From Opitutaceae bacterium (GTDB lineage: Bacteria > Verrucomicrobiota > Verrucomicrobiia > Opitutales > Opitutaceae): a stretch of DNA of 64,000 nt. Positions 1 through 64,000 of the stretch are shown here, in pieces. Within the stretch, counting starts at the first letter, position 1; each line of letters opens with the position of its first letter. The notes under the pieces are model-generated. The model ran no database searches. It saw only the letters and a program-made list of their open reading frames with translations, and was not told the DNA's origin. A program made the position numbers and the translations under genes. Where the stretch lies: the NCBI GenBank assembly GCA_028281165.1, contig JANQKI010000013.1, positions 14,825 through 78,824 on the forward strand. The letters run 5' to 3'.

Positions 1-316
1 CACCAACAATCCCGCCAACAGCGGCGCCACCAGCAGCAGCTAGAATACGCCCGGATCCACTGCCAATGGTCTGACCGACGGCAGATCCTAAAATTGCCCC
101 AGTCGTGTAGCCAATACCCGTTTTCTGCCCTTCAATCGTGACCAGCCTTACGTCAAGTACGGTACCCGACTTGATACTTTGAGAAGTACCGGCAGCTGCA
201 GCAGGCACCGATTCATAACCTGCCCTGCTCGCGCAGGCTCCAAAAAGAAAGGCAGTACTTGCCAGTAGGGTAATCAGAAAAAATCGTTTTTCGTTCAAAT
301 AACCTTTTCCCTTCAC
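1..316 (-). CDS. Glycine-zipper (SlyB/Pcp-like) outer-membrane lipoprotein, C-terminus cut by window edge
   Basis: Own translation of the minus strand gives (V)KGKGYLNEKRFFLITLLASTAFLFGAC, a signal peptide with a lipobox-like FGAC. It continues into a Gly/Ala zipper: GAILGSAVGQTIGSGSGRILAAAGGAAVGGIVG. Not in the supplied ORF track. The start is either GTG 316 or TTG 298. Confidence 0.5.
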   Translation of the reverse strand, partial: MKGKGYLNEKRFFLITLLASTAFLFGACASRAGYESVPAAAAGTSQSIKSGTVLDVRLVTIEGQKTGIGYTTGAILGSAVGQTIGSGSGRILAAAGGAAVGGIVG

Positions 317-840
317 AGAGGTTAATTCGAGTAGGGTGCCAGATTGGATTCAGAAATGATCCTGACAGGAACCCTACCTCGGCCATCTGAATAGTGATTT
401 TAAAATCTTGGATGGACCTCGCATTCTATCGGTCAACGTCCGCGTTAACAGGGATGTAACAAATCACCGTTTAAAAATGGGGAACCAGACACCAGGTTTA
501 GCATCTATTTAATGAAAAACAGATCAAAATGAGTAACAAAAGACGCGGAGAAACCGATACTATTTACACTGCCCCACGTTTACACACTGTACATTGTAAC
601 GAATTGTCACCCCGATGAAAAATAACGCTACAGACCATAGCATCTTCCTGCTAAATCCACCGCTCAGAGTGATTGCAGGGAATGCCAAAGACGAGGTGGT
701 TGAGACCAATCGTATACGTTTCGGAAGACCCAAGCTTAATCGCCAAGTGAGCAACGAACGCGTTTCTCATTACTTCCAGAAGCCGAGAAATATGTTTCGA
801 TTGGATCTTGGTTGACCGCTCGGCGAATCAGAATTTTAGG

Positions 841-876
841 ACCGAGATCCCCAGGGTCTCGGTTTTTTATTTTTGT
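841..876 (+). terminator. Intrinsic terminator
   Basis: ACCGAGA(T)CC / GGTCTCGGT forms a 9-bp stem with one bulge and a 4-nt loop, followed by TTTTTTATTTTT. It lies 23 nt after the stop of small ORF 615..815 and 35 nt before the CDS at 911. Confidence 0.7.
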
Positions 877-910
877 ATCCAAAATTTTTTAACAAACCAA
901 CAAGTACTGG

Positions 911-1315
911 ATGAATTTTCGAATCGCTTCACAAATCACAATAAAACTGAAAGATTCCCTTGGAGGAGTACGCCAAATTGTCGAGGAACTAAAAAAACGC
1001 TACGCGAACTCCCTCTCGATAGCGATGGAGAACGAGAAGGAGGGTTCTCAGCTTCTCATAACGGGCCCCAGCCTTTCCAAAGCGGCAGAGCAATTGATAT
1101 CACAGAATCTAGAATACAGCGAAGACGAAGTCATCGTGATTCCAATGGATGAAGCTAAAGGAAAGCTGACAAATATTACACACTCGTTTTTAGAGTCGAA
1201 TATCGAGCTGGACTATATCTGTCCAATAACAAGATTAGACCAATCAGAACAAAGCCTAGTCTTTAAGGTATCCAACATTCCACTCGCTTCTAGCGTTCTA
1301 TCGAAAGCAGCCTAG
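911..1315 (+). CDS. Hypothetical protein, possibly with a C-terminal ACT-like domain
   Basis: A 134-aa ORF with no competing ORF. The C-terminal half (GKLTNITHSFLESNIELDYICPITRLDQSEQSLVFKV) resembles an ACT-fold pattern, but only weakly. Confidence 0.55.
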   Translation: MNFRIASQITIKLKDSLGGVRQIVEELKKRYANSLSIAMENEKEGSQLLITGPSLSKAAEQLISQNLEYSEDEVIVIPMDEAKGKLTNITHSFLESNIELDYICPITRLDQSEQSLVFKVSNIPLASSVLSKAA

Positions 1316-1322
1316 ACAGAGC

Positions 1323-2675
1323 TCACGACGACTCCAAGTCCTTACGAAGCCAGACACTGCCGTCGTGGAACGTTGCTTCAACTGAATCCGATTCCGGAAC
1401 ATCTTCAGCGCGACATATAGGCCGACCTGCTTCATCAGAAAAAAGCGCGTATCCACGCTTCAATGTCGCTTGAGGACTTAAAGCTTCCAGCTTGGCCTTC
1501 CTCTGGGAAAGACAGCTTTTAACTTCGGCCAGCGCTTTATCGGCAACACCATGAATCCGGTGATTTAAATTATTTAGCGTGTCCTTGGAACTAGCGATCG
1601 CGTAGGAGGGTTGAAGGAGATTGAATCGAGCGTGGGAACTTGCCAAATTCCTCGATTTTCGATGGAAGACTGCCGAAACGCCCGAGTTCAATCGATTAGC
1701 GATGTCATCTAATTTCAGATACGATGTTTCGACAGTTGCCCTCGGGGACAGCAAAGATAGTTTGGCTGCCACGGAAGTGAAGCTTTGTCGCAGTTCTTGA
1801 ATTTTCCAATCGACACAAGCCTGAACACGCTCTTGAATTTCCGAAATCGTTTGCTCCGATTCAAGAAAAGCGCTCGATATGAGTTCCGCAGCCGCGGACG
1901 GAGTTTCAGCTCTAGCGTCGGCCGCAAAATCGCTTAAAGTGAAGTCGATTTCATGCCCTACAGCAGAGATCACTGGCGTACCTGAATCATGGATGGCTCG
2001 AACAACTTTCTCCTCGTTAAAGCACCATAAATCTTCCAAGCTTCCTCCTCCGCGACCGACAACGATCAAGTCAAGAAAGCCGAGCGTATCAGCTAATTGA
2101 AGACTATTTACGATTTCATCAGCAGCTCCCTGACCTTGAACTTTGCAGGGAATCAAAATCAATCGTCCTCGCCAGCCACGTCTCTTGAGGATCCTAATAA
2201 AATCCTGAACCGCCGCTCCCGTTGGAGATGTAATGATCGCGATCGCTCTGGGCAGCAGAGGCAGCGATTTTTTACTGTCCTTGTCGAAAAGACCTTCCTG
2301 TTGTAACTTCTTCTTTAAGCGTTCGAATTCCCGATGAAGCTTTCCGGCTCCGGATTCCACTAGCGCCCGAACCACAAGTTGGTAGCGTCCGTAAGGTTCG
2401 TAAACACTGATTTCCCCGAAAGCGAGCGCCTCTAAACCGTCTTCAGGATCAAAAGACAACGAGGAAGCGTTGCCACGAAACATCACGCAAGGAAGTTGGG
2501 CATCCTGATCTTTTAAGGTAAAATAAAGATGACCACTCGATTGTCTCCTGAAATTCGATACTTCGCCGTTTATCCAGCTCGGCCCGATACCAGTCTCGAG
2601 CAGCGTTTTTATTCGTCGGGTGTATTCAGAAACCGTTAGAGCTTCCTCATCACCAAATTGATCGAGGAAATTCAT
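1323..2675 (-). CDS. xseA: Exodeoxyribonuclease VII large subunit
   Basis: 450 aa. The N-terminal OB-fold region (VSEYTRRIKTLLE...GEVSNFRRQSSGHLYFTLKD) and the central catalytic region (IITSPTGAAVQDF...VGRGGGSLEDLWCFNEE..V.SAVGHE.D) are typical of XseA. Confidence 0.9.
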   Translation of the reverse strand: MNFLDQFGDEEALTVSEYTRRIKTLLETGIGPSWINGEVSNFRRQSSGHLYFTLKDQDAQLPCVMFRGNASSLSFDPEDGLEALAFGEISVYEPYGRYQLVVRALVESGAGKLHREFERLKKKLQQEGLFDKDSKKSLPLLPRAIAIITSPTGAAVQDFIRILKRRGWRGRLILIPCKVQGQGAADEIVNSLQLADTLGFLDLIVVGRGGGSLEDLWCFNEEKVVRAIHDSGTPVISAVGHEIDFTLSDFAADARAETPSAAAELISSAFLESEQTISEIQERVQACVDWKIQELRQSFTSVAAKLSLLSPRATVETSYLKLDDIANRLNSGVSAVFHRKSRNLASSHARFNLLQPSYAIASSKDTLNNLNHRIHGVADKALAEVKSCLSQRKAKLEALSPQATLKRGYALFSDEAGRPICRAEDVPESDSVEATFHDGSVWLRKDLESS

Positions 2676-3343
2676 ACTAACTCGCTCTCAATTCTGTTAC
2701 GTCGTAACCGATTTCTGAGGATTCGTATCGCCAGAGTAATGACAAGAAAGAGACTGACGGCAAGTAAGGCCAGCATCACATTGCCCTTAATTATCGCTTC
2801 ACCGAATATGACGATACTGATTGCCATTAAAAGATTCAGAGGCACGGAAACGAGCATGTACCAACCGAAGGGCATTCTAGCCAAGCCAAGCAGATAGTTT
2901 TGCAAGGGGAAAGGCATCCCTGGCGTTATGCGAAGCAAGACCGCAATCTGAAGCATATCCTTGTTTTCCAGCTTGGGCACACTATGACCAAATCGATGGA
3001 CCAATCGCTCGAAAAGAGGCCGAAACCAGATCCCCGCGACCAGCCATGACAATGCCATGTTTGCGCTTAAAGATACGCCACAGCCAATGATCGCTACCGG
3101 CAAGCTGTAGACAGCTCCCGCAAAGAGCAGAAAGGGAGAAACCGGGATCCAGAAGCAGGGGAGTATGGCCATCGCGAAGAAAAAAGGAACCGGTCCAAAA
3201 CTAGCAAATTTGTCCACCCATAACTGAATATCGACAGCCAAAATTTCACTCCGATAACGCCATACAAAGAAACAAGCAATGAGCAGGATCGCGAGCCCGC
3301 CTACGGAGACAATAGCCAACTTATGGTTTTTGATAGCGATCAA
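2672..3343 (-). CDS. TVP38/TMEM64 (DedA-related) family membrane protein
   Basis: 223 aa with multiple hydrophobic helices. It overlaps xseA by 4 bp. Uses an alternative (TTG) start. Confidence 0.7.
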   Translation of the reverse strand: MIAIKNHKLAIVSVGGLAILLIACFFVWRYRSEILAVDIQLWVDKFASFGPVPFFFAMAILPCFWIPVSPFLLFAGAVYSLPVAIIGCGVSLSANMALSWLVAGIWFRPLFERLVHRFGHSVPKLENKDMLQIAVLLRITPGMPFPLQNYLLGLARMPFGWYMLVSVPLNLLMAISIVIFGEAIIKGNVMLALLAVSLFLVITLAIRILRNRLRRNRIESELV

Positions 3344-3409
3344 CCGAGAATCTCTCCGAATACTTGAATTGCAATTACAAATAGACCCGTCAATCTTTGC
3401 TTCTCGTTA

Positions 3410-5344
3410 ATGCCATCCGAGAAATTCAAGCTCTGGATTTTAATCGCCACATTTGGTTATACCCTTCTCCACTTCACATGGTATTGGCAAACCCCGCTTG
3501 GCCTCAGTCCAGTCTTAGACAGTCAAGAGAATATCCTGCTAGCGGAGAAGATCGCTTTCGGCTCTCTAGAAAAAGAACCCTTTTATCGGGCAATGCTGTA
3601 TCCATTTTTCCTGTCGCTTTTTATTTCGGCGGGCCTATCTGTTTCATCGCTACCAGCTATCGCAGGCATTTTGGGGCTCTTATGCCATTGCCTTAACACC
3701 GCCTTAGCGATGCTAGTATCGGAAAAAGTCTGGCAATCGCGCAGCAGTATTGTCGTTACGGGCATACTGATCGGGACAAACCCCGTTTTGATTCACTTCG
3801 CAGCGGAGTTAATCGACGTTACGCTTGCAACCAGCCTTTTTCTAGGAGGCCTACTCTCTTACCTAAAGAGCAGGCATGAGAGTTCAGGCAAGATAGTCTA
3901 TACCTGGGTTGCGCTAGCCGCCTCCCTACTAGCTCTATCCACACTCGCTCGGCCTCATTTAATGGCCCCCGTCATTGCGATATGCGGGATAATAACGCTG
4001 GTACTATTTGTTAGGCGACGCGAATGGATGCGGAGCATTTCATTCCTCTCGGGAGCAACGGTCATCTGGCTCGCCTACGGCTTCATCCAACTATCGTGGA
4101 GCGGATCGTTTGGCATTCTACCCTGGCAAGGAGCCTACAACCTTTGGGCAAGCAATAAACCGGGCGCGAATGGACTGTATTTAACTCAAACCTACAGCTT
4201 TAATTATCAGGGCGAGCATCGAAATCCGACCCGTTTAGAGGAAGAGACGGCTTATATCCACGAAGTTGGTCGGCTAGACTCCATTGATCAGAGATCCCAC
4301 TATTGGCGTTCAAAAACGATTAATCGGATTCTTGAAAATCCAGGAGACTGGTTGAGACTCATGGCATGGAAAACTTATGCCCTCGTAAACAACTTCGAGC
4401 AGTACAACAATAAAACCTACTCATTCCACAAGCGGCTTTCGCCCTGGCTAAGAGGGAATCCTATTTGTTGGGGAATCCTTCTGCTCTTTGGATTTGGGGG
4501 CTTCATAGCAGGTTTTAAAAGAGAACGACTCCTTTGTATTCAATGGCTGGTTATCACTCTTTCACTTTCAGCGGGAATTCTCATTTATATGGCCAGCGCG
4601 AAATTCAGGGTTCCTCTCGTATTTCTACTCGCCATCATGGCTGGAGGCACTCCATTTTTCAGAAACGCCATTGCTGAACTTGGTGGAAAGAGCCTCTCGG
4701 TTATAGCTGGATTTCTAACCTTGTCCGCCTTCGTTACTTTTTCAACGTTCGGAGAGATAGATTCGAAGCGCACAATCATTCAGGATCAGCTTCTCCTAGC
4801 CGACGCTTCAACGCGAATTGGGCGAGATCATGAAGCCTTTTTCTGGGCAAGCGAAGCGGTTAAATCAAATCCAGAGAGGATTGAAGGCCATCGTGTCCAC
4901 CTGATTAGCTTCTACAATCTAGTGGCGAGCGGCGATCAGGAAGGCGGCAAGGAAGCCTGGCTCGCCTTTCGAGAAGCTCTCCCCAATGAACCGACTTTTG
5001 ACGCGTCTTACTCGTTTGTCGGCGGAATCGCTCATTGGAATATTGGGAATTTCGATATCGCAAAAAGAATCTGGCAGGCGAGTGTTACGGAGTACGGCTG
5101 GGGTGCCTCTAGCAGTTTGGGAATTCTCGTTCTAACGAATTCTATGCCTGTTCCCACAAACGTCTCGGACGAGATAATCAAAGAAATAAAGGAGGGAGCC
5201 CATGGCATTCTAGCCTACGCTCTTATTACGAGAGACTCTAGCTTTCGTAACCGCATTTCCATGACAAGGCAAAGAGAAAGCAACTTCCAAGCGATCCTTT
5301 CAAGAGTGTTGCCTCATGCTTGGAACTCCCCTGAATCGCTTTAA
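3410..5344 (+). CDS. Polytopic membrane protein, GT-C (ArnT/PMT-like) glycosyltransferase fold, with a soluble TPR-like C-terminal region
   Basis: 644 aa. About 12 hydrophobic segments in the first ~440 aa, then a helical soluble tail. The family call rests on architecture only. Confidence 0.55.
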   Translation: MPSEKFKLWILIATFGYTLLHFTWYWQTPLGLSPVLDSQENILLAEKIAFGSLEKEPFYRAMLYPFFLSLFISAGLSVSSLPAIAGILGLLCHCLNTALAMLVSEKVWQSRSSIVVTGILIGTNPVLIHFAAELIDVTLATSLFLGGLLSYLKSRHESSGKIVYTWVALAASLLALSTLARPHLMAPVIAICGIITLVLFVRRREWMRSISFLSGATVIWLAYGFIQLSWSGSFGILPWQGAYNLWASNKPGANGLYLTQTYSFNYQGEHRNPTRLEEETAYIHEVGRLDSIDQRSHYWRSKTINRILENPGDWLRLMAWKTYALVNNFEQYNNKTYSFHKRLSPWLRGNPICWGILLLFGFGGFIAGFKRERLLCIQWLVITLSLSAGILIYMASAKFRVPLVFLLAIMAGGTPFFRNAIAELGGKSLSVIAGFLTLSAFVTFSTFGEIDSKRTIIQDQLLLADASTRIGRDHEAFFWASEAVKSNPERIEGHRVHLISFYNLVASGDQEGGKEAWLAFREALPNEPTFDASYSFVGGIAHWNIGNFDIAKRIWQASVTEYGWGASSSLGILVLTNSMPVPTNVSDEIIKEIKEGAHGILAYALITRDSSFRNRISMTRQRESNFQAILSRVLPHAWNSPESL

Positions 5345-5494
5345 TCTTCGAACCGCCGGTTTTCCAATTGCTTCATTACCGTTTGCCCACCAAATTAGCT
5401 CGCAACTTCATCCCATTGGAATGGTTAACTGAATTCACATATTTTTCGTGTAAGTTTAAGCAATTGTTACCGATACATTTAGAGGATTAACTGC

Positions 5495-5908
5495 ATGCTA
5501 GATTCGCTTTCAGGCAAATTTCTCATAATCGACGACGACGAAAGTCTACGCAATTTGCTTGAAGTGATCATCTCATCCGCGGGAGCCGACAGCCTATGCG
5601 CAGCCAAGCCTTCCGAAGCAATCGAGCTACTCACAAGCAGGACGGAAGAAATCGAAGCGATACTGCTCGACTTAAACCTTGAAGGCTCCAACGGCGAAAA
5701 CCTCTACGACGAACTAGTGGCCATAAAACCAGAGCTCCTCATCTTTCCCATGAGCGGTTGCTATGACGAGGAAATCAAAGAACGCCTCGCAGGAAGACGA
5801 ATCGATGGCCTCATCACTAAACCCTTTCTATCCGCTGGTCTGATTAAAATCCTATCTGATGGGATCGCCAAGCGGAACAACCTCGACCTCTCAAGCCAAC
5901 GTATTTAA
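5495..5908 (+). CDS. Single-domain response regulator (CheY-like receiver)
   Basis: 137 aa. Receiver landmarks are IIDDDE, ILLDLNL (acceptor Asp), PMSG and TKPF. Confidence 0.8.
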   Translation: MLDSLSGKFLIIDDDESLRNLLEVIISSAGADSLCAAKPSEAIELLTSRTEEIEAILLDLNLEGSNGENLYDELVAIKPELLIFPMSGCYDEEIKERLAGRRIDGLITKPFLSAGLIKILSDGIAKRNNLDLSSQRI

Positions 5909-6124
5909 ATTTTTCCCTGAAGGACCACCAGCGTAAGGAATATCTTCATACAGCTCAACTCCATCTGCAGGCGACTCGTCATTGGAATCTTCCACCTCCG
6001 GCTCGATAGGCCTTCTATCAGGCTCGGTAGAACGAATATAAGCCTCCCGCTCCGCTTTCTCTCGTTGTTCGCGGAGAATCGGAAAGGTGCGTTCTAATAT
6101 ATTCTGTGGATAGAGCGGTTCCAT
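5891..6124 (-). CDS. Hypothetical small acidic protein
   Basis: A 77-aa ORF convergent with the receiver gene and overlapping it by 18 nt. No recognisable motif. Confidence 0.3.
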   Translation of the reverse strand: MEPLYPQNILERTFPILREQREKAEREAYIRSTEPDRRPIEPEVEDSNDESPADGVELYEDIPYAGGPSGKNLNTLA

Positions 6125-6615
6125 GCTCGTCTCGATATGAGTTAAGAATCCCTTCTTGAGTTAGATGTATTTTTGTCCTTGTGTCGGGCATCGGCATCAT
6201 AGACGGCAACTTTAATTTTCTCTGGGATTTTTTCTTAGTTTTTATAAATGGATTTTTCTCAAATTACTGATTATCAGTTGATAATAGAATTTTAAAGAAA
6301 TTTCCCAATTAGTTGATTTCTAATTGATAAGGCCAAAAAAGATGATCGCGGAAATAAGCTTTAGCGGAAATCCTGAATAGTTTCGCGGAGAAAAAGAAAA
6401 CCCCTAAACGATTACGAAAAGCTACAACCGTAAAAGTAAAAAGTCGAAAATCGGCATCCAAAATCTCGTTACAAGTGGATATAAAACTTGACAAATTTGA
6501 ATCGAATCGCCGCCGACATTCGTTACTGGAAATTCAAGCCAATTCCAATGTTTTTATGCCTATTTTCCGAGCATTGTCTATTGCGAAAGAGCGATTCTTT
6601 AGTCAACTTTAAGGT

Positions 6616-7485
6616 GTGGAAAATGATCCGGTAACGGCCTCGAGGAAAGAGGCCCTTCTTGAGTTACTCGACGACCCCAGTCCTGTTGTAAGGAAGCAGT
6701 TGCTCAAGGAATTCGAGAATCTCGGACAAGAAGGCCGAAGCCTGCTAAAAGCTGCGGCAAACGGGTCGAATCGATTTCTCAGCTGGCATGCGCGCTGGTT
6801 CCTGGCCGAGCTCGACCAATCGAATCCAATCGAAGAATTCAGGAATTTCATTCGCTCGCAACAATACGATTTGGAAAGCGGCTGGCTGCTAATAAGTCGA
6901 GTCGCCCATCCCGATTTAGAGGTGGGCCAAGTTTGTTTGCAACTGGATGAGTTAGCGAAGCGATGCAAGGAGCTCATCATTGAGCCGGCCTCCAGTCATG
7001 ACCGCTGCTTGGTTTTGAATCGCGTTCTCTTTCATGAATGCGGATTTCGAGGCAATATCGACAAGTTCAACGACCCTTCCAACAGCTTTGCTAACGAAGT
7101 TCTGAGGACGAAAAAAGGTCTGCCAATAGCGCTCTCGCTTCTCTATATATTGGTGGCCCAACGGATTGGAGCTCATCTGGAACCGATTGCCGCCCCTGGC
7201 AAATTCCTCGTGGGTTCTTTTGAAGACGACAAGCCCTTCTACATCGATCCTTTTGAGCGCGGACGGCTCCTGAAACCCGAGCAGCTTTTCGAAAAACTAG
7301 AAATTCGCAAGGGCGACTCGACCATAGGAATCATGGCTCCTGCTTCGATTAGAGAAACGCTCAGTCGCTGCTGTCGCAACCTGGTAAAACACTACGCCGA
7401 GGCAGGGCAGCTGCAGATGTCCAACCTTTTCAAGAACTTCATTCTCGAGTTTAAAGAAGCTTATCGAAAACGCTCGCGAAGCTAA
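6616..7485 (+). CDS. SirB1/YchA-like transglutaminase-fold protein with an N-terminal HEAT-like segment
   Basis: 289 aa with a GTG start. The core LNRVLFHECGFRGN...DPSNSFANEVLRTKKGLPIALSLLYILVAQRIG matches the Transglut_core2/SirB1 pattern. Confidence 0.65.
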   Translation: MENDPVTASRKEALLELLDDPSPVVRKQLLKEFENLGQEGRSLLKAAANGSNRFLSWHARWFLAELDQSNPIEEFRNFIRSQQYDLESGWLLISRVAHPDLEVGQVCLQLDELAKRCKELIIEPASSHDRCLVLNRVLFHECGFRGNIDKFNDPSNSFANEVLRTKKGLPIALSLLYILVAQRIGAHLEPIAAPGKFLVGSFEDDKPFYIDPFERGRLLKPEQLFEKLEIRKGDSTIGIMAPASIRETLSRCCRNLVKHYAEAGQLQMSNLFKNFILEFKEAYRKRSRS

Positions 7486-7540
7486 GAAAGCGATTATTTT
7501 TCTCGCTCGTCCTCTAAATGGTTCCTAACCGTTCAAGAGC

Positions 7541-8476
7541 ATGCGAGACTACTCCCCAGAGCGTACTTATACGCTTGAAGACCTGGAAAACTGGGACTTT
7601 CCAGGGACAAGCCTTGCCGTACTAGGCTATCCAGTCCGGCACTCGATCAGTCCGCAGATGCACAATGCTGCATTGGCAAAACTGGGCAACAAGGATCCGC
7701 AATTCCGTAGCTGGCGCTATTTCCGATTCGAGACCCCTCCGGAGCAGCTCATAGAATCACTTCCGAAATTTCATGAAAAAGGCTTTCTGGGCTTAAATCT
7801 TACCGTTCCGCATAAGGAAATCGCCCTCCCCGCCATTGAAAAAATCGACAATTCAGTCGATTGTATCAAAGCAGTTAATACACTAAAAAAAACGACCTCG
7901 GGATACGACGGATTCAATACCGACGGATACGGTCTAAAGGAAGGCATCAGACTGGAATTAGGGCTCGAGTTGAAAGGGACCCGTGTCTACTTAATCGGAG
8001 CAGGAGGCGCCGCCAGAGCGGCAGCAGCTCTTTGTATTCAAGAAGGTTGCGCAGCTCTAAGTATCATAAACCGCAACCAAGATCGGCTATCGAATCTTAT
8101 TAGCGACCTTGAACCTTTGGCAAAGACAGCGAAGCTGGAAATTGAAAGATGGTCCTCGGACGACCAGAGCTTGGAAATAACGCCTGGAAGTATTGTTATC
8201 AATGCAACGTCGCTGGGGTTGAAAGGCGACGATCCGCTTCCTATTGTAGAAGGAGCCCTTCAATCGGAAATCGCTCTCTACGACATGATATACAATCCTT
8301 CTGAAACTAAGTTGATGAAACGAGTTAAAAAACTGGGTGGGGGAACAGCCAATGGATTGTCGATGCTAGTTTACCAGGGAGTAAAGTCTCTTGGAATTTG
8401 GACGACTGAAGAAATCCCATCCGATGCGATGCTAAAAGCCGCCCATGAGGCTATGACTACTCGAGTGGTATCCTAA
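7541..8476 (+). CDS. aroE: Shikimate dehydrogenase
   Basis: 311 aa. Motifs present are GYPVRHSISPQMHNAA, GLNLTVPHK, NTDGYG and GAGGAARA (Rossmann). Confidence 0.85.
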   Translation: MRDYSPERTYTLEDLENWDFPGTSLAVLGYPVRHSISPQMHNAALAKLGNKDPQFRSWRYFRFETPPEQLIESLPKFHEKGFLGLNLTVPHKEIALPAIEKIDNSVDCIKAVNTLKKTTSGYDGFNTDGYGLKEGIRLELGLELKGTRVYLIGAGGAARAAAALCIQEGCAALSIINRNQDRLSNLISDLEPLAKTAKLEIERWSSDDQSLEITPGSIVINATSLGLKGDDPLPIVEGALQSEIALYDMIYNPSETKLMKRVKKLGGGTANGLSMLVYQGVKSLGIWTTEEIPSDAMLKAAHEAMTTRVVS

Positions 8477-8481
8477 GACAG

Positions 8482-9369
8482 ATGTTGAATGATTTTATAG
8501 CCGTGTATGAGGGAGCTCCTCTTTTATTTCAGATTTTCGCCTTTGTTTTTGGAGCAATCGTGGGAAGTTTCCTAAACGTATGTATATATCGAATACCCGC
8601 TAAAAAATCTATCGTTTCTCCAGGTTCCACCTGCTCTTGCGGGAAGCCTATCGCCTGGTACGATAATATTCCAATCTTAAGCTGGTTTATCTTACGCGGC
8701 AAGGCTAGGTGCTGCGGACAACCCTATAGCTTTCGCTATCCATTTATCGAACTGCTAGCGGGCCTGCTATTTCTTGCCGCTTGGATAACTCAAGATCCAG
8801 CTAACGCCGGCTGTATCATGGTTTTCATTTCAATGCTGATTTGCGCCAGTTTCATTGATTTCGATCACATGGAAATTCCTGATCGTTTTTCGATAGGTCT
8901 CGCTTTCACTGGCGTGGTTCTCTCTGTAATCGTTCCGTCGTTACATGGCATCAGCCACCCGGTCTATATGATCGCTTCGATGCAGTCTCTGATTGAATCG
9001 TTAATTGGCGTGCTAGTCGGGTCAGGTATAATTCTATGGCTTGCTCTCGTAGCGGAAATTATTCTTCGCAAAGAAGCCATGGGATTTGGAGACGTAAAAC
9101 TGCTCGGAGGTATCGGAGCGTTCGCCGGATGGCAAGGATCGGTTTTCGCGTTGCTGGGAGGATCGGTGATTGGACTTTTCGGCCTGTGCGCCTGGATGCT
9201 CGTCAAACAGATAATGCCGTCGTTGAGGAAGTCAGAAGATGATGGCCAGCTCTTTGGCAAGCACACGCCCTTCGGCCCCATGCTTTCTGCCGGAGCAATC
9301 GTCTATTTTCTGCTAGCCGAGGACGCGGTGAACGATTACTTTGAGATGTTTGCCAGCATCGTCTACTAG
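8482..9369 (+). CDS. pilD: Type IV prepilin peptidase (A24 family)
   Basis: 295 aa. It has the Cys-rich N-terminal motif (STCSCG...CCGQP), the catalytic GFGDVKL motif and a polytopic membrane profile. Confidence 0.85.
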   Translation: MLNDFIAVYEGAPLLFQIFAFVFGAIVGSFLNVCIYRIPAKKSIVSPGSTCSCGKPIAWYDNIPILSWFILRGKARCCGQPYSFRYPFIELLAGLLFLAAWITQDPANAGCIMVFISMLICASFIDFDHMEIPDRFSIGLAFTGVVLSVIVPSLHGISHPVYMIASMQSLIESLIGVLVGSGIILWLALVAEIILRKEAMGFGDVKLLGGIGAFAGWQGSVFALLGGSVIGLFGLCAWMLVKQIMPSLRKSEDDGQLFGKHTPFGPMLSAGAIVYFLLAEDAVNDYFEMFASIVY

Positions 9370-10529
9370 CTAATTGAAAGAAGTCTTGCTCCCTCGGAAA
9401 CCTGGCAATGAAGGACATCAGGTTCCTCTCCGAAACGTCCCCGATATGCTGACGCAACAGATTGAGCGTATGACTGCGTAAAGGCCTCGCCGGCCAATGC
9501 CATCGCTGCCCCACCGAAGCCTCCTCCAGTCAATCGCGCCCCAATGACTTCAGGCATGGATTTCAAAATGGAAACGAGATAATCCAATTCCTCGATACTG
9601 TTTTCGAAGAGTGTTCTCGAGCTTTCGTGCGAATCAAACAAAAGTCCGCCAACTTCGCTGACTTTGCCTTCCGCCAGCAACGCGCAAACCTGCTTAACTC
9701 TCTCGATCTCGCAAACGACGTGCTCGGCTCTTTTACGCACATTGGGCGAAAGTCGATCTTTATGAGCCTCGAATTGCTGTGGCGTTATGTCAGCCAAATA
9801 GGAGATATCCAATCCGAGGGACTCGAGTTGTTTAACGGCCTCGAAGCATTCCTCATGACGCGTCGCGTACATGGATTCGACAAGCGAATGCTTTTGATGC
9901 GTATTGAAAATCCATATACTATATTCGCTGCCAAGAGGAATGGTGGAAAACTCGATTTCTCGACAATCGATATGAACCAGATGTCCAGTCTTTCCAAAAG
10001 CCGAGACGCCTTGATCGAGAATGCCACAAGGAACGCCGACAAATTCGTTTTCCGCTTCACGACAAGCGATAGCCAATTCTTTATCTGACAACTCAAGCTC
10101 GTACGCAGCGCAAAAAGCTTTGGCGGAGGCCAACTCCAATGCCGCGCTGCTGCTAAGCCCTGCTCCCGAAGGAACGTCGGATTTCACCGCAATCTCGAAT
10201 CCACCCGATTGCTGAAGACCCCTGCGTATTAAAGCGTTGTATACACCGAGAGGATAATTAGCCCAGGCATCGTCACCATTTTGCTTGGACGAGCTATCAT
10301 TCGTCTCGACAAAAGGAAAATCCGAGCTAGCGAATCGAAAGGCTCTCTCGTCTATACGACGTAACGCAACGGATACGCCCTTATCTATCGCTGCCCCAAT
10401 AACGGGTCCTTGATTGTAATCCGTATGATTGCCGATCACCTCCACTCGACCAGGAGCGGTCGCCAGGAACTGAGGTTGCGATTGAAAATGCTCTGTAAAG
10501 CAGGACGTTACCGAATCTGAGTGAGACAT
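9366..10529 (-). CDS. galK: Galactokinase (GHMP kinase)
   Basis: Motifs are APGRVEVIGNHTDYN (galactokinase signature), PSGAGLSSSAA (GHMP motif II) and TGGGFGG. The ORF is open up to 10565; I prefer the Met at 10529. Confidence 0.85.
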   Translation of the reverse strand: MSHSDSVTSCFTEHFQSQPQFLATAPGRVEVIGNHTDYNQGPVIGAAIDKGVSVALRRIDERAFRFASSDFPFVETNDSSSKQNGDDAWANYPLGVYNALIRRGLQQSGGFEIAVKSDVPSGAGLSSSAALELASAKAFCAAYELELSDKELAIACREAENEFVGVPCGILDQGVSAFGKTGHLVHIDCREIEFSTIPLGSEYSIWIFNTHQKHSLVESMYATRHEECFEAVKQLESLGLDISYLADITPQQFEAHKDRLSPNVRKRAEHVVCEIERVKQVCALLAEGKVSEVGGLLFDSHESSRTLFENSIEELDYLVSILKSMPEVIGARLTGGGFGGAAMALAGEAFTQSYAQSVASAYRGRFGEEPDVLHCQVSEGARLLSIS

Positions 10530-10582
10530 TCTAGTCGAATAGGATGAAGCCAAACATAAATTCAATTGTTCACTTCGGAAGT

Positions 10583-10615
10583 AAACAAAAATCCCGCAGA
10601 CTTTTGCTGCGGGAT
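10583..10615 (-). terminator. Intrinsic terminator after the HU gene
   Basis: ATCCCGCAG / CTGCGGGAT is a 9-bp stem (10591-10615), followed on the minus strand by TTTTGTTT. Confidence 0.7.
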
Positions 10616-10640
10616 CGAAAAACAGAGAGAACGAAATCTG

Positions 10641-10955
10641 CTAGAGCAAATCCTTCAAGCCTGCGCCTGCCTTGAATTTTACGGCTTTGCTAGCCTTGAT
10701 TTTGAGAGGAGCTTTTGTAAGAGGATTGATGCCGGAACGGGCAGAACGTCGTGTCACTGAAAATGTACCGAATCCAACGAGCTGGACCGCAACAGCGTCC
10801 TTTGCGTTTTTGTCGCTTACCTTAACGCTTTTGCCTGCCTTTTTGACGGCAGATTTAATAGAAGCGAGAACAGCATTAAGCGCTTTCTCAGCATCGGATT
10901 TCGAAGAGCCGCCAAGGTTTTTTTGGATTTCAGCAACGAGTTCAGTTTTATTCAT
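10641..10955 (-). CDS. hup: HU-family nucleoid DNA-binding protein
   Basis: 104 aa. MNKTELVAEIQ...GFGTFSVTRRSARSGINPLT is the typical HU/IHF fold signature. Confidence 0.9.
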   Translation of the reverse strand: MNKTELVAEIQKNLGGSSKSDAEKALNAVLASIKSAVKKAGKSVKVSDKNAKDAVAVQLVGFGTFSVTRRSARSGINPLTKAPLKIKASKAVKFKAGAGLKDLL

Positions 10956-11064
10956 GAGCGAATGGATTTGTTTAGTTTTACTTGGATTGAATTGGAGTAA
11001 GTCAGGTAGCGAACATCCTTATACAGGCGCGTCAAACGAATTGTTACGTATCTTGAAAATAGTT

Positions 11065-11307
11065 CTACGAAGTATCATCATTTTCACTATTCTGGCTCTC
11101 GAAACTAGCTGGTACCTCGCCTTGCCGACCAGAAACGAGTAGCTCAAGCAAGTACTCCATGGCAGCAACGCGGCTAATATCCCGCTCAACAGCAAGCTGG
11201 TCGGCTCGCTTGACTAGCTGCTTCGCCATGGTGGAGGCTTGCTGCTCCCCAGCCCCCATGTTCCTGCACAAGGTAGTTAGTTTCTCGATTTCAGCCTCGG
11301 TATCCAT
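11065..11307 (-). CDS. Hypothetical protein
   Basis: An 80-aa ORF 14 nt downstream of ygfZ on the same strand. No recognised motif. Confidence 0.4.
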   Translation of the reverse strand: MDTEAEIEKLTTLCRNMGAGEQQASTMAKQLVKRADQLAVERDISRVAAMEYLLELLVSGRQGEVPASFESQNSENDDTS

Positions 11308-11320
11308 TCAAGCGATAGCT

Positions 11321-12220
11321 CTATACTGTTGCTAGATTCGATACGCTGGCAAGATCGGCGCTGACATTAACCATCGCTAAGCCAAGGACGCTGTCATCTG
11401 TTTCAACAACGCGTCTTATTTCCCCAACCTTTTTCCCTTTCTGGTCGAGAATCAGGAAAGGCGCTTCCTCTTCGGGTTTCGAGGATAGGTTTAACGTTTT
11501 AAGGGCGCGACGAGCCCTGCCCATCGATTTCAGGCGAGCCATCACTTCTTGACCAATATAACAGCCTTTTGAATACGAGATGGCATCTTCATCAAGCCCT
11601 ACTTCTTGCGGCAAATCGGATTGCAGTATGTCCCGGTTAACTAAGAATTTTCCCGATTCTAAAGCTATTCGAGACAAATCAAATTCATCCAAAATTCGGA
11701 TACTCAGTTCATGAGCTATTCCCTCAGCATCCTTTAGTGATTCCTTAGCCGTCGCTCCAAACAAGAGAAATTCGACATTTCTGCTTGAATCTCGCCTGCC
11801 CTGGAAAGCAATGGCGTCACCATTTGAGCAATACAGTCCAACTTCAGGATGTTCTAGTTCAAACCGAGACAGCAAACTGTCAATAGCTTCACCCCACAAT
11901 GAGATGCCGAAAAACGGTTCTCCAAGCTCGCATACCTCCACATCATCCATAATGATGTGAGCTTCAATCAGTTCGACTAAGCGCTCGCTTGGGCAGGCAT
12001 AGCTGATGGCTAGAAAAGAATCGTCTGATTCTCTCAGAACAAAACTATCGGCTTGAATTTTGCCTTTAACGTTTAGCCAGAGGCCGTAAACAACCGAGCC
12101 CTGAGTAGTATTACTCAGGTCATTGGAGAACTGGCCTTGAAGATAAGTTGACGCATCTGGTCCAGTGATTCGAACGAGTCCTTCAGGCCGATAAAAATGA
12201 GCTTTCGAAGCTGCCATCAA
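11321..12220 (-). CDS. ygfZ: Folate-binding YgfZ/GcvT-like protein
   Basis: 299 aa. It carries the KGCYIGQE motif characteristic of YgfZ and a GcvT-like N-terminal region. Confidence 0.75.
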   Translation of the reverse strand: MMAASKAHFYRPEGLVRITGPDASTYLQGQFSNDLSNTTQGSVVYGLWLNVKGKIQADSFVLRESDDSFLAISYACPSERLVELIEAHIIMDDVEVCELGEPFFGISLWGEAIDSLLSRFELEHPEVGLYCSNGDAIAFQGRRDSSRNVEFLLFGATAKESLKDAEGIAHELSIRILDEFDLSRIALESGKFLVNRDILQSDLPQEVGLDEDAISYSKGCYIGQEVMARLKSMGRARRALKTLNLSSKPEEEAPFLILDQKGKKVGEIRRVVETDDSVLGLAMVNVSADLASVSNLATV

Positions 12221-12357
12221 TCAAGAGCTTAACTCGTTATCCAGATCGAGCGATCTAAATTGAGATTGACAGTCAACAGACAAATCGTATCGAAACGGGT
12301 CAACAACAAACGAATTTCTCGCTTAGCGAGATTTTGGGGTAACTAAGAAAACGAGAT

Positions 12358-12396
12358 GGCGGGCAGCTTAGGGGTAGGCTGCCCGCCTTATTTTTT
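12358..12396 (+). terminator. Strong intrinsic terminator in the leader of the DAHP synthase gene
   Basis: GGCGGGCAGC (12358-12367) and GCTGCCCGCC (12378-12387) form a perfect 10-bp GC-rich stem, followed by TTATTTTTT. No gene lies upstream on this strand. Confidence 0.65.
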
Positions 12397-12452
12397 CCTG
12401 TCTGGAAATCGGTTCAATTTGATGCCAATCCGAGCAAATTCGCGTTTGTAAT

Positions 12453-13541
12453 TTGGAGGGAGCTTACCCAACTATCCACACCGTGAAGAAAACTTACGAC
12501 ATCAACGTCAGCCAGACGCTCCCACTCGCTACGCCACACGAAGTGATAAGCGAAACCCGAAAAACGGAGGAACAAGCGTCATTCATCACAACGTCGAGAC
12601 AGGAAATCCACCGGATCATTTTCGGCGACGACAAACGACTCCTGCTAGTGGTGGGCCCCTGCTCGATTCACGACCTCGAAACGGGCCTCGAATACGCTCA
12701 CCTTCTTAAGGCCCTGAGCGAGAAGGTTAAGGACCGCATCATGCTGGTCATGCGGGTGTATTTCGAAAAGCCCCGCACGACAGTCGGTTGGAAGGGCCTC
12801 ATCATGGATCCTGATCTGGATGGCAGCAGCAACATTGACAAAGGCCTGAAAGTTGCCCGGAAATTTCTAAGAGATATCGTTGATCTCGGCTTGCCCACGG
12901 CTACTGAACTGCTCGATCCCATCACGCCGCAGTACATAGCGGATCTCGTTTCATGGGCAGCTATTGGAGCTCGCACCACAGAATCGCAAACTCATCGCCA
13001 AATGGCATCTGGCCTGTCGATGCCGTTGGGATTCAAGAATAGTACCGACGGGAGTATTCAAGTCGCGATAAACGCCATCAAAGCGGCAAGTCACACGCAG
13101 ACTTTCCTCGGAATTAATCGTGATGGGCAGGCTTCGGCAGTCACTACGAACGGAAATCCAAATTGCCACATCGTCCTCAGAGGTGGTAAGCAAGGGCCTA
13201 ATTACGATGCGACCGGCGTTGAATCGGTAGCCTCTCAACTTGACAAAGCCGACCTCGTTCAAGCCATCATGGTCGATTGTTCGCATGACAACAGCAACAA
13301 GCAACCAGACAAACAACCGCTCGTTTTGAACGAAGTCATCTCTCAGGCGCAGGAAAACAATGCTATCATCGGAGCGATGATTGAAAGCAACTTGGAAGCC
13401 GGCAATCAGAAGTTCCCTGCTCCAAAGGATCAGCTCAAGCGAGGCGTATCCATAACGGACGGCTGTATTGATTGGGCAACGACAGAAGACTGTATCCTAA
13501 AAGCCTACGAAAGCCTTGGCGTTCGTTTTGCCACTGCTTGA
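12453..13541 (+). CDS. aroG: 3-deoxy-7-phosphoheptulonate (DAHP) synthase, class I (AroF/G/H type)
   Basis: Motifs are LLVVGPCSIHD, KPRTTVGWKGL and IESNLEAGNQ. The start is uncertain: TTG 12453 or GTG 12483. The isozyme (F/G/H) cannot be assigned. Confidence 0.9.
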   Translation: MEGAYPTIHTVKKTYDINVSQTLPLATPHEVISETRKTEEQASFITTSRQEIHRIIFGDDKRLLLVVGPCSIHDLETGLEYAHLLKALSEKVKDRIMLVMRVYFEKPRTTVGWKGLIMDPDLDGSSNIDKGLKVARKFLRDIVDLGLPTATELLDPITPQYIADLVSWAAIGARTTESQTHRQMASGLSMPLGFKNSTDGSIQVAINAIKAASHTQTFLGINRDGQASAVTTNGNPNCHIVLRGGKQGPNYDATGVESVASQLDKADLVQAIMVDCSHDNSNKQPDKQPLVLNEVISQAQENNAIIGAMIESNLEAGNQKFPAPKDQLKRGVSITDGCIDWATTEDCILKAYESLGVRFATA

Positions 13542-13694
13542 GATCAAAACGTAACAGACGTTTCGCCGTAGCTTCCCAACTTGTAGCTGCATGTCTACAT
13601 GTCTCGCCGTAGCCTTGGCGAAGGAGGAGGACATCCAGTTTTTAGAGCAAAAAACATCGCCTTTGAACAAAGGAGATTTTAGGGTGCCACCTGT

Positions 13695-14675
13695 ATGAAA
13701 TCACCCGTTCATGTAGCAGTTACCGGCGCAGCCGGACAAATAGGATACTCGTTGCTCTTCCGCATCGCTTCAGGCCAATTGCTTGGACCCGATCAGCCCG
13801 TCATTTTGCGGCTCATTGAAATCGAGCCCGCCATGCAGGCTCTCGAAGGCGTTGTGATGGAACTGCAGGACTGCGCCTTCCCGCTTTTGAAGGGGATCGT
13901 CCCGACTTGCGATTTGAACGAGGGCTTTAGCAACGCAAGTTGGGCTCTACTCGTTGGCAGTGTTCCGAGAAAAGCGGGCATGGAGCGGAAAGATCTGCTA
14001 GGGATCAACGGAAAGATTTTCACCAGCCAAGGAAAAGCCATTCAGGATAACGCAGCTTCGGATGTTCGCACTCTTGTGGTGGGCAACCCCTGCAATACCA
14101 ATTGCCTGATTGCAATGAACAACGCTCCGGATGTTCCGAAGGATCGCTGGTTCGCCATGACAAAACTTGACGAAAATCGAGCCAAGACTCAACTCGCCCA
14201 AAAGGCGGGAGCAGATATTACATCCGTCAAGAATCTCGCCATCTGGGGCAATCATTCCTCAACTATGTATCCAAATTATTTTGATACGACTATCGATGGC
14301 AAGGCCGCGCCAGAAGCCATCGACGATGAAGCATGGTTCAAAGAAACCTTTATACCAATCGTCCAGCAACGCGGCGCAGCCATCATCAAAGCCAGAGGGT
14401 CGTCTTCGGCCGCCTCAGCCGCAAATGCCGCTATCGACACGGTGGCTTCCATCATTTCCTCAACGCCTAGCGATGATGTCTTCAGCGTGGCGAAGCATTC
14501 AAATGGTGAATACGGTATTGAAGAAGGGTTGATCTTCTCATTTCCAACCAAAAGCGACGGCTCCAGTCTCAGCGTAGTAGAAGGTCTTGAAATCAACGAG
14601 TTCAGCCAGTCCAAGATCGACGAAACGGAAAACGAGCTAAAGGAAGAGAAATCCATGGTTTCGGATTTGCTCTGA
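13695..14675 (+). CDS. mdh: Malate dehydrogenase (LDH-like, long type)
   Basis: 326 aa. Motifs are [29 protein letters not shown] and IWGNHSST. Confidence 0.9.
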
Positions 14676-14710
14676 GACCGCACCCAGTCTCCAAGGAAAT
14701 CTTAAGTTAG

Positions 14711-14731
14711 GGACGACTCGCTGAGTCGTCC
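14711..14731. terminator. Hairpin between convergent mdh and the MscS gene
   Basis: GGACGACTC-GCT-GAGTCGTCC is a 9-bp stem. There is no clear U-tract on either side. Confidence 0.35.
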
Positions 14732-14845
14732 AATACTGCTGGTTGTTTATGACCTCTCTTCTTCAACTTCATCTCCTGTTTCAATAGACCAAGAAGCAGA
14801 AGAGGATAGTAGTGCCTATATCAGCTAGTTCGCGAGACTGACTCC

Positions 14846-16366
14846 CTACTCTTTCTCGTCACTCCTACCAACGTCTACCTTTAATGGCACCGAATCCACA
14901 ATGTGCAGATCGCGCTGGGGATAAGGAAACTCGATTCCGTGTTCGTGAAACAGATCCCAGATTTTCACGAATAGCTGGCTTTTCACGTTGTTCACGCCAC
15001 GATTGGGATCGCGTATCCAAATTCTAAGTTCAAAATCAACGGAATTATCGCCAAAACCCATCAGGCGAACAACAGGCGGCGGATTTTGAAGCACACGGCT
15101 GTTTTCATTGGCAGCTTGGACGGCCAAATCCATAGCCTTGTGGATATCCGAATTGTAGGAAACGCCAAACGGAGCCTTGATCCGCACCTTATCATCGCTG
15201 AAGGACCAATTCACCACTTTCTCGGTTATCAGCATTTCATTGGGGATCAGATGCTCCGTTCCATCACGTGTGATTACTGACGCATAACGAGCTCCCAATG
15301 TATTGATCCAGCCATACGTTTGATCCACCTCAATCACATCGCCTGGCTTGATCGATCGGTCGCCCAGAAGAATGACGCCACTTATTAAATTGGATACAAC
15401 TTTCTGGAAACCGAAACCAAGTCCCAATCCAAGGGCGCCACCCAAAACAGCAAAAGCAGACAGGTTTACTCCCATCGCGCTAACCGCAAAAAGGACGGCC
15501 GCTACGCCGATCAAAACCTTCAGGAATTTGACGATCAATACCTGAAGCGCAGGAGACACATTCTGCATCTTGGAGACGCGCTTCTCCAAGGATCCCATCA
15601 TCCAAGCCGTTAGAGGGATAAGAACGAGCACCGCCAGAATCCCCTTTACCAGCGTCAAGGCTGTGACTTGCGTCTCGCCCGTATCGGAAATAGGGAAAAT
15701 TCGGATACTGTTCAGGCCCTCTTGCAAGACAGGCAGCACACCCAGCAAATTGAGAATCAAGGCGATCGCCAAAACAAAGAACAAAGTCCTGAAATAAGTT
15801 CGCTGCTTGATACGCTTAGGCAGCGCTCCAGAAACCAGCCAGAGGGTAGCAAAACTGGCTAACGCTCGCAGTAAAACGTAGTTCTTAGGACTATCAGGAA
15901 CAAGAAGGGCCCTAGCCTCTTCATTTTGCTTAAGAACCGTACCTGCTCCATCGTTTGTAACGACAGCCTCGATCGCCGGTCGAGCTAGTCCTTGCTCAAG
16001 CTGTCGCTCCAAAGCGCCACGATGATAGGAATCGATGGAGATCGAAAACGACCAAAGAAAGGCCACCAGCAGAACGCGAAACAGATTATCGCTAAACCAG
16101 TCTACGACTCCCTCCACCCAATCGTTCCTTTCTTCGATCGCCTCGGTCAGTTTTTTAAACAGAGGTTGTAGACCCAGCCTGATCACATAGGCCAGCAACC
16201 ACGCTCCCAGGATCATCCCGAGTTGGATGAATAGATCCTCGCCAACGAAGACTTCTTTGAAAGTCTCCCAGCGTGGCAAAATAGTCTCCTCCCAAATACG
16301 CGTGAAGGTTGCTCCCAAATCCATTCCCAGAAGAGGCGAAGCAAAGAAGAACATAGATCCGAACAC
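14846..16366 (-). CDS. Mechanosensitive ion channel (MscS family)
   Basis: 506 aa with N-terminal TM helices. It has the conserved MscS pore and beta domain (NLISGVILLGDRSIKPGDVIEVD...G.V..I..R.T). Confidence 0.85.
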   Translation of the reverse strand: MFGSMFFFASPLLGMDLGATFTRIWEETILPRWETFKEVFVGEDLFIQLGMILGAWLLAYVIRLGLQPLFKKLTEAIEERNDWVEGVVDWFSDNLFRVLLVAFLWSFSISIDSYHRGALERQLEQGLARPAIEAVVTNDGAGTVLKQNEEARALLVPDSPKNYVLLRALASFATLWLVSGALPKRIKQRTYFRTLFFVLAIALILNLLGVLPVLQEGLNSIRIFPISDTGETQVTALTLVKGILAVLVLIPLTAWMMGSLEKRVSKMQNVSPALQVLIVKFLKVLIGVAAVLFAVSAMGVNLSAFAVLGGALGLGLGFGFQKVVSNLISGVILLGDRSIKPGDVIEVDQTYGWINTLGARYASVITRDGTEHLIPNEMLITEKVVNWSFSDDKVRIKAPFGVSYNSDIHKAMDLAVQAANENSRVLQNPPPVVRLMGFGDNSVDFELRIWIRDPNRGVNNVKSQLFVKIWDLFHEHGIEFPYPQRDLHIVDSVPLKVDVGRSDEKE

Positions 16367-16582
16367 TAGCCCAATGAGGGAATGACAATCAACTTGATTT
16401 ATGAAGCGAAAAAGCCGAATATATCTCTCTTGTTCTTTGATTTGTCATCTGCCACCAGCAACCGACAAATCGAACCGGGAATCAGCATAGGGAATAGAAG
16501 GGTGCGTTGCTCTGAGATCGTAGCATGCAACCTTCAACATTCGCTATTCATAATTCACCATTCGCGAGCGCCGCTCGCAAAC

Positions 16583-16940
<358 letters not shown>

Positions 16941-17231
16941 AAGTTATTTATAATCAATAATTTAAAAGAAAATTTTCTTTCGAATACACTGCATTTAGAG
17001 GTGTTTTTTACGCATTTTTCTACTGAGTCTTACTGAGTAAAAATTTGCCAGGACCCTTGGATTCAAAGTCCTAAAATTGCGGCTCTTCAGGAGCAGATCA
17101 GGCACACCTGATAATCCGATCCGCATGATCACGAAGGTCTAAGACCAAGCATGATCTAACATCGTAAGCCATAGCCCAATAGTTGTTGCAAATAGACATC
17201 CGACATTCGGCTCGAATAGACGGATGTCCTT

Positions 17232-18200
17232 ATGGAAAAGATTACCGAACTAAAAAAAGCCTATCTTAGTTACTGCAAGTATTCGAAAAGGCTGCTCTCC
17301 AACACAATCAAAGCTTATCAGCAAGATCTCGATAGCTTCATCGAGTTCTCCAAACAGCCAGGGACGAAGATCTCTGAGATCGGCCCCGAATTACTCCAAG
17401 CATTCGCAAAGCACCAATTGGAAATAAAGGGCGCCAAAGCTACCACCGTTCGAAGAAGAATCGCTTGCCTGAAAACGTTCTTCAAATGGGCTAAAAGCAA
17501 TCGATTTTTGGAGAAGTCACCATTCGAAGAAGTTCAGATCTCAATACGTACGCCCAAACGCCTTCCTCGTCATCTAAACAAAAGGGAGGTCCAGCTTCTA
17601 ACAAAGGCGGCACTACCAAAGTCAAATGGTCGAGCAGACAAGCTGCTGAAGCTTGCCAAACATGAACCTACGAATCTCGGTCTAACGACCTACGCTGCAA
17701 TCAATCTCATGACAGCAACGGGTATCAGAATAGGCGAACTCGTGAGCATAACACTTTCTGACATAAATACAGATGACGGCTCCATCAGGATAAAAGGGAA
17801 AGGAGCCCGAGAGAGAACAGTCTATGTGACCAACAAAATGCTGCTGGGCTTGATCACGAATATCGCAGGAGCGCTTTCACAAAAATCATCAAAGAACAAA
17901 GTACTCTTTCTCAACTCTCGAGGAACTAACCTGACTTCCCAAGCACTAAGGCTTAGGCTTAAAAAACTATCAAATAGCAGTATCCGAAAAAAAGTTACGC
18001 CTCATGCGCTTCGTCACACTGCCGCAACATTCCTCATAGATAGCGGCGTAGACATAAGATTCGTCCAAAAGCTGCTAGGACACGCAAGCATCAACACAAC
18101 TGAAATCTACACTCACGTTTCAGACCTGAGTCTCAAAAACACTCTTCTAAGGGTAGATGTAATCGGCGAGCTTCAAAAGAAGGAGGTGAAGTACGGATAA
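17232..18200 (+). CDS. Tyrosine recombinase/integrase (XerC/XerD-like)
   Basis: 322 aa with an N-terminal SAM-like core-binding domain. Catalytic landmarks are ATGIRIGEL (Arg), HALRHTAAT (H-x-x-R) and GHASINTTEIYTHV (His...Tyr). Confidence 0.9.
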   Translation: MEKITELKKAYLSYCKYSKRLLSNTIKAYQQDLDSFIEFSKQPGTKISEIGPELLQAFAKHQLEIKGAKATTVRRRIACLKTFFKWAKSNRFLEKSPFEEVQISIRTPKRLPRHLNKREVQLLTKAALPKSNGRADKLLKLAKHEPTNLGLTTYAAINLMTATGIRIGELVSITLSDINTDDGSIRIKGKGARERTVYVTNKMLLGLITNIAGALSQKSSKNKVLFLNSRGTNLTSQALRLRLKKLSNSSIRKKVTPHALRHTAATFLIDSGVDIRFVQKLLGHASINTTEIYTHVSDLSLKNTLLRVDVIGELQKKEVKYG

Positions 18201-18215
18201 CTAGGAATTATCCAT
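18197..18215. repeat. Inverted repeat, left copy
   Basis: ATAACTAGGAATTATCCAT. It covers the integrase stop (TAA 18198-18200) and the first 2 nt of the methyltransferase ATG. Confidence 0.95.
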
Positions 18216-19044
18216 GACCAACTCTAAAAGAAAAAGCTCAAGCGGCTCCGTCTATTCGGCCCTGGATTGGCTGAGCAATCACTATAGTATAAAATCGGAA
18301 GGTCGTTTTGATTTAGTCGGAAGGCTTCCAATTCAACCAGGTGATAGAATAATAGATATTGGATGTGCAAATGGTGCGTGGACCCGCATAATGGCAGAGA
18401 GAGTTGGCATTAACGGAGAAGTGTGGGGTGTTGATCTTGATCCCGAACTTATCCGACATGCAGCTAAAACCCACCAAAACAATCATCTCTCGCAAAGGAT
18501 CTCATTCAAAGTGCTCGACATTGAGGTCGAAGCTATTCCACCAGATTTTAATATAATAACCGCATTCAACACGCTTTCATTAGTAGAGAATCCTTTAATA
18601 GTACTCCAAAAGATTCATTCATATCTGAAAAGAACTAACGGAATTTTAATAATAAAAGATTCAGCTCTGTCTTCCGACTTTTTTTGGCCATTAGAGCCAA
18701 AGGTTCAAGAAGCAATATCGCAATCACTTTCCTCCGGTGGAAAAATAAACGGCTATGATCCTGATTTTGCACTAACTTGTCGAAAATACTTAAAACAGTG
18801 TGAATTTACCATTCAAGAAACCAAGTTAAGTTCCTATGCCTTCATGTATCCCTTCGGGCAAGAGCAGAGAACTTACATAAGCCAAAATGCTAAAATGATT
18901 CAAGAACTGAAGCCAGCTTCGACAGGCTCAGATGCAATCGATACATGGATCACGGACGAAATGTCTGAAGAAGGATCGTTTTTTGAGAGTTCAGATTCGA
19001 TCTACACGACCACGGAATACACATACATATGCAAACCTAGCTAA
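18214..19044 (+). CDS. Class I SAM-dependent methyltransferase (small-molecule/protein type; no DNA-MTase motif seen)
   Basis: 276 aa. Motif I is RIIDIGCANGAW, followed by the acidic loop GVDLD and post-I/II motifs (ITAFNTLSLVENP). I found no DPPY/NPPY-type motif. Confidence 0.8.
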   Translation: MTNSKRKSSSGSVYSALDWLSNHYSIKSEGRFDLVGRLPIQPGDRIIDIGCANGAWTRIMAERVGINGEVWGVDLDPELIRHAAKTHQNNHLSQRISFKVLDIEVEAIPPDFNIITAFNTLSLVENPLIVLQKIHSYLKRTNGILIIKDSALSSDFFWPLEPKVQEAISQSLSSGGKINGYDPDFALTCRKYLKQCEFTIQETKLSSYAFMYPFGQEQRTYISQNAKMIQELKPASTGSDAIDTWITDEMSEEGSFFESSDSIYTTTEYTYICKPS

Positions 19045-20284
19045 TGTAAGCATTTTCGAGCTTCAATATAAAAGGAGATATTTTGGAGTTTCTTTTATTC
19101 TTAGCTTCTGCAGCCCATTTTGTCGCTTTTTTCCCAAACAATGTGCCTATCATTTTTCCAAGAGGCTTGATATAAGGTATGGCAAGCACAGCACCTCCTA
19201 AGCTCCCTATGCTTTCAATAAACGTTGCTATATCCATTTCTGTATTGCTATTTTGAATCTGGCCTAATATTCTATCTACCCATTCTTTCGAACTCGCCTC
19301 CATTAATTGCCTTTCTGAAACATGCATACTCAACTCAAGTGCACTAGACACCTCTACGACAGCACTGTGATACGCATTCTTAAAACGGCTCCAATCTCCA
19401 TTTTTTAGATTATATAATTTATTGTAGTTTTCATTCACCAACATTTGAAAGGTTCTGCCGTCAATATAATTGCTTAAGAAACTCCCGAACAAAATTGGGG
19501 ACAAAAGAAAAGCCCTAGGAGAAGCAACTGCCACATTCGCGGACTCTCTAACAAAGGTCGGTGCAAGAAACGGTGAATATACCCAAATATCATCTAGCTC
19601 TTCTTTCATATGCTCGATTGTAGTACCGAACAACTCAAGTTTGGATACATCGAGAACTTCCTGCGTTAATAGAGCTTCTTCGAGAGAAGGAATCAATTCT
19701 ATAGCGATGAGGGAGCCAGTTTTCTCAAACTGCTCATCAACTACCGAAAAAACTTTTTCCATCTGTTTCTCGTCTCTGATACAAGTCGTCGACTCTAACC
19801 TCTCCTTGTATCTCTCAGCAAGATTCTGGTCAGGCATATTTGAGGCTCTAGAAATCACATGACCGCTGTCAAAAATACTCTTAATACTCGCGAGTTCTTT
19901 TCGCGTCTTGTTAATTCCCAAAACAGAACTTGCGTACCCAGTAGCGGATTCAAACATCGCTTGCGGATTGACTCCACCCCAACCGAGAATTTTCAGCGTT
20001 CCTGTTTGCAGCATCTCTCTGACGCGACGATGCTTAAGCACAGAATCTATGACTTTGGAGATAAACGGATCTCTCGCATTATACACTGTAGCGGAGGCTA
20101 TCAACACATAGTCAAAATACAGACTTAGCAGAATCAGATTCTTTATGTGGTAAGCGGTTTCGATCTCAACGTTTGATCGAACTAGCCTGTTGGTCGCGAT
20201 TGAAGTGTAGTAATACTCCGCTAACTCCTCATAGAGAACACTTCTCTCCTTTTGCGGTGAGGAATGTAGCGTTTCATCAGTCAT
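19037..20284 (-). CDS. Orphan 415-aa protein of unknown function with a C-terminal Gly-rich hydrophobic segment
   Basis: A long ORF in AT-rich DNA, where long open frames are unlikely by chance. It is convergent with the methyltransferase gene, and their stops overlap by 8 bp. The C-terminus reads IGSLGGAVLAIPYIKPLGKMIGTLFG followed by a Lys-rich tail. I recognise no catalytic motif. Confidence 0.75.
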   Translation of the reverse strand: MTDETLHSSPQKERSVLYEELAEYYYTSIATNRLVRSNVEIETAYHIKNLILLSLYFDYVLIASATVYNARDPFISKVIDSVLKHRRVREMLQTGTLKILGWGGVNPQAMFESATGYASSVLGINKTRKELASIKSIFDSGHVISRASNMPDQNLAERYKERLESTTCIRDEKQMEKVFSVVDEQFEKTGSLIAIELIPSLEEALLTQEVLDVSKLELFGTTIEHMKEELDDIWVYSPFLAPTFVRESANVAVASPRAFLLSPILFGSFLSNYIDGRTFQMLVNENYNKLYNLKNGDWSRFKNAYHSAVVEVSSALELSMHVSERQLMEASSKEWVDRILGQIQNSNTEMDIATFIESIGSLGGAVLAIPYIKPLGKMIGTLFGKKATKWAAEAKNKRNSKISPFILKLENAYIS

Positions 20285-20286
20285 TT

Positions 20287-20305
20287 ATGGATAATTCCTA
20301 GTTAT
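20287..20305. repeat. Inverted repeat, right copy
   Basis: ATGGATAATTCCTAGTTAT is the exact reverse complement of 18197-18215. It ends 2 nt from the ATG (20284-20282, minus strand) of the 415-aa ORF. Confidence 0.95.
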
Positions 20306-20719
20306 TCATACTTTGGGATTCGGACGACTTGGATAGTGAATCAAGGACGTTAGGCAACTCTTAAGGAGAATCACCGATAGAACTACCCTGAAAACGAACA
20401 AGAGAGGCCCAAAACCTCCCTACTTTTGTCCTACACTGGACAGGTTAGAGACTCAGCTAAAACCAGATCTGGGTGACCACAACAGGGAATCTAAGCAGCG
20501 AAGAGTGATCCGAATGTCTATCGTGTGTTGTTCCCTCAAGCAATGCATTACACTCGCGACTCGAAAGCTGAATCGTTTCTCGATCACTCGCCATTCCATT
20601 CCAACATCAGCCAACAAGGGACATCCCAAGACAAATCCTTGTGGACCTATGAGTGGACATGGACGTCAATTGAATCCGTAAACACTTGATACAGAGAGTA
20701 TTTCCAAATAATTTCTACA

Positions 20720-20747
20720 GGTTCGACTCCCGCCACCTCCACCAATT
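20720..20747 (+). repeat. Direct repeat copy 2 (displaced tmRNA 3' end)
   Basis: GGTTCGACTCCCGCCACCTCCACCAATT, identical to 16913-16940 but not attached to a tmRNA body. Confidence 0.95.
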
Positions 20748-20845
20748 TCCAGCTTTGCTGGAAACTGCCGCACCGTAGCTCGAAGAGCGAAGGCGGGCTC
20801 CGCCTGTTCGGAGAGGAACGCGCAACACGATGCATACTCGCTACG

Positions 20846-21540
20846 CTACCTTCCCATCCAGCCACCGTCGGCAATTAAGGTCGTGCCAGTCACATAGTTC
20901 GAAGCATCGCTTGCGAGAAAGACGATAGGGCCTTTGAAATCGTTGGGCTCGCCTCATCGGTTCGCAGGGATTCGCTCCAAGATTTGGCGGCTTCGAACCG
21001 GATCCTTCCCAAGGCTTCCGAGTTGTCGGTTTCGATGTAGCCGGGGCAATCGCGTTTACACAAACTCCAGATTTCGCCCATTCGTTGCTCAGAGCCATGG
21101 TCAGCTGCTCGATGGCTCCATTGCTCGCGGCATACCCGGGAACGGTAATCCCGCCCTGAAAGCTTAATAGCGAAACTGTGAAGATAATCTTTCCGCGCCC
21201 ACGCTCGATCGTGCCCTTTCCTATTTCCCGAGCCAACACGAACTGAGCATTCAGATTCACTGCGATTACCTTATCCCAAAGCTTGTCGCCATGCTCTGCT
21301 GCCGGAGCCCTTAAGATCGTTCCCGCATTGTTCACCAGAATATCGATACAGGAATGATTTTCGAGCAACTGCCCCACAAAGGCTTTCACTGCTTCCCTGT
21401 TAGAGAAATCGCAACGGTAGGGCCAAAATCGCCTTCCCTCTCTTTCAACTGCCTCGCGAACCGGGCTCGAGCCTTCTGGCAGACTCGCAGACACTACTAC
21501 GATATCTGCTCCTGCTTCAGCAAGCCCCTCCGTGATCGGC
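20846..21540 (-). pseudogene. kduD: 2-dehydro-3-deoxy-D-gluconate 5-dehydrogenase (KduD-like SDR) remnant
   Basis: The SDR sequence is readable only across three frames: ITEGLAEAGADIVVV...NNAG...YAASNGAIEQL...NAIAP | GYIETDNSEAL | [52 protein letters not shown]. There are frame changes near 21040-21046 and about 21005, and an in-frame TGA at 20954-20956. The N-terminal Gly-rich motif is missing. Confidence 0.8.
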
Positions 21541-22372
21541 CAGCAACGCCACTAGCATCGCGATATAAAACGGCGTCATCGCCCGCGCCACTCTGGCCAT
21601 ATCCGACTTCCCAACGCTGCACCCCACAAAGAGACATGTCCCCACAGGAGGAGTACAGAGGCCAATACAGAGGTTCGCGATCATTACGATTCCGAAATGG
21701 ACCGGATCCATACCGATCTTCTCGACCACGGGCATCAGAATCGCGGGCGTTATGTCTATGAACACTCCCGCCGCAAGAAACAACGCGTTCAGGATTAGCA
21801 AGATCGCGATCGGATTATCGGAAAAGCCAACCAATACGGCACTCGCCTCCTGAGGCGCTTGTTCGCTAATCAATAGCTGGCTCATCGCTCGACTTGCCGC
21901 TACCGGCAAGAACACTACAGAGGTCGTTTTGGCCGAGCGGAGCAACAGCTCGCTCAAGCTGTTCAATGGAATCTCCCTATACGCAACGGATCCTAGCGCG
22001 AAAGCCCAAACAACCGCGACGGCTGACGCCTCCGTTGCGGTAAAGACACCGCCTAGTATCCCTCCCAGCACTACGAAGATGAGAGCTAGACCAGGTAGCG
22101 CGCGCCAAAGACTCTTTCCTAGTCTTGGAATCTCTTCGATCTTATCCGCAGCAAATGCCCCGGCGCGACACTTCCAAATCGCAACCAATATCAAGCAGAG
22201 CCCCACCATAATGCCAGGACCGACTCCTCCCTCCCAAGAACAAAGCTCCCACCGACACGTTAGCCGCGATAACCGCTTAGACGATCATCACATTGCTAGG
22301 CGGAATCGGCAAACCCACCGTCGCAGACGCGGGCGTTATTTTCCGTGGATGGTAATAAAACTTCCTAATATA
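21541..22372 (-). pseudogene. dctM: TRAP transporter large permease (DctM) remnant, fused to kduD'
   Basis: The C-terminal half is DctM-like (..IDITPAILMPVVEKIGMDPVHFGIVMIANLCIGLCTPPVGTCLF..). Upstream, the piece ATVGLPIPPSNVMIV*AVIAANVSVGALF carries an in-frame TAA at 22277-22279, and there is a frame change near 22210-22240. The N-terminal ~200 aa and the last ~20 aa are absent. Confidence 0.75.
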
Positions 22373-22380
22373 AATTCGAG

Positions 22381-23136
22381 TCAGCGAGTGCTTACTTTTT
22401 TGGATACAGGGGTATCGGTGGCCAGAGCCCTTTGCTGTTGTTCATCCTTGTGAAGAACGACCCGGTCGACGCCGAATCCAGTGGAGCGACCGCCGATGTA
22501 GAGAAGGTAATCGCCGACAACTTCGAATGTGAAAGTGTTGAAATTGCCGTCCCAGATTTGCTTGCCATCCCAGCCGAACTTGTTCCAGTGAAATTTTCCG
22601 GGTTCTTTGCCGCCCAAGCGAGTAGCGCGACGGGGAGTACGCATGAGATTGATCCAAGCGTCGTTGTCGCCGTCTTCCTCATGGTGGATGACGCGCACTC
22701 TGGCACGATAGGTGCCTGGATTTTGAATACGGATTGGAAAAATGAGACGGTCCTCGATGTTTTGCTGGTACTTGACCAGAACGTCAGTATTATGCCCATC
22801 ATCGTTTCCTTGGAGGTTTTCGCCAACGTATTTGACGTAGCCTTCGCCTGTATAGCCTTCAGGTTCAGTTGCGAGGATCCAGTTTTCGTTGCGAGGCACG
22901 GATTCGCATTCCATGACAATGTATCCCTTATCCTCGAGGTAATAGAAACTAGGCGTGGTGAGCTTGATGGAGCTGGCGGACATGTCGGGGTCCGATGCAT
23001 CGCCCCAGAAATTATCATAGTAATCTCTAGTCTGATTGGAGTGTGACGCATCTTGGTTGGCGCTGTCCTGGGCTTGGACGGTCAGGGTGGAGGCGAAAAG
23101 AGTGGTGGCTAGGGAGAGGGAAGTGTATATACGCAT
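22381..23136 (-). CDS. Secreted hypothetical protein (possible beta-sandwich carbohydrate-binding fold)
   Basis: 251 aa with a signal peptide, MRIYTSLSLATTLFASTLTVQAQ. The rest is an aromatic/Gly-rich beta-type sequence. Overlapping long ORFs in other frames are taken as shadows. Confidence 0.65.
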   Translation of the reverse strand: MRIYTSLSLATTLFASTLTVQAQDSANQDASHSNQTRDYYDNFWGDASDPDMSASSIKLTTPSFYYLEDKGYIVMECESVPRNENWILATEPEGYTGEGYVKYVGENLQGNDDGHNTDVLVKYQQNIEDRLIFPIRIQNPGTYRARVRVIHHEEDGDNDAWINLMRTPRRATRLGGKEPGKFHWNKFGWDGKQIWDGNFNTFTFEVVGDYLLYIGGRSTGFGVDRVVLHKDEQQQRALATDTPVSKKVSTR

Positions 23137-23235
23137 GTAATCGCTATATTGATTAAATTTATAGGGTGTGATTTGGCATTCTCATTGTTGTTTCAAACCT
23201 GTAAGAAAGTACTGAAAGCGGTGACAAGGGGCCTC

Positions 23236-23272
23236 GAAAAACGAGCAGTCCTTGAAGTAAGGACTGCTCGTT
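23236..23272 (-). terminator. Intrinsic terminator after the TonB-dependent receptor gene
   Basis: AACGAGCAGTCCTT / AAGGACTGCTCGTT is a perfect 14-bp stem with a 5-nt loop, followed on the minus strand by TTTT. Confidence 0.75.
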
Positions 23273-23338
23273 GACGATAAGTAAACATTGAATTGATATC
23301 GCGGACTCCCTCAATGGAAAGGGGTGTGGTAATCAAAA

Positions 23339-25666
23339 TCAGTATTCAACATTAAATGACATCAGGTACTCCGCAGGAAGCTCCCGGTAGTAAGCGTCCC
23401 GTGTTCCGGGAACCCAACCTCTATTTCTTTCATCCAGTTTGAAGAGGTTTTTAGCAGCCAAGTTTAGACGGTACTTGTATTTATCGTCTTCCCACGCGTA
23501 GCCAACGCCCGCTTGCAACGCGGTGCGAGCATCAATATAAGCCGGTGCGCCGCCGCGGTTGTGCGTCCTCTGCCGCTCGCTGCGCCAAATCACACCACCC
23601 GAAGCGGAAAAGCCGTTGAGAGGGCCTTCAGACCATTTGTACTTGCTGAAGATACTGGCTTTGTGGTCGAAATCATTCAACCTGCGACCGACAGCATCAG
23701 GGTCGAGATTGGCGGAAATCGTGGCGTCTTTGTATCCATAGCTGAATACAATATTCCAGCCAGCCATCGGATAGAAGAAGAAGTCCGCGTCAACGCCTTC
23801 GTAGGTGGTTTCACCGACCGAAACGTTTGCCCCTACTGGATCAATACTCGGATCGGCCGTCGGATTGAATTGATTAGGCGCGGTTTCATCAAATTGGATG
23901 GTATTGGACTCTGTGATCTTGTAGATGCTGAACGTTCCGCTGATTTTCCCGTTTGGGTCAGCGAATTTAGCGCCGACTTCATGTATTTCGCCCTGCTTGG
24001 GGCCAAATTGATTTCCGAAGCCATCTTCCCTGCCCTGATTACTGTCTATCGATTGCGAGAAGTTAACGTAGACACCCAACATATCGTTGACCGAATAGAT
24101 AGCTCCAATCTGTGGCATCGAATCGCTTTCGTTGTAACCAGTTCTTCTTGACTCAGCGCCAAGCGGAAGATCGGAGCTCGTGCGGTTCCATGCGATATTT
24201 GTCTGCGTGAGGTCGGTATCGTAAATCCCGATCATTGTCGTTAGCCTATCATTAAACCACTTGGTGTGGTGGCTCAGATAGACAGAATTCCAGTCGAAGA
24301 TCGCCAAGTCGTCGTCCTGCCAGGGTCCTCTGCCATGAAAGGGCGGGACATGGTACATCTGATCTTTTTCGAATAGCGAGTAGGTGTTTCCCGACACACG
24401 ATCTCCATTCTCATCAACCCAATAGTCTCTCACTCTGTCAGTTGTATCGTACTGGGTGAGGTAGCCTGCAACGAAGCGGTGACGTTGCTCGCCGAGGTCC
24501 AGGTGCCAAGCGACCTGAGCTCGGACGCCTTCAACAATCTGGTCTCTATCGACTTGCCGAAAGTGGTTGGTCCACCAAACCCATTCGCCATCTTCATCTT
24601 GTCTCGGACCGGCTCCGTTGGGCAAGGGCCCCCAGTGAACCTTTCGGTTATGGTAGTTGTAATCCACATTCACCGTCACGTTTTGATCAAATCGGTGTTC
24701 GACGGAGATTAGGGTGTCGTTTACGATTTCAGGAGTCGCGTAGTTGATCTCGGTGGGGGTAAAGGAAATGCCTTCATCCAAGCGATTAGGTTCATAGTTG
24801 CCGTTGAAGTAATGGACCAATGGCACTTGACCTGGAAGATTACCGCCGGTCGGATCAGGCACGTTGATCATATTCTGGAACGCTACGTCCTGGTTGGCTT
24901 GGCGCTCGCCATTCACAGTATAATACTCGTGCTGGATGCCGAGAAGCGTGTTGTCGGTGAAGTTGAACGTCAGCGACGGCATAATGTTCTCCAACTCGCG
25001 CCTTCCAATCTGATTTTCGTAATCTCCACTTTCCAGGCCACCGGCTAAACGAAAGGTAGCGAACGCCTTGCCATCGTCTCTCATGGACAAGCGCCTATTG
25101 AAATCGAAGTTGGCAATCATGCGGTCCAGCGGCTTGCCGTACAGGAACTTGAACTTCGTGAAATCGCGGTACGGGTTCGGCTTCTTGGTGACTACGTTGA
25201 TAACCCCGCCTGGCTTAGTCACGCCATCGAGAATCGCGTTAGGACCTTTGATGACTTCCACTCTGTCTATCGTCGCGGACCCATTGTCCGAATAGCGCCT
25301 GAAACCATTGCGTAGATACTCGAGACTATTGATGCCGCGAACGTTCTTGCCTTCGACCGAACCCATCCAGGAAGTGGCCTCGCGATTGGCGCCGCCGAAG
25401 GTGTGCGTTTGGCCCCCAAAGGCGAACACGTCCTCCATGAATTGCTCCGTCACGACCTGGAGGTTGAACGGCACGTCTTTCAGGGGAACGGACATGCGGG
25501 TAGCCGCTTGGGAGTTCGTCGTTTCGTAAGCCGCGGATTCGTTCGCCTGTACATTGAAAGGCGATAGCTCGAATACGATATTATCGTCCTGAGCCAATGC
25601 AGTAGCCCCTAACAGGAGCCCGGGTAGCAAAAGGAATTTGCGATAGTTTGATTTTTTTTCCTTCAT
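23339..25666 (-). CDS. TonB-dependent outer-membrane receptor (no STN domain)
   Basis: 775 aa with a signal peptide. It has a plug domain (DRVEVIKGPNAILDGVTKPGGVINVVTKKP), a long beta-barrel and a terminal aromatic residue (..SFNVEY). It is paralogous to 28379..31039. Confidence 0.9.
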   Translation of the reverse strand: MKEKKSNYRKFLLLPGLLLGATALAQDDNIVFELSPFNVQANESAAYETTNSQAATRMSVPLKDVPFNLQVVTEQFMEDVFAFGGQTHTFGGANREATSWMGSVEGKNVRGINSLEYLRNGFRRYSDNGSATIDRVEVIKGPNAILDGVTKPGGVINVVTKKPNPYRDFTKFKFLYGKPLDRMIANFDFNRRLSMRDDGKAFATFRLAGGLESGDYENQIGRRELENIMPSLTFNFTDNTLLGIQHEYYTVNGERQANQDVAFQNMINVPDPTGGNLPGQVPLVHYFNGNYEPNRLDEGISFTPTEINYATPEIVNDTLISVEHRFDQNVTVNVDYNYHNRKVHWGPLPNGAGPRQDEDGEWVWWTNHFRQVDRDQIVEGVRAQVAWHLDLGEQRHRFVAGYLTQYDTTDRVRDYWVDENGDRVSGNTYSLFEKDQMYHVPPFHGRGPWQDDDLAIFDWNSVYLSHHTKWFNDRLTTMIGIYDTDLTQTNIAWNRTSSDLPLGAESRRTGYNESDSMPQIGAIYSVNDMLGVYVNFSQSIDSNQGREDGFGNQFGPKQGEIHEVGAKFADPNGKISGTFSIYKITESNTIQFDETAPNQFNPTADPSIDPVGANVSVGETTYEGVDADFFFYPMAGWNIVFSYGYKDATISANLDPDAVGRRLNDFDHKASIFSKYKWSEGPLNGFSASGGVIWRSERQRTHNRGGAPAYIDARTALQAGVGYAWEDDKYKYRLNLAAKNLFKLDERNRGWVPGTRDAYYRELPAEYLMSFNVEY

Positions 25667-25840
25667 TTAGTGTGAGTGGAATTCAGATACATAGTTTGAA
25701 TGGTCGCCCAAAAGCGATTTCTAGAATCGACTATAGGCGAAATTATATATCGATAAACGCAGCCCATTTGATTCCGGTTGGATCAATAGATCTGCAAAAC
25801 GCTCCGACTCTAATAGATAATCGGATTCGAAGCGGTGTTA

Positions 25841-25874
25841 GTGTGTTTTTGGGGAGAGTGTGTTTTTGGGGAGA
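25841..25874. repeat. Perfect tandem duplication, 17 bp x 2
   Basis: GTGTGTTTTTGGGGAGA GTGTGTTTTTGGGGAGA, in an ~840-bp region with no convincing ORF. Confidence 0.9.
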
Positions 25875-26505
25875 GAAAACCGCTAGCTACGGCTTTAGCT
25901 TTAGAAAGAAGACACAACCGCTATGAAAATCACTTAAAGAAAATCTCACCGCGTCTTGAATTTTCTTCAAATTGCGGCCTTGGAAAGCGCAAAGCAAGTG
26001 TTTGTAGGAGCGGCTTGGTGCCCGCCTATAATTCCTATTAGAGAGCCTCAAAGCTAGGCTCTAAAGTATCACGGGATTAAATCGATCCTACATGCAACTA
26101 AACTGAACAACACATATTTATTGGACAGCCTCATATACTGACGTGATACGAACGAAGCAAATGTATCCACATTTAGAGACATGCAATGTATTCGTTAGCA
26201 GCGTAGTTATTATAAAGACACAGTAACCTGAGAAATCACTTAAAAATTTTTGGCGATTGTCTTACGCTATCGGAATCACGCCCAAACGAATCGACGCGCT
26301 TTCCGAGAGCGCCATGGGTTCGCTTCGGCAAGAGTTTGAACGCTGTCTCTTCCGCATAAGTCGTGCCAAAGGCTACATCCCAAGAGCAGCCTTGTTAAGG
26401 CAGTCTCTTAAAAGAACTCGACTTTATTTAGGTGATTTTGAGACTTAAAGTGTCTTCTGTCTAGGGGGCATCGCGGTCCCCTTGCCCCCTTTAAGTTTAA
26501 ATTTG

Positions 26506-27054
26506 ATGGAATGCAGACACGCAGAGCAATCACGCTGGTTCGTAGACGAAGTGCTGCCGCACGAAGCCGATCTTCGAACCTGGTTGCTGGGACGCTATCC
26601 GCTCGTTGGCGAAACGGAGATTGATGATATCGTGCAAGAAGCGTTTTCACGTATCCTCAAGTCTCATGCGTCCGACCCTATTGTTAACCCACGAGCGTTT
26701 CTCTTTGTCACCGCTAGAAATCTCGCTTTAAATCAAATCAGACGTTTCCGCAAAGAGCAATCAACGGAATCCGATAGCCCGAGCCCGCTTGCGATTGCGG
26801 ACGGCGCGAACACCCCATTTGAATCCGTCGCCTTGGACGAGGAATTGAAATGCTTAGTCGATGCCATTAAGGAGCTACCGGAGCGGTGCCAGCAAATCAT
26901 GATACTACGAAAGATCTATGGCTTCTCGCAAAAGGAAGTCGCTGCAAAACTGGACCTATCCGTCCGTACAGTCGAAGCCCAAATTGCAATCGGTTTAAAA
27001 AAATGTGCCGCCTATTTCCGTAGAAACGGATACCTGCGCAGATTCAAGAAATGA
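26506..27054 (+). CDS. ECF (sigma-70 family, FecI-like) sigma factor
   Basis: It has region 2 (DIVQEAFSRILK...FLFVTARNLALNQIRR) and region 4 (QIMILRKIYGFSQKEVAAKLDLSVRTVEAQI). The ORF is open from 26482; I prefer the Met at 26506. Confidence 0.85.
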   Translation: MECRHAEQSRWFVDEVLPHEADLRTWLLGRYPLVGETEIDDIVQEAFSRILKSHASDPIVNPRAFLFVTARNLALNQIRRFRKEQSTESDSPSPLAIADGANTPFESVALDEELKCLVDAIKELPERCQQIMILRKIYGFSQKEVAAKLDLSVRTVEAQIAIGLKKCAAYFRRNGYLRRFKK

Positions 27055-28094
27055 ACCCATCCACACCGAATAATCACGAAGATTCTGATCTAGAAAACGC
27101 TGCTTCCCAGTGGGCTGCGCGGATTGATCGTGACCTTACTCCAGAGGAGCAAGACGAGTATATGAGTTGGCTGGCGGCCGATCCCAGCCACCGCGAAGCG
27201 ATTCGTCTCTATCAATGGTGCTGGGATGAGTTCGATCGGATCGCAGGCATGCGAAACACGAATCATGCGCTTGCAGATATAGACGGAATTGCCCGTGACA
27301 AAACGATAGAGGAGGGGAAAAAAGGAGTTCGAACCACACTTGTCGCGTTCACAGCTGCTTCACTGGCAATCGCCGCATCGGTTTTCTTGGCCGTCCTTCT
27401 GTGGTCCGAATTTGGCAAAGGAAACACGATTGTTTCGGATCCGCAGGATTCTCTAAACTGGGCGCGTGTTGAGCGCCTTGAATTAGGCGATGGCTCATTA
27501 ATCGAAATCAATCGAGGGGCTCTGGTAGAATCGCGATATTCAACAACGGAACGCCGCGTTCGACTCATTCGGGGTGAGGCGAATTTTACGGTAGCCAAGG
27601 AATTTCAACGACCCTTTGTTGTAGAGGCCGCCGGCGCATCAATCCGCGCCGTTGGAACGGAATTCAATGTTCGCATCACCGAGGATATGCTCGATGTCAC
27701 CGTAAGGGAGGGCAAAGTGAGTTTTCAAAGTATGCCACACTCCGAAACCAGGACGACCAGCGAAGAACTCGTTTCAATCGGTCAGCAAGCGAGGATGCTG
27801 CTCGACTCTAAAACCGGAAGAATTGAAGTCTCCAATCTCGCTCCGCAACAGCTGGAGACCAAACTCATTTGGCAGCCAAAGGAAATGGACCTCGACGCCA
27901 TGCCCTTGAGCGAAATCATCGAGGAATTGAATCGACGTAATCCCATAAAAATTTCCCTCGGCGATCCCTCCCTCGGTTCCCAGAGACTCAGTGGCTTTAT
28001 TTGGTCGGACGACGTCCGAGGCTTCATCGACATGATGAGAGAGCTCGATATGGATGCCCAATTTCTAAGCCCCGTAGAAGTGGTGCTGAATTGA
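27051..28094 (+). CDS. FecR-family anti-sigma factor / transmembrane sensor
   Basis: 347 aa. It overlaps the sigma gene by 4 bp (ATGA). It has an N-terminal anti-sigma segment, one TM helix (TLVAFTAASLAIAASVFLAVLLW) and a periplasmic FecR-type domain. Confidence 0.85.
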   Translation: MNPSTPNNHEDSDLENAASQWAARIDRDLTPEEQDEYMSWLAADPSHREAIRLYQWCWDEFDRIAGMRNTNHALADIDGIARDKTIEEGKKGVRTTLVAFTAASLAIAASVFLAVLLWSEFGKGNTIVSDPQDSLNWARVERLELGDGSLIEINRGALVESRYSTTERRVRLIRGEANFTVAKEFQRPFVVEAAGASIRAVGTEFNVRITEDMLDVTVREGKVSFQSMPHSETRTTSEELVSIGQQARMLLDSKTGRIEVSNLAPQQLETKLIWQPKEMDLDAMPLSEIIEELNRRNPIKISLGDPSLGSQRLSGFIWSDDVRGFIDMMRELDMDAQFLSPVEVVLN

Positions 28095-28378
28095 GTGCTA
28101 TGATCGCGAGAGAGACCGGGGATTTCGAAAAGATCCTCCCCGATTAGTTTGTTTTATGCGAGCTGCTCGATAGGGTTGTCTTGAATATTTTGGGGGGAAT
28201 TGTTTAGCCCAAATATCAAAAGCTAGCTTGTAGAGAGGTATTGCATTGCAAATCCCGTCTCGCAGATTTTAATTTAATTGCCCCATCGAATGGCGGTTTG
28301 AGTTATATATTGAACCGCCCTCGAATTAATTGAACTACATGCGAATTTACCCTGTTTTGGTGCCGCGATTCCGCACTC

Positions 28379-31039
28379 ATGAACATGCGCCAAGTGACTA
28401 GCAACGGAGCGAGAGCGTTCGTCCTCGTCGTGGCGGTCTTTGCCTTTCTAACCTCTCGGTCGAGTGCCGAGGAGCCACATGCTTTTGAGCTGAAAGCTAA
28501 CACCGCAGCCAAATCCCTAAAGCAATTCGCGCGGCAGGCACGCTTGAGCATTATCTTCAAGCCCAGTACTGTTAGGGATATTCGGACCAACGAAGTCCGG
28601 GGCCTCATGCTCCCGGAAGATGCTCTGACGCAACTCCTCGACAACACGCTCCTCGACTTTCGCCGTAGCGGTGGATCAGGTGGCTTGGTGGTCTTTCGCC
28701 AGGAAAAAATGGAGGCCGTATCCGGCACTGACATTGCACGAATCGACGAATATCCTCCTGGGGACAAATTTCCGAAAAAAAGTTTCATAGGTCACATTGC
28801 AAACCTGTTAGTCGCGCCCGGCGAGGGTAAACCTCACAGAGGAGCGGATCCCGAATTCGATAAAATTACCCTCTCCCCTTTCGTCGTTGAAGCGGACGAT
28901 AGCAGCACTTACAATGCTTCCAACGCGCATAGCGCTACACGAATGTATGTGCCGCTTAAATACGTTCCATTCAACCTTCAAGTAATAACGAACGCCTTTA
29001 TCGACGACACCATGTCTTTTGGTGGCGAGCCGCTACCCTTTGGAGGAGGCGCCAATCGCGAAGCCACTTCCTGGATCGGCGCGGTTGAAGGCAAGAGCGT
29101 TCGTGGATTCAACACGCGCGAATACCTTCGCAATGGATTCTTGCGCTATTCGGACAATGGTTCCGCAACTATTGATCGAATTGAAGTGATCAAAGGCCCC
29201 ACCTCGGTTTTGGATGGCATCACAAGTCCCGGAGGCGTTATCAATGTCATAACGAAAACACCCGACCCTCATCAGGACTTTTCTCGTTTTAAAATCGTAT
29301 TGGGCGCGCCTCTCAATCGTATCGTCGCCAATTTCGACATCAATCGCCGTCTCAACGGAAAAACTGACCATTTTCCCAAATTCACATTCCGTCTAGCCGC
29401 CGGGTATGAAAAATCCCACTACCTGTCGCGTTATCGTAAACGCGAGCTTGAGAACATCATGCCATCGCTTTATGTCGAATTGTCGGAAAACACCTTTATA
29501 GGAATCCAACACGAATATTACTATGTTAATGGCGAAAGGGGCAATGAGATCTATGGCTTTTTCAATACGGTGCCAGTGGAACATCCCAATGGTCTTGATG
29601 GCGAGGTCCCTTTGAGCGATCACTACGGTATCGACAGGTTCATGTCTTGGGACGGTCCCGATTTCAGCACGCCGGAGCGGGTCAACGATTCACTTGTTTC
29701 CTTTCAGCATTCCTTTGCCAAGAATTTTGTATTCAAAATCGACTACAGCTATCACAAGCGAAGAGTTAATTGGGGTCCCTATAGCGTACGCCGTGAAGTT
29801 AACGAAACGAATGGCGTTCCCTATTGGAGCCATGAATGGGCGCAAAACGACCGCTCGCAGTCCGTTGAAGGCCTTCGGGTCAACGCTGCCTATACAGCCC
29901 AGACGAGCAATGCGGAACATCGCTTTGTTGCAGGCTACGTAAAACAAGATGACTCCACCATATCCGCCCCTGAAGACTTCGCTAACGAGGATGGCACGCT
30001 GCTGCGCTCCCGTTTTCCGCTGCTTGATCCCGCTCCTGACCTCCGAGCCCCTTCGCCTCCCGCGTTAAGTCGCCGGCCGCGAAGCGATAGAAATGTTGGA
30101 ACGGATTCTCTCTACCTGAACCACCACGCTCGATGGTTCAACGGCAAGCTGACGACATTGTGGGGAATATATAACGCAAATTTGGATACGACTCGACTTC
30201 AGACTCAACGAGATCCCCTCGTTCCGGCGCTCGACCCGATATTCTATAAGGCAAGCAAGGCGATGCCCCAAGCGGGAATCGTGTATGCGCTCAACAATTT
30301 CATCGGACTGTACGCCAACTATTCCGAATCCATGCAGGGCAACGCGGGCGTGCTTGATGGATTCGATGATCCATTTCCGGAAACGCCCGGTGAGATTCGA
30401 GAAATCGGAAGCAAGTTCGAAACGGAAGGCGGTAAAATCAGTGGCATCGTAAGTCTATTTGAAATCAAGGAATCCAATCGCATCGTTTGGGACCCGCTAG
30501 CCCCCAATAAGGACAACCCCAGCGCTGATCCAAGCCTGGAACGAGGAGCAAACGTTTCAATCGACGAACTCACTTCCAAGGGATTCGACGCGGACCTGTT
30601 CTTCTACCCGATAAAGAACTTCAATACGGTACTGAGCTATGGATACAAATCGATGGAGGTTTCCGCAGACGAGGATCCGAATTGGGTTGGCCGCTCACAA
30701 AATATCTACAAGCACAAGATCAGCCTGTTTAACAAGTACACTTGGTCGGAGGGGCCACTAGCCGGCGTTTCTGCCAACGCGGGCTTGACGTGGCGCAGCA
30801 AGCAGCAGCGACACCATGATCGGTTTGGCGCTCCCGCGTATGAGGATCCCCGCCTTGGCCTTCAAGTCGGCGTGGGCTATCAATGGAAGAGCGAACGAGC
30901 GAGCTATCAAGTGCGTCTAGCCGCCAAGAATTTGGGCAAATTCACGAAGTTGTCTTCTGGATACATTCCCGGAACGCGCGACGCGTATTACCAAGAACTT
31001 CCCGCTGAGTATTTACTTTCCTTCGACATGGGTTACTAA
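28379..31039 (+). CDS. TonB-dependent transducer (STN signalling domain + plug + barrel)
   Basis: 886 aa. An N-terminal STN-like segment (AAKSLKQFARQARLSIIFKPSTVRDIRTNEVRGLMLPEDALTQLLDNTLL) precedes the plug (DRIEVIKGPTSVLDGITSPGGVINVITKTP). The C-terminus is ..LLSFDMGY. Confidence 0.9.
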   Translation: MNMRQVTSNGARAFVLVVAVFAFLTSRSSAEEPHAFELKANTAAKSLKQFARQARLSIIFKPSTVRDIRTNEVRGLMLPEDALTQLLDNTLLDFRRSGGSGGLVVFRQEKMEAVSGTDIARIDEYPPGDKFPKKSFIGHIANLLVAPGEGKPHRGADPEFDKITLSPFVVEADDSSTYNASNAHSATRMYVPLKYVPFNLQVITNAFIDDTMSFGGEPLPFGGGANREATSWIGAVEGKSVRGFNTREYLRNGFLRYSDNGSATIDRIEVIKGPTSVLDGITSPGGVINVITKTPDPHQDFSRFKIVLGAPLNRIVANFDINRRLNGKTDHFPKFTFRLAAGYEKSHYLSRYRKRELENIMPSLYVELSENTFIGIQHEYYYVNGERGNEIYGFFNTVPVEHPNGLDGEVPLSDHYGIDRFMSWDGPDFSTPERVNDSLVSFQHSFAKNFVFKIDYSYHKRRVNWGPYSVRREVNETNGVPYWSHEWAQNDRSQSVEGLRVNAAYTAQTSNAEHRFVAGYVKQDDSTISAPEDFANEDGTLLRSRFPLLDPAPDLRAPSPPALSRRPRSDRNVGTDSLYLNHHARWFNGKLTTLWGIYNANLDTTRLQTQRDPLVPALDPIFYKASKAMPQAGIVYALNNFIGLYANYSESMQGNAGVLDGFDDPFPETPGEIREIGSKFETEGGKISGIVSLFEIKESNRIVWDPLAPNKDNPSADPSLERGANVSIDELTSKGFDADLFFYPIKNFNTVLSYGYKSMEVSADEDPNWVGRSQNIYKHKISLFNKYTWSEGPLAGVSANAGLTWRSKQQRHHDRFGAPAYEDPRLGLQVGVGYQWKSERASYQVRLAAKNLGKFTKLSSGYIPGTRDAYYQELPAEYLLSFDMGY

Positions 31040-31839
31040 AGCGGAACAAGAATGACCTGTAGAATCGCATCTTTTTTACCGAGAATTTTTGTATCCAAAA
31101 TATGATTTTTTTCGATCCTGGCGCTACACCTTCTTCGAAGATGGCAGTGCTTTCCCCATCAACAGAGCAGTTGATTGGAATCATAATTCGCAACGGCGCT
31201 TCGCGTTAGCCTGAAGGTCGTGTGGCCACACACTCCAAGTGCCATAAGCTATGACTTCGTTGTTTACGGACGAGCCGCAGTAGGGTCGTCACGTCAAACT
31301 AACCCATCGCGAAAGGAGCATGATTAATCGCAAAAGCAAATCGAGGAATGGACCCATTGCGATCCAAACTGTCAGCCCCTACTGTAGAACCAACCAATCC
31401 AAAGACCCCTAGAGTAGGCGGTTTCGTCGCCTTCCGGAATCTTACCGTTCGCAGCAGCATTGGACTCAACGGTAATCGAGTCATTCGGATCAAGCGTTAC
31501 AGGATCGATTCTGAAATGGGCTTCCGAATAACCTTCTTCGGTTTCTGGATTCGTGAACTCTCCGATAACGTCATCATTGACCCTCACTCGGTAAACGCTC
31601 TCTACGTCCGTTTCACATAGCGTCACCAATTACGAGGTCGAACGTTTCCGATTATGTCTGTCGAATGATCGCGCTGGCTCGAGCGAAGCTATTGCGGTAA
31701 TGGCGGCGTCAATAGCATAAGCCTTCCTGGCCTTGTCGTAATAGCCTAGAATAGGAAGTTACGACCAGAATGCAAATGGCTATCAAGCTTCTCATAATGC
31801 ATTCTGGTCGGGATTCGAAATCAAAAAAGACTCACTCGT

Positions 31840-33759
31840 CTAACGGCGTACGACGACCGCCCAGTCCTCATTTGCATCGGAAGGAGCCTTGCCTAAGGAC
31901 ACCTTGCGCCCGCCCCTAACTTTATCAATCGTTCCCTTCTGCATCTCTCCACCTTCGCGCGGGTTGAACCACTCTAGCGTGAAGTTGCCGCTCGCATCGC
32001 TCAGGTCGAGTGTCACCTCACCCCCTTCTGGCATGTAAACCACGTATGCCTCATTATTGGCCGCCAGGCAGAAATTTCCATTCTCGTTCTCCGCGTTATT
32101 CACGAGAGCATTCTCATTTCGCATACGCTGAAAAGGAAGTCCACTTTCCTGAAAGAATTCGATAGCGACTCGTCCGTATCCCCAGGAACGATGTCGGCTC
32201 CGATAGTCCTCAGCCACCAAGTCGTTTTCAGCTAGTTTGTATCCAAAATAGTACTCAACCCCAGCTCCTCCTGCCATCAAGTTGCCCCACAGAGTAAATT
32301 TGCGAACATCGTGCAGATCGTAATCGCCATTTTTGTCATTCGCAATTCCATCTAAACCCTTGTAGCCAGGATCCGGAGGCACTCCCATATTGGCAGGTCC
32401 TTGCTCATCGTTGGGGCAAACCCAGGCCTTGCCCGCCAGCTCCGACGTCTTGATCCATTGCAGGGTACGCTGATGGGTATGATCCCAACTATTTTGCATG
32501 GAGGGGCCGACTATCGCCGACTTCGCGCCTAACAAAGTTGGATACACTAAATCCTGGTCGGACGGGTAAGTGTGGATCATGATCGGGTGGTCGTAATCGT
32601 CGAGCTCGTCGACGTACCCAGCCATGTCGCGAACCGCAGCGTAGGTTTGAGTATTCTCCTCGCCGAGATTCCAATTGAGGGCAAGGTGATGGCCGAATCG
32701 AGCTATCAATTCACGATAATAAACCTTGCGTTCTGGACCTAGCCATCCGCCATCTAGAGCTTCTGGAACTAGAGAGTCGCGTCGTTCTCTCCCTATTCTT
32801 TGGTCATCGTTTTCCGTTTCCTGAGTCTTAAAGTGCAGGAAGATGCCAAGACTTTGGGCATGACTGAAGATCGTTCCCCACTGGTCGAGCTTGGAGCAAT
32901 CAAACGCGAAGTGATTATCGCGACCACGGTAGGGCCAAACGTTATCACCGTCGCCACCCGCATTGTAGGTTAAAAACGATACCGCATTCGCTCCAACTTC
33001 ACCAAGGTAATTCATCGCTCCGATCAGCGCCTTGCCACGTCCCTCTCCCCATACCGGATCTCCTTTATTCCAGTCATCGAGATGAGGCTTCCAACTTTTG
33101 AGGGGCCCCTTCTCGGGCAGCATCGTAGTCGTATTATCGAAGTCAGTATAAGCGAGCATTGTCTCTGGAGCATCCGGTCCCGCTTTGAAAAAGTAGCTGC
33201 CATCGCCGGCAAAGCGAAGATATCGCTGATTTACGTATTGCAGCCTTCCTCTCGAACGAAAGTCGGGAGCGGATTTGTTTGACACCTTAACTTCAAATTC
33301 ACCACTCGCTCCATCGAAAGGAGCCAAAGCCTCGCCACTCGATGGTTCGATTGCCACGTCATCTCCGGCCGAAAAATGCGTCCGGTAATACCAAACACCT
33401 GTCTTGTCCGGGGAAACGTGCGCCCTCCATACATTCCCCGAATCCGCCGACGTATTTGCCGCGTCGCCATCCGCCGCGAAATAGCCTGGTACCGTGTAGG
33501 TCGGAACGCCTGACTCGTGGGAGAAGGTCACGAAAAAACTGTAGTCGCGAAACGGACGCGGCGACTCGTCTAGCTCGGACGCGTACGGTCCTGCAAGATC
33601 AAGCGTCACCGCGTGCCATTGACGCAGTTCGCCATGGATGGTGACCGAGCCATCTCCGTTTTGCTTTTCCGCGGCGAACATACAGGTCGCCATTAAGTTA
33701 AGAATAAGCGCAGTCGCGAGCGGACCGCGTAATGAAAGATATGCAAGGATTCGGTTCAT
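31840..33759 (-). CDS. DUF5060-type N-terminal domain + TIM-barrel glycoside-hydrolase-like protein (GH5/GH140-like)
   Basis: 639 aa with a signal peptide. VTIHGELRQWHAVTLDLAGPYASE...PFRDYSFFVTF...VPGYFAADGDAANTSADSGNVWRAHVSPDKTGVWYY is the DUF5060 pattern as I recall it, followed by a cellulase-like region. Confidence 0.75.
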   Translation of the reverse strand: MNRILAYLSLRGPLATALILNLMATCMFAAEKQNGDGSVTIHGELRQWHAVTLDLAGPYASELDESPRPFRDYSFFVTFSHESGVPTYTVPGYFAADGDAANTSADSGNVWRAHVSPDKTGVWYYRTHFSAGDDVAIEPSSGEALAPFDGASGEFEVKVSNKSAPDFRSRGRLQYVNQRYLRFAGDGSYFFKAGPDAPETMLAYTDFDNTTTMLPEKGPLKSWKPHLDDWNKGDPVWGEGRGKALIGAMNYLGEVGANAVSFLTYNAGGDGDNVWPYRGRDNHFAFDCSKLDQWGTIFSHAQSLGIFLHFKTQETENDDQRIGRERRDSLVPEALDGGWLGPERKVYYRELIARFGHHLALNWNLGEENTQTYAAVRDMAGYVDELDDYDHPIMIHTYPSDQDLVYPTLLGAKSAIVGPSMQNSWDHTHQRTLQWIKTSELAGKAWVCPNDEQGPANMGVPPDPGYKGLDGIANDKNGDYDLHDVRKFTLWGNLMAGGAGVEYYFGYKLAENDLVAEDYRSRHRSWGYGRVAIEFFQESGLPFQRMRNENALVNNAENENGNFCLAANNEAYVVYMPEGGEVTLDLSDASGNFTLEWFNPREGGEMQKGTIDKVRGGRKVSLGKAPSDANEDWAVVVRR

Positions 33760-33898
33760 GGGATCAGTTGAGTGACGGGGTAAACAAATAGATAGCGAGG
33801 CGCCAAACTGGCCTGTGCAAAAAAGAGTTTACCATCTAACTCTTTCCCACTCCATGTTTATTTGCTCAATTTATCTGAGATTTTGCGTCATAAATAAA

Positions 33899-35041
33899 TC
33901 AACGTTTCGAGCGCGCCCGATATTCTCTAGGGCTCTCTCCAAAACGTCGCTTGAAGGCGACCGTAAGGTATTCTGGATACTCGTAGCCCGCGCTCTCGGC
34001 AACGGCCGAAATCGGCAACGAACTACGGGCCAACAAGTCCGTCACGCGCTCCATGCGCACACATTCGATCTGCTCCCGCGGCGTGCGCCCCAAGATCTTG
34101 CGAAACTGGCGCTCCAATTGCGTGCGCGCCATCGGCACTTTGGCCAATACGTCTTGCACTGAAATTCCTTTGCACGCGTTCTCAAGGATAAATGCCAGGG
34201 CCGAAGAAATTTTCGGGTCGTCAATTGCGACTAGATCCGTCGACTGGCGCTTCGCGATCCCCACTGGGTCAATTCGCTTCAACTGTTCAACCTTGTCTCC
34301 GCTCATCAGGCGAGACAGAACAGAAGCCGCCTCGTAACCTGACAATCTGGCATTGGGAATAACGCTTGAGAGAGGCGGATCGCAAAATTCGCACAGGATC
34401 TCGTCATTGTGAATTCCGAGCACTGCAACGTCATCAGGCGCACGCAACCCTGCTTCGCGACAGGCCTCCAAAACTTCCTGTCCGCGGATGTCATAGCATG
34501 CGAGAACGCCAGTCCCCGCAGGCAAGCCTTTCAACCATCTCGCCAGTCTTCCAATCTCCGTATCTGGTCTGCCTATACGCGAAGACCGAACGAAGCAAGG
34601 AGCTTCGCGTTCCTCCAAAAGGCTGCGAAAGAGGCTCTCTCTGACTCGCGACCAAAAGAATTTTCGGTCTCCGCAAAACGCGAAGTTCTTGATTCCAAGC
34701 TCGTTGAAGTGCTCTATGGCCATCTCCACCACCCGCTGACTATTAGTTACCACTCGGGGAAACAAAGGTTGTTCTAAACCTGCGCTCACATCCACGACCG
34801 GAATTCGCAACTCCGATAACGCTCGGCCTATCCGCTCGTCCTCCACCCGGGCGATGATCCCATCACCCCTCCAATCCCGTAGCCACTCCGGCTCCGCTGC
34901 GCCACGCCCTTGTTCGACCAATCGAAACGACCAATTCGCATCGTTCTCGCTCGCCCAACTATGAATTCCACGCAGCAATTCCCGTCCATAAACATTGGAA
35001 GTTTCAATAAGAAGAGCAATCCTTGGGCGAGTGGTCGACAT
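33899..35041 (-). CDS. XylR-like regulator (periplasmic-binding-protein-type sensor + AraC-type HTH)
   Basis: 380 aa. An N-terminal LacI/PBP-like domain (RIALLIETSNVYGRELLRGI) is followed by a C-terminal AraC HTH (..QLERQFRKILGRTPREQIECVRMERVTDLLARSSLPISAVAESAGYEYPEYLTVAFKRRFGESPREYR). Confidence 0.85.
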   Translation of the reverse strand: MSTTRPRIALLIETSNVYGRELLRGIHSWASENDANWSFRLVEQGRGAAEPEWLRDWRGDGIIARVEDERIGRALSELRIPVVDVSAGLEQPLFPRVVTNSQRVVEMAIEHFNELGIKNFAFCGDRKFFWSRVRESLFRSLLEEREAPCFVRSSRIGRPDTEIGRLARWLKGLPAGTGVLACYDIRGQEVLEACREAGLRAPDDVAVLGIHNDEILCEFCDPPLSSVIPNARLSGYEAASVLSRLMSGDKVEQLKRIDPVGIAKRQSTDLVAIDDPKISSALAFILENACKGISVQDVLAKVPMARTQLERQFRKILGRTPREQIECVRMERVTDLLARSSLPISAVAESAGYEYPEYLTVAFKRRFGESPREYRARSKR

Positions 35042-35168
35042 CGATTCGCGGATACGCTTCTTGTAGTGCTTCCCACAATATCAATCAAGATCTAATTGAC
35101 GCATTTTCTATATTTAATTGAGCAAACGCACATTACAGATTTCAACTGGCAGCGCTAATCTTCAGCAA

Positions 35169-35560
35169 ATGCCACTATGCGAAATCGCTGTTCTGCCCGG
35201 CGATAGCATCGGTCCTGAAGTCGTCGAATCCAACCTCTGCATCCTCGAGGATTCTTACGAAAACCATCCCGAACTCGAACTCTCCTACTAGACTTTTTCC
35301 GTGAGCGCCGACGAGTACTTGAATAATGGAGACCCGCTTCAAGAAGCGACTCTTGATGCAATCAAGCGCTGCGACGCCACTCTCCTTGGAGCCATGGGAC
35401 TGCCTAACGTACGCTGGCCAAATGCCGTCAAAATGACTCCTCAAATCGATCTCCGCGAAAAGCTCGATCTCTACCAGGGCATTCGCCCGATCAAGCTTTT
35501 CCACGAATCCCACAGCCCACTACGCGTTCCCAATGAGCTCGGCACCGACTTCGTTATCAT
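35169..35560 (+). pseudogene. Isocitrate/isopropylmalate/tartrate dehydrogenase-family gene, N-terminal ~130 codons only
   Basis: Reads MPLCEIAVLPGDSIGPEVVE...ELELSY*TFSVSADEYL...ATLLGAMGLPNV...LDLYQGIRPIKLF...GTDFVIM. There is an in-frame TAG at 35289-35291, and homology stops abruptly at 35560. Confidence 0.75.
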
Positions 35561-35782
35561 GATCGGTTTGGCGCTCCCGCGTATGAGGATCCCCGCTTTG
35601 GCCTTCAAGTCGGCGTGGGCTATCAATGGAAGGGCGAACGAGCGAACTATCAGGTTCGTCTGGCCGCCAAGAATTTGGGCAAATTCACGAAGTTGTTTTC
35701 TGGATACATTCCGGGAACGCGCGACGCGCATTACCAAGAACTTCCCGCTGAGTATTTGCTTTCCCTCGACGTAGATTACTAA
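35561..35782 (+). pseudogene. Orphan 3' stub (last ~73 codons) of a third TonB-dependent receptor paralog
   Basis: 35558-35784 aligns without gaps to 30815-31041, with 14 mismatches in 227 nt by my manual count. It translates as DRFGAPAYEDPRFGLQVGVGYQWKGERANYQVRLAAKNLGKFTKLFSGYIPGTRDAHYQELPAEYLLSLDVDY*. Confidence 0.85.
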
Positions 35783-36252
35783 AGGCGTCCGGACAAATCG
35801 CTTGGACACGACAATTTGGAGGAGACGATTACCTATGGTCCGCAAACCAATCAGGTGAAGAAGACAAGCAACTACCGCTATGATCGAACTACGAAAACTC
35901 AATCGGGAAACCAATACAAACACGTGTTTGATATTTGTTGCATGAATCGAAGTCTTTCTATCAGATTCCCGAACTAATGAAACCGTATCCACTGAATTTC
36001 GTCCTAATTTTCCTTCCCTCACTAACACCAATGGTCGGCGCTACGCGAAAGAGCAATTCCCCAAGCCAACAAAACGGATCAATCGGTACGAAAAGCAGAG
36101 AGGCATTTCATCCGGTCAAGATATGCTGACCAACGCGGAAACGTATTGTGATCCGGTCCATATTCACGACCTGAAGATGGGAGAGTAGAAAGAGCCGATT
36201 CGTTTCCCTGTAGCCTCTTCATCTTGTCTTCTACTTTCAACTACGCCTGATT

Positions 36253-38136
36253 ATGCAACGACTAATTTTCGTCTATCTCTCCTTAATCTTTTGCGCTTCA
36301 GCCGCAATAGCCCGCAAACCGAATATCGTCTGGATAAGCTGCGAGGACATCAGCCCTCATTTAGGCTGCTACGGCGATCCTCACGCAATCACGCCCAACC
36401 TGGACAAACTGGCAGCGGAAGGGATTCGCTACGCAAACGCATTCACGACGGCTGGCGTTTGCGCTCCTTGTCGCAGCGGGATAATTACGGGAATGTATCA
36501 GACAACACTGGGAACGCAGCATATGCGAGGGCAAGCAAGTCTGCCCCCGGAAGTAAAACCGTTTCCAGTCTATTTGAGAGATGCAGGCTATTACTGTACG
36601 AATAACAGTAAGGAGGACTATCAGTTCGTAACCCCGAAGGAAACGTGGGACGATTCGAGCGGAAAGGCCCACTGGAGAAATCGAAGCGATAAGGAGCAAC
36701 CTTTCTTTTCCGTATTCAATTTCACGGGGTGCCACGAGAGCGGAATCTCCAGTGATAGTAAGTATCTGGAGGTAACGAAAAAACTTACGCCCCAGCAACG
36801 CCAAGACGCGTCGGCCCTCAGTACCTTGCCTCCCTATTATCCAGATACCCCGCTCGCGAGAGAGGATTGGAAACGTAATTACGAACTCATTACAGCAATG
36901 GACGCTTGGGCAGGCGAAATTATCGAACAGCTTAAGGAAGACGGCTTGCACGACAATACCATTATCTTTTTTTGGTCGGATCACGGCGTAGGTTTGCCGC
37001 GCGCTAAACGTTGGCTCTACGACTCTGGGACGCACGTGCCATTGATCGTTCGGATTCCCAAAGCGTTGCGAATCGATGAACAGGGCGCTGAAGGAACGGT
37101 TGTAGACCAGTTGGTCAGCTCGATCGACTTCGGACCAACCGTTATGAATCTATTGGGTCTAAATATGCCAGATCACATGCAAGGAAGACCCTTTTTAGGA
37201 GCTAATGCCGCGCCGCCTAGAGAGTATGTATTCGGAGCGAGGGATCGAATGGACGAGCGTTACGACATTATCCGGATGGCGCGCGATAAACGCTTTAAGT
37301 ATATCCGCAACTACGAACCCCTCAAACCTTACTACCAGTACATGAATACCCCTGAGAAAGGGTCTACCATGGCGGATCTAAGGAAATTGCATAAGAGGGG
37401 CGAGCTTACTCCAGCAGCTGAATACTATTTCTCGCCGACGAAGCCGGTGGAAGAGTTATACGACACCCATGCCGATCCTCACGAATTACACAACCTTGCG
37501 GCTGATCCCCAATATTCCGATACATTATCCCGACTGCGTGCGGCTCATCTCGAATGGGTCAAACGCACCAAGGATACTGGCCTGATCGCCGAGCCGATTC
37601 TAGTCGAGCGCGAGAATGCGATCGGTCATCGCTACGGTGTATTGAGACAGTCGTCGGACAGAGGATTTGCCAACCGTTTAGCGAACGTTGCCGTACAAGC
37701 GTCTGAAGGATTGCAGGCTTTGCCATACCTCAAAGAGGCGCTTGCCGACAAAGATGCAGCCGTGAGGTACTGGGCAGCCGTCGGAATCGGAAATATCGGC
37801 GAACCTGCGCTATCCGCTAAAGACGAAATAATAGCTGCATTGGAGGACGAGTCGGCAGTGGTACGAATTGCGGCGGCTCGCGCCCTATGTCGCATGGACA
37901 TGCCGAAAAAGGCTTTGCCTGTATTGACGGTCGAATTGGAAGAAGGCGCCCAGTGGGAGAGGCTCCACGCGGCGATCGTTTTGGATGAAATCGATGACAT
38001 GGCGCGACCTGTTTTATCGGAAATGCGGTCGGCACTCGCGCCAAGAGAGGAATTGTATCAAAAGGGTAAATACGTCGTTCGCGTAATCAACCGAGCATTG
38101 AATCAACTCGAAGAAACGACGCGAAAAACACGCTAG
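36253..38136 (+). CDS. Sulfatase (formylglycine-dependent, arylsulfatase A family) with a C-terminal HEAT-repeat region
   Basis: 627 aa with a signal peptide. PNIVWISCEDIS is followed by the CxPxR motif in TTAGVCAPCRSGIITG. The C-terminal ~160 aa carry HEAT-like repeats (AAVRYWAAVGIGNIG, SAVVRIAAARALCRM, ERLHAAIVLDEI). Confidence 0.85.
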   Translation: MQRLIFVYLSLIFCASAAIARKPNIVWISCEDISPHLGCYGDPHAITPNLDKLAAEGIRYANAFTTAGVCAPCRSGIITGMYQTTLGTQHMRGQASLPPEVKPFPVYLRDAGYYCTNNSKEDYQFVTPKETWDDSSGKAHWRNRSDKEQPFFSVFNFTGCHESGISSDSKYLEVTKKLTPQQRQDASALSTLPPYYPDTPLAREDWKRNYELITAMDAWAGEIIEQLKEDGLHDNTIIFFWSDHGVGLPRAKRWLYDSGTHVPLIVRIPKALRIDEQGAEGTVVDQLVSSIDFGPTVMNLLGLNMPDHMQGRPFLGANAAPPREYVFGARDRMDERYDIIRMARDKRFKYIRNYEPLKPYYQYMNTPEKGSTMADLRKLHKRGELTPAAEYYFSPTKPVEELYDTHADPHELHNLAADPQYSDTLSRLRAAHLEWVKRTKDTGLIAEPILVERENAIGHRYGVLRQSSDRGFANRLANVAVQASEGLQALPYLKEALADKDAAVRYWAAVGIGNIGEPALSAKDEIIAALEDESAVVRIAAARALCRMDMPKKALPVLTVELEEGAQWERLHAAIVLDEIDDMARPVLSEMRSALAPREELYQKGKYVVRVINRALNQLEETTRKTR

Positions 38137-38216
38137 AGCGACGGATAATAGCCTAGCAATAACGCGGCGCCAGAGGAGACTTCACATCGGTCGATTTAAA
38201 AATAGTCACAAGCAAA

Positions 38217-38573
38217 ATGCCACGTATTACAACCATCTTCTCATTTCTTATCGTAAGTTCCTTAGCCGTCCTCCCCCGCGTCTTCACCTACTCCTCCTCG
38301 AAAGCCGCCGTCCACAACCTCGCTCGCGAGTGGGGCAGACAGGGCATCCGAGTCAACACCCTCGTCCCCGGTTTCTTCCCAGCGGAACAAAACCGTAAAG
38401 TCCTCACAGAAGACCGTATCCAAAAGATACTCGCGCATACCCCTATGAACAGATTCGGCGAATCAAAAGAACTCGCCGACGCCGCTCTCCTCCTCGCAAG
38501 CCAACAAGCCGGAGCCTTCATTACCGGAGCCAAGCTCATCATAGACGGAGACTTCAACGCAACCAGCATCTAA
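38217..38573 (+). pseudogene. Short-chain dehydrogenase/reductase, C-terminal half only
   Basis: Reads ..[41 protein letters not shown]...[13 protein letters not shown]. The YxxxK catalytic motif is present, but the whole Rossmann N-terminal half (~130 aa) is missing. Confidence 0.7.
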
Positions 38574-38729
38574 CCGACTTCCTGTGACTACCTCCATCAA
38601 TCGCTTCCTGATCGAAAACGGATTCGACCTGAAAACAAATCCCTGCGTCAGCCCGACTTTTGCCTGGACTGGAAACGCTGCCAGAAAAACCTCCGAAATG
38701 GAGATTTCGAAATCCATCCCCACAGCACC

Positions 38730-40454
38730 GTGTCCGTAGGCGGTTTCAAACTCATGCTCGTCGAAGACGAGACAGGAGACCACGCCTGGAAAGCGATGGG
38801 GCAGCCTGACCAAATCCCCCTCCTACAAGCTCAGGAAATCGAATCCGCCATTTACTACCCAGCAAGCTACGAAAATCTGATCATCCTGAAAAATTGGATA
38901 CTTTCTAAAGATCCTCAGTCCACCGTTTTTCCCGGCGTCAGCTCTCAGCTCGCCACCAAGACCATCGGCGTCGGCGCCCGCTTCACTACTCTCCATTGGC
39001 CTGCTGTCGAATGGGCTATGGCCCAACTCGGCATTGGCCTCACCGCAAACCAAAACAGCATCCCGCGCGAACTCGTCTACGACGTCGACGCCATGCTCGA
39101 AGGCCGCCTCGGACTCGTTCCCTTCCCCTTTATCGGCTGCGATGTTCCCGAGGGCCACCAAGGACAAAGCGTCCAAGGCATGAGCCACGGAGCCATCCTC
39201 TCTAAACTCAAGACCGGCTTCCATTTCTGCCGCATCCCCTGGAGCTTCAACGCCGACCATCAACCCATCGGCGGCGCTTACGACTCCCGCGAAGACCAGC
39301 TCGTCGGGGGCTGCCTCTTCGCCAGTTACATCACCTTCGACCTTTCACCAGAGCTCGCTCAAACCGAAATCCCCGCCAACGACCATGACCAAGCCGCCCT
39401 TGTCGAGAAATCCATTCCCTCTCATCTCGTCAAGACTGTCCGCGAGAGAGTCGGCAGAGCCGGCGTCCGCTTGGATCTCCAACGTTTCAATACACTCCTT
39501 TGCCAGGTCTGGCCCGCCATGCAAAAAATGAAGCGACGCGATGAGAAATACGCCGCCATTCGCCAGCGCCACTTCTCCAACCCCCGGGCCCGTGTCTACG
39601 TTCGAGAGCTATCAATCGACGAACTCCCTGGGATTACTCTACCCGAAACGACCGCAGTCATGCTCGCTTTTTGCGAAGTAATGCAAATGCCAGTCGACTT
39701 CGTCGCGCCCGCCTTCGGCTTCCAAAAAAACGCCCCCTACCCCGACAATGTCACCCTACGCGAACTCGTCCAGGCCCAATGGAACATCTGTTCCCAATTC
39801 GGCCTGTCCATCGGCTTCCACTCAGGCTCGGGGAAATCCGCCGAAAACTACCAAATCCTCGGCCAAGTCACCAGCGGGCGCCTGGAAATCAAAACCTCAG
39901 GCCGCTACACTTACGAAATGGGCGTCGCCCTCTCCCAGTCCACCGACCCCAACGACCAAGCCCTCTGGAAAGACTGGTACGACTTCACGCGCCGAATGGC
40001 CCACCAAGGCGCCTTCTCCCAAGACCCCGAAGAATCCTCTGCCGCTCGAGAGTTCATCGAAGCCAGCTTCCCCATCGACCAAAAACCGTCCCAGCTCTTC
40101 CAGTCGCCAGAAACCTGTGCCCAATATCTCGATGCGCTCGATCCCTCACCCGACCACATGCTCTTCTTCGAGTACAATTTTCTCTACGTACTCGCCGGGG
40201 GCGAGTCTTCCGACAAAAGCGCCCTTGGCGATCACAGCCCGGCCGGCTACCGCCAGCGTTCCCGCTTCTATTCCATCAGCGACCAAGCGAAACTTCTCTA
40301 CGCTAAAAGAGTCGCCCGCTACTTGATCTTTCTCGCCGACAACGCCCAACTTGTCCCGCCAAGCGCAGCTCAATCCGCCCGCGAAACCCTGGAAAACACA
40401 AAAAGCTACTCGGACTTCCTCGAAGGCATCGCTCCAAAAAGAACCCTTTCGTAA
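38730..40454 (+). CDS. Large enzyme-like protein, tentatively of the tagaturonate/fructuronate epimerase (UxaE) family; 5' end possibly frameshifted
   Basis: A 574-aa ORF with a GTG start. Its stop overlaps the ATG of the uxaC remnant (TAATG), so it once formed an operon with a hexuronate gene. Function is inferred mainly from context. See the finding on the upstream frame. Confidence 0.6.
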   Translation: MSVGGFKLMLVEDETGDHAWKAMGQPDQIPLLQAQEIESAIYYPASYENLIILKNWILSKDPQSTVFPGVSSQLATKTIGVGARFTTLHWPAVEWAMAQLGIGLTANQNSIPRELVYDVDAMLEGRLGLVPFPFIGCDVPEGHQGQSVQGMSHGAILSKLKTGFHFCRIPWSFNADHQPIGGAYDSREDQLVGGCLFASYITFDLSPELAQTEIPANDHDQAALVEKSIPSHLVKTVRERVGRAGVRLDLQRFNTLLCQVWPAMQKMKRRDEKYAAIRQRHFSNPRARVYVRELSIDELPGITLPETTAVMLAFCEVMQMPVDFVAPAFGFQKNAPYPDNVTLRELVQAQWNICSQFGLSIGFHSGSGKSAENYQILGQVTSGRLEIKTSGRYTYEMGVALSQSTDPNDQALWKDWYDFTRRMAHQGAFSQDPEESSAAREFIEASFPIDQKPSQLFQSPETCAQYLDALDPSPDHMLFFEYNFLYVLAGGESSDKSALGDHSPAGYRQRSRFYSISDQAKLLYAKRVARYLIFLADNAQLVPPSAAQSARETLENTKSYSDFLEGIAPKRTLS

Positions 40455-40625
40455 TGAAACATTACATACACGAAGATTTTCTCCTTAAAACCGACCGCTC
40501 CAGCGAGCTCTACCATCGGCACGCAGCTCCACAACCCGTCATCGACTATCACTGCCAACCTCCCTCCGCAGCAGATAGCCGAGGATTATGCGTTTGCCGA
40601 CATCGCCGAAATGTGGTTCGGCGGC
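40454..40625 (+). pseudogene. uxaC: Glucuronate isomerase (UxaC), first ~55 codons only
   Basis: MKHYIHEDFLLKTDRSSELYHRHAAPQPVIDYHC, then, after removing one extra A at 40557/40558, HLPPQQIAEDYAFADIAEMWFGG. This matches the UxaC N-terminus. Homology ends at about 40625. Confidence 0.8.
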
Positions 40626-40938
40626 GCTTGTCTTGGTGATTTCCAAAGCCCCCTCTACCCTTGCTCAAGCATCTTGGTTTCGTCTCCCAGCTGACCAGAG
40701 GGGAAGATGTCGACTCTTATACGCCCTCCTGAATAGGTCTCTATCAATTCTCCAAACCGAGCAATCCCCTCATGCACCGGATGATTCTCTGGCAAGGCAT
40801 GCCCTACTTTCAATACAAGCGTATTCTCAGAGCGAATACCGATATCATCGTTGCTTCTCGAAAAAAAGCGACGGCAAGTCCGATGATGACACAGCCGGAA
40901 AGCAGTCCGAAAATATAAGCCGATAGGGGTTTGCTCAT
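40620..40938 (-). pseudogene. dctP: TRAP transporter solute-binding protein (DctP), first ~105 codons only
   Basis: The signal/anchor is MSKPLSAYIFGLLSGCVIIGLAVAFF. After a frame change at the A7/T7 run (40861-40867) it reads SNDDIGIRSENTLVLKVGHALPENHPVHEGIARFGELIETYSGGRIRVDIFPSGQLGDETKMLEQ. After a TAG and frame change near 40655-40657 it reads GALEITKTSAAE. Confidence 0.75.
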
Positions 40939-40972
40939 ATCTAGAGTATTTAGCGCAAAGCGAATTTTCAGA

Positions 40973-41836
40973 CTATCTTAAATCGCCTACTGGAACGCCG
41001 TCCATGTCATCGAATCGCTGATTCTCTCCACCCATGCCCCAGATAAACGAATACGCAGCCGTCCCCGATCCGCTATGGATTGACCAGCTAGGCGAGAGTG
41101 CCGCCTGTCTGTCCTTGACCCATAATACGCGCGTCTCATCCGGCTGTCCCATGAAGTGAGCAACTTGATCTTCGTCGCCAAGATTGTAATACAGATAGAC
41201 CTCTGACCGGCGGAAATGGGTGTGACAGGGCATGGTATTCCAAACGCTCCCGACCTCTAGTTCCGTTACGCCCATAACGAGTTGGCAACTTCGAATCCCC
41301 TCCTCGTGGATATATTGATAAATGGTTCGCTTGTTACAAGTCTCGCCAGATCCCAAATCGATTCGACGCGCTGCTGAGCGATCCGCGAAGCTCGTAGGAT
41401 ATCGGGCATGGGCAGGGTAGCTAAGCAAATAAAAAGCGGCAGGATTCGTTGTATCCAAAGATTCAAATACAATAGTCTTGGTCTCCCGACCCACATAGAG
41501 ACACTCCCCCTTCTCAATCTCGTAAGTTTCGCCATCGGCGATAATTCGCCCCGCGCCTCCTATATTAATAATGCCCCCTTCGCGTCGCTCAAAGAAATAG
41601 CGGCAGCGCAATTCTTTTTCGGCTCCCAGTTTCAATGGCTCACCTGCTGGAGAAATCCCCCCGACGATCGCTCGATCCAAATCAGTCGCAACCAAGGAAA
41701 CCGCTCCCGGAACGAAAATCGAGTCTAGCAAAAATGCGTCTCTCAACGCCTTCGTTCCAAAGGTCCGGTATTCGCCTACGCTTGGAGAAAACCGGTAGAT
41801 CAGCTCCGGGTATTCATATTTGAACATTGCGTCCAA
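40973..41836 (-). CDS. kduI: 5-dehydro-4-deoxy-D-glucuronate isomerase
   Basis: 287 aa, closely matching E. coli KduI as I recall it: NTMPCHTHFRRSEVYLYYNL, SPSWSIHSGSGTAAYSFIWGMGGENQRFDDMD. Confidence 0.9.
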   Translation of the reverse strand: MDAMFKYEYPELIYRFSPSVGEYRTFGTKALRDAFLLDSIFVPGAVSLVATDLDRAIVGGISPAGEPLKLGAEKELRCRYFFERREGGIINIGGAGRIIADGETYEIEKGECLYVGRETKTIVFESLDTTNPAAFYLLSYPAHARYPTSFADRSAARRIDLGSGETCNKRTIYQYIHEEGIRSCQLVMGVTELEVGSVWNTMPCHTHFRRSEVYLYYNLGDEDQVAHFMGQPDETRVLWVKDRQAALSPSWSIHSGSGTAAYSFIWGMGGENQRFDDMDGVPVGDLR

Positions 41837-41911
41837 TTCTTATTGCTGTCTCAAGCAAGTCAATCCTTGATCACTCTCAAAGCCAATGCCTCCAAGGCGC
41901 CCTTGTCGACT

Positions 41912-42673
41912 TCAGACCCCCGTTCCACCAAGTACCGATGACAGCTCCCTAGCCGCGTTTTTGACCGCTTTCGCCACGTCAGGCACTCGTTTCCTCGTAA
42001 AGCGCGCGCACGAAGCAGTAATTCCCATCGCCGCGCACACCTCGCCCGCGCTATCGAAAACAGGGGCGGCCAAGCAGCGAACGCCTTCATGATATTCCTC
42101 GTTGTCCATAGCGTACCCGTTTTTCAGAGCTTTCTCGAGCTGCTTCTCCAATCCGTCTAGCCTAGTCACAGTCTTTGAAGTCAATCGGACTCGATCAGGC
42201 TTCTTCCAAACAGTCGCAAGCGTATCCATAAAGCGGTAGGCCAACAAAATCTTCCCCGTCGCCGAGGCATGCACGTAAGCCCGCGTACCCGGCTTAGAAG
42301 CCGCGCTGAGTGGGTGCGGGCAATCGGCTACTTCCGCAATGAGAGCTCGGCCATCGTCCCAAAGAGCCAAGTGGCTCGTCTCGTTTGTCTTTTCAGTCAA
42401 TTTCTCCAGCAAAGGGCGAGCCGCAGTCCGCACATCGAGAGACCCCGAGGCCTTCATACCCAAAGCCGCCAGACCTCCGCCTAGCGAGTAGCATCCGTTC
42501 TCCTCTCTCAGGAAGTTCTCTCCAACCAGCGTCTTGACAATACGCAATACGGTCGTCCGCGGCACTTCTAGTTCATGGGCCAGTTCCGAAACGCTGAGTC
42601 CCTTGCTAACAGTTGCGAGATACGTTAACAATCGACAGGCGTTTTTCAAATTGGGAATCACGTAATCAGGCAT
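41912..42673 (-). CDS. IclR-family transcriptional regulator (KdgR-like by context)
   Basis: It has an N-terminal wHTH (LSVSELAHELEVPRTTVLRIVKTLV) and a C-terminal IclR effector domain. The ORF is open up to 42727; I prefer the Met at 42673. Confidence 0.85.
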   Translation of the reverse strand: MPDYVIPNLKNACRLLTYLATVSKGLSVSELAHELEVPRTTVLRIVKTLVGENFLREENGCYSLGGGLAALGMKASGSLDVRTAARPLLEKLTEKTNETSHLALWDDGRALIAEVADCPHPLSAASKPGTRAYVHASATGKILLAYRFMDTLATVWKKPDRVRLTSKTVTRLDGLEKQLEKALKNGYAMDNEEYHEGVRCLAAPVFDSAGEVCAAMGITASCARFTRKRVPDVAKAVKNAARELSSVLGGTGV

Positions 42674-42674
42674 A

Positions 42675-42690
42675 TGTTCACATTTGAACA
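42675..42690. promoter_or_regulatory. Palindromic operator candidate TGTTCA-N4-TGAACA
   Basis: A perfect 6-bp-arm palindrome immediately adjacent to the IclR gene start, inside the divergent intergenic region. Extra TGAACA half-sites occur at 42704-42709 and 42772-42777. Confidence 0.45.
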
Positions 42691-42836
42691 AATGTCTGGA
42701 TTTTGAACAGTAAAATTTTGCTTTCATCCAAGACCTTAAAACGATTTCTCAAACATGCCACTATTCATATTTGAACATTTATTTCGATTTTGAATTTATC
42801 CTTGCGATACCATATTCCAACTGCTTCAAGTAACGC

Positions 42837-43718
42837 ATGTTTTCTTCGCCCTGCAGGCAGGGATTGATGGCATTCGTTAGCCTTTGCATCATTCCTGGAC
42901 TTTGTGCCGAGAAAAGCGAACCTGTCGCCTACGCTCGCTTCGTACCCGAACGAAAAGACGACTTCGCTTTTGAGAACGACAAGGTAGCGTTTCGCATTTA
43001 CGGTCCGGCTCTCAAAGACTCAGCTGAAAATAGCGGCATCGATTGCTGGCTAAAGCGCGTCGACTACCCGATCATCGACAAATGGTACTCTGAAAATGCC
43101 ATGGGAAAGTCCTACCACAAGGATCACGGCGAGGGCTACGATCCCTACAAGGTCGGCAGTTCCCTTGGATGCGGGGGTCTCGCTCTTTGGATCGACGGAA
43201 AGCTTGTTCAATCTAACGTCTTTCAGGGTTACCGCATCAAAGAAAATGGACCCTCTCGCGTTGTATTCGAAATCGACTACGCCTGGGAGGATATTGAAGG
43301 AGATTTCACCGAAACCCGGCGTTTCACGCTTGCTCTCGGCTCGCAGCTTTTCAAAGCCGAAAGCAAGATCTTCTCTCATGGAGAACCGACTCCTGCAAAA
43401 GTCGCGATCGGCATCGCTACTGACGGTGGGCAAGCTATGGTATCATCAAAATCAACACAAAACTCCGTATGGATATCGGCCTGGCAATCCATCCATGACG
43501 CCCATCTTGGAACGGGAGCCATCTTAGACAAAGAGAGCTACGCCTCTACGCAAATCATTGATTCGGATAAAAGCGATCGCAGCCATATCGCTCTAATCGC
43601 AGATACAGATAGCGAGGGACGCATTGTCTATCACGCCGGCTTCGCCTGGTCGAAAGCTGGCGAAATCGTGAACCTCGAAAATTGGATCCAATATTTGAAT
43701 ACCTATTCGGAGAAATGA
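42837..43718 (+). CDS. DUF4861-family secreted protein
   Basis: 293 aa with a signal peptide. FVPERKDDFAFENDKVAFRIYGPAL...GIDCWLKRVDYPIIDKWY...SYHKDHGEGYDPYKVGSSLGCGGLALW matches my recollection of DUF4861, a family commonly found beside kduI/kduD. Confidence 0.75.
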   Translation: MFSSPCRQGLMAFVSLCIIPGLCAEKSEPVAYARFVPERKDDFAFENDKVAFRIYGPALKDSAENSGIDCWLKRVDYPIIDKWYSENAMGKSYHKDHGEGYDPYKVGSSLGCGGLALWIDGKLVQSNVFQGYRIKENGPSRVVFEIDYAWEDIEGDFTETRRFTLALGSQLFKAESKIFSHGEPTPAKVAIGIATDGGQAMVSSKSTQNSVWISAWQSIHDAHLGTGAILDKESYASTQIIDSDKSDRSHIALIADTDSEGRIVYHAGFAWSKAGEIVNLENWIQYLNTYSEK

Positions 43719-45817
43719 AAACCCTACTGACTATATATGCTTCTTTTCTAACTCTCGCCGCATCCAGCATCGCAGTAACGACAGATCGCTCAGGCTTTGC
43801 CGAGGGTGATGGCTTTTCGCTCGCGACCAGGCCCAATTCGCTCCGCTTGGAATGGCCTGCCGACCAAGGCAAGGGCTACATCGAATTCGACTTTCGTCCT
43901 CAAAACACGCCCACTGGGCGCACCCCGCTGATCAAGTCTATCGGAATCCGCGGCCAAGAAGCGCTCGCTAACCTGGACCCGCACTACATCCTCTGGGTTG
44001 GACCGCGCGATCTTGAAAAGCGAAGGGGCTGGACCATCTTCTTCGACCGCGTGCAGCGCAAGCGCTACACTGCGGAAAAGGCCTTTCTCGAACCGACCTC
44101 AGTTAAAATCACGCGTAGTGATAATATCGCTACCATCGAAATCGAAGGTCTCGCCAGCGACACCTTCTCGGGCTCTCTCGCCTTTATTGCCTACGCAGGC
44201 AGTCCTTTTCTCCGCATGGAAGGTCGCGTATCTACCGATCGCGAATCTACCGCTTTCCTCTATCACTGTGGGCTTTCGAAACGCGACATCGATGGCGAAA
44301 CCGTTCACTATATCGACTCTCTCGGCAATTCCATTGACAAGGAAATCGGACCCGAATTCGCGGCTCCGCTGCAAACCAAGTTTCGCTCCGTCGCCGTCGC
44401 ATCGGAAAGTGGTTCACTAGGCATCATGCCCGCTCCTCACCATTTTCTCTATCCACTCGATTTTGTAGAGAATTTTGGATACAATTGGGCAGGTCAGAGC
44501 TATGCCGATTTTATCATCGGCTTCTCTTGGGGCATTCGCCAGCCGCCTATCGGCGACAATCGATTCGCTCCCTGGGTCAACGCGCCCTCCGGCAGCATTC
44601 AGAAACTGCCTGTCTTCCTCGTTCTTTCGGATGGCGACGGAGCTGCCAATCTAGAGAAGATCAAATCCTATACGAGGAGCGACCGCTTCAAACCACTGCC
44701 GGGCTACAAGACCTTCACTAGCCATTATCATGTAGAGCATGCCCTCGACTATATGGAAAAACAGAAAGCCCAGGGGGTCTCCGGGATTCCCCAAGGGCTA
44801 GAGAACCCAGAGTTCGTAGATGTATTCAAAAAGATGGGAGTAGAAATCGTTCACCTGGCAGAATTTCATAAACGGGCAACCCCGGGAATGGCGACGCAAC
44901 CGCGTCTAGAGCAACTTAAGCTGCTGCACGAGGAGTGTGCCCGGCTATCAGACGAAGATTTCCTCCTCCTTCCCGGCGAAGAGCCCAACGTTCATCTCGG
45001 TGGACACTGGATCAGCTTTTTTCCAACCCCCGTCTACTGGGTCCTCAATCGCTCGGAGGGAATACCTTTTGTCCAAGATATCGATGGCTTTGGGAAAGTC
45101 TACCACGTCGGCAGTCAAGAAGATGTCCTCAAACTCTTCGAGCTGGAAAATGGTCTGATGTGGACGGCCCACGCCCGCATCAAAAGCTCGACGGGCTATC
45201 CCGATGCCTACAAGGAATCCAGCTTCTTCAAAAACGATCATTTTCTGGGGGCAGCTTGGAAAGCCATGCCAGCCGACTACTCGCAAGACACGCTTGGCTG
45301 GCGGGTGCTCGATCTGCTCGATGACATGAATAATTGGAGGGCGAGAAAGCAGGTCATTGGAGAAGTCGATATCTTTAAAATATATAAAGGCTATGAGCTT
45401 TACGGAGCCATGAACATCAACTACATCAAGCTCGATCGGCTCCCTGACTTCCAAGATGGCTGGCAACCCGTCCTTGACACGATTAGAGCCGGCTCCTTTT
45501 TCACAACCACTGGCGAGGTGCTCCTAACAGACTTTTCCGTGAACGGCAAAGAGAGCGGCGAAGTTCTGAAAAAGAACCTCAAGAAAGCGGAGCTCTCTGC
45601 CAACCTCGAATGGACCTTTCCACTCTCCCACGCAGCGATCGTTTCGGGAGACGGCAAGGAAATCTACAGACAGCGTATCGATCTATCCGATACCAGAGAA
45701 TTCGACGTCCAAACGCTAAGTCAGAAAATCGATCTTAGCGATCGTTCCTGGGTCCGCTTCGAGGTCTGGGATATCGCGGCAAACGGAGCTTTCACCCAAC
45801 CCATCTGGATCGAATAG
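43715..45817 (+). CDS. Secreted protein of unknown function with a His-rich (HxH...H...H) putative metal site in its C-terminal half
   Basis: The ORF is open from 43682. The Met at 43715 gives the signal peptide MKTLLTIYASFLTLAASSIAV and a 4-bp ATGA overlap with the DUF4861 gene. His-containing motifs are FTSHYHVEH, IVHLAEFH, EEPNVHLGGHW and WTAHARI. Confidence 0.75.
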   Translation: MKTLLTIYASFLTLAASSIAVTTDRSGFAEGDGFSLATRPNSLRLEWPADQGKGYIEFDFRPQNTPTGRTPLIKSIGIRGQEALANLDPHYILWVGPRDLEKRRGWTIFFDRVQRKRYTAEKAFLEPTSVKITRSDNIATIEIEGLASDTFSGSLAFIAYAGSPFLRMEGRVSTDRESTAFLYHCGLSKRDIDGETVHYIDSLGNSIDKEIGPEFAAPLQTKFRSVAVASESGSLGIMPAPHHFLYPLDFVENFGYNWAGQSYADFIIGFSWGIRQPPIGDNRFAPWVNAPSGSIQKLPVFLVLSDGDGAANLEKIKSYTRSDRFKPLPGYKTFTSHYHVEHALDYMEKQKAQGVSGIPQGLENPEFVDVFKKMGVEIVHLAEFHKRATPGMATQPRLEQLKLLHEECARLSDEDFLLLPGEEPNVHLGGHWISFFPTPVYWVLNRSEGIPFVQDIDGFGKVYHVGSQEDVLKLFELENGLMWTAHARIKSSTGYPDAYKESSFFKNDHFLGAAWKAMPADYSQDTLGWRVLDLLDDMNNWRARKQVIGEVDIFKIYKGYELYGAMNINYIKLDRLPDFQDGWQPVLDTIRAGSFFTTTGEVLLTDFSVNGKESGEVLKKNLKKAELSANLEWTFPLSHAAIVSGDGKEIYRQRIDLSDTREFDVQTLSQKIDLSDRSWVRFEVWDIAANGAFTQPIWIE

Positions 45818-45853
45818 GTAAAGAAATACAAAGGGGCAATGTTAAGTTTTCAA

Positions 45854-46327
45854 TTAGACAGACTCGACATGTTGACTTTCGACACGCCTTAGCAATTCTT
45901 TAATTTCCGTACCATTAATTTCGATACAAGGTTCTAAGTCCTGTAGAGGTTTTAGCGCAAATGCTCTCTCTTTCATTCTCGGATGGGGGATTTCGATCTC
46001 GTCGCTCTTGATCTCAAGATCATCATAAAGGAGGATATCGATGTCGATGGAGCGTGGGCCCCATTTCTCCATACGCTTTCTTCCCAGTCTGACTTCGATC
46101 GACTGGCAGCGTTTAAGAAGCTCCATGGGTGTGAGGTCGGTCTCAATTTGGATAACGGCATTGACGAACCAGTCTTGATCGACGTTTCCGATGGGTTCGG
46201 TTTTGTAGAGAGGCGATGACCTTAAATTTTGGATACTTGGAGACTTTTTCAGTAAAGCGATGGCTTTCCGGATGTAGTCGATTTTGTCGCCGATATTACT
46301 ACCCAGCCCGAGGTACGCCTTAGCCAT
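45854..46327 (-). CDS. folK: 2-amino-4-hydroxy-6-hydroxymethyldihydropteridine pyrophosphokinase
   Basis: 157 aa. Motifs are YLGLGSNIGD, GPRSIDIDILLY and IPHPRMKERAF. Confidence 0.9.
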   Translation of the reverse strand: MAKAYLGLGSNIGDKIDYIRKAIALLKKSPSIQNLRSSPLYKTEPIGNVDQDWFVNAVIQIETDLTPMELLKRCQSIEVRLGRKRMEKWGPRSIDIDILLYDDLEIKSDEIEIPHPRMKERAFALKPLQDLEPCIEINGTEIKELLRRVESQHVESV

Positions 46328-46688
46328 GTCTACGGTATTCGATTTCGACTCCTACGCTCTCAAACTCTCCGGCTATGGGAGCATCCGGCTTTTCGATGGA
46401 GACACGAACGCTATCGGCTAAACGATGCGTTTCCAGAATGGCTTTTGCTAGCTCGTCTGCATACTTCTCTAGTAGCTCGCATTGCATTTCGTCCATGAGG
46501 TCCTGGGCGAATTTCATGACCATGGAATAATCGATGGTATCCTTTAATTCATCACTAACCGCAACTGGTTTAAGATCCGCTTCGATGGCGATTCCGACAA
46601 CGTAGAGTTGGTCGTGATGCTTTTCTTCTTCTGTGACTCCAATTCTGCCACGAAGCTTAATGCCTTTAAGTACAATGCGATCTTTCAT
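46320..46688 (-). CDS. folB: Dihydroneopterin aldolase
   Basis: 122 aa. The FolB pattern GRIGVTEEEKHHDQ...SDELKDTIDYS is present. It overlaps folK by 8 bp. Confidence 0.8.
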   Translation of the reverse strand: MKDRIVLKGIKLRGRIGVTEEEKHHDQLYVVGIAIEADLKPVAVSDELKDTIDYSMVMKFAQDLMDEMQCELLEKYADELAKAILETHRLADSVRVSIEKPDAPIAGEFESVGVEIEYRRHG

Positions 46689-46699
46689 GCTAGAGGGAA

Positions 46700-46780
46700 G
46701 TTAACCACAGAAGGCACAAAATTCACAAAAAGCTTATGGGCTTCGAGAAATTTTGCGCCTCTTGTGCTTTGTGTGGTTAA
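46700..46780 (-). other. Long intercistronic hairpin between folP and folB
   Basis: The arms are TTAACCACAGAAGGCACAA (46701-46719) and TTGTGCTTTGTGTGGTTAA (46762-46780), complementary at 17 of 19 positions. The distal arm begins at the folP stop codon. Confidence 0.6.
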
Positions 46781-47622
46781 TTAACATTCTTAGGTCGATA
46801 AATTAAATCCGCCATCCTGGCAGCGCGAGCGTTTTCCTGGACGTCGTGCACTCTAACAAAATCCGCCCCACCCTGAGCGGCGCAAACGGTCGTGGCTAAG
46901 GTTGTTTCCAGCCTTTGATCGGTAGACAAGTCGAGCAGCTCTCCGGTCACCCGCTTCCTTGAGGCGCCAATCATGACTGGAAAACCAAAAGCTCTAAGCC
47001 GGGCTACATTTCGCAGAATATCCAAATCCTGCTTCCGCGTAGTCTCAAACCCAATACCCGGGTCTAGAATTATTTGCCCTCGATTGAGTCCTGCCTTTTC
47101 CGCAACCACAAATGACATCTCCCAGAACCGAAAAATGGAATCGATAGTCCCTCCAACAATAGGAACTATTCTAGCATTGTGCATCAGAATGCAAACAGCT
47201 CCAGCGTCTGCCACCACCAGTGCCATATCCGGATCTCCCTGAAATCCTGAAATATCATTTATGATATCCACTCCAGCTTGTAGCGCTTTTTTAGCGACAG
47301 AGGATTTTGTGGTATCGAGCGAAAGAATTATATCGGGAAATTGCCGCTTAGCCGCCTCAATGAGAGGCAAAACGCGAGAGGCTTCTTCTTTCTCAGAAAC
47401 GGGATCGAAATTCGGTCGGGTTGACTCGCCTCCAATGTCTACAAAACTGGCTCCCTTCTGGATCATTGACTCGATTCGCCTGAGAGCATCATCGATTCTG
47501 GGAAATAGACCGCCGTCGGAAAAACTGTCGGGCGTCGCATTGAGGATACCCACAATGTGAGTCTTTTCTCCTAAGACCACTTCACGTCCCCTAAATTTTA
47601 ATACGCGATCTTTAGAGCCCAT
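46777..47622 (-). CDS. folP: Dihydropteroate synthase
   Basis: 281 aa. Motifs are GILNATPDSFSDGG, DIGGESTRP and GASRKR. Confidence 0.9.
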   Translation of the reverse strand: MGSKDRVLKFRGREVVLGEKTHIVGILNATPDSFSDGGLFPRIDDALRRIESMIQKGASFVDIGGESTRPNFDPVSEKEEASRVLPLIEAAKRQFPDIILSLDTTKSSVAKKALQAGVDIINDISGFQGDPDMALVVADAGAVCILMHNARIVPIVGGTIDSIFRFWEMSFVVAEKAGLNRGQIILDPGIGFETTRKQDLDILRNVARLRAFGFPVMIGASRKRVTGELLDLSTDQRLETTLATTVCAAQGGADFVRVHDVQENARAARMADLIYRPKNVN

Positions 47623-48460
47623 TTTTCCAATTGTCTCGGCTTTTAGTCTCTAGAGCCGTGTAGAGTTCGTTCAAACGATACAATAACCTGCCTCCTCCTT
47701 CATAAAGGACCGAATTCTCACCCGTATCGATTTCGGAAACCGAGGCAATCCCCATTCCAGAGTTCGTCAGGTAGGCAGCGTCGCCTTGAAGGACTTCACT
47801 CAAGGTGAAAGCCCCTTCATTCACAATCATACCGTCTTCTTGGCACAATTGAATTACTTTGGAGCGAACTATTCCATTTAGAAGCCCACAATCAAGATGT
47901 GGCGTATTCAAAATTCCATTTTTACGGAAAAAGAGATTCGACATGGAACACTCGCATACCTTTCCAAATTCATTAAGAAAGAGACACTCGTCATAGCCGT
48001 GGTTCTGCGCTGCCTGAAACTGGAGCCAGTTTTCCACATAATTGGTGGTTTTATGCTTTGTCGTGAAAGCTTCAGATGGTTGAACCACATCGGAAACACG
48101 AAGTCGCAAATCCTGCTTTGGCGAAGTATTTTGGGGAGATCTGATAAAAAGCAATACACGAGATCTGTCAGCATCTCTGAATACAATGATCTTAAATATA
48201 CCTGATTCAAAAGGTGAGGACCCTAGAAGAGTTTCAACGAAAAGAGATACTTCTTCGCGTGAAAATCCATGCGAAAGACCAGAAACTTGAGAAGCTATTT
48301 CAAGTCTCTCTAAATGCTCGCGAAAAAAACAAGGCCGTCGCTCAAGAAATTTAATGGTTTCGAAAACGCCATATCCATAAGCAAGGGCCAAGCTCGATGG
48401 AGATAGGTTTATCTCATCGCTCTTGAGCAGTTCGCCATCAAGTACAAATTTAGAGTTCAT
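47612..48460 (-). CDS. pabC: Class IV aminotransferase-fold protein, aminodeoxychorismate lyase by context
   Basis: 282 aa with the fold-type IV pattern (GYGVFETI.., ..KTTNY.., LNGIVR). It sits between pabB and folP with overlapping ends. Confidence 0.7.
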   Translation of the reverse strand: MNSKFVLDGELLKSDEINLSPSSLALAYGYGVFETIKFLERRPCFFREHLERLEIASQVSGLSHGFSREEVSLFVETLLGSSPFESGIFKIIVFRDADRSRVLLFIRSPQNTSPKQDLRLRVSDVVQPSEAFTTKHKTTNYVENWLQFQAAQNHGYDECLFLNEFGKVCECSMSNLFFRKNGILNTPHLDCGLLNGIVRSKVIQLCQEDGMIVNEGAFTLSEVLQGDAAYLTNSGMGIASVSEIDTGENSVLYEGGGRLLYRLNELYTALETKSRDNWKNGL

Positions 48461-49824
48461 CGAGAGTGCCCTAGCGCTTCAAATAAAGCGCTGGCTTTGT
48501 CAAAGGTCTCTTCGTATTCAGATTCCGGATCACTGTCCCAAACAATGCCTCCTCCAACATTGAACGAAAGGGTCTCTTCCGATATACGCATAGTACGAAT
48601 CGCGATATTAAAGTCGGCATTTCCATCGAAGCCAAAATACCCAATGGATCCTGTGTAGACGCCTCGAGCCGAAGGTTCAAGCTCGTCAATCACTTCCATG
48701 GCTCGAATTTTAGGAGCCCCCGTAATAGAGCCTCCGGGAAACATAGCCCGAAGACAGTCAACCGCGTCAAATTGACTAGCAAGATCCCCCCTGACACGAG
48801 CCGTTTGATGGATAACTTGGGCGTAAGTCTCGAGACTGAAAAGTCCTTCAACGACAATCGAACCTGGCTTGCAGACCTTTCCAAGATCATTTCGCTCGAG
48901 ATCCACAATCATGAGAAGTTCGGCTTTATCCTTTTCGGATGAACGCAACGACTCGCAGTTGGCCCGCTCTTCCTCGGAGCTCGATCCACGTGGTCTTGTA
49001 CCTTTGATGGGGCGTGTCTCAAGACTTCCATTGCGCAACCACATAAAACGTTCTGGCGAGGAAGATAGAATACACTCATCACCAAAATTCAAATACGCTG
49101 AATAGGGTGCAGGGTTAATCCTTCTAAGTCGCTCGTAAACAGAAGCAGGAGAGCCATTAAAGGAGGAAGAAAAACGCTGCGATAGGTTTATCTGATAGAC
49201 TTCCCCCTCGCGAATGTACTCTCGCGCCTTCTCAATCGCATTGAAATATTCATTGGTTGCAAAGTTAGAACGAGGCTTATCCGATTCAAAGGCTTCGCAC
49301 TGGAGTTTCCTATCACCTGCTGACTCAGTCAGCTGCAAAAGCTTTCGCTTACGACTTTCAAATCCAGGATAGAGATCGAAACCAACAAAGCAACCCTCGT
49401 TTGCCTCGTGATCCAATACGAGGGCCGTATCGTAAAACCCGAACCTAGCTAAAGGCTGATCTGGATCCAAAATCTGGCTACGAGGTCGCTTTTCAATCAG
49501 ACCCCAATAGTCGTAGGAAATATAGCCAATAGCTCCGCCAAGAAAAGGAACAAGCTCTTCGCCTTCCAATCTGTTTTTGCGTAGTTCTTCTTGCAAAATC
49601 TCAAAAGGATCTCCGTCGCAGTAGAAACGTCTTCCTTCCTGCTCGAAAAATACATCCCTCTGAGTCGCGCAAAACGTCTTCACCGGGTTGCAGGCCAAAA
49701 TGGAATATCGCCCTAAATCGTACCCCATACTAGAGCTATCAAGAAATACAGTTCCCGATTCTTGTGAAAGGACGCGAAAAATCGAAACGAGATTTAAAGA
49801 CGAATCCAGTTTCTCAATACTCAT
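48457..49824 (-). CDS. pabB: Aminodeoxychorismate synthase component I
   Basis: 455 aa of the chorismate-binding family (SSPERF, RPIKGTRPRG, DLERNDLGKVC, FPGGSITGAPK). Assigned as PabB rather than TrpE by context. Confidence 0.8.
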   Translation of the reverse strand: MSIEKLDSSLNLVSIFRVLSQESGTVFLDSSSMGYDLGRYSILACNPVKTFCATQRDVFFEQEGRRFYCDGDPFEILQEELRKNRLEGEELVPFLGGAIGYISYDYWGLIEKRPRSQILDPDQPLARFGFYDTALVLDHEANEGCFVGFDLYPGFESRKRKLLQLTESAGDRKLQCEAFESDKPRSNFATNEYFNAIEKAREYIREGEVYQINLSQRFSSSFNGSPASVYERLRRINPAPYSAYLNFGDECILSSSPERFMWLRNGSLETRPIKGTRPRGSSSEEERANCESLRSSEKDKAELLMIVDLERNDLGKVCKPGSIVVEGLFSLETYAQVIHQTARVRGDLASQFDAVDCLRAMFPGGSITGAPKIRAMEVIDELEPSARGVYTGSIGYFGFDGNADFNIAIRTMRISEETLSFNVGGGIVWDSDPESEYEETFDKASALFEALGHSR

Positions 49825-50411
49825 CAGAGTGGCGCGACATCGTACTTTCGTAAAGCCAGCGCATTACGCAAGAGCTTGAGCCCACCTTGAGTAAGCAGAG
49901 CCTCAGGATGGAACTGCACGCCAGCCATTGGAAGTTCTCGATGCTCGAGGGCCATGATCTCATTTGCTTCTGAGGTTGCCGTTGCCGCGAGGCAATCCGG
50001 CAACGTTTCACTATCGACGATCAACGAGTGATAGCGGGTTACGTTGAGCGGATTCGGCAGCCCCTCGAAAAGCCTCGTTTCGTCATGATGAGCCAACCTG
50101 ATCTTGCCGTGAACGGGCTCGGAGGCCTTGACAATTTTCGAGCCAAAGTAGGCGGCTATCGTTTGCATGCCCAAGCAAATGCCAAAGATCGGAATCTCTC
50201 CCTTAAAGAATTCTATGATCTTGAAACAGTTGCCTGTCGCTTCGGGACCACCAGGACCAGGAGAAATCACAATAATTTCGGGATTCATTGCCTTAACGCC
50301 ATCCACATCCAGCAAATCATTACGAATCACCTCTACTTTCTGATCTAGAATTTGAAAGTATTGAAAAAGATTATACGTAAAGGAATCGTAGTTGTCGATG
50401 ATCAGTACCAT
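49824..50411 (-). CDS. pabA: Aminodeoxychorismate/anthranilate synthase component II (glutamine amidotransferase)
   Basis: 195 aa. Motifs are MVLIIDNYDSFTYNL, GICLGMQ (catalytic Cys) and QFHPE. Confidence 0.85.
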   Translation of the reverse strand: MVLIIDNYDSFTYNLFQYFQILDQKVEVIRNDLLDVDGVKAMNPEIIVISPGPGGPEATGNCFKIIEFFKGEIPIFGICLGMQTIAAYFGSKIVKASEPVHGKIRLAHHDETRLFEGLPNPLNVTRYHSLIVDSETLPDCLAATATSEANEIMALEHRELPMAGVQFHPEALLTQGGLKLLRNALALRKYDVAPL

Positions 50412-50421
50412 GTCTTTCCCT

Positions 50422-50970
50422 TCAGCCGATCAATTCCTCCTCAATGAGAAGGCCTGGTTCTTTTTCGACACCCCTCGCAGCGTGAAGCACGTGCAAGGAG
50501 GCTGCGCTATTGTTTAACAGTCGATCAATCAAAATTCGCTTATCTAGAGGAGGCATAGCCAAATCTTCAAGCTCTTCGTGTGAGAAAAATTTGAATACAC
50601 CTTCGTCGATAGGATGTGGCAAGGCGACAAATCGTCTTTGAATCTCGAAAATAAACATAAGCCAATGACCTGTACCCTCGTAGTTTTCTTCAGAGAGGAT
50701 GCTTCTCAAGGCTAGATCGGTTTCCACTAGATCGAGATCGACCTCTTCCTTGGCCTCCCGAATCGCGCACTCGTAAGGCGATTCTCCGAGAGGCATCTCA
50801 AGCTTTCCGCCAATTGCGCACCACAAACCTAAGTTGGGCTTCTTCGAACGCCTAATGAGTAGCACACGCCCCGTGTCGTCTCGGAAATACAGAAGAACGC
50901 CAATCCGGTAACGGGAAGGCTTCGAGTCCGTGGACCGTTTTGAATCAGCTACTGAGTCGTTCCTAAACAC
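50422..50970 (-). CDS. NUDIX hydrolase
   Basis: 182 aa with the Nudix box GGKLEMPLGESPYECAIREAKEEVDL. It is the first gene of the folate operon, 10 nt upstream of pabA. Confidence 0.8.
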   Translation of the reverse strand: MFRNDSVADSKRSTDSKPSRYRIGVLLYFRDDTGRVLLIRRSKKPNLGLWCAIGGKLEMPLGESPYECAIREAKEEVDLDLVETDLALRSILSEENYEGTGHWLMFIFEIQRRFVALPHPIDEGVFKFFSHEELEDLAMPPLDKRILIDRLLNNSAASLHVLHAARGVEKEPGLLIEEELIG

Positions 50971-51063
50971 CTAGCCGCATCGTGGACTCGGAAAGGAACG
51001 GGACAATCCAAATTTTCGTATTACGAGATAATAGCTGCTCCTAATGAGCACTGATGTGGATCA

Positions 51064-52176
51064 TCAAAAAACAGGATCTTCAGCTTCGCAATCAGGCATA
51101 ACCGGTAGGCGCTCGAAAGTAGAATCCACTTTCTTTCGTGTACCGTCTTCGTAAGATTCCTCGTAACTGCTCATGACGTCGAAAACGTGGTAGGCCATAG
51201 CTCCGTTAGCGCGTTGAGGCCGGCCAACGCGGATGGCTTCAGCCATCTCCGCAAGTCCTAGGCTGCGCATCCCTTCATAGTGATGCTCAAGTGGAACTTC
51301 TTCCCAAGGTCCGTCACGTCCTCGACTCACTTCGACTTTCCCATCGAAGCGATTAGGATTTGGCAACGATAGCGAACCCTCCGTCCCATAAACCATAAGC
51401 ATGGGAAGCTGATGAGCGCCACGCATGTCGAAACTGAAAAGCGTAGAAGCCGTTGCTCCATTCTCGAATTCGAGGAGGCCATTTACGTGGGTCGGCGTTT
51501 CGACCTGGATTTTCGAGCCTTTGAGAGGCTCGCTGGTTATTGTCCTTTCCTCAAAGGTCGTTTTGGTAGAGCCATATACGCTGGACACAGGTCCCAGGAT
51601 GTTAACCAATGCGGTCAGGTAATAAGGTCCCATGTCAAGAAGCGGCCCGCCACCCTTTTTGTAGTAATACTCAGGATTTGGATGCCAGCTTTCGTGTCCT
51701 GGATAAGCAAATACAGCAACAGCCCCAAAGAGATCGCCAATGAATCCCCCATCGATTAGCTTGCGAGCGGTTTGCAGAGCTCCACTTAAAAATGTGTCGG
51801 GAGCGCAACCCACGTAGAGCTCTTTTTCAGCAGCCAGCTGCAGAACGTCCAATCCCTCCTGCCGATGGGTAGCAAACGGCTTTTCGCAGTACGCATGCTT
51901 GCCCGCCTCTAGAATAGCTTTGTTGATCGGGGCGTGAAATTGAGGAGTGGTTATGTTTAGGACGATCTCGATTTCATCATCTTCCAGAAGCTCATCGACA
52001 CTTAACACCCTTGGCACTTCGAATTCTTCCGCCCGACTTTTAGCAGCTTCCCGATTGATGTCGGCACAGGCAACGATCTCGATATTGTCGTAGCGCCTGC
52101 AGCCGCGAAAGTAGGCGGGGCTAATGTTACCGCAACCAACAACTCCTATCTTAGCTATTTGATCTGACGTAGCCAT
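51064..52176 (-). CDS. Gfo/Idh/MocA-family oxidoreductase
   Basis: It has an N-terminal Rossmann motif (IGVVGCGNISPAYF) and the EKP motif (AYCEKPF). The ORF is open up to 52245; I prefer the Met at 52176. Confidence 0.8.
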   Translation of the reverse strand: MATSDQIAKIGVVGCGNISPAYFRGCRRYDNIEIVACADINREAAKSRAEEFEVPRVLSVDELLEDDEIEIVLNITTPQFHAPINKAILEAGKHAYCEKPFATHRQEGLDVLQLAAEKELYVGCAPDTFLSGALQTARKLIDGGFIGDLFGAVAVFAYPGHESWHPNPEYYYKKGGGPLLDMGPYYLTALVNILGPVSSVYGSTKTTFEERTITSEPLKGSKIQVETPTHVNGLLEFENGATASTLFSFDMRGAHQLPMLMVYGTEGSLSLPNPNRFDGKVEVSRGRDGPWEEVPLEHHYEGMRSLGLAEMAEAIRVGRPQRANGAMAYHVFDVMSSYEESYEDGTRKKVDSTFERLPVMPDCEAEDPVF

Positions 52177-52319
52177 AGGCTGGAAATGCATGGCAGGTCG
52201 TCTAGCCCATTCAAGGTAAAACATGAAAAGTCTAGGGCTGACCAAAACACTAGCTTAGAAGCTTTGAAAAAGAATGCTCTAGTATGGACTTCGCCTGCAG
52301 CAACTGAGATGCTGCAAGG

Positions 52320-53024
52320 ATGGAGAACCAACGAGTCGCATTTATCACTGGAGCGAACAGAGGTCTAGGCAAAGAAACAGCCATAGCGCTCGCTCGCAAA
52401 GGATGGCATGTTTTTATTGGAGCTAGAAACAAGCAAACCGGTCAAGAGCTAGCCGATTCGCTGACGGAAGAGGGGCATAAGGCCAGCTTCACGCAAATCG
52501 ATATTTCCAATCTGGAAAGCATCGAGCAGGCTGCGAAATCAGTATCAACGGAAGTAGACCGCCTAGACGTCCTGATAAACAACGCCGGCGTTCTAATCGA
52601 ACCAGAGTCAAGCATACTTGAAACGTCGATCGAGGCATTAACGGACTCGTTTCGCATAAATGCTATAGGGCCTGCTCTGGTCTCAACAGCGTTCGTCGAT
52701 TTATTGAAACAGGGCGACAATGCAAGAATCGTCAATGTATCCAGTGGAGCCGGACAGCTTTGCGAAGTCCAAAGTTGGGCTCCTGCCTATAGTATCTCGA
52801 AAACCGCTTTAAACGCCGTTACTCGTCAGTTTGCTTCCGCCCTAGGCCCCTATTCGATCTCAGTCAATTGCGCCTGTCCAGGTTGGTGTCGAACAGACAT
52901 GGGAGGGCCAAACGCTTCTCGCAGCGCTGAGGAAGGTGTAGATACAATAGTCTGGCTAGCGGCAGAAGCTCCCCAAGAATTGAGCGGCATGTTTTTCCAA
53001 GATAGAGCGGAAATTCCTTGGTAA
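52320..53024 (+). CDS. Short-chain dehydrogenase/reductase (carbonyl-reductase-like)
   Basis: 234 aa. Motifs are ITGANRGLG, NNAG and YSISKTAL (YxxxK). Confidence 0.85.
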   Translation: MENQRVAFITGANRGLGKETAIALARKGWHVFIGARNKQTGQELADSLTEEGHKASFTQIDISNLESIEQAAKSVSTEVDRLDVLINNAGVLIEPESSILETSIEALTDSFRINAIGPALVSTAFVDLLKQGDNARIVNVSSGAGQLCEVQSWAPAYSISKTALNAVTRQFASALGPYSISVNCACPGWCRTDMGGPNASRSAEEGVDTIVWLAAEAPQELSGMFFQDRAEIPW

Positions 53025-53159
53025 AGATAGCCGACTTTTCGCTACGGAAGCTGATTATTCCATCTCCTCGAGTCGACTGCTCTAAAGCATCAAACAGCTT
53101 CTTATCTCCTTTTTCTAAGGAGCGATTAGCTATCCGACGAGAGCACAAGGATAAGAATT

Positions 53160-53861
53160 TCATGCGTACTCACGTTTTCCATACAGAGCAGTACCAACGC
53201 GGACCATGGTACTGCCTTCTAAAATGGCAAGTCGCATGTCCCCGCTCATACCCATGGAAAGTTCAGGAAGTTTCACGGAAAAGGAAGACTCTAGCTCGTC
53301 TCGGCATTTTCGAAGAGCGGAAAAGCAAGAACGAGCGATTTTAAGATCTTCGGACAAGGGAGCGATAGTCATAAGCCCATCAACCTTTAGATGCGAACAC
53401 TGCAATGCTGCCTCGAGCAAGGCCGGAGCTTCCTCAATCGAAACGCCCGCTTTGTTAGGATCGTTGCCCGCATTGACCTGTAGTAGAATCGAGAGCTCGC
53501 GATCGGCGTCCTGAGCATGACTTTGCAAGGCGTTCAGAATCTTCAAACGATCCACCGTCTGAATGCGACAAAACCGCTGAGCCGCTCGCTTCGCCTTGTT
53601 GCTTTGCAAGGGACCGATCAATTCCCAACCGATGTCGAAATCCACCTGCTCTATCTTTCCAAGGGCCTCTTGAACTCGGTTTTCACCCACTGCCATAATG
53701 CCGGCTTTGTGAGCGTAGAGAGCAGCATCCAAAGGGTGGCTCTTGGTTACGGGTAGCAAGGCAACGGATTCTGCAGGTCGCCCTGCTTCCTCACAGGTCG
53801 CGGCGATTTGTTCACGAACCCCATCTAAGTTGTCCAAAAAGGTTTCGAAGCTTAAAAACAT
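53160..53861 (-). CDS. yggS: YggS-family pyridoxal-phosphate homeostasis protein
   Basis: 233 aa. Landmarks are LLPVTKSHP (PLP Lys), GENRVQE, IGPLQSNK and LSMGMSGD. Confidence 0.85.
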   Translation of the reverse strand: MFLSFETFLDNLDGVREQIAATCEEAGRPAESVALLPVTKSHPLDAALYAHKAGIMAVGENRVQEALGKIEQVDFDIGWELIGPLQSNKAKRAAQRFCRIQTVDRLKILNALQSHAQDADRELSILLQVNAGNDPNKAGVSIEEAPALLEAALQCSHLKVDGLMTIAPLSEDLKIARSCFSALRKCRDELESSFSVKLPELSMGMSGDMRLAILEGSTMVRVGTALYGKREYA

Positions 53862-53931
53862 TAAAATATCTTCTCTTTAGATTTGCTTATAATTAGAAAT
53901 TGTTATATGCATTCTTAGAATTCCAAGAAAG

Positions 53932-54816
53932 ATGCAAGTAGACAACTTTAAGATATTCGCCGATCTCGTTGAAACAAAAAGCTTCTCCAAAGCGGCACGA
54001 CTAAACGGGGTCACTCAGTCTGCCGTAAGCCAGCAAGCGCGAGCGATGGAACGCAATTTCAACACTCTGCTCATCGATCGAAGTCAAAAGCAGTTTCAGC
54101 TGACGCGCGAAGGCGAACGCGTGTACCAGTCCTCGAAGGAAATCCTGCATGTTTACGACAAGCTGGTAAGCGAGCTCATGGAAATGAAGAAAGTCATAAG
54201 CGGCACCATTCGCATTTCCACTATCTACAGCATTGGCCTCCATGAGCTTCCGCCGTTTATAAAATCTTTTTTGAGCGAGTTTCCCTCTGTAAACGTAAGA
54301 GTGGAATACCGACGCTCCAATCTAGTGTATGAAGATATTCTGCACAACTCGGTTGATTTTGGTCTCGTCGCATTTCCGGTAAAATCTCGCCAGATTGAGA
54401 TCATTCCTTTCCGCGAAGATCAGCTGGTTATCATTTGCCATCCAGACCATTCTCTTGCCCAAAGGGGAGGTCTTTCAGTCCACGATTTGGCGACTCATAA
54501 ATTTATCAGCTTCGACCCGGATATTCCAACTCGCAAGGCAGTGGATCAGATCTTTCGGGACAACAAAATCGAGATCGAACCCGTCATGGAATTCGATAAC
54601 ATCGAAACGGTAAAGCGAGCGGTCGAAATCGATGCTGGCATAGCTATGGTGCCTCAGGCAACGGTGACTCAAGAAGTAAAGCAAGGCACTTTGGTGGCTG
54701 TTCCATTAGACGGAAACGGTTTCACTCGCCCACTCGCCATCCTGCACCGAAAAGGTCGAGTGCTCACGCCAGCAATGAAGAAATTCATCAAGACGCTGAC
54801 GAATAGCGAAGAGTAG
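53932..54816 (+). CDS. LysR-family transcriptional regulator
   Basis: 294 aa. It has an N-terminal HTH (FSKAARLNGVTQSAVSQQARAMERNF) and a LysR substrate-binding domain. Confidence 0.85.
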   Translation: MQVDNFKIFADLVETKSFSKAARLNGVTQSAVSQQARAMERNFNTLLIDRSQKQFQLTREGERVYQSSKEILHVYDKLVSELMEMKKVISGTIRISTIYSIGLHELPPFIKSFLSEFPSVNVRVEYRRSNLVYEDILHNSVDFGLVAFPVKSRQIEIIPFREDQLVIICHPDHSLAQRGGLSVHDLATHKFISFDPDIPTRKAVDQIFRDNKIEIEPVMEFDNIETVKRAVEIDAGIAMVPQATVTQEVKQGTLVAVPLDGNGFTRPLAILHRKGRVLTPAMKKFIKTLTNSEE

Positions 54817-55184
54817 CTTGCCACCCAATAAAGCTATTGAAACTCGCCTTTCTCCGGAAAAGGAAACTCAAAGCTGTATCCTAACCTTGGATATGCGAGT
54901 TCAAATACTGCAATGTATGAACAGGTTTTGAGCGGGCTGCGACTAGTCTTCGAACAGAAACGGACGGGGCCGACGATAACCCCTAACGCCGGCCCCTAGT
55001 GTTTCTGCTCCTGCAAAATAAAGACAACCCAAGTCACTTCCTTAAGCATGTGTGGGAACAACTCTTTGAGTGAGCAATGGATGCGCCAAAAGACTCCGGA
55101 GTATTCTTAAAGCGAGTATTTGATCACATTCAGTCCAGTCTCGGAAAAAGCAGACGGAATCCGTCCGATCCGAAGAATCGAAAT

Positions 55185-55217
55185 CGATCAAATAAGAGCG
55201 CGAAGCCAAAGCGCTCT
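55185..55217 (-). terminator. Possible terminator overlapping the metH stop
   Basis: AGAGCGC / GCGCTCT is a 7-bp stem (55195-55217). It is followed on the minus strand by TTATTTGA, a weak U-tract. Confidence 0.35.
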
Positions 55218-58200
55218 ATTTGTAATCAAGATTGGTCTGAAGCCATTTCTCAGCGATCGAAACCTCGATTCCTTTTCGAGCTGCGTAGTCTTCAATTTGA
55301 TCCTTTCCGATTTTTCCAACATTAAAATAACGAGCCTCAGGATGGCAGAAATAGAGTCCGGAAACTGAACTTGGCGGATTCATTGCAAAGCTCTCAGTCA
55401 AGGAAATGCTAGTGTTGGACTCGGCATCCAATAGGTTCCAAAGCGTCTCCTTCTCAGTGTGATCAGGGCAGGCGGGATAGCCAGCGGCAGGACGCACGCC
55501 CCGATACTTCTCCTTGATCAAGTCTTCGACCGATAAGTCTTCATTTCGACCGAAACCCCAAATATCCCGAATACGCTTGTGAAGCCACTCGGCCAAAGCC
55601 TCGGCAAAACGATCGCCAAGAGCCTGAATCATAATGGCCTTGTAGTCGTCATTGCTTTTCTTATACGACTCAGCGTAATCATCAACTTCAGGTCCAGCTG
55701 TTACAGCGAATCCGCCAATGTAGTCGATTTTTTCCGACGCTCTCGGAGCAATGAAATCCGCAAGGCAGTAGTTGCTATCGTTAGAATCTTTGGAACGCTG
55801 CTGTCGTAAAAAATGCAGGCTTGCTACATGGCTGGAAGCATCGTCGCCGTTGTAGAGAATTACATCATCATCGATCGCATTGGCAGCCCAAATGCCAGAG
55901 ACGGCTCGCAATCGGAAACGCTGGTTTTCAACAATGTCCTGAAGCAATTCCTGAGCCTCACGATAAATCTCTCTAGCTTGCTCGCCATATTTCTTGTGAT
56001 CGAAAATCTTGGGATAAATGCCTTTCAGTTCCCACGCCCAGAAGAGAGGGGACCAATCGAAATATTCAAGAACTTCGGAAAGGTCGATGTTATCCAAAAC
56101 TTCAATGCCAAGGCGATCTGGGCGATCGATTTCGAATACTTCCCAATCAGTCTGGAAGCGGTTGATACGGGCTTCGGCAATTGACAGCAATGCAGCTTGA
56201 GCGGAACTTCCCACCGCATAGCGATCTCGAGCCTTCTGCTGATCTTCCTTCAGCTTTTCGTGAAAGGCTTCCTTTCGATCAGGACTCAAAAGATCATTAC
56301 AGACGCCAACAACTAAAGAAGCGTCCTCGACATGAACCGTTGGACCGCTGTACTCAGGGGCGATTTTGATGGCAGTGTGGGCTTTGCTGGTCGTTGCGCC
56401 ACCGATCAGAAGCGGCAGTTTGAAACTCTCGCGCTCCATCTCGCTAGCCGCATAAATCATCTCGTCCAAGGAAGGTGTGATAAGGCCACTCAAGCCAACG
56501 AGACTCGCTTCTTCCTCCCTGGCTGTAGCCAAAATCTTATCACACGGCACCATCACTCCGAGGTCGATGACTTCGTAATTGTTGCAAGCAAGAACGACGG
56601 CCACGATGTTCTTGCCGATATCGTGAACGTCTCCCTTCACCGTTGCGATAACCATCTTGTTTTGCGAAGAGGTCTTATCATCGCTATTTTTCTCCTGCTC
56701 CATAAACGGGGTCAGATAGGCAACCGCTTTTTTCATGACACGCGCGGACTTAACCACTTGAGGCAGAAACATTTTTCCTGATCCGAAAAGCTCCCCTACC
56801 ACCTTCATGCCATCCATCAAGGGACCTTCGATGACATCTAACGGTCGGCCTAGAAGTTCCCTGGCCTCTTCCGTATCTTCTTCAATATGCGTAACGATTC
56901 CCTTGACCAGGGCGTGAGACAGCCGCTCTTGCACGGTTCCCTCTCGCCAAGCTTCCGTTTGGGCTTCTTTCTTTTTGCCAGAATCTTTAACCTCTTCCGC
57001 GTAATCGACAAGACGTTCAGTGGCATCTTGTCTCCGGTTTAGCAATACATCCTCCACCATATCGCGGAGCTTGGGCTCGATTTCTTCATAAACCGCCAGC
57101 ATCCCGGCATTCACGATACCCATATCCAGACCTGCTTCGATCGAATGGAACAGGAAGGCGGAGTGCATCGCTTCTCGCACCACATTATTTCCGCGGAAGG
57201 AGAAAGAAATGTTGCTGATACCTCCACTCACTCTAGCCAAAGGGCAGAGTTTTTTGATTTCTCGCGTGGCTTCGATAAAATCGACAGCATATGTATTGTG
57301 TTCCTCAATACCAGTAGCAACAGTAAGCACATTGGGATCGAAAATGATATCCTCGGGAGGAAAATCCAACTTGTCGCGCAATAAGGAATAAGCTCTGGCG
57401 CAGATACGAACCTTGTCTTCGCGTGTCGCCGCCTGGCCTTCCTCGTCGAAAGCCATAACGATAACCGCCGCGCCGTACCTGAGAATCAACGACGCTTGCT
57501 CCAGAAACTTCTCCTCGCCCTCTTTCAAGCTTATCGAGTTGACCACGCACTTGCCCTGAGCGCATTTCAATCCGGCTTCGATGACCGACCACTTGGAAGA
57601 GTCGATCATAATGGGTACACGTGAAATCTCAGGTTCGGAAGCGACTAAGTTGAGAAAGCGAGTCATACAGGCTTCACTGTCAAGCAAACCCTCATCGAAA
57701 TTCACATCGATGACGTTGGCTCCGTTTTCCACCTGTTGCCTGGCAATGGCTAAAGCCTCCTCGAATTTATCTTCCTTTATCAATCGGCGGAACTTAGGGG
57801 AGCCCATCACATTCGTTCGTTCGCCAACCATGAGAAAGGGAGCTTTTTCACCTTCAAGGGTGAAAGGCTCCAACCCACTTAAGCGAAGAGCGGGCACTAT
57901 TTCCGCGCGCTTACGCGGTGGATACGATTTGGATTTCTCGATGATGGCTGCAATGTGATCAGGGGTCGTCCCACAGCAGCCACCAATTATATTGACGAAA
58001 CCATTGGAAGCAAAGTCCTCTAGGAATGTCGCAGTGTCTTCCGGCAGCTCATCGTATCCAGTATCGCTCAGTGGATTGGGCAAGCCAGCATTAGGATAAC
58101 AGGAAATATAGCAGTCAGCGATTTTAGAGAGAGCCTCGATGTAAGGCCGCATTTCCTTCGCGCCCAAAGCGCAATTGATGCCAACACTCAGAGGCTTGGC

Positions 58201-58941
58201 GTGAGCGACGGAAGCCCAAAATGCTTCGATCGTTTGTCCCGAAAGCGTACGACCCGAGGCATCTGTAATCGTCACGCTAAGCATGACGGGAATCCGCTGA
58301 CCGTAGCTTTCGAAAAATTCCTCAAGAGCAAAGATGCAGGCTTTCAAATTGAGTGTATCGAAAGTGGTTTCCGGCAACAAAACATCAACGCCGCCTTCAA
58401 CCAGCTTAACAATCTGCTCTCGATAGGCGTCTTTTAGTTCGTCGAACGTAACCGCTCGGTATTCGGGGCGATTGACGTCAGGCGAAAGTGAAGCGGTTCG
58501 GTTGGTCGGTCCTATGGCTCCCGCGACAAAGCAAGCGCGGTCCGGATTCTCGGCAATGAAATGGTCAACGGTTTCCCGAGCTAGGCGAGCTGAGGCCAGG
58601 TTTAACGCGTCTACGCAATCCTCCAATTCATAATCGGCTTGAGCAATGCGAGTCGCGCTAAATGTATTCGTTTCGATGATATCGGCTCCAGCTGCTAGGA
58701 ACGCCTGATGAATTTCGCGGATTATTTCAGGTCGCGTTAGCGTAAGCAGCTCGTTGTTACCTTTGAGGTCTTTGGGATGATCCTCAAAATGCCCTTTACG
58801 AAAATCTTCCTCTTGCAGCTTGTGACGCTGAATCATGGTGCCCATGGCGCCATCTAGATAAACAATTCGCTCAGCCAAGAGCTGGCTTAGCTTAGCATAG
58901 CTTTCGGTTTCAGGAAGTTCTATGGAAGATCGACTCGACAT
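55216..58941 (-). CDS. metH: Cobalamin-dependent methionine synthase
   Basis: All modules are visible: Hcy-binding ([16 protein letters not shown]), pterin-binding, the B12-binding [10 protein letters not shown] motif, and the AdoMet activation domain. The ORF is open up to 59034; I prefer the Met at 58941. Confidence 0.9.
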
Positions 58942-59148
58942 AATAGGCGTCAAAGAAGGGGCCAAACAAAGCCTCATTGAGAGTCGGCACAATCTTTTCG
59001 TAAGGAGAATGCCAAAAATCGGAATAAAACCCAAAGATCAGCAGAACCGAGCCGTATAGAGAATCCCATCGATCCCACATATCGCTCAGAACCAGAGACT
59101 CTTAAGTTTCAAGACGGCATAGCGATTTAAGAATACCTTTCCTCCTAG

Positions 59149-60072
59149 ATGAAGTTAAGCTCGACCAAAAAAGCCCCAGCATCCGCTTCAAACGATTTCG
59201 CCAAGTTGAAAAGAAACATTGTTCATACTTCAACTAGGGCGGAAGAAAAGCTTTCGGATAGGGATTACGAGTTCATTCGAAAGCTCATTTACGAAGAAAC
59301 GCGGATTAACCTAGGAGACAGAAAACGAGAGTTAGTCACAGCTCGACTGGGAAAACGACTGAGAGCTACAAACTGTCCCTCATTGAAAGACTATTGCAAA
59401 GGTCTGAAAATGAATCCGAAGAGCGGAGAGCTCTATCACCTGATCGATGCCATTTCGACCAACCACACCTTCTTCTTTCGCGAGATCAACCACTTCAAGT
59501 TCCTCAACAACCACATTCTTCCCGAATTCGCAAACGGAACCATGGGGCCATCTAAGCAGCTAAAAGTTTGGAGCTGCGCGTGCTCGACGGGAGAAGAGCC
59601 CTATTCGGTAGCCATAACGCTTTCGGAGTTCTTCTCCAATCATCAGGATAAAAGCTGGCGTCTTGAATGCAGCGATATTTCTACCCGAGTTTTGGATTTC
59701 GCTTCAAAGGGCATCTATGAAAAGGATAAGATTACCCAGGTCCCGCCAGACTGGCAGAAGCGTTACTTCCAAAAGGGCGAAAAAAGCATGGAAGGCTACT
59801 TCCGCGTTCATCCTAACTTACAGAAGATGGTCAACTTTCAGCGGCTTAATTTATTCTCAGCCAGCTATCCTTGGACCCGGAAATTCAACATCATTTTCTG
59901 TCGCAATGTAATGATCTATTTCGATCGCGAAACCCAAGAAGACCTGGTGGGTAGACTTTCAAGACACCTCGAGCCTGGCGGATACCTCATGATCGGTCAT
60001 GCCGAGAGCTTGGCTGGAGTGAAGCATCCATACGAAACGATGAAACCAGCCATTTACAGGCTTCCCAAATAG
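59149..60072 (+). CDS. cheR: Chemotaxis protein methyltransferase CheR
   Basis: 307 aa. It has the CheR N-terminal helical domain and the SAM domain (VWSCACSTGEEPYS, IFCRNVMIYFD). Confidence 0.85.
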   Translation: MKLSSTKKAPASASNDFAKLKRNIVHTSTRAEEKLSDRDYEFIRKLIYEETRINLGDRKRELVTARLGKRLRATNCPSLKDYCKGLKMNPKSGELYHLIDAISTNHTFFFREINHFKFLNNHILPEFANGTMGPSKQLKVWSCACSTGEEPYSVAITLSEFFSNHQDKSWRLECSDISTRVLDFASKGIYEKDKITQVPPDWQKRYFQKGEKSMEGYFRVHPNLQKMVNFQRLNLFSASYPWTRKFNIIFCRNVMIYFDRETQEDLVGRLSRHLEPGGYLMIGHAESLAGVKHPYETMKPAIYRLPK

Positions 60073-60171
60073 AAAGACAACGGGAAGCAAATTCTAAGCT
60101 GTATTTTTCAGATGGGGATCGTGTACTATGCGAAGTCCTGAAAATGGACATGTCAGTCATAGTGCCCACAC

Positions 60172-61767
60172 TTGAAAACGTCCGATTCCGCAAAGCAAAC
60201 AATGTCCACTTCGCTCAGCGAAGGCCTTTTCAGCCTGACCAAGCAGAAAAGCAACGAGACCATTCTTGAAAACCTCAGCGCTCTGAGCTCGGGCGCGGTT
60301 TATCTGATCGAGGCAGGATCCCATCGCCTACTAAGTTTGGATTTCCAGAATTCAAAATTTTTAGGCAGATCCTTCGAGGAGTTATCTGGCGAAAAAACAG
60401 CCTGGATGGAACTCATAGTGGAGCCAGATCGAGATGGATACACAACAGCTCTCGATTCACTAGTCGAAGAAGCAGAGAATCTAGATCTTGAATACCGTCT
60501 GCACATGAACAAGAGAGGTGATTGGATTCGCGTGAAGGATTCGATCATTCCGATCAAGGATGGAGACGATCAAATACGTGGTTATCTAGGGTGCTTGAAA
60601 GATGATTCATTTCGCATTCAAGCGATGGATACGTTGAGCAAGCGGTCTTGGGGCGAGGTTTCCACCCTGATAACTCGCAGGTTTCTCCACGACTTCAACA
60701 ATACCATCGCCGGGGTGTACTCTCTCAGCGAATTGTATTCAGAACCTGGTTCCAGCGCGGAATCAATGGTCGAAGCAATGGGACACATCCGAGAGAGTTC
60801 GGTCAGAGCTCAGAATATCGTGCAAAAGATTCGTTCACTCGGTTCAACCACCGAAGAGGAACTTAGTTTCTACGATATGGAAAAGCTGATCCTGGAACAG
60901 GAAGACTATATACTCGCCCTTTTGCCAAAAGGAACCGATCTGCAGTTCGATATGAGTGGCGAATCGCTACCGGCTTGCCTCGACGCAAATCGATTCAAGC
61001 AAGCGCTGCTGCACTTAGCGTCAAATGCTCGGGACGCCATAGGAGAAGAATCGCCGCAAGTTACCATTCGTTGCCGTGCGGAAGAGAGCGAAGCCAAGCC
61101 CGACCAGAAAATAGCGATCATCGAGTTCATTGATAACGGCAGCGGTATTCGAGAAAAGGATTACTCAAAACTTTTCGAGCCTTTCACAACAACCAAGGAC
61201 CAAAATCGCCATTCCGGAATGGGCCTGTTCATCGCGAAAAGTTTCGCCGAGGAACTTGGAGGTGAAATCAATATGAGTTCGACCTTTGGAGAGGGTACTA
61301 AGGTTTGCATTAAACTGCCGGTGGCGAACTTAGAAGAAACCTTTTCCTCTCCCAAGCCACAAACCGCATCGATTCCCGCGAAAGGAACAAGCAAACCAAA
61401 GAAAGCTCCTACCATTCTAATTTACACCTGGGAAGACATAACGCGTCATCCCTTAATCACAGCTATTCGTAATGACGGGTGGCAGTTCCGCATCCATCTC
61501 GACTCGAGCCAACTGGTCTTAGACGCCGAGGAAATGAAAACCAAGCTCGACGGCATCCTTATCTTCAAGAGCTCGCTAGACGAAAATGCCGAACCATTGA
61601 TTAGGGAGCTAGCGGAGAACGAAGACGCTCCTAAAAGAGCGATTATTGCCTTGGGCGAGAGCATTGATGCGATTCCAGAATCGATCCGGTCGTGTTGCGG
61701 ATTGATTGTTTCGGGCTCATCGAAGCCAAGCGGCTTGCTAAAGAAGCTGAGTAAATTTTACTGTTAG
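60172..61767 (+). CDS. PAS-domain histidine kinase with a C-terminal receiver-like (pseudo-receiver) domain
   Basis: It has a PAS-like N-terminal region, an H-box (FLHDFNNTIAG), an N-box (LASNARDAI), G1 (DNGSGI) and G2 (GMGLFIAKS). The last ~130 aa are receiver-like. The start is TTG 60172 or ATG 60202. Confidence 0.8.
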   Translation: MKTSDSAKQTMSTSLSEGLFSLTKQKSNETILENLSALSSGAVYLIEAGSHRLLSLDFQNSKFLGRSFEELSGEKTAWMELIVEPDRDGYTTALDSLVEEAENLDLEYRLHMNKRGDWIRVKDSIIPIKDGDDQIRGYLGCLKDDSFRIQAMDTLSKRSWGEVSTLITRRFLHDFNNTIAGVYSLSELYSEPGSSAESMVEAMGHIRESSVRAQNIVQKIRSLGSTTEEELSFYDMEKLILEQEDYILALLPKGTDLQFDMSGESLPACLDANRFKQALLHLASNARDAIGEESPQVTIRCRAEESEAKPDQKIAIIEFIDNGSGIREKDYSKLFEPFTTTKDQNRHSGMGLFIAKSFAEELGGEINMSSTFGEGTKVCIKLPVANLEETFSSPKPQTASIPAKGTSKPKKAPTILIYTWEDITRHPLITAIRNDGWQFRIHLDSSQLVLDAEEMKTKLDGILIFKSSLDENAEPLIRELAENEDAPKRAIIALGESIDAIPESIRSCCGLIVSGSSKPSGLLKKLSKFYC

Positions 61768-61781
61768 ATTCTAAGAATCCT

Positions 61782-63050
61782 ATGCGTAATCCCGAATCGA
61801 ATTCGCGAAACGTCCTAGTATTGGATGACGACGATATTGTTCTTCTCGCCATTAAGGAAACCCTAGAACGAGAACACTACCAAGTCTCTGCTTTCAACAA
61901 ACCAAAGGAGGCCATCGACGCCCTGGAAACCCAATCCTACGCGGTTATCATCTCCGATCATCGCATGCCGGACATGACTGGATTGGAGTTCCTGGACTGC
62001 TGCAAAGACCGGCAGCCAATTGCATCCCGCATTCTCATTACAGGTGTTTTGACTTTGAATACGGTGGTCGAGGCAGTCAACAGAGGAGAGATTTTTCGAT
62101 TTGTGGCCAAACCATGGATACGCGAGGAGCTTCTAGCCACAGTTGAAAACGCGGCCCAGCGCTACAACCTTGTAGTGAGCAACGAAAAGCTCCGCTCGGA
62201 CGCCATGGAGCTCAACGAAAAGCTGGTCCAAGCCAACTCGGAACTGGAGGAAAAGATCTCCTTGCTCGAGGATAGAACAAGTCATTTGGACGAGGCCAAC
62301 CAGGCTTTGGAAAAGAATTTCAATCATTCCCTTGAGATATGCTTTCGACTCATCGAGGCGTTTCACCCCGTCTTAGGGCAGCAAACCAAAGCGGCTACCT
62401 CAATCTGCAAGGAAATCGCCAAGTCAGATCAGTTAAGTGAAAACGAGAAGCAAGTTCTCCAGGTAAGCTCTTGGCTTTACAATCTGGGTCGTATCGGCCT
62501 TCCCCGCGACCTGCTCTCCAAATCTCTTAACGATCCTCAAAGCCTAACGGAGCAAGAGGAGGCTTTGATTCAACACTCTCCCGTCTACGGTCAAACGCTC
62601 GCAGGCTTTGTCGACTCGCTAGAAGAAGTCGGAGAAACAATCCGAGCGCACCGTGAGCGATTTGATGGCAATGGCTATCCAGACAAGCTGTCGCGAGAAA
62701 GCATTCCGGTGCCGGCTAGGCACTTGGCTGTTGCTGTTGGCTATGTGGAAAGCAACTTGCCACGAGACCAGGCATTGGAGGCTATCATTCGCGAATCAGG
62801 AAAGTCTTACCATCCCGAAGCAGTAAGGCTCTTCATGAAAAGTTCCAACTTAACCAATCTGCCGAAAAAGGTCAGGGAAGTCACACTAGCGGAACTCGCT
62901 CCGGGCATGAAATTGGCCAAAGGAATTTACAGCCCTTCAGGCCTTCTGTTAATTCCTGAAGAACAACACCTTACAGCTGGAATCATTTCCAAGATCATGG
63001 AACATGATTACGCTAATCCCATTACTCAGCGCCTGATGGTTTTTCGTTAA
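61782..63050 (+). CDS. Response regulator: REC + coiled coil + degenerate HD-GYP domain
   Basis: The REC domain looks intact (LDDDD, IISDHRMPDMTG, KPW). The HD-GYP region keeps HRERFDGNGYP, but LYNLGRIG stands where LHDIGKIG is expected, and AVAVGYVES where AVADVFDAL is expected. Confidence 0.8.
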   Translation: MRNPESNSRNVLVLDDDDIVLLAIKETLEREHYQVSAFNKPKEAIDALETQSYAVIISDHRMPDMTGLEFLDCCKDRQPIASRILITGVLTLNTVVEAVNRGEIFRFVAKPWIREELLATVENAAQRYNLVVSNEKLRSDAMELNEKLVQANSELEEKISLLEDRTSHLDEANQALEKNFNHSLEICFRLIEAFHPVLGQQTKAATSICKEIAKSDQLSENEKQVLQVSSWLYNLGRIGLPRDLLSKSLNDPQSLTEQEEALIQHSPVYGQTLAGFVDSLEEVGETIRAHRERFDGNGYPDKLSRESIPVPARHLAVAVGYVESNLPRDQALEAIIRESGKSYHPEAVRLFMKSSNLTNLPKKVREVTLAELAPGMKLAKGIYSPSGLLLIPEEQHLTAGIISKIMEHDYANPITQRLMVFR

Positions 63051-63206
63051 GTCAGGTCTCTTTCGCAGAAGCCGCCGCGCCCTGGGAAATCGGCCGAAAA
63101 ATGGCCTTCTTTTAGTCTTATTTCGACTTAAAGAATCATACCCGCTCGTCGATTTAGGGGGTTACTATACGCGTATAAATCCCACAAATCGAAGGGAGAC
63201 CCTTTC

Positions 63207-63716
63207 ATGAGCAATGCTACTTTAGAAGACAACGATCCCCAATTATCCTCATTCTCTTCCGGCAAGTTCCTAACCTTCACATTAGCCGAAGAATGCTACG
63301 GCGTAGAAGTCCTCAAAATCAGAGAAATCATCCGGATGCAAAAGATCACTCCGGTTCCTCAAATGCCCGTTCACGTTAAGGGCGTCATCAACCTACGGGG
63401 AAAAGTAATTCCAGTCGTGGATTTGAGGGTGAAGTTTAATTTGCCGGCAACCGAAGCAACCGAACGCACTTGCATCATTGTGGTGGATGTCGACGGCGGT
63501 CAGGGAGTGAACTCGCTACTAGGCCTCGTGGTAGACGCGGTTGAAGAAGTGCTCAACATCGTGGAAAATGAAGTGGAACCATCCCCAGATTTTGGTACCC
63601 GCCTAAGCACCGAGTGCTGCCTCGGCATCGCCAGAACGAAAGACAGCGTTAAGACGCTGCTCGATATCGAGAAGGTGGTTTCGAGCGAGTTGAGCGGCGA
63701 ACTAGCAAATTTCTAG
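63207..63716 (+). CDS. cheW: Chemotaxis coupling protein CheW
   Basis: 169 aa. FLTFTLAEECYGVEVLKIREI...VKGVINLRGKVIPVVDLR is a typical CheW-like domain. Confidence 0.85.
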   Translation: MSNATLEDNDPQLSSFSSGKFLTFTLAEECYGVEVLKIREIIRMQKITPVPQMPVHVKGVINLRGKVIPVVDLRVKFNLPATEATERTCIIVVDVDGGQGVNSLLGLVVDAVEEVLNIVENEVEPSPDFGTRLSTECCLGIARTKDSVKTLLDIEKVVSSELSGELANF

Positions 63717-63899
63717 ACTCATAAAAGAGTCCTAAAATGAGAGGGAGCTTCGAATTCCCGCTAGCAACCATTTCAGAAGATCATAAGCAACGACCAAACT
63801 TCCCACACTAAATCAGAGGCTTCACCAATCCTCCGATACATCAAGGCAGCTTCGCGCCTTGTCCCAAATATTAATGAGCAAAGCCCAATCTAACTGCAC

Positions 63900-64000
63900 A
63901 TGAGCGGTTCTCCATCCCTCCCAACATTTTTCTCTCAGAAAGTCGTCGTTGGTGTCGGCGATGTCGCCGTTTCTAACAATCCGAACGTCGTCATTAGCAC
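63900..64000 (+). CDS. cheD: Chemoreceptor glutamine deamidase CheD, N-terminus only (runs off the window)
   Basis: MSGSPSLPTFFSQKVVVGVGDVAVSNNPNVVIS resembles the CheD N-terminal pattern. Only 33 codons are visible. Confidence 0.45.
   Translation, partial: MSGSPSLPTFFSQKVVVGVGDVAVSNNPNVVIS

What the first reader, a model, noticed from the sequence alone, without database searches (positions are those of the whole stretch)
18197..20305. Perfect 19-bp inverted repeats bracket a convergent two-gene cassette beside the recombinase: candidate invertible gene-swap switch
ATAACTAGGAATTATCCAT (18197-18215) and its exact reverse complement (20287-20305) match 20/21 when extended to 18195/20307.

The left copy contains the integrase stop codon (18198-18200) and runs into the methyltransferase ATG (18214). 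The right copy ends 2 nt before the ATG of the 415-aa ORF on the other strand. Both cargo genes therefore share an identical 16-19 nt 5' context, and they converge with stops overlapping by 8 bp (19037-19044).

My estimate of the chance of any perfect 19-bp inverted repeat in 64 kb is of order 10^-2, before requiring both copies to sit on start codons.

Recombination between the repeats would invert 18216-20286. That would exchange which ORF lies 13-22 nt downstream of the recombinase gene and is co-transcribed with it; the other gene would then face the attR side. A tyrosine recombinase next to an IR-flanked segment is the established architecture of invertons and shufflons. A switch that alternates two complete, unrelated genes behind the recombinase gene, inside an ssrA islet, is not something I know to be described.

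An alternative explanation is a shared operator or translational-control site. The repeat contains an internal GGATAA-N7-TTATCC dyad.
Basis: partly seen in the sequence, partly recalled or inferred. Interest (0 to 1): 0.8.

Follow-up and report, generated by a model that had tools for sequence, protein, structure and literature searches.

The report
Flip-switch cassette swapping two unrelated genes
A 2.1-kb piece of DNA holding two unrelated genes sits between short inverted repeats next to a recombinase gene, and an otherwise identical relative is found in both orientations in nature, so it is very likely a real flip switch, one that swaps whole unrelated genes rather than a promoter or alternative copies of one gene.

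Summary
The 19-nt inverted repeat (18197-18215 / 20287-20305) is the longest perfect one in the window and extends to 25/27.

The recombinase, methyltransferase and 415-aa gene travel together in 12 distinct elements. The two cargo genes are 35-67% identical to their relatives. Every element has the same 15-nt core (ATAAC-N5-ATTAT) at both cassette ends. The core is identical between the two arms in 11/11 elements but has seven different central sequences across elements.

For one relative, eight contigs with 100% identical parts show all four junctions. L015 has the recombinase next to the 415-aa gene. L018 has it next to the methyltransferase.

For the window's own element the evidence is indirect: k=31 contigs from run SRR20820735 break at the repeat edges.

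Both start codons lie 0-29 nt inside the core, so both genes need outside promoters.

The cargo's function is unknown. The methyltransferase is of the small-molecule type, not a DNA methylase. The 415-aa protein has no known fold, and one distant relative carries a TIR domain.

Verdict: a real tyrosine-recombinase inversion switch, a new variant of a known kind.

The parts
16583..16937 (+). tmRNA gene (ssrA), the integration target of the islet
   Evidence: ARAGORN. Rfam RF00023, 152 bits.
16913..16940 (+). attL: left copy of the 28-nt direct repeat GGTTCGACTCCCGCCACCTCCACCAATT (3' end of ssrA)
   Evidence: family D1, 100% identical to 20720-20747..
17232..18200 (+). XerC/XerD-like tyrosine recombinase (322 aa). 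Its stop codon TAA (18198-18200) lies inside the repeat core.
   Evidence: Pfam Phage_integrase 2.4e-40 plus Phage_int_SAM_1. NCBIfam XerD 7.6e-63 and XerC 6.5e-61, both below the equivalog cut-offs. Catalytic R, K, HxxR, H and Y are conserved with orthologues of five other elements (A2).
18189..18215 (+). Left (recombinase-side) arm of the inverted repeat. The 15-nt core ATAACTAGGAATTAT is at 18197-18211 and the perfect 19 nt at 18197-18215. It holds the int stop codon, a Shine-Dalgarno-like AGGA and the first two bases of the methyltransferase ATG.
18216..20286 (.). Invertible segment (2071 nt), filled by two convergent ORFs with no room for an internal promoter
   Evidence: Orientation variants of the homologous segment. 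Logan contig L001 = window 18197-20316.
18214..19044 (+). Class I SAM-dependent methyltransferase of the small-molecule type (276 aa)
   Evidence: Pfam Methyltransf_31, 23, 25, 12 and 11. AF2 pLDDT 85.6. Best Foldseek matches are RebM, AtmM, phosphoethanolamine N-MTases and BioC, with no DNA methylase among the top 50. No DPPY/NPPY motif.
19037..20284 (-). 415-aa protein of unknown function, founding a small family. It has a well-folded N-terminal region of about 235 residues and a conserved hydrophobic segment near residues 352-385.
   Evidence: No hit in Pfam, NCBIfam, PADLOC, PHROGs or the PDB sequence search. No structural match in PDB (best E 0.38). 13 homologues and 63 clusters at 50% identity. 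Hydropathy.
20287..20313 (-). Right (outer-flank-side) arm of the inverted repeat, with the core at 20291-20305
20314..20719 (.). Non-coding outer flank of the islet between the right arm and attR. It is not conserved among related elements and contains a terminator-like hairpin (20421-20401, minus strand).
   Evidence: No recombinase remnant.
20720..20747 (+). attR: right copy of the 28-nt direct repeat
   Evidence: family D1.

Best explanation
The window holds a 3.8-kb islet inserted in the tmRNA gene. The islet consists of one compact module.

The module:
- A XerC/XerD-like tyrosine recombinase gene.
- A 2.1-kb cassette bracketed by two inverted copies of a dif-like core site. The site has a conserved outer arm ending in ATAA, a variable central region of about 7 nt, and TTAT.

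Proposed mechanism:
1. The recombinase pairs the two sites and exchanges strands in the central region. Because the sites are inverted, the cassette flips.
2. The cassette holds two convergent genes whose stop codons overlap by 8 nt: a small-molecule-type SAM methyltransferase and a 415-aa protein of unknown function.
3. Both start codons lie within 0-29 nt of the core. The methyltransferase's ribosome-binding site is inside the core. Neither gene can therefore carry its own promoter.
4. Whichever gene faces the recombinase is read on the recombinase transcript. It starts 13 nt (methyltransferase) or 17 nt (415-aa gene) after the recombinase stop codon.
5. The other gene faces a non-conserved outer flank and is also crossed by antisense read-through.

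The switch therefore most likely gives two alternative cell states: methyltransferase on, or 415-aa protein on.

What is shown and what is inferred:
- Shown: the sites, their conservation and arm-to-arm covariation, and both orientations of a homologous element in natural samples.
- Inferred: that this recombinase does the flipping, that the window's own copy is active, and the expression logic.
- Unknown: what the two proteins do. Weak hints point to a conflict or defence role.
For: Repeat significance:
- The repeat is real and improbable by chance.

Conservation of the module:
- The module is conserved in 12 distinct elements, with 35-66% identity in the 415-aa protein.
- Hosts include an alphaproteobacterial MAG (Minwuia) and a gammaproteobacterium (Candidatus Kentrum).
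- Each element has the stop-NN-stop convergent pair and a recombinase, or a remnant of one, beside the methyltransferase side.

Site structure:
- The 15-nt core is identical between the two arms in 11/11 elements.
- The central 7 nt has seven different versions across elements.
- The flanking ATAA and TTAT stay constant. This is the pattern expected of a tyrosine-recombinase site, where the crossover region must match between partner sites.
- The motif ATAA[CT]-N6-TTAT occurs only at the two arms in the window and in each locus.

Both orientations of one element (all parts 100% identical):
- L015 (8.4 kb): int-IR-415>  <MTase-IR-flank.
- L018: flank-IR-415>  <MTase-IR-int.
- L017 and L022 repeat these two arrangements.
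- L016, L019, L020 and L021 carry the same outer flank on both ends. That requires both junctions in one sample.

Contig breaks:
- Four independent short contigs are just the cassette and end at the repeat: L001, L009, L012, L013.
- Three are Logan assemblies with k=31 (PMC12424806). Their arms of 19-28 nt are too short to break the graph on their own.
- L001 comes from the window's own element. It ends exactly at 18197. Its other end starts with the first 31-mer that contains the inner distinguishing base.

Expression geometry:
- No internal promoter space: the methyltransferase ATG is 0-2 nt after the core, or overlaps it, in every element. The 415-aa start is 1-29 nt after the core.
- Outer flanks are unrelated between elements.
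Against: - No reads were examined. All orientation evidence comes from assembled contigs.
- For the window's own element, no contig shows the flipped state. The MAG contig and Logan contig L002 run through the left arm in the int-MTase orientation.
- Consensus assemblies of 8 of 9 elements with usable flanks have the methyltransferase next to the recombinase side. The switch is therefore biased or rarely flipped.
- The end of contig L003 at 18214 is 1 nt short of the predicted branch node. This is unexplained.
- In L005 the recombinase gene points away from the cassette, so co-transcription with the recombinase is not universal.
- No sigma-70-like promoter was found upstream of int or in the outer flank. 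The host's promoter type is unknown.
- The window's arms differ at 2 of the 8 outer positions.
Confidence: 0.72

Rival explanations
1. The module is an inversion switch as a family, but the window's copy is frozen or flips very rarely. The islet is then simply fixed in the int-MTase state.
For: - Only the int-MTase orientation is seen in the window and in L002.
- The perfect repeat is only 19 nt, with 2 mismatches in the outer 8 nt.
- Most related elements are assembled in this same orientation.
- Two relatives (L004, L023) have lost the recombinase yet keep the repeats.
Against: - The window's recombinase is full length with all catalytic residues.
- The 15-nt core is intact in both arms.
- Three ends of contigs L001 and L003 from SRR20820735 fall at, or within 1 nt of, the branch points predicted for a mixed population.
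Confidence: 0.2
2. The repeat is a shared operator or translational-control element for the two genes, for example a hairpin GGAUAA-N7-UUAUCC around the ribosome-binding site. No DNA inversion takes place.
For: - The core contains a 6+6 dyad and a Shine-Dalgarno-like AGGA just before both start codons.
- The purine-rich centre is kept in most elements.
Against: - Both orientations of an otherwise identical element exist.
- Contigs break at the repeat in four assemblies.
- The site occurs nowhere else in the window.
- The central sequence varies between elements yet always matches between the arms. A common regulator site would not need this.
- The two roles are not exclusive. The site can also serve as the ribosome-binding region.
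Confidence: 0.04
3. The two orientations and the contig breaks are assembly artefacts caused by the inverted repeats.
For: - Inverted repeats can confuse de Bruijn assemblers.
- Four JGI contigs (L016, L019, L020, L021) are clearly chimeric, with the same flank on both ends.
- No reads were inspected.
Against: - The arms (19-28 nt) are shorter than k-1 in Logan assemblies (k=31). They are far shorter than the final k of the megahit contigs (record names k119, k141) and of typical SPAdes runs. No k-mer is therefore shared between the arms unless both junction types are present in the reads.
- All four junction types recur in several independent samples with exact recombinant sequence.
- The chimeric contigs themselves require both flank-415 and flank-MTase k-mers in one sample.
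Confidence: 0.06
4. The cassette does invert, but through the host's XerC/XerD or RecA acting on the repeats, not through the adjacent recombinase.
For: - The core resembles the centre of dif (ATAA-spacer-TTAT; E. coli dif recalled from general knowledge).
- L004 and L023 keep near-perfect cores without an intact recombinase.
Against: - A recombinase orthologue, or its remnant, accompanies the cassette in every element where the flank is visible.
- In most elements its stop codon sits in or directly beside the core.
- 15-28 nt is at or below the size RecA uses efficiently (general knowledge).
- The module occurs in at least two proteobacterial classes, whose own Xer and dif differ.
Confidence: 0.08

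Closest known systems
Phage Mu G segment / P1 C segment (Gin/Cin) and the Moraxella pilin inversion (Piv)
   Same: - An invertible segment of 2-3 kb holds two convergent gene sets between short inverted repeats.
- The invertase gene is adjacent.
- The promoter is outside, so inversion decides which gene set is read. (General knowledge.)
   Different: - Those systems use serine (Gin/Cin) or DEDD-type (Piv) invertases.
- They swap homologous variants of one function (tail fibres, pilins) fused to a constant 5' part.
- Here the enzyme is a XerC/D-like tyrosine recombinase.
- The two genes here are complete and unrelated.
Tyrosine-recombinase invertons (FimB/FimE-fimS, Bacteroides Tsr, C. difficile RecV)
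   Same: - A tyrosine recombinase acts on short inverted repeats.
- The result is population heterogeneity.
- The recombinase is often encoded next to the switch.
   Different: - Those invert a small promoter-bearing segment.
- Here the segment is 2.1 kb of coding sequence with no promoter space.
- The FimB/FimE models match only weakly (1e-12).
R64 shufflon (Rci) and the Mycoplasma pulmonis vsa/hsd inversions (HvsR)
   Same: - A tyrosine recombinase is involved.
- Short asymmetric sites have one well-conserved arm.
- Alternative coding segments are brought to a single expression site. (General knowledge.)
   Different: - Shufflons have three or more sites and exchange 3' exons or paralogous genes.
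- Here there are exactly two sites and two unrelated full genes.
Gene-altering programmed inversions (Milman et al. 2023, PMC9881135) and hsdS epigenetic invertons (PMC7672463)
   Same: Inversion between repeats linked to two opposed coding sequences, with a recombinase nearby.
   Different: - Those alter one gene by exchanging parts with a homologous partial copy.
- Their search required repeats of at least 22 bp with at least one strictly inside a CDS. It would miss repeats that only overlap start codons, as in the window.
- The methyltransferase here is not a DNA methylase.
XerC/XerD-dif and Xer-type integrative elements; ssrA-integrated islets
   Same: - The recombinase's best family matches are XerD and XerC.
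- The core ATAA-N7-TTAT resembles the centre of dif.
- The islet sits in ssrA with a 28-nt direct repeat.
   Different: - Scores are far below the XerC/XerD equivalog cut-offs (212 vs 330 bits).
- The sites are an inverted pair around cargo, not a single chromosomal dif.
- The other 11 elements show no tRNA or tmRNA nearby and no flanking direct repeats.

Membership tests
Site-specific DNA inversion switch driven by a tyrosine recombinase | Two copies of a specific site in inverted orientation bracket the segment | tested here: met
   19 nt perfect, 25/27 extended. The same 15-nt core lies at both ends in all 11 elements with both ends visible.
Site-specific DNA inversion switch driven by a tyrosine recombinase | A tyrosine recombinase with intact catalytic residues is encoded at the locus | tested here: met
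   Pfam Phage_integrase 2.4e-40. R, K, HxxR, H and Y are invariant in alignment A2.
Site-specific DNA inversion switch driven by a tyrosine recombinase | Both orientations coexist in a population, with exact recombinant junctions | tested here: inconclusive
   Met for the homologous element L015-L022 at contig level, with all four junctions and 100% identical parts. For the window's own element there are only contig breaks at the repeat in SRR20820735. No reads were available.
Site-specific DNA inversion switch driven by a tyrosine recombinase | Inversion depends on the recombinase | not testable with these tools
   Needs a reporter assay or a mutant.
Promoter inverton (fimS type) | The invertible segment carries the promoter and flanks a fixed gene | tested here: not met
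   The segment 18216-20286 is filled by two ORFs that start 0 and 2 nt from the arms. No promoter-like site lies near the arms.
Shufflon (R64/Rci type) | Three or more recombination sites giving multiple rearrangements of alternative 3' gene segments | tested here: not met
   Exactly two sites in the window and in each related locus.
Mu G / P1 C type invertible gene segment | Serine invertase of the Gin/Hin family with an enhancer; alternative homologous genes | tested here: not met
   The recombinase is of the tyrosine type. The two cargo genes are unrelated to each other. The enhancer was not examined.
Integron | IntI-type integrase above the family cut-off, with attI/attC cassettes in direct order | tested here: not met
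   The integron integrase models score 98 and 63 bits against cut-offs of 265 and 435. The sites are inverted around one two-gene unit.
Phase-variable DNA methyltransferase (phasevarion) or restriction-modification inverton | The methyltransferase is a DNA methylase (N6/N4/C5 motifs) or the target is hsdS | tested here: not met
   No DPPY/NPPY motif. The best structural matches are small-molecule methyltransferases. PADLOC MTase_II gives only E 0.0017, and the mad2 hit covers only the generic SAM domain.
ssrA-integrated genomic islet | Island directly 3' of the tmRNA gene, bounded by a direct repeat of the ssrA 3' end, carrying an integrase, with deviating composition | tested here: met
   tmRNA 16583-16937. 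28-nt direct repeat. int 17232-18200. G+C 38-45% against 50-55% outside.

The most novel reading that the evidence does not exclude
The three-gene unit is a self-mobile 'flip module'. In this reading a single Xer-like recombinase both integrates the 3.8-kb islet (here into ssrA) and toggles its cargo. The toggle would set two mutually exclusive cell states. In one, a small-molecule methyltransferase is made. In the other, a membrane-associated effector is made, from a family that elsewhere carries a TIR domain. That would make it a phase-variable conflict or defence system of a new type, spread among marine Proteobacteria and other bacteria.
Probability: 0.2. Interest if true: 0.85.

Novelty: new variant of a known kind. 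Interest (0 to 1): 0.68.

Why it matters
Inversion switches are a classic route to bet-hedging. Known examples flip promoters or exchange variants of one protein, such as pilins, tail fibres and specificity subunits.

A compact, horizontally spread module that alternates two unrelated complete genes behind a recombinase gene would add a different logic: choosing between two activities rather than two versions of one.

The family would be missed by the one published search checked here (Milman et al. 2023), because the window's repeats only overlap start codons. Similar whole-gene toggles may therefore be under-counted, especially outside host-associated bacteria.

It also offers a short 15-19-bp site and a 300-320-aa recombinase that could be tested as a simple genetic toggle.

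Finally, it supplies a functional handle on two protein families that occur only in this module: whatever they do, cells appear to need one or the other.

Tried and rejected
- **Relic of a second integrase gene.** The right arm's outer extension reads K-Y-E-stop against the integrase's K-Y-G-stop. tblastn of six recombinases against the outer flanks found no remnant beyond about 8 nt. The resemblance is better explained by arm homogenisation.
- **Conserved promoter in the outer flank.** The flanks of seven elements do not align (33% mean identity). The sigma-70 scan found nothing near the arms, and site counts equal the shuffle expectation.
- **Function of the 415-aa protein.** Pfam, NCBIfam, PADLOC, PHROGs, PDB sequence profile, AF2 plus Foldseek-PDB were all negative. 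The C-terminal 180 residues are poorly modelled.
- **DNA methylase or phasevarion reading.** Rejected.
- **Third site or shufflon.** None found.
- **Flanking direct repeats in other loci.** None of 12 nt or more. No tRNA or tmRNA nearby. ssrA is therefore not the module's general target.
- **Viral contigs.** No relative.
- **Host organism.** Not identified.
- **First repeat-significance script.** It timed out and was rerun.
- **Literature.** Four searches found no description of this module.


Full report
**1. The observation**

- ATAACTAGGAATTATCCAT lies at 18197-18215. Its exact reverse complement lies at 20287-20305.
- The pair extends outward to 27 nt with two mismatches (18189-18215 / 20287-20313).
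- No further copy exists in the window, even with three mismatches.
- It is the longest perfect inverted repeat in the 64 kb. Only 1 of 150 composition-matched simulations reached 19 nt.
- The left arm contains the recombinase stop codon (18198-18200) and runs into the methyltransferase ATG (18214).
- The right arm ends 2 nt before the ATG of the 415-aa ORF on the other strand.
- The two ORFs converge with an 8-nt overlap.

The whole unit is a 3.8-kb islet directly after the tmRNA gene (16583-16937). It is bounded by a 28-nt direct repeat (16913-16940 / 20720-20747). Its G+C content is lower than that of the surroundings.

**2. The parts**

- The 322-aa protein is a XerC/XerD-like tyrosine recombinase. 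Pfam gives Phage_integrase 2.4e-40 with an N-terminal SAM-like domain. NCBIfam gives XerD and XerC at about 1e-62, well below the equivalog cut-offs.
- The 276-aa protein is a class I SAM methyltransferase. It lacks the DPPY/NPPY motif of DNA methylases. Its confident AF2 model (pLDDT 85.6) matches small-molecule methyltransferases best: RebM, AtmM, phosphoethanolamine N-methyltransferases and BioC.
- The 415-aa protein matches nothing in Pfam, NCBIfam, PADLOC, PHROGs or PDB sequences.
  - Its N-terminal 235 residues or so fold confidently, but have no structural neighbour in PDB.
  - A hydrophobic segment near residues 352-385 is conserved across the family.

**3. Relatives**

The 415-aa protein has 13 homologues at 35-66% identity. 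An exhaustive profile search of 1.84 billion representatives found only 63 clusters. The methyltransferase subfamily is equally rare, and five of its six other members sit on the contigs of cassettes found through the 415-aa protein.

Every contig that could be read has the same layout:
- The 415-aa gene and a 276-280-aa methyltransferase converge. The stop-NN-stop overlap is 8 nt in ten of the related elements and 28 nt in the most distant one.
- An orthologous recombinase lies on the methyltransferase side (34-40% identity, catalytic residues invariant).

Two elements have only a truncated or pseudogenised recombinase: L004 and L023. One (L005) has the recombinase on the opposite strand.

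Identified hosts include a Minwuia MAG (Alphaproteobacteria) and Candidatus Kentrum (Gammaproteobacteria). Neighbouring genes are often mobile-element or conflict-related: HicA, a second integrase, a transposase, a KAP NTPase and ArdA. Only the window's copy is at ssrA with flanking direct repeats.

**4. The site**

In all 12 elements the cassette is bracketed by inverted repeats of 19-45 nt that share a 15-nt core. The consensus is ATAACT.gGAATTAT.
- The core is identical between the two arms in 11 of 11 elements where both arms are visible.
- The central 7 nt takes seven different forms across elements: CTAGGAA, CTGGGAA, CTCTGGA, CTCAGAA, CTCGGAA, CCGAGAA and TTAGGAA. The flanking ATAA and TTAT stay constant.
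- The six bases outside the core are also similar in both arms (GTAACG-like). The inner side is poorly conserved.

This anatomy is a conserved binding arm, a variable central region that must match between partners, and a weaker second arm. It is what tyrosine-recombinase core sites look like. From general knowledge, it resembles the centre of E. coli dif (GCGCATAA-TGTATA-TTATG). That fits a Xer-like enzyme.

Because the central region is asymmetric and the two copies are inverted, recombination gives inversion rather than deletion. In L004, L013 and L023 the identity runs on past the core, and in L004 and L013 it covers the first seven or eight codons of both genes. This is expected if the arms are homogenised by repeated exchange.

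**5. Evidence for inversion in nature**

One element encodes protein P0003, which is 52% identical to the window's 415-aa protein. It was recovered on eight JGI metagenome contigs. The recombinase flank, repeat, cassette and outer flank are all 100% identical across these contigs.

| Contig(s) | Arrangement |
|---|---|
| L015 (8.4 kb), L017 | recombinase - IR - 415> <MTase - IR - outer flank |
| L018, L022 | outer flank - IR - 415> <MTase - IR - recombinase |
| L016, L019, L020, L021 | outer flank on both ends |

The last arrangement cannot be a real molecule. It can only be assembled if both flank-415 and flank-MTase junctions are present in the same sample. All four junctions are exact recombinants.

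Independently, four short contigs from different samples consist of the cassette alone and stop at the repeats: L001, L009, L012 and L013. Three are Logan assemblies, built with k=31 (PMC12424806). Arms of 19-28 nt share no 31-mer, so the graph branches there only if each cassette end is joined to more than one outer sequence.

L012 starts at the first base of the 20-nt repeat at both ends. L001 comes from the window's own element (100% identical, run SRR20820735):
- It ends exactly at 18197.
- At the other end it begins with the first 31-mer that includes the base distinguishing the 415 side from the MTase side.
- The recombinase contig of the same run (L003) stops inside the left arm at 18214.

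This is the pattern a mixed population predicts. However, L003 ends 1 nt short of the predicted node, which I cannot explain. No contig shows the window's element in the flipped state.

**6. How it most likely works**

- The methyltransferase start codon lies 0-2 nt after the core, or overlaps it, in every element. Its Shine-Dalgarno sequence (AGGAA, GGGAA, GAGAA) is therefore part of the core.
- The 415-aa start lies 1-29 nt after the core.
- The segment thus has no room for promoters of its own.
- On one side the upstream sequence is always the recombinase gene. In most elements its stop codon is in or beside the core.
- On the other side the flank is unrelated between elements, and its neighbouring gene may point either way.

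The simplest reading is that the recombinase transcript continues into whichever gene faces it. Transcription then runs on as antisense through the other gene, since the two overlap without a terminator. This gives two alternative states.

This step is inferred, not shown. L005, with its divergent recombinase gene, shows that it is not the only arrangement. Consensus assemblies mostly show the methyltransferase next to the recombinase, which suggests a biased switch.

**7. What the cargo does**

This is open.
- The methyltransferase is not a DNA methylase, so a restriction-modification or phasevarion reading is unlikely.
- One distant member of the 415-aa family replaces the C-terminal part with a TIR domain (P0057).
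- Together with the hydrophobic C-terminus and the mobile or defence-island neighbourhoods, this hints at a conflict-system effector. It is no more than a hint.

**8. Rivals**

- A pure operator or translational element is contradicted by the orientation variants.
- An assembly artefact is unlikely because the arms are shorter than k and the junctions recur across samples. Only reads can close this.
- Host Xer or RecA could be the catalyst. The constant company of a dedicated recombinase argues otherwise.
- The window's copy might be frozen. This remains a real possibility (about 0.2).

**9. Comparison and novelty**

The logic of alternative convergent genes in an invertible segment read from outside is that of the Mu G segment and the Moraxella pilin switch. 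The enzyme class and short sites are those of tyrosine-recombinase invertons and shufflons.

The switch is not a member of any of these families:
- It has no promoter in the segment.
- It has only two sites.
- It uses a tyrosine, not a serine, invertase.
- Its two genes are unrelated and complete.

The systematic search of Milman et al. 2023 required repeats of at least 22 bp with at least one strictly inside a CDS, so it would miss repeats like the window's. Four literature searches found no description.

I rate it a new variant of a known kind, well supported as a family and probable for this window.

Noticed in passing
window 25092-25396 and 29045-29349: The second-longest perfect inverted repeat in the window is 18 nt, CCATTGTCCGAATAGCGC, at 25281 and 29143. 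It is part of a 305-nt, 71% inverted similarity between two divergent paralogous ORFs: 775 aa at 23339-25666 (-) and 886 aa at 28379-31039 (+). Neither has a Pfam match. It is explained by paralogy and is unrelated to the switch.
   Followed up: partly
P0057 (distant member of the 415-aa family): This 520-aa protein has residues 9-328 matching the family profile. Its C-terminus is a TIR_2 domain (residues 401-499, E 1.8e-11), in place of the hydrophobic C-terminal part of the 415-aa proteins. TIR fusions are typical of conflict or defence effectors.
   Followed up: partly
L023 4882-5400 (minus strand): The most distant cassette has a 415 homologue at 35% identity and comes from a run (SRR20820740) numbered close to the window's runs. 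It keeps a 37-nt, 92% repeat with the core ATAATTAGGAATTAT. Its recombinase is a pseudogene fragment with an in-frame stop and LGH changed to LGQ.
   Followed up: yes
L005 7916-8959: In this element the recombinase gene starts 116 nt from the repeat and points away from the cassette. No third site lies downstream of it. This is a variant architecture that does not fit simple co-transcription.
   Followed up: partly
window 18214 (end of Logan contig L003): L003 ends at 18214. That is 1 nt short of the node (18185-18215) at which a k=31 graph should branch if both orientations are present. Its start (16910) and that of L002 (16908) lie 3-5 nt before the ssrA direct repeat. The cause is not resolved. 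Variation among tmRNA 3' ends in the metagenome may explain the starts.
   Followed up: partly
window 16938-16950 (minus strand), at the attL boundary: The minus strand reads ATAACTTAATTGG. This is the two half-motifs of the inversion core (ATAAC ... AATT) with a 2-nt gap instead of 4, straddling the end of the 28-nt direct repeat. It might be a recombinase half-site used for integration, or a chance match in A+T-rich DNA. Seen by eye.
   Followed up: no
window 20401-20421 (minus strand): A terminator-like hairpin followed by a T-run (AGGGAGGTTTTGGGCCTCTCT TGTTCGTTTT) lies about 95 nt upstream of the right arm, facing the cassette. It could insulate the outer-side gene from read-through. The number of such sites in the region equals the shuffle expectation.
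   Followed up: no
window 20841-22209 (minus strand): The short-chain dehydrogenase ORF just outside attR (20841-21494) matches the adh_short profile only from position 40 onward. It is preceded by another ORF on the same strand (21517-22209). It is possibly a disrupted or mis-started gene.
   Followed up: no
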